Assembly: GCF_004010195.1 (NCBI RefSeq)
Contig: NC_057718.1
Location: 70,011,965-70,031,964 of the forward strand
Source of the DNA: Chiloscyllium plagiosum
Taxonomy: Eukaryota
Reading direction: 5' to 3'
Length of the DNA stretch: 20,000 nucleotides
The notes beneath the pieces are model-generated. The model was not told where the DNA came from and searched no databases. It saw only the letters and a program-made list of their open reading frames with translations. Both the position numbers and the translations under genes were made by a program. How positions within the stretch are numbered: the first letter of the stretch is position 1; every line of letters begins with the position of its first letter. Below are positions 1 through 20,000 of this stretch, piece by piece.

Positions 1-394
1 CTACCCCTCTGGTAACGTCAGTGTGTAAGTCAACATAAGTTCCTTCAGATACCCACTTCCCCAATTGTCCCTGCTGCAATTCCCTTCAACATACCTCATG
101 TGTCCCTCTCTTCTCACTCACAGGCACAAGCTCCAACAGTTTCACCCAGCAGCAAACAAGGAAACATTTATTAAAAGATACTAAAGAATGCACTAGCAAC
201 TAGCATTGAAAGGCTGCAGCAGGAACACTTATACACACAGGCAGGAACCCAGCTCACAGTTTGGACAAAGCTGCATTTCAAGGCTGATTGATTGCTTGAT
301 TGATTGCTCTCTTAGTGCTTGTTCAATGAATAAATGCCTCCACAACCAGGGCATCTTGAATAATTAACTTATAAGTTAAAACAAGTGTGATATA

Positions 395-1302
395 TATATA
401 TATTTTAAAATCTTTATTTTCCTTTTTTTTCTTTTAAAGCTCTGTTTATTTATTTATTTATTTTTCTTTTCTTTATTATTTTCCCCCCACACTACCACCT
501 AAGTGCGGTAGTGCTTATTTTTTTCCCCGCACCCATGGTGTGTGTGTGCAGGTGTGAGATACAGTGAGAGACATAAGGTGTATGAATCTTTATTCAATTT
601 CCACCACCAGGAAAATAGGAAAACACCCGAGTGGTGAACAACTCCAGGGTGTTGGTGGACACCGCGTGCTCCTTCTCCAAGGACACCCGGGCTCTAGCGT
701 AACCGCGGAAGAGGGGCAGGCATTCGGCCCTAACGACCCCCTCCACGGCCCGCTGCCTGGGCCTGTTGATGGCCAGCTTGGCCAGGCCCAGGAGCAGACC
801 CACGAGGAGGTCTTCAGACCTGCCCTCCCTCCTCCGTACCGGGTGCCCGAAGATCAGAAGCGTGGGACTGAAGTGCAACCAAAAGCAGAGGAGGAGGTTT
901 TTCAGAAAATCCAAAAAGGGAGTGCAAACGCCCACACCCAATATACACGTGGTCCACGGACTCCACAGCGCCACAGCGCCACAGTTGGGCTGGGAGTCCA
1001 TGAACCACCGCAACCTGCGGTTGCAGGGGACTGCTGCGTGCAGCACCCTCCACCCCAGATCCCCGAGAGAAAGGGGGAGGACTCCCGTGTAGAGAGCCCT
1101 CCACTGGGGATCCCCACCGCCCGGTGGCAAATGGGCACGCCAAGGCATGTCCAGACGGTGGATGAGGGAGAAGAGGTGGACGGTGTGCAGCAGCAGTCTA
1201 TACAGGGCCCTTCTTTTCACATCCCTAAATGAGACAAAATTAAAATTTTGGAGGCGGCTCAGGTTGTGGGGCACAGGCTCCTGCGGGAAGTACGGGACCT
1301 TG
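395..1302 (-). mobile_element. 5'-truncated Tx1/L1-clade non-LTR retrotransposon (ORF2 C-terminus with zf-RVT-like region, 3'UTR, AT-rich tail)
   Basis: Minus-strand translation DLGWRVLHAAVPCNRRL..C..CGAVESVDHVYIGC..LLLGLAKLAI resembles the Tx1 ORF2 C-terminus. Exact 15-bp direct repeat AACAAGTGTGATATA at 380-394 and 1303-1317 (TSD). A-rich/(TA)n tail at about 395-480 on the minus strand. GC/CpG-rich relative to flanks. Confidence 0.85.
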
Positions 1303-1317
1303 AACAAGTGTGATATA

Positions 1318-2170
1318 AATTGCAGGACAGGTGATACATTGCTGCTGCAACATGTGGAAAACATCAATATGATCCAGAGCAAACACACCTGTAGTAAATA
1401 TTTGCAGCTGAAGGAACTTCAAATCTGAGTTGAGGAGCTGGAGTCTGAGCTGTAGATATTGTGACATATCAAGGAAGGGAAAAGTTACCTGGACATTTTG
1501 TTCCAAAGGGTGGTCACATCACTAGGTAATTAAAATTCTATGTGTGATCAAGGACAGGAGGACATAACTGCAGATAAGGCAAGTGTGAGGACCCAGGTGG
1601 GGTTAAAATTGAGACATCTGGAGGTTCTTGCAAGCTGCAGGGGCCAGAGGACTGCAAGGAGAACAAGTGAACTGACCGCAGCCTTGGTACAATGAGCCAT
1701 TCAAGTGAGGAGAGGAAATAAGAATGTAATTATAGTAAGTGACAATACAATTAGAGGGATAGATACTCTTCTCTGCAGCTGTGAGTGGGGGTCCTGAAGA
1801 CTGTTGTCTGCCTGGTGTCAAGGTTAAGGACATCTTTTCAGGGCAAGGGAAGATCTTGCAGACAAAGAAGAGGAACACAGTAGTTGTGACATTGGTAAGA
1901 CTTGAAAGGAGGTTTTGCTGAAAGACCTTGAATACCTAGGAGCTACATTAAAAAGAATAGCCTCCAAAGCACTAATTTCCGAATTACGACATGAGGTACT
2001 GTCAAACTGGCATAGGGTAAATAAACTCAAGGAGTTAAATGCAAAGTTCAGAGATTGATGTGGGTGGAATGGATTTCAATTTGTAGAGTATTGGGATATA
2101 AGCAAGCTGTTCTGGTAGGATGGGCTTCACTTAAACCGATGCTGGGCCCAGTATCCAGGTAAAGTGAATT
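1318..2170 (+). mobile_element. Decayed CR1 LINE ORF1 (zinc-finger/leucine-zipper N-terminus plus SGNH esterase domain); C-terminal codons displaced to 4143-4169
   Basis: Broken frames read IAGQVIHCCCNMW, HTCSKYLQLKELQI*VEELESEL..HIKEGKSYLD, CLPGVKVKDI (1805-1834) and DGLHLN (2119-2136). The typical ORF1 end TAVEMALN* lies at 4143-4169. Many stops and frameshifts. Confidence 0.75.
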
Positions 2171-2368
2171 TCAAGATGGCAGTGGAGTAACAAGGCAACG
2201 TTTGGGCTCCTATTTGGAGCTCAGCTACTCCATCCTCTTTTACTTTTTCTTCTTCCACTGCTTTTTATCTTGGTTTAACATAGTTACCTATCTGAGGTGT
2301 GAGTTTGTGCAGCACAGCAGAGATTGTCATTGAGGAGATCGAGCTAGCACAGAGAGGGCGAGCCCAAT

Positions 2369-3339
2369 ATAGAGTCATAGAGATGTACAGCACGGGAACA
2401 GACCCTTTGGTTCAACTTGTCCATGCCAACCAGATATCCCAACCCAATCTAGTCCCACCTGCCAGCACCCGGCCCATATCCCTCCAAACCCTTCCTATTC
2501 ATATATCCATCCAGATGTCTTTTAAATGTTGCTCGCCTCCACCACTTCCTCTGGCAGCTCATTCCATACACTGTGTGAAAACATTGTCCCCTTAGGTATC
2601 TTTTATATTTTTCCCCTCTCACCCTAAACCTATGCCCTCTAGTTCTGGACTCCCTGACCCCAGGGAAAAGACTTTGTCTACTTTCCTATCCATACCCCTC
2701 ATGATTTTGTAAACCTCTAGAAAGTCACCCCTCAACCTCTAACACTCAAGGGAAAACAGCCCCAGCCTATTCAACATCTCCCTCTAGCTCAAAACCTCCA
2801 TACCTGGCAACATCCTTGTAATTCTTTTCTGAACCCTTTCAAGTTTCACAACATCTTTCCGATAGGAAGGAGACCAGTACTGCATGCAATATTCCAACAG
2901 TGGCCTAACCTATGTCCTGTACAGCCGCAACATGACCTCCCAACTCTTGTACTCCATACTCTGACCAATAAAGGAAAGCATACCAAACACCTTCTTCACT
3001 ATCCTAATTACTTGCGACTCCACTTTCAAGAAGCTATGAATCTGCACTCCAAGCAGGTTCAGCAACACTTCAGCAACACTCCGAGGACCTTACCATTAAG
3101 TGTATAAGTCCTGCTAAAATTTGCTTTCCCAAAATGTTGCACCTCACATTTATCTAAATTAAACTCTATCTGCCACTTCTCAGCCCATTGGCCCATCTGG
3201 TCAAGATCCCATTGTAATCTGAGATAACATTCTTCGCTGTCCACTATACCACCAATTTTGGAGTCATCTGTAAATGTACTAACTATACCTCTTATGCTCA
3301 CATCCAAATCATTTATATAAATGATGAAAAGTAGTGGAC
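2369..3339 (-). mobile_element. 5'-truncated CR1 LINE 3' fragment (RT C-terminal part and 3'UTR)
   Basis: ORF 3059-3349 PLLFIIYINDLD..STFTDDSKIGG..QWAEKWQIEFNLDKCEVQHFG is CR1 RT. Tail (ATAGAGTC)n at 2369-2382. Closely similar to 17123-18060. Confidence 0.92.
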
Positions 3340-3677
3340 ATGGCAGCAACAGAGGTGCCCAACATCAATTGCAATCATTCCAAGCGGCAGTGAGAGCAGG
3401 GATGTACAACCCAAAGTGGACAACAGTGAGAGCAGGAACAGGCACTGAGGCAGTGGCAGGAGCATGAACAGGCAGCTTGAAGCAGCAGTGCTAGCAGGAA
3501 TACGTTGTAAAGTAGAGAGAGAGCAGCCAGCCCAGGGCAGTGGCAGGGTTGAAGTCAAGACCAGAGTGATGCACGTGAGGAGTGCAACCCCACATGGCTA
3601 GGCACTTATGGACTGTGATGTTGAACTTTTAACTGTGTTTCTTTGTGTTTATGCTTTTTAATGAGAATGACTGTAAT

Positions 3678-3992
3678 GATTAGATTAGATTCCCTACAGT
3701 GTGGAAACAGGCCCTTCAGCCCAACAAGTCCACACCGACCCTCCGATGAGCAACCTACCGCCCTACTTTTACCGCTGACTAACCCATCTAACACTATGGG
3801 TAATTTAGCATGGCCAATTCACTTGACCTGCACATTTTTGGACTGTGGGAGGAAACCGGAGCACCTGGAGGAAACCCACGCGGACACAGGGAGAATGTGC
3901 AAACTCCACACTGATGGTTGCCCGAAGTGGGAATTGAACCCGGTTCTCTGGCGATGTGAAGCAGCACTGCTAACCACTGAGCCACCATGCCG
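3678..3992 (-). mobile_element. HE1-type tRNA-derived V-SINE
   Basis: Minus strand reads GGCATGGTGGCTCAGTGGTTAGC (A box) and GGTTCAATTCC (B box), then the V-domain GTGTGGAGTTTGCAC..GGGTTTCCTCC and an (AATCT)n tail. Homologous to 9118-9430. Confidence 0.92.
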
Positions 3993-4211
3993 TTTAACTT
4001 TTTAACTTTGCTTCTTTACTTTTCTGTTTTGTACCTAAGATTTTGTACCAAGGTACCTTTCTATCAAGAAGGCACTGTAAGTGGTGACTTATAAACTTTT
4101 CACTATACTCATGTGAGTACATCTGTCAACAAACCTAATTCTACTGCTGTAGAGATGGCTTTAAACTAATTGTAGAAATAGAAATATAAATTGGAAAAAG
4201 AAATAAATCTT

Positions 4212-4341
4212 TCATCAGAAAAGAGCTTATGCTCAATATATCAACTCTCCTGCTCCTCGGATGCTGCCTGACCAGCTGTGCTTTTCCATCACCACACTTT
4301 TTGACTCTAATATCCAGCATCTACAGTCCTCACTTTCTCCC
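4212..4341 (+). mobile_element. PLE pseudo-LTR-like short repeat with decayed HHR (duplicated at 4986-5115)
   Basis: GAGC-TTAT-GCTC stem (4223-4234), followed by CTCCTGCTCCTCGGATGCTGCCTGACCAGCTGTGCTTTTCC..CCAGCATCTACAGTCC. Homologous to the reverse complement of 4703-4785 and 8410-8499. HHR core bases are mutated. Confidence 0.65.
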
Positions 4342-4694
4342 AGTGACTAAGGAGTCAGTGAGGGAGCACTGTGTGGCCAGTGATCATAATATTACTAGTT
4401 TTTAAATAGTTACGGAGAAAGGTAGACCTGATCTAAAAGTTAAAATTTCTAAATTGGAGTAAGGCTAATTTTGACAGTATTAGGCAAGAACTTGCAAAGG
4501 TTGATTGAGAGAGACTATTCGCAGGTAAAGGGATGATTGGAAAGTAGTAGGCCTTCAAAAATGAGATATCAAGAGTCCAGAGACATTATGTCTCTGTTAG
4601 TGTGAAGAACAAGGCTGATATTTGCAGGGAATGCTGGATGATGAGAGAAACTGAAACTCTGGTCAAGCAAATGAAGGAGGCATATTACAGGTAT

Positions 4695-4922
4695 GAAACT
4701 TTATTGCTGGAACAGCACAGCAGGTCAGGCAGCATCCAGGGAACAGGAGATTCGACGTTTCGGGCACAGGCCCTTCTTCTGGAATGAGCAGAGAGTGTTC
4801 AGCAGAAGATAAAAGGTAGGGAGGAGGGACTTGGAGGAGGGGCGTTGGAAATGTGATAGGTGGAAAGAGGTCAAGGTGAGGGTGACAGGTCGGAGTAGGA
4901 TGGAGGCGGAGAGGTCAAGAAG
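4695..4922 (-). mobile_element. PLE fragment (pseudo-LTR with HHR motif plus adjacent purine/pyrimidine-biased region)
   Basis: Minus strand 4785-4750 reads ATTC-CAGAAGA-A-GGGC-CTGT-GCCC-GAAA-CGTC-GAAT (one core substitution, U4 to A), followed by the shared GATGCTGCCTGACCTGCTG motif. Confidence 0.75.
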
Positions 4923-5115
4923 GTAGAGATGGCTTTAAACTAATTGTAGAAATAGAAATATAAATTGGAAAAAGAAATAAATCTTTCATCAGAAAAGAGC
5001 TTATGCTCAATATGTCAACTCTCCTGCTCCTCGGATGCTGCCTGACCAGCTGTGCTTTTCCATCACCACACTTTTTGACTCTAATATCCAGCATCTACAG
5101 TCCTCACTTTCTCCC

Positions 5116-6472
5116 AGTGACTAAGGAGTCAGTGAGGGAGCACTGTGTGGCCAGTGATCATAATATTACTAGTTTTTAAATAGTTACGGAGAAAGGTAGA
5201 CCTGATCTAAAAGTTAAAATTTCTAAATTGGAGTAAGGCTAATTTTGACAGTATTAGGCAAGAATTTGCAAAGGTTGATTGAGAGAGACTATTCGCAGGT
5301 AAAGGGATGATTGGAAAGTAGTAGGCCTTCAAAAATGAGATAACAAGAGTCCAGAGACACTATGTCTCTGTTAGTGTGAAGAACAAGGCTGATATTTGCA
5401 GGGAATGCTGGATGATGAGAGAAACTGAAACTCTGGTCAAGCAAATGAAGGAAGCATATTACAGGTATAGATAGCTGGATTGAGTGAGTCCCTCAGGAGT
5501 ATTTCAGCAGTCGGATAATACTCGAGGGAAATCAGGAGAATAAAAGGATGATATGTGATAGCCAAACAGGGTTATGGAGAATCCAAAGAGATTCCACAAA
5601 TACATTAAGGGCAAAAAAAGAGTAACTGGGGAGAGGAATATCAACAAGGTTGTCTATGTGTGGAATCACAGGAGTTGGGTGAGATACAAGTATTTTCACA
5701 TTCATGTTTACTATGGAGAAGGATATGGAAACTAAAGAACTTGGAATGATAAATCGTGATGTCTCGAAAAGTCTCTATATTACAGAGGAGGACATGCTGG
5801 ACTCTTTAAACGCATAAAGGTGGAAAAATCCCCAGGTACTGATCAGGTCAACACAAAACTTTGGGAAGTTATGGAAATAATTGCTGGGCCCCTTGCTGAG
5901 ATATTTGTATCATTGATAGCCACATGTGAGGTGCTGAAAGACTGAAGGGTAGCTGATGTGGTTTAAGAAATATAGTAAGGAAAAGCCAGGGAGTTATAGA
6001 CCAGTGAGCCTGAAATCAGTGATGGAGAAGCTGTTGAAGGGGATTCTGAGGGATAGGATTTACATGCATTTGGAAAGGCAAAGATTGATTAGGCTTGTGC
6101 ATGGGAAATCGTGTCTAGCTAATTTGATTGAGTTTTTTGAAGAAGTGACAAAGAAGATTGATGAAGACAGGGTGGTGGATGCGACTATATGGGCTTCAGC
6201 AAGGCATTCAACAAAGTTCCGCATGGTAGACTGGTTAACAAGATTAGATCACGTGAAATCCAAGGAGAGCTAGCGATTTGGATATAAAATTGGTGTGAAG
6301 GTAGGAGACAGAATGTGGTGTGGAGGGTTGTTTCTCGGATTGGAGGCCTGTGTCACAAAGATTGATGCTTTTTATCATTTGTATAAATGATTTGGATGGG
6401 AATATAGGAGGAATAGTTAGTAGGTTTGCAGATAACACCAAAATTGGTGGTGTAGTGGACAGTGAAGAAGGT
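5116..6472 (+). mobile_element. Decayed CR1 ORF2 (endonuclease end, tether, RT N-terminal half); first ~350 bp also duplicated at 4342-4694
   Basis: SDHN motif (4379-4390 and its copy), KEKPGSYRPVSL, KSCLANLIEFFEEVTKKIDE, FIICINDLDGNIGGIVSRFADNTKIGG. Many stops and deletions. Confidence 0.88.
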
Positions 6473-7040
6473 ACAGAAGAGAAATCAGCAGGTTCTGCAA
6501 CAGCCTACAAAGTCCTCTCTTGCTCAGCTATCTGTAGATGCAACAAATCATGACATTGAACTGGTTAAGTCAGACCCCTTTCCTCAGTGAACCAGCAAGC
6601 AGCTGGAAGAAAGAAGGTTAGGAGAAACCTTCAGATCAGCCAGAACCAACTGAACAGATCTTGCGCACAGAGTACAGAACTATTTCCCAGCTGCCCACAT
6701 GTTTTATTTCCTTCTATGTATTTTTGCCTCTTCCGTGTGTATGTATTTGTGTGTGTGCATATATATGGAGGCATTTATAAGGGATTTTGAGTTTTAATCT
6801 GTAGAATTTACTTTATTTAGTTTAATTATTTACCTTTAGATGGAATTGAATGGTTTACAATAAATGCTGATTTCTTGTTAATTACTTAAACCTGATGTGC
6901 GCTTTTTATCAAGCTGGTTCTGAAAATCAGGTAATTTTTGTGATCTTGCATATTTATATTTAAAGCTATAAATTTGTACCAGCTACAGGAATAGTGGTAT
7001 TTGATTTCCAGTGTGTTACCCCAGGGAGTCACATTTACAA
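6473..7040 (+). mobile_element. Possible partial LTR (Gypsy-like) or other unclassified repeat
   Basis: Abrupt junction with CR1, (GT)n-like tract, AATAAA near 6859, LTR-like composition. No TSD or paired termini identified. Confidence 0.3.
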
Positions 7041-7068
7041 TGCATGTAGAATAAACCTGTTTACGCAT

Positions 7069-7739
7069 TGTTGTGGGGAAAATCACCAGTCTTGGAGTCA
7101 AAATCAGGATTCAACGACAGAGTTCATTGTACAAAGATACCGGAGCTCCGGGGAGAGACAGAGACATCTGGCAGCATGGCTGTCAGCTGTGAGCCTTCTC
7201 TCACTGTTGGAGCACATGTCATGATATTTTATAAATTTCATGGAATAATGGTCCAAATATTGACTCTTTGTGCAGCATGGCTTGTTTACAGAAAACATTA
7301 GAGTCATTATCAGTTTCAGAGGAATGTTACAGAGTCATTGTCAGTTTCAGTAGCTACACAGAAGTCCATTGCTGCAGTAATTGGTTTTGATCATTCTTCC
7401 TGAGAAGCCCATTACAGCAAATCTAAGGTATTAACACTTGTATAACTCAGTTAGTTAACATTTCCCTTGAAGGTAGTGGCTGGACTCAGACACTTCAGCT
7501 GGCAGTAGACGTTATTGATGTGTATTCTCTCCTCCACCCACCTTAAACTAATTATCTATGTTCTGTATCTATTGTGCTGGTATCTGTTGGCCTCAGGCAG
7601 TATCTGTGCATGCTTCGCTGTACTTTTCAGCTAATGGCTCAGCGGCCAACTAGTGTGCTAAGTGACCAACTTATGGCTCAGCGGCCATCTTGTGTCTGTG
7701 TGCCCTGTGTCAGCCTGCCCCTTGTCAACTCCCAATTCA
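7069..7739 (-). mobile_element. Solo LTR, 671 bp (ERV1- or Gypsy-like)
   Basis: TG..CA termini with a 4-bp TSD GCAT (7065-7068 and 7740-7743). Minus strand begins TGAATTGGG, has TATAAAA at 7233-7227 and AATGAA at 7128-7123. U3-type direct repeats at 7300-7319/7331-7350 and 7634-7648/7673-7687. Confidence 0.7.
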
Positions 7740-8084
7740 GCATCAAATGTTGTTCAAAAGCAAATTGGACTTTCAGATGGTTGCTTGGCAAACTAACATT
7801 CCCATCTCTGTGATGCAAGAGTTAGCAGCAATAACTTAAAAGCAAGTAAATGTTTGACAAAAGTGCCCCAACATTTGTTATACTTACATGGGTGCTAGAG
7901 GATGAGGGGAATTTTGCTGCATCATGGGCATTTTAAAACAATGGTCTCTAATGAATGCAATGGGAAATGGAATAGTAAGGTAGGACTGGAATGGGAAAAG
8001 GGTCAGAGTGCAGTGGATACACGTGCCTTTTGAATAATATCCCTGTTGGATGTTATGTGTTTTTCTTTTGGCGCCTCAGTAAGT

Positions 8085-8380
8085 TGATTCACATGCTGTG
8101 ACCATGGAGGGGCAGATGATAGCGAGCTGCCAGTCTGCTACTGCAACTTGGAGTAATCGTTGGGATGAGACCTCCAGTATAGTCCACACATGGTATGCTG
8201 TACCATCCATGTATACTGCGTTCAGAACAGTTGCAGCAGATAACCAGACAGTGATAGACCCTGAGGAGCTGGAGGATTGGGAGCAGTTATCTGTTGAGGA
8301 GTTCAAGGTCATTGCAAAGGAGAAAGCTGTCCTTGTGAATGAAACATTACAAGGCAGATAAGACTCTATTGACACACTGA
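8085..8380 (+). mobile_element. Probable PIF/Harbinger transposase C-terminal remnant
   Basis: Across frameshifts it reads SHAVT..QMI..G*DLQYSPHMVCCTIHVYCVQN followed by an acidic stretch (DPEELEDWEQLSVEE). This resembles the Harbinger/HARBI1-like GGALQYSP..CCxLHN plus acidic tail. Confidence 0.45.
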
Positions 8381-8409
8381 GCCAGTTGTTGCCAACAGGT
8401 ACAGAACTG

Positions 8410-8499
8410 AAAATGTGTTGCTGGAAAAGTGCAGCAGGTCAGGCAGCATCCAAGGAGCAGGAAATTCGACGTTTCGGGCATGAGCCCTTCTTCAGGAGT
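8410..8499 (-). ncRNA. PLE pseudo-LTR fragment with an intact minimal hammerhead ribozyme core (8464-8499)
   Basis: Minus strand reads ACTC-CTGAAGA-A-GGGC-TCAT-GCCC-GAAA-CGTC-GAAT: complete CUGANGA, GAAA and GUC, 4-bp stem II, ACGU palindromic helix III, stem I with one mismatch. Confidence 0.75.
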
Positions 8500-8532
8500 C
8501 CATCTTGGACATTCAAGCTTCTTATGCCAGCC

Positions 8533-8737
8533 AAAACAAAAAGAACTGCAGATGCTGGATATCAGAAACAAAACCAGAAAGTGCTGGGAAAACTCGACAG
8601 ATCTGACAGCATAATTGGAGGAAAAATAGAGTTACATTTTAGGTCCTGTTCTAAAGAAGGGTCACTGGATTTTGCTTTCTCTCCAGAGATCTCGCCAGAT
8701 CTGCTGAGTTTTCCCAGTAATTTCTGATTTTGTTTCT
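8533..8737. mobile_element. Head-to-head inverted PLE pseudo-LTR pair (hairpin, MITE-like)
   Basis: Arms of about 62 bp at 8564-8625 and 8676-8737 are imperfect reverse complements. Centre CTAAAGAAGGGTCACTGGA is a truncated HHR core. Confidence 0.7.
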
Positions 8738-9117
8738 CATTATGCCAGTATATTGTAGATGTGAATTACAGCCTGTAATCACTTCCTTTGTGCTCCCTTT
8801 TGCTGGCTGTAAATTAAAGCTCATGTGTGGACTTGTCCGAATGCCAGCTGAAATGTGTGTTGTTCCCCTACTGGACCATAACAAAATAAGGGTAACTACT
8901 GAACTCTGAGTACAGAGTCTTCAGATAGGACAACTGGTATCTAAGGACAGATAAATTTTATGGCATGCAGTTTAAACAGTGACTAAGATGAGAGCGGTGG
9001 GGGGGAGGGGGAGGTGGGGGCGGTTGGATGTGTGAAGTCTGCCATGCCAGCTATATACCGTGGGCTGCAATAGCTTTATGGATGCTGTGCTATTAGACTG
9101 GCAGCAAGACAACTTGT

Positions 9118-9430
9118 GGGCGGCACGGTGGCACAGTGGTTAGCACTGCTGCCTCACAGCGCCAGAGACCCGGGTTCAATTCCCGCCTCAGGCGACTGAC
9201 TGTGTGGAGTTTGCACGTTCTCCCCGTGTCTGCGTGGGTTTCCTCCGGGTGCTCCGGTTTCCTCCCACAGTCCAAAGATGTGCAGGTCAGGTGAATTGGC
9301 CATGCTAAATTGCCCGTAGTGTTAGGTAAGGGGTAAATGTAGGGGTATGGGTGGGTTGCGCTTCGGCAGGACGGTGTGGACTTGTTGGGCCGAAGGGCCT
9401 GTTTCCACACTGTAATGTAATCTAATCTAA
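9118..9430 (+). mobile_element. HE1-type tRNA-derived V-SINE, full length, CpG-rich (young)
   Basis: GGGCGGCACGGTGGCACAGTGGTTAGC (A box), GGGTTCAATTCCCG (B box), V-domain, CR1-derived 3' stem, (TAATC)n tail. Confidence 0.95.
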
Positions 9431-9650
9431 AAGAGTGAACTCTTTGGAATTCTGTACACCTGCGGGCAATGGAGGCCGAATAATTAATATATTCAATACT
9501 GAAGAAGACAGATTTTTGATTTACAATGAGTCAAAGTTTATGTGGAATAGACATAATATTCCATGATGGAGTTAAAGCCACAATCAGATCAGCTTTAATT
9601 TTATTCATTGTCAGCAAAACTAAATGACTAGCATTCCTGCTCAGATTTCT
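9431..9650 (+). mobile_element. Old CR1 3'-end remnant
   Basis: TGGAATTCT..ATATTCAATACTGAAGAAGACAGATTTTTGATT..CACAATCAGATCAGC..TTCCTGCTC resembles a CR1 ORF2 end and 3'UTR. Confidence 0.55.
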
Positions 9651-10828
9651 TAAATTTTTATTTTTACTATTACTATTAGTGAAGATGTGATATGTTTTCA
9701 GTAGAGGTTGAGGAAACCTATGGCTTCAGAATTGTAAGATGCATGTCTGTTCTCCTGTTAAGTATATGCTTGAGTTAAAGCCTGGAGGTCAATCCCTGAA
9801 GATGTCTGATAGTTATTACCGTTGAGTCTAAAAATCTCCACTGGGCAACATTATGGAATACTTATTTTCATTATGGACATAACTACAACATTAGGCTCCT
9901 TCCTTGCAATCAGCAGTGGATTTTCAGCGAAGGAGCTATCACCTCCAAAACTTTGACAAAAATGCAGGAGAGAAAATACAGACTGCAGGTTCTCAGAGTC
10001 TTTGATGACCTGATGTCTATGTGAAACATGATCCAACATCATCATTGGTGGTCCTTTGCAGACAAAAATACATTTCTTCCACTCTCTGAGTGAGTCCATA
10101 GGTGACTGTACAGTGCAATGTGGCTTCCGCAGTTTCTGCCCCACTTGAATCAAAAGCTACTCATGGGATGAGATGGATGAGGCATTGGTGTGGCAGTGCA
10201 CTCCTTATGCTGTTTTCACCTGGCTTTCCCTACAGCAAGTTTTGAGGTGCTCAATGTCTTCTCACATGCTCTTTGGAGGGTCTTGGGCCAGTGATTCCCA
10301 GTTGCCATTGGGAATGCCAAACTTCACCAGTGAGGCCTTGGCAGTATCCCTGAAGCATTCCTTCTGTCCTGCTGGGGCCCACCTGCCATGTTGGGACTGG
10401 GAGTAGAGCATCTGCTTGGGGAGCCTTGCGTTGGTCATGCAGAAAATATGCCCAGCCCCTCATAGCCAATGAAAAGTGGTCAGTGCCTCAATGCTGGAGA
10501 TGTTGGCCTAGTCGAGGATGCTGGTGTTAGTGTGTCTATCTTCCCAGTGAATTTTCAGGATCTTGAGCAGGGAGCATTGATGGTACTGCTCCAGTGCCTT
10601 AATATATCTGCTGTGGAGAATCCACATCTCAGAGCCATATTGGGGCAGGGGGGACGGTATACCATGAGCTTGGTGTCGAATCTGATGATGTTGTCCTCAA
10701 AAACCTTTTTCCTCGGATGGCTGAAGGCTGTGCTAGCACATGGGAGGCCATGCTGGATCTCTTCATCAATATCTGCTTTGATTGACAGGACACTCCTGAG
10801 GTATTGGAAGTGCCAACGTTTTTGAAGG

Positions 10829-10913
10829 GTCAGTTAGACTCAAAACGTCAGCTCTTTTCTCTCCTTACAGATGCTGCCAGACCTGCTGAGATTTTCCAGC
10901 ATTTTTCCTTTGG
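10829..10913 (+). mobile_element. PLE pseudo-LTR fragment inserted in the RTE, with decayed HHR
   Basis: Flanked by GTTTTTGAAGG (10818-10828) and GTTCTTGAAGG (10914-10924). Contains (G)GTC-AGTTA-GACT-CAAAACGTC and GATGCTGCCAGACCTGCTGAG. Confidence 0.7.
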
Positions 10914-11347
10914 GTTCTTGAAGGCCTCCTGTGTACCTTGATCTAGGGTTCATTCCACAATGTCAGGCCAGGTTGATGGAGGATCTTCATCTCGCAAATG
11001 TTCAGAGTGAGGCCCATGCTCTCATCTGCCTCTGTAAAAGTGCTGACCATGGTTTGGAGTTCGTCCTCTGAGTTTGCATACAAGCAAAATGTTATCTGCG
11101 TACTACAGCTCGATGACACTGGTTGGGGTGACTTTAGCTTTGGCTTGAAAGCGGCGGAGTTTCCTGCAGGTTCAATAGGTTAGCTTCACTCCATCAGGCA
11201 TCCTGTCAGTGGTGAGGTGAAGCACTGCAGAGAGATAGATTAAGAACAATGTTAGGGTGATGACACAGCCCTGGTTGATGCCAGTCTGAATAAGGAATGG
11301 GTTTGTGGTGGAGCCGTTTGTCATTACCATAACTTCCATGTTGTCGT

Positions 11348-11818
11348 TGTTTTAAAAAATTCTCAAGGTCAGGTTCGTAGGAGAGTAGTCTGACACAGAA
11401 CAAACGACCAAGAGGCGAGTCTGCTAGAATATGAGCATTTTATTCCCCGCAGCGTCGCCACAACCAGGTCTCATACTTACAACGGGTCTGGCTTATACTC
11501 ACTCTACATGTTACCGGAACTGGGAGCCGTCAGTTCTCGTAGAGCGGTTGCCAACAACCCACGCTCGGCGGTTAAACGTAACCCCGGAGCAGACTCACCG
11601 AACTGGAGACTTTTCCAGCTGATATACTCTTTTCCAGATATAAACATTCATGTGAACAGCAGAGCAAGGCTAAAAAACACATTCCATTCTGGTTACATAC
11701 AGATAAGAAGATTCACACGGGGAGGTGTGTAATAAGATTCACACGGGACTAAGCAACACCTCCATTCCGGTTAGATTCACACATGTATTGGGACATAATT
11801 TTTAACCGTTTCACCACA
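11348..11818 (-). mobile_element. Solo LTR, 471 bp, inserted in the RTE RT domain
   Basis: TG..CA termini with an exact 5-bp TSD GTCGT (11343-11347 and 11819-11823). Removing it rejoins RTE codons LLHD-NMEVM. Minus-strand AATAAA at about 11438-11443, TATA-like motifs, AGATTCACAC x3, CpG-rich. Confidence 0.85.
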
Positions 11819-12456
11819 GTCGTGGAGCAAGTAAAGGATAATGACAAACCCTGTGGAGCAGCTAAAGTTGGAGTAAGGCGCTCCATAATGCCTTTTGGTT
11901 GATGGTGTCAAAGGCCTTTGTAAGGTCAAAGAAAGCAATGTGCAGAGATAGGTTATTTTCTCTGTATCTCTCATACAGCTGTTACATGGTGAAAATCATG
12001 CCTATTGTACCCTTCTGTTGCTGGAAGCCACACTGTAATTCTGGGGTGAGATTCCACAGCCACAAGGAGGAGACAATTGAAGAGGACCTTGGTCTTTTCT
12101 AATGGTCAACACCAAGGAGATTCCCATGTAGTTACCACAGGGATTGTTCCTTTTTTTGAAAATGCTCACGACGGTGGCATATTGGAGCTTTCCCAGGATA
12201 CTCTCCTCCTTCCCGATAAGGCAGACAAGGGCATGTAGCTGCAGCTGGAGCTTTTTGCCTCTGCTTCAATCCCTCAGTGGGAATACCCTCTGCTCCGGCA
12301 GCCTTGCTGTTCTTGAATTGGCAGATGGCCTTATCTGTTTCATGCAGGACTGGGGTGTTGCTGAGCTCGTGGTGTGTAGCATGTTGTGGGATGCAGTCAA
12401 AGGTGCTCGGATCAGTGATAGAGCCCAGATTGAGGAAGTCTCTGAAGTGGTTTCTT

Positions 12457-12477
12457 CCCCCCCCCCCCCCCCCCCCC
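12457..12477 (+). repeat. C21 homopolymer
   Basis: 21 consecutive C within the RTE remnant. Confidence 0.95.
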
Positions 12478-12830
12478 ACCGCCCGCAATGCTTTTTGTTC
12501 CCTTCTTTGTTTTTGATAAGAGTCACTAGGTTTGTGGGGAAGAGCTGGTTGTAAGAGACTATCTTTTCTGAGTCTTTGAGTGCCTTAATGTCAATGAAAG
12601 GAGCCGATAACTGCAGGATAAACAATTGCCTGATCCAAGCTAGGATCAACATAAATATAATCCTGTCTCAGCGGAGACAACTGAAATAGTGCCACAAAAA
12701 GTGCCACTGAGGCACTCAAAGACCGGAAAAGATAACCTTCAACTGATCCTTGGCCCAATGGAATAGCAATGACTGCTGTTCATCTATCTCAATAATATTA
12801 AAAATCACACAACACCTGGCTATAGTCTAT

Positions 12831-12865
12831 CACCTGATGAAGGATCGTCGCTCTGAAAGCTAGTG
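12831..12865 (+). ncRNA. Minimal hammerhead ribozyme, intact core with imperfect stem II
   Basis: CAC-CTGATGA-A-GGATC-GTC-GCTCT-GAAA-GCTA-GTG. Confidence 0.7.
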
Positions 12866-13025
12866 TCTTCCAATTAAACCTGTTGGACTATAACCTGGTG
12901 TTGTGTGATTTTTAACTTTGAACACCCCAGTCCAACACCGGGATCTCCAAACCATGGTTATAGTCCAGCAGGTTTATTTGGAACCACTAGCTTTTGGAGC
13001 ACCACTCCATCAGGTGGTTGTCAAC

Positions 13026-13060
13026 CACCTGATGAAGGAGCAGCTCTCCGAAAGCTAGTG
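13026..13060 (+). ncRNA. Minimal hammerhead ribozyme, intact
   Basis: CAC-CTGATGA-A-GGAG-CAGCT-CTCC-GAAA-GCTA-GTG: stem I CAC/GUG, 4-bp stem II, AGCU palindromic helix III, CUA cleavage triplet. Confidence 0.8.
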
Positions 13061-13324
13061 CTTCCAAATAAATCTGTTGGACTATAACCTGGTGTAATGT
13101 GATTTTTAACTTTTGTCCACCTCCAAGTCATATCTTAATTACATTTTCTTGAGACAGAGCAGTTCGGGCCCAGCCTTGGCCTACTGCCATGAAATGTAGA
13201 AAGTGAGACGAACTTGGCAGAAACAGCTTTGAGATGCAGCCAGCAGCATTCCACTGACAGAAGATGCCATGAAAAGTTTCAGTAATGCAAGATGGAACAT
13301 TCCTGGCTGAATGAAGAAGGTTGA

Positions 13325-13815
13325 TATTCCCCACCTACCTGGATGATTGTGGCTCAAATAAAACTAAAAAACTCAAATCTACAAAGTATAAAGCCACATC
13401 TTTATACCCAGTCCATCAACATAAATAATCACATCTTCCAAAGCACAGTGATAGGAGTATGTGTTATGGACAAGATGCTCTGCAGCCATGCATCAATTCT
13501 ACTTGGACAGCACTTACTGAACCGAAGAGCTCTACCACCTAAAAGGACGGACAGCAGATGCATGGAAACACCATCCCTGCACGTTCCCCATCATGTAGTA
13601 CACCTTCTGGATTTGGAATTTCATTGTCATTACTTCACTGTCTCTGGATCAAAATCCTGGAATTCCCTCCAAACAGCAGAGTGAATATATCTACATCAGA
13701 TGGGAATGTAGTGATTAAAGAAGGCAGCTCACCACTACATTCTGAAAGGAGATTAGAGTTGGGCAATAAATGCTGGCCTTGCCAGCAATCCCACATCCTA
13801 TGAAAGAACTTTTTA
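13325..13815 (+). mobile_element. Old L2/CR1-clade LINE 3' end
   Basis: Decayed coding ..CVMDKMLCSH..LLGQHL.., then the tail GGGCAATAAATGCTGGCCTTGCCAGC..CCCACATCC. The same tail recurs at 16985-17050. Confidence 0.7.
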
Positions 13816-14179
13816 AAATGAGGTCAGTAAGAAACTACAAAGTCATCACAACATGGAAGTTCCCCTTGGATGAACACAGAAAATTTGTGAATTGAGGCCT
13901 GAAATCACCACATAATGAAAGGGAGATCCCTCCATAGGAATCACTTGGACTATGAATGTACCCTTTTCCCACATCACTGGGGCATGTAACGTCTGGCTTA
14001 CTGTAGGGAGGCCACCTACATTGAGCTAGTGTTCTCTACACACCTCTGGAGACCATTTTGCCACCAGTAAAATAATCACAGCAAAGCCACACAATGGTTC
14101 CTAAATTTGCCTTAATTGACTGCCCACCTCTATGGGGCAGTACTGTATCTTGGCTCGATAGCATGACAAACAGTCAGAT

Positions 14180-14275
14180 TCTGATCAAAGTTTATTGCTT
14201 GAAATTATTTACTTCTCTTTCTCTCCATTGATGCTGCCAGATTGACTGCGTACGTTTGGAAACTTCTGTTTTTAT
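14180..14275 (+). mobile_element. Highly decayed PLE pseudo-LTR
   Basis: CTGATCAAAG..TTGAAA, then TTTCTCTCCATTGATGCTGCCAGA..TTCTGTTTTTAT, matching the other copies. Confidence 0.55.
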
Positions 14276-15208
14276 AACAGCTACACATCTTTTATTTGAC
14301 TTATTGAGCCCCATGGCAACAAGTATTGTCATTGATAACAATACATGACTCATTCTATATTCTAGTCAAAGTTATTGACTCATGAATTCAATTTCATATT
14401 TGTTTAAAGGTGTATTAGTTATAATCTTTCTTGGTTTGTTGCCAGAATATTCAGAAGCTTGGGTAGAATCTTGAGCTGAATTGTGGGATAAACACAAACA
14501 CCTGTATTGGTGTACACTGGTGTATAATTTTGCCAGGTTCCAATTACTATCTAATGTCTGTTACCTCTCTTTAGAGACATATATAAAAGACACACACCCA
14601 AAAAGAAACAGGAACTTATTCAGGAAATCAAAGTAACTTACATGACATCACATAAGTATAGGCACTTGCAAATTATGAATTACAGATTCACTGTTCTAAG
14701 TTTATATTTCAAACACCGAATAACATTTTTCTGAGAACTGTTGTATTGAGTTAGTGTCACTTATATACTCTTTGATCCAATCAGCCAATTGCTAAATTAC
14801 AAAATTTATATACTCAATACCGTATGATGCTAAAATTCATCCATGATGTTGCTAAAACTTGTGGTAGGCAGAACATATTTTTGAACATTCTGTAGTAGCC
14901 TGTTAGTGGAATAGCATAGTAGCCACTGGACACAATGTTCCTGATTGAGATGGAAGCAGGAGAAAACTGCCCATGAAATCCGAAATGAGTTGAAAGGCTT
15001 GTTCCTCCTCCCTTTGCTTAATATCCTTCCCATGCAGAATTGCAACTAGATCTCCCCAGAATGGGAGCAAATGTCCTACTTCGCTGCCTTTCAAAATTCC
15101 ACAACTGATGCCAAAATTCCGACACAGCTCCTTTTGGACATAAAAGGACTTTTCTCTTCCACAAACATTACACTAACATTATTTCATTTAACAGGTAGTC
15201 AAAAGTAA

Positions 15209-15332
15209 TTCTTAAGAAGCGCCACAGAACCCAAAACAGTAATTCTGATTTCTCTCCACAGATGCTGGCAGACCTGCTGAATCTTTCTAGCAACTTGTTT
15301 TTGGCTTTGGTTTGCAGCAAGAACAGTTCTTT
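15209..15332 (+). mobile_element. Decayed PLE pseudo-LTR
   Basis: CTTAAGAAG..ACCCAAAAC, then TTTCTCTCCACAGATGCTGGCAGACCTGCTGA..GCAGCAAGAACAGTTCTTT. Confidence 0.6.
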
Positions 15333-16509
15333 GGGGATTTTCTTGTTTATGTAGTGAAAGCACTTATTTTTCTATTTAAATGGCAATGTTTTTAAATACT
15401 TTTAATAGAGGTGTGGTACTCATGATACAAGCAAACAGTTTTTCAAGCAACATTAGATGCTGATTGACGTCGCAATCTTCCCATGCTGCATATTTTCAGG
15501 ACATACAAGAAATATTCATCTCATCACCCTCCACAACATGGTGATCAGTGCATGACATGCTGGAAGAGTTTGGAAGCAGACATGTGCAATGTTCTTTCAG
15601 CTGGTTCTAAATCATAACCATTATGAAGCTAAAACTCAACCAGGGATTTTTCACTCTGGATGACCTTTCCTTTCCCCTTATTGGGATATGTTATGTCTGC
15701 TTTTGAACAATCTCAGCTTTGAAAGCTCCCATTATTTGTTTTTTGTTTTACCCTGCAAATCTTTGAAACCAATCAACATGGTTGGATCAATTCACAAGTC
15801 AGTGGATTTAGCCCACTGAAACAAAATAATATTTTTAAATAAAAATGTTTTCATTCCTGTACCAAAGCAAATGAAGTGGTGATTGCTGTTTCATAAGAGG
15901 TAGTAAGTGAATCATTCTCCAATTTCATTTCCCAGAACTATATCTAGCAGTTCTTCATTCATGTAGTAATGTTTCATAATATGCCTTGATCTGATTATAG
16001 TTGTAAATACACCACTTTACAGAAATGATGCAATCGTTATTTCACTAATTCATTATTTGTAATTCAGTTGTGGTTTATTTCTTGTTCTAATTAGTAAGTA
16101 TTTTGAAGGGAAGCAAAACAGAATAATTAACTTTTTCCTTGAACTAAGTTTCGACAGAATACGATGTCATTCTAAATACTAAATTATCAGAAATAAAAGA
16201 AAACTAATCTACCAGCACTGCAATTTTCAAGAATTATCAGTTTTTGTAAAGTGATAGCCCAGTCCCTGCAATTATAATTAAATGTGACATCATTAATTAC
16301 AATTAAATCAAGGTATATTTCTTAAGCAATTTGTCCATCCCATTACAGATGTAGTGTAGGAAATTTAGCTGATTGGTTACATATTGTAAAATGGCTGTCA
16401 GAAACCACATGTCACAATTTAAAATGGCTTCTTTGACCTTGTATAATGAGTGTAGTTTGAAAGCGTACATTTTTTAAACTTCTATTTTGACCAACAGCTG
16501 GTTGAAAAA

Positions 16510-17120
16510 GTGGTTAATAAAGCACCTGAGACTGTAGACTTTATAAATAGAGTTACTGAGTACAAAAGAGATAAAGTTATGATGAACCTTTATAAATGAT
16601 TGATTAACTTCTACTGGAGTAATATGTCCAATTCTGAACAACACACTTGTGAAAAGAATGTGAATGCAGAAAAGATTCAAGGGAATAGATCCTGGCTTGA
16701 GGTTCTTCTGTTGTAGAGATATATTGGATAAACTGGGGCCGTTCATTTGAAAAATAAAAGATGAATTTGAAAGTGAGAAACTGTCCCTTTTGTGGAAGAG
16801 TCTAAAAGCAGAAGCCAATAATTTACGTTAATTGGTAAAAGAAGCAATGACAAGGTGAAGAAAACTCTACTGTATAGTGAGTGGTTACTATCTGGAATGC
16901 ACTGCCTGGGAGGAGGCAGATTCAACTGAGGCTTTCAAAAGAGATTTCAATAGTTATCTGAAGGAAAAACATATCCATAGCAGCACACCACCACCTTCTC
17001 AAGGGCATCTAGGAATGGACAATAAATGCTAGTGCAGCCAGCAACATACACAAACAAACCTTTTAAAAACACTACATAGAGAAATCAGGGAATTGGTTTT
17101 TCAAATAGCCAACATGAACA
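16510..17120 (+). mobile_element. Old CR1 RT 3' remnant, interrupted by a short L2/CR1-clade tail (16985-17050)
   Basis: CTGGAGTAATATGTCCAATTCTG (decayed LEYCVQFW), GCAGAAAAGATTCA and TCTGGAATGCACTGCCTG (WNALP). Confidence 0.65.
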
Positions 17121-17122
17121 TT

Positions 17123-18858
17123 GAGTCATGTACAGTATGGAAACAGACCCTTCAGTCCAACTTGTCCAGGCCAACCAGATATCCCAAATGCCTCTTAAAT
17201 GTTACAATTGTACCAGCCTCCACCACATCCTCTGGCAGCTCATTCCATGTACCAACCTCTGCGTGAAAGAGTTGTCCCTTAGGTCTCTTTTATATCTTTC
17301 CCCTCTCACCCTAAACCTATGCCCTCTAGTTCTGGATTCCCCGACCCAGGGAAAAGATTTTGCCTATTTATCCTATCCATGCCCCCCATAATTTTGTAAA
17401 CTTCTATAAGGTCACCCCTCAGCCTCCGATGCTCCAGGGAGAACAGCCCCAGCCTGTTCAGCCTCTCCCTATAGTTCAAATCCTCCAACCCTGGCAACAT
17501 CCTTGTAAATCTTTTCGGAACCCTTTCAAGTTTCACAACATCTTTCCGATAAGAGGGAGACCAGAATTGCATGCAATATTCCAATAGTGGCCTAACCAAT
17601 GTCCTGTACAGCCGCAACATGACCTCCCAACTCCTGTACTCAATACTCTGACCAATAAATGAAAGCATTTCAAACGCCTTCTTCACTATCCTATCTACCT
17701 GCGAATCCACTTTCAAGGAACTATGAACCGGCACTCAAAGGTCTCTTTGTTCAGCAACACTCCCTAGGACCTTACCATTAAGTGTATAAGTCCTGCTAAG
17801 ATTTGCTTTCTCAAAATGCAGCACTTTGCATTTATCCAAATTTAACTCCATCTGCCACTTCTCAGCCCATTGGCCCATCTGGTCAAGATTCTGTTGTAAT
17901 CTGAGGTAACCCTCTCCGCTGTCCACTACACCTCAAATTTTGGTGTCATCTGGAAACTTACTAACCATACCTCTTATGCTCGCATCCAAATCATTTATGT
18001 AAACAGAAAAAAGTAGAGGACCCAGCACCGATCCTTGTGGCACTCCACTGGTCACAGGCCTAAAAACAACCCTCCATCACCACCCTCTGTCTTCTACCTT
18101 TGAGCCAGTTCTGTACCCAAATGGCTAGTTCTCCCTGTATTCCATGAGATCTAACCTTGCTAATCAGCCTTCCACGGGGAACTTTGTTGAATGCCTTACT
18201 GAAGTACTTATAGATCACATCTACTGCTCTGCCCTCATCAATCTTCTTTGTTACTTCTTCAAAAAACTCAATCAAGTTTGTGAGACATGATTTCCCACAC
18301 ACAAAGCCATGTTGACTATCCCTAATCAGTGAGAGAGATGCTGCCTTGAATGCTGCCTGACCTGCTGCACTTTTCTAGCAACACATTTTTCAGCGCTTAT
18401 CCCTAATCAGTCCTTGCCTTTCCAAGTACATGTACATCTTGTCCCTCAGGATTCCCTCCAACAACTTGCCCACCATCGAGGTCAGGCTCACCGGTCGATA
18501 GTTCCCTGGCTTGTCTTTACCGCCCTTCTTAAACAGTGGCACCACGTTTGCCAACCTCCAGTCTTCGGGCACCTCACCTGTCACTATCAATGATACAAAT
18601 ATCTCAGCAAGAGGCCCAGCAATCACTTCTCTAACTTCCCACAGAGTTCACGGGTACACCTGATCAGGTCCTGGAGATTTATCCACCTTTAACTGTTTCA
18701 AGGCATCCAGCACTTCCTCCTCTGTAATCTGGACATTTTGCAAGATGACACCTACAGTCTATATCTTCCATATCCTTTTCCCCAGTAAATACTGATGCAA
18801 AATATTCATTTAGTATCTCCCCCATTTTCTGTGGCTCCACACAAAGGCCGCCTTGAAT
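17123..18858 (-). mobile_element. 5'-truncated CR1 LINE ORF2 (RT) with 3'UTR
   Basis: ORFs give ILNEYFASVFT, VPEDWRLANVVPLFKKGGKDKPGNYRPVSLTS, KSCLTNLIEFFEEVT, QWAEKWQME and LYRTLVRPLLEYCMQFWSP..RRLRGDLIEVYKIM. Frameshifted. Confidence 0.95.
18331..18397 (+). mobile_element. 67-bp PLE pseudo-LTR fragment inserted in CR1 with a 14-bp TSD
   Basis: Exact TATCCCTAATCAGT at 18317-18330 and 18398-18411. Insert contains ATGCTGCCTGACCTGCTGCACTTTTCTAGCAACACATTTT, similar to the reverse complement of 8410-8450. Confidence 0.85.
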
Positions 18859-19330
18859 GATCTCTTTCTGTGCAATAACCATTCTATGGTGGAAACTTCC
18901 CCTAATTGTGTGGTGGAGTAATGTTGGACAAGGTGGGAAAATGAAATACTCAATGTTAAGAAACTTATCCTGAAATTTCTCTCAATTACTAAGTGTCAAC
19001 TTCAGAATCTTGCCTTCGAGCAGCAATTATCTTATTTCCATGCATTTGCATTCTACTAAAGTACCATTGTACCATATAATCTTCTTACTTCACTGAGAAT
19101 CTAGACAGCACAAATTTACAACATATAAATCAGAACAGTATCTGGTGACTGTGGCTCACCACATGCTTGTTCCAGACAATGTCTGTGCATGCTCCTGGCA
19201 ATTATTCAATGCAAGACAGAAACAGCAAGCCTGCAGCCTCACTACATCTCACACCTGCTCTCAGACCAACGCTGACACCCCTTTAGCTTTTTATAAAAAT
19301 ATAGAAACTAGGAACAGGAGTAGTCCATTT

Positions 19331-20000
19331 GAAGTTGAGAAGTTGTTGCCGGATTGGATCAGGGTAAACCCTAAGGCTTTCTATAGGTATTTAAGGAATA
19401 AAAGAATGACAAGAGTAAGATTAGGGCCAATCAAGGATAGTAGTGGGAAGTTGTGTGTGGAGTCAGGGGAGATAAGGGAAGCACTAGATGAATATTTTTC
19501 AACAGTATTCACTCTAGAAAATGACAATGTTGTGGAGGAGATTACTGAGATACAGGCTACTAGACTAGGTGTGATTAAGGTTCACAAGGGAGAGGTATTA
19601 GAAATCCTGCAGAGTGTGAAAATAGATAAGTCCCCTGGGCCGGATGGGATTTATCCTAGGATCTTCTGGGAAGCCAGGGAGGAGATTGCAGAGCCTTTGG
19701 TATTGATCTTTAAATCGTCATTGTCTACAGGAATAGTGCCAGAATACTGGAGGACAGCAAATGTGGTTCCCCTGTTCAAGAAGGGGAGTAGAGACAATCC
19801 TGGTAATTATAGACCAGTGAGCCTTCCTTCAGTTGTTGGTAAAGTATTGGAAAAGGTTTTAAGAGAGAGGATTTATAATCATCTAAAAAAGAATAATTTG
19901 ATTAGGGATAGTCAGCACGGATTTGTGAAGGGTAGGTCGTGCCTCACAAACCTTATTAAGTTCTTTGAGAAGGTGACCAAACAGGTAGATGAGAGTAAAC
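19331..20000 (+). mobile_element. Young 5'-truncated CR1 ORF2 with an open frame to the window end
   Basis: About 223 stop-free codons from 19331: NPKAFYRYL..KSPGPDGIYPRI..WRTANVVPLFKKGSRDNPGNYRPVSL..QHGFVKGRSCLTNLIKFFEKVT. Probably missed by the ORF track because no stop falls in the window. Confidence 0.93.

Follow-up and report, generated by a model that had tools for sequence, protein, structure and literature searches.

What brings three hammerhead ribozyme motifs, two on one strand and one on the other, together in a short palindromic region of animal DNA? The initial annotation of the window (the whole 20-kb stretch of Chiloscyllium plagiosum DNA analysed here) proposed that positions 12798–13121 form a possible retrozyme-like self-cleaving unit, and that a plus-strand transcript could fold into a dimeric hammerhead and release a 195-nt RNA. 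The present analysis points instead to the remains of a mobile element. Very probably, the locus is made up of short terminal pieces of a single, highly abundant repeat with the hallmarks of Penelope-like element (PLE) terminal repeats; two insertions are likely to have brought the pieces together, and the locus is now likely inert.

Both strands of the window were scanned for the minimal type I hammerhead, defined by a helix I of at least 3 bp, CUGANGA, a stem II of at least 3 bp, GAAA and UH. Exactly two such motifs were found, both on the plus strand. Their cores begin with 12834 and 13029, respectively, and their predicted cuts are 195 nt apart. The same scan of 200 dinucleotide-shuffled sequences gave a mean of 0.01 motifs and a maximum of 1. 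A search of the whole window against 4227 Rfam families gave no match at E ≤ 1, and the hammerhead call is therefore based on the motif scan and the published description of minimal hammerheads (min-HHRs). Hammerhead 2 retains every core base, and has a 3-bp helix I, a 4-bp stem II, an extra A after A9 and a palindromic AGCU. In hammerhead 1, by contrast, a G-U replaces the G10.1-C11.1 pair, which is described as highly conserved in min-HHRs (PMC4209133), and stem II contains a U/C mismatch. The initial annotation was thus accurate as to the two same-strand motifs, their spacing and the defects of the antisense motif, and its assignment of the motifs to the minimal type I hammerheads with palindromic helix III of PLE pseudo-LTRs (pLTRs) agrees with the description in PMC4209133; of its two minimal hammerheads, however, the first is itself decayed. 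Among the nine base pairs compared across the three hammerhead copies, none is changed on both sides. An ATG within the hammerhead core meets a stop codon at the cut site.

The motifs are embedded in two inverted repeats, both recognized in the initial annotation, the longer one as a repeat of about 65 bp with a 1-nt spacer. The longer repeat has 66-nt arms (12956–13021 and 13024–13089, 80% identity), and the shorter repeat, which surrounds hammerhead 1, has 35-nt arms (12798–12832 and 12881–12915, 89% identity). The perfect centre of the palindrome comprises 13008–13020, T13021 and 13022–13034. In the upstream sequence of the repeat family, 13022 is preceded by an A, to which T13021 is complementary, and the antisense arm is thus simply one base longer. 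All four arms can be aligned with one another as pieces of one repeat end, further copies of which were not found elsewhere in the 20-kb window. The segment 12798–12827 is identical to the two sense copies at 28 of 30 and 26 of 30 positions, and the two sense copies match each other at 80 of 91. The region is predicted to fold with −149.9 kcal/mol (z = −13.2 against 100 shuffles). The proposed unit of 12798–13121 does contain the cluster, but its extent is rather 12800–13131 plus a target-site copy on either side (Table 1). A MITE or DNA transposon was considered and rejected: in place of short terminal inverted repeats, the inverted arms hold hammerheads and a tail on one side only.

Table 1. 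Positions of the features of the hammerhead locus in the 20-kb window.
Feature	Position	Strand	Remarks
Target-site duplication, left copy	12786..12799	+	14 bp, 86% A+T, ATCTCAATAATATT; the final TT may alternatively be the element's end
Antisense arm, outer piece	12800..12827	-	Repeat 3' end without tail; alignment, blastn
Inner duplication, left copy	12818..12827	+	10 bp, within antisense arm; 9/10 identical to 12956–12965
First sense copy of repeat end, with full tail	12828..12955	+	Nested, probably a later insertion; bracketed by the 10-bp duplication
Hammerhead 1, minimal type I	12831..12865	+	Decayed; predicted cut after 12862
Tail	12920..12955	+	36 nt, 75% A+C; lies between the family's two end clusters; absent from antisense arm
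Antisense arm, inner piece	12956..13021	-	Starts with the right copy of the inner duplication (10 bases, 12956–12965)
Antisense hammerhead	12985..13016	-	Dead; core GAA deleted, G12 lost (AAAA for GAAA)
Sense arm of head-to-head palindrome	13022..13113	+	Inverted-repeat alignment
Hammerhead 2, minimal type I	13026..13060	+	Core intact; predicted cut after 13057
Likely tail remnant, internally deleted	13114..13131	+	14/18 aligned bases match 12920–12955, with two gaps; weak alone
Target-site duplication, right copy	13132..13145	+	14 bp; 11/14 identical to left copy in the window

How common is this repeat? Contigs were matched to 12200–13700 at 85% likeness in X1 (organism A, whose contigs show 0–1 differences from the window flanks), in X8 (organism B) and in X17, whose contigs match the family and not the locus flanks, and for which an RNA origin is a guess only. 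The numbers of fitting contigs were 71,726, 75,428 and 11,107, respectively, totals that include contigs of a second repeat at 13628–13678. The latter, in the right flank, is a further high-copy repeat of about 40–50 bp with a summed depth of 305,000 in X1. Over 12863–12913, summed depth reached 7.65 million in X1 and 6.36 million in X8, compared with 10–15 in the single-copy right flank, values that are not to be read as a copy number. The repeat is a very high-copy dispersed family. The possibility, raised in the initial annotation, of a one-off inverted PLE insertion scar therefore holds only in part: a scar fits the data, but its parts belong to a family of very high copy number.

The family contigs also define the ends of the repeat. 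Their 3' ends form two clusters about 35 nt apart, with loose ends at 12916–12920 in X1, X8 and X17 and at about 12951 in X17, and beyond these clusters continue into unrelated A+T-rich sequence. The end of the tail lies 93 nt from the hammerhead cut. Several hundred family contigs extend upstream of 13022 with a common sequence, which indicates that the copies in the window are 5'-truncated ends of something longer. Opposite-strand joints at 13022 were also found in family contigs; the sequence between them is not displayed, and they were not taken as a count of palindromes. At position 12845, within hammerhead 1, the window has T, and G makes up 97% of the family's summed depth in X1. Three forms, each in about a third of the family, occur at position 12866, where the first sense copy carries a form different from that of both palindrome arms.

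The boundaries of the locus are marked by a target-site duplication of 14 bp. When 433 other 45-nt blocks of the window were compared with the left copy, just 1 had an 11/14 match. In organism B, different letters at 13136, 13140 and 13142 make the right copy identical to the left at all 14 positions. This full identity comes from one contig of an independent organism (record 24, covering 13081–13548 at a depth of 10.3, with 20 other letters in 468), in which all three differences favour the left copy; three changes per 14 bp is above the expectation from 4% flank divergence. The segment 12800–13131 is likely, from its arrangement, to be the outer insertion, consisting of a tail-less antisense arm followed by a sense arm with an apparently deleted tail. 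Another organism B contig (record 19, 12524–12880) bridges the left flank, the outer antisense piece and hammerhead 1, and both insertion events would thus predate the split that left the flanks about 4% divergent. An assembly artefact was rejected, since organism B contigs bridge the left inner junction as well as the junctions with both flanks, and an X1 contig bridges the right flank junction. Among the organism B matches listed, no contig spans the whole element, and no empty target site was seen among the contigs matched to 12200–13700. At 12681–12684, the orthologous organism B contig has about 15 bases more than the window.

The antisense arm consists of two pieces, one on either side of the first sense copy. 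The outer piece, ending at 12827, has the normal 3' end of the family, and the inner piece, starting at 12956, is without this end and contains the remainder. These two pieces overlap by exactly the ten bases of the inner duplication, which is short and identical at 9 of 10 positions. The 10-mers flank the first sense copy (12828–12955), the end of which is the end of the family tail. At seven columns the inner antisense piece is like the second sense copy and unlike the first, and at three it is like the first and unlike the second; at two of these three (13045 and 13073) and one of the seven (12845), the window departs from what most of the family carries. The nested copy differs from both palindrome arms at seven shared columns. 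In the simplest reading, the first sense copy is likely to have been inserted later, into a terminal repeat of its own element. The 195-nt distance between the two plus-strand hammerheads, which belong to separately bracketed insertions, would then be an accident of nesting.

Which kind of element left these pieces? Membership in the PLEs is based on non-coding hallmarks, namely a hammerhead in a terminal repeat, an inverted 5'-truncated copy, a one-sided tail, an A+T-rich duplicated target and a dispersed multi-copy family. No reverse transcriptase or GIY-YIG reading frame linked to the repeat was found in the window near the locus, and a protein search with the stop-free frame 12881–13087 gave no candidates. 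Three DNA-pattern scans of metagenome and viral contigs for longer copies gave no matches, as expected for an animal repeat. Pfam searches of 11 of the 51 listed frames of the window gave solely RVT_1 matches, far from the locus, at 18060–18374 (E 4e-4) and 19097–19999 (E 2e-9). Searches of an open-licence library gave no paper devoted to this repeat family.

From this anatomy we infer a PLE enzyme, an order of events and present inactivity. In the first event, a PLE GIY-YIG nuclease would have made staggered cuts, 14 nt apart, at an A+T-rich site, and reverse transcription would have produced two short pLTR-end copies joined head to head, one beginning at the inner end point, and hence tail-less, and the other at the outer end point, with the tail. 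Repair would have left the 14-bp duplication around 12800–13131. In the second event, a sense copy with its tail (12828–12955) would have been inserted into the antisense arm, splitting the arm and duplicating 10 bp. Priming on both target strands is favoured over fold-back self-priming as the source of the inverted arm, because the tail is present on one arm only. The hammerheads would be passengers of the pLTR, and a read-through transcript is predicted to lock them in long hairpins with the antisense arm.

Is such a transcript able to cut itself? The cost of the required folds was calculated with ViennaRNA under constraints, which describes equilibrium and omits tertiary contacts, Mg2+, help from proteins and co-transcriptional kinetics. 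The hammerhead shape was predicted to cost 1.5 kcal/mol for hammerhead 2 alone, 4.9 kcal/mol in its own arm and 19.4 kcal/mol in the full RNA. The rise from 1.5 to 19.4 kcal/mol bears out, at the level of prediction, the suggestion in the initial annotation that the long hairpin could sequester the second hammerhead. For hammerhead 1, the predicted cost was 5.1 kcal/mol alone and 8.9 kcal/mol in context. The double hammerhead was predicted to cost 53.1 kcal/mol in 12790–13135, 41.4 and 44.9 kcal/mol in two shorter transcripts, and 18.8 kcal/mol when the antisense arm was removed in silico. Under these models, cleavage at 12862 or 13057 would be unlikely. Among the sequencing runs listed as containing the sequence, none was listed as RNA, and 6% of one single-cell polyA RNA run gave no reads at the locus, a sample too slight for a test. 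The hammerhead of an anole PLE is described as cutting only together with its protein (PMC11167929).

The retrozyme-like reading, in which the plus-strand RNA adopts a double-hammerhead fold and frees a 195-nt linear or circular RNA, was weighed against this background and appears highly improbable. The two same-strand hammerheads with their self-complementary AGCU stand in an order that permits a nested dimer fold, and extensive pairing, like that of retrozyme circles, is predicted for the 195-nt piece (−94.8 kcal/mol linear, −96.1 kcal/mol circular). In addition, non-LTR retrozymes have been predicted in the only cartilaginous fish sampled and a pLTR origin has been proposed for them (bioRxiv 10.64898/2026.07.22.740005). 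Non-LTR retrozymes, however, consist of units repeated in tandem, of which successive ones each have a complete hammerhead (PMC7229834; bioRxiv 10.64898/2026.07.22.740005), and by prediction the locus does not provide two such hammerheads, the G10.1-C11.1 pair of hammerhead 1 being gone. Nor is the 195-nt segment a repeated monomer: only about 90 of its 195 nt recur in direct orientation, and Tandem Repeats Finder (match 2, mismatch 5, indel 7, score 50) detected no arrays in the 20-kb window. By prediction the dimer fold lies out of reach, even without the antisense arm, and weak cleavage has been described for min-HHR dimers and trimers in vitro (PMC4209133); of nine predicted Xenopus dimers, eight were uncut and one was cleaved (bioRxiv 10.64898/2026.07.22.740005). 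The claims of a retrozyme-like unit and of dimeric release of a 195-nt RNA are thus not supported, and what survives of the original interpretation is the PLE pLTR hammerheads and the predicted sequestration by the hairpin. There is also very little probability that the two hammerheads, brought 195 nt apart by the nesting of a PLE end in its own terminal repeat, cut out a rod-like 195-nt RNA circle with the aid of the PLE protein or during transcription, which would be a newborn retrozyme arising through nesting and not through tandem amplification.

Two further explanations accept the repeat pieces and differ as to their history or use. The whole locus could be the product of one compound event, in which jumps of the reverse transcriptase between templates gave two tandem palindromic units, a short antisense piece plus tailed sense copy followed by an antisense plus sense copy. 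This is improbable, although a single outer duplication is seen, PLE insertions often have complex tandem or inverted structures (PMC8557442, PMC3846280), and many joints of the go-back and opposite-strand kinds, variously placed, occur in family contigs. A single event would reduce to coincidence the exact 10-base overlap of the antisense pieces that flank the first sense copy, the missing normal 3' end of the inner antisense piece and the seven column differences of the first sense copy from both arms. Alternatively, the hairpin could have been retained by the host for regulation, either to supply double-stranded RNA or small RNAs directed at the PLE family or as a silencing switch acting on hammerhead 2. 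The great stability of the hairpin, the presence of the insertion in two organisms about 4% apart in their flanks, and the antisense small RNAs arising from rotifer PLE copies (PMC3846280) would suit such a role. The arms have nevertheless drifted without compensation (the antisense arm has eight changes of its own, a 3-nt deletion among them), the hammerhead pairs show no two-sided change, and presence in a close relative requires no selection. The off-switch put forward in the initial annotation would require selection for a function, of which there was no sign. A regulatory hairpin is given scarcely any probability. Two successive PLE insertions remain the preferred account.

Other repeats occur in the window. 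Another family of hammerhead-like repeats, in which the core is CUGAAGA and GAAA is followed by a palindromic ACGU, is present at 8400–8497 (−), 4686–4783 (−), 4221–4300, 4995–5074 and 18339–18389. The core word is complete in the copy at 8495 (−) but damaged in that at 4781 (−), and neither passed the strict scan. A decayed head-to-head inverted pair (8561–8625 and 8676–8740, 65-nt arms, 77%) consists of a related short repeat and is probably a PLE stub of the same kind, with related copies at 10838–10916, 14211–14265 and 15229–15307. The segments 4149–4448 and 4923–5222 share at least 300 bases at 100% identity at a distance of 774 bases, which reflects either local duplication in the very recent past or an error of assembly. 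Several pieces of a LINE-type element, in both orientations, lie at 2383–3339, 5694–6472, 17128–18843 and 19097–19999. Two overlapping G+C-rich frames, 594–1418 (−) and 558–1232 (+), of 274 and 224 codons, respectively, have no Pfam match and are possibly a decayed retroelement frame.

What does the hammerhead locus contribute? It is a tidy example of published PLE insertion anatomy with a likely insertion into its own terminal repeat, and is of little import alone. Genome-wide tallies of such loci could help to separate both-strand priming from fold-back self-priming, a question unsettled in the literature drawn on here. If the 195-nt RNA did exist, it would offer a concrete path from PLE ends to retrozymes.

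Among known systems, the non-LTR retrozymes (PMC7229834) share with the locus two same-strand type I hammerheads, the distance of 195 nt being within the monomer range of 150–450 bp, as well as pLTR ancestry (bioRxiv 10.64898/2026.07.22.740005). The locus differs from those described in these sources in that it is without a head-to-tail monomer repeat, has an antisense copy between its hammerheads, and is known from DNA alone; its hammerheads are minimal and decayed, whereas theirs are canonical. A likeness is also seen with the min-HHRs of metazoan PLE pLTRs, which are described as having a short helix I, an extra base between A9 and G10.1 and a palindromic helix III that needs a dimer, and as occurring in thousands of solo copies and in opposite-strand pairs 100–700 bp apart (PMC4209133). 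The locus is distinguished by its 3-bp helix I and a 2-nt insert (GC) in helix III, and no shark family is named in the portion of that paper drawn on here.

A further protein for comparison is that of Anolis carolinensis Poseidon PAc, which is described as cutting A+T-rich DNA, extending both target strands and being able to cut its own pLTR (PMC11167929). PAc has two reverse transcription start sites, and the interval between them is the tail. The cut site is placed at +26 and the reverse transcription starts at +111–118 (PMC11167929), 85–92 nt apart by subtraction. In both PAc and the present locus, two end points define an A+C-rich tail about 90 nt past the cut (93 nt at the locus), and the targets are A+T-rich. 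The PAc ORF starts at stem II, in contrast with the locus, which has no ORF and in which the ATG of the core is stopped at the cut site.

The insertion units of endonuclease-bearing PLEs match the locus in overall form. PMC8557442 describes 5'-truncated PLE insertions with an adjacent inverted truncated copy and a 30–40 bp tail, often at one end only, and PMC3846280 describes inverted pLTRs with target-site duplications of 8–10 bp, a 31-bp tail, palindromic head-to-head junctions and a PLE inside another PLE. The locus has just about 90–130 bp of the end and no ORF, and its outer duplication is 14 bp long, unlike the 8–10 bp reported in rotifer (PMC3846280). Head-to-head ends, a palindromic junction, a one-sided tail, an A+T-rich duplicated target and a copy inserted into a copy are common to the locus and these units (PMC3846280, PMC8557442). 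PLE insertion architecture of this sort has already been published, and the target-site duplications specific to this locus are newly described here.
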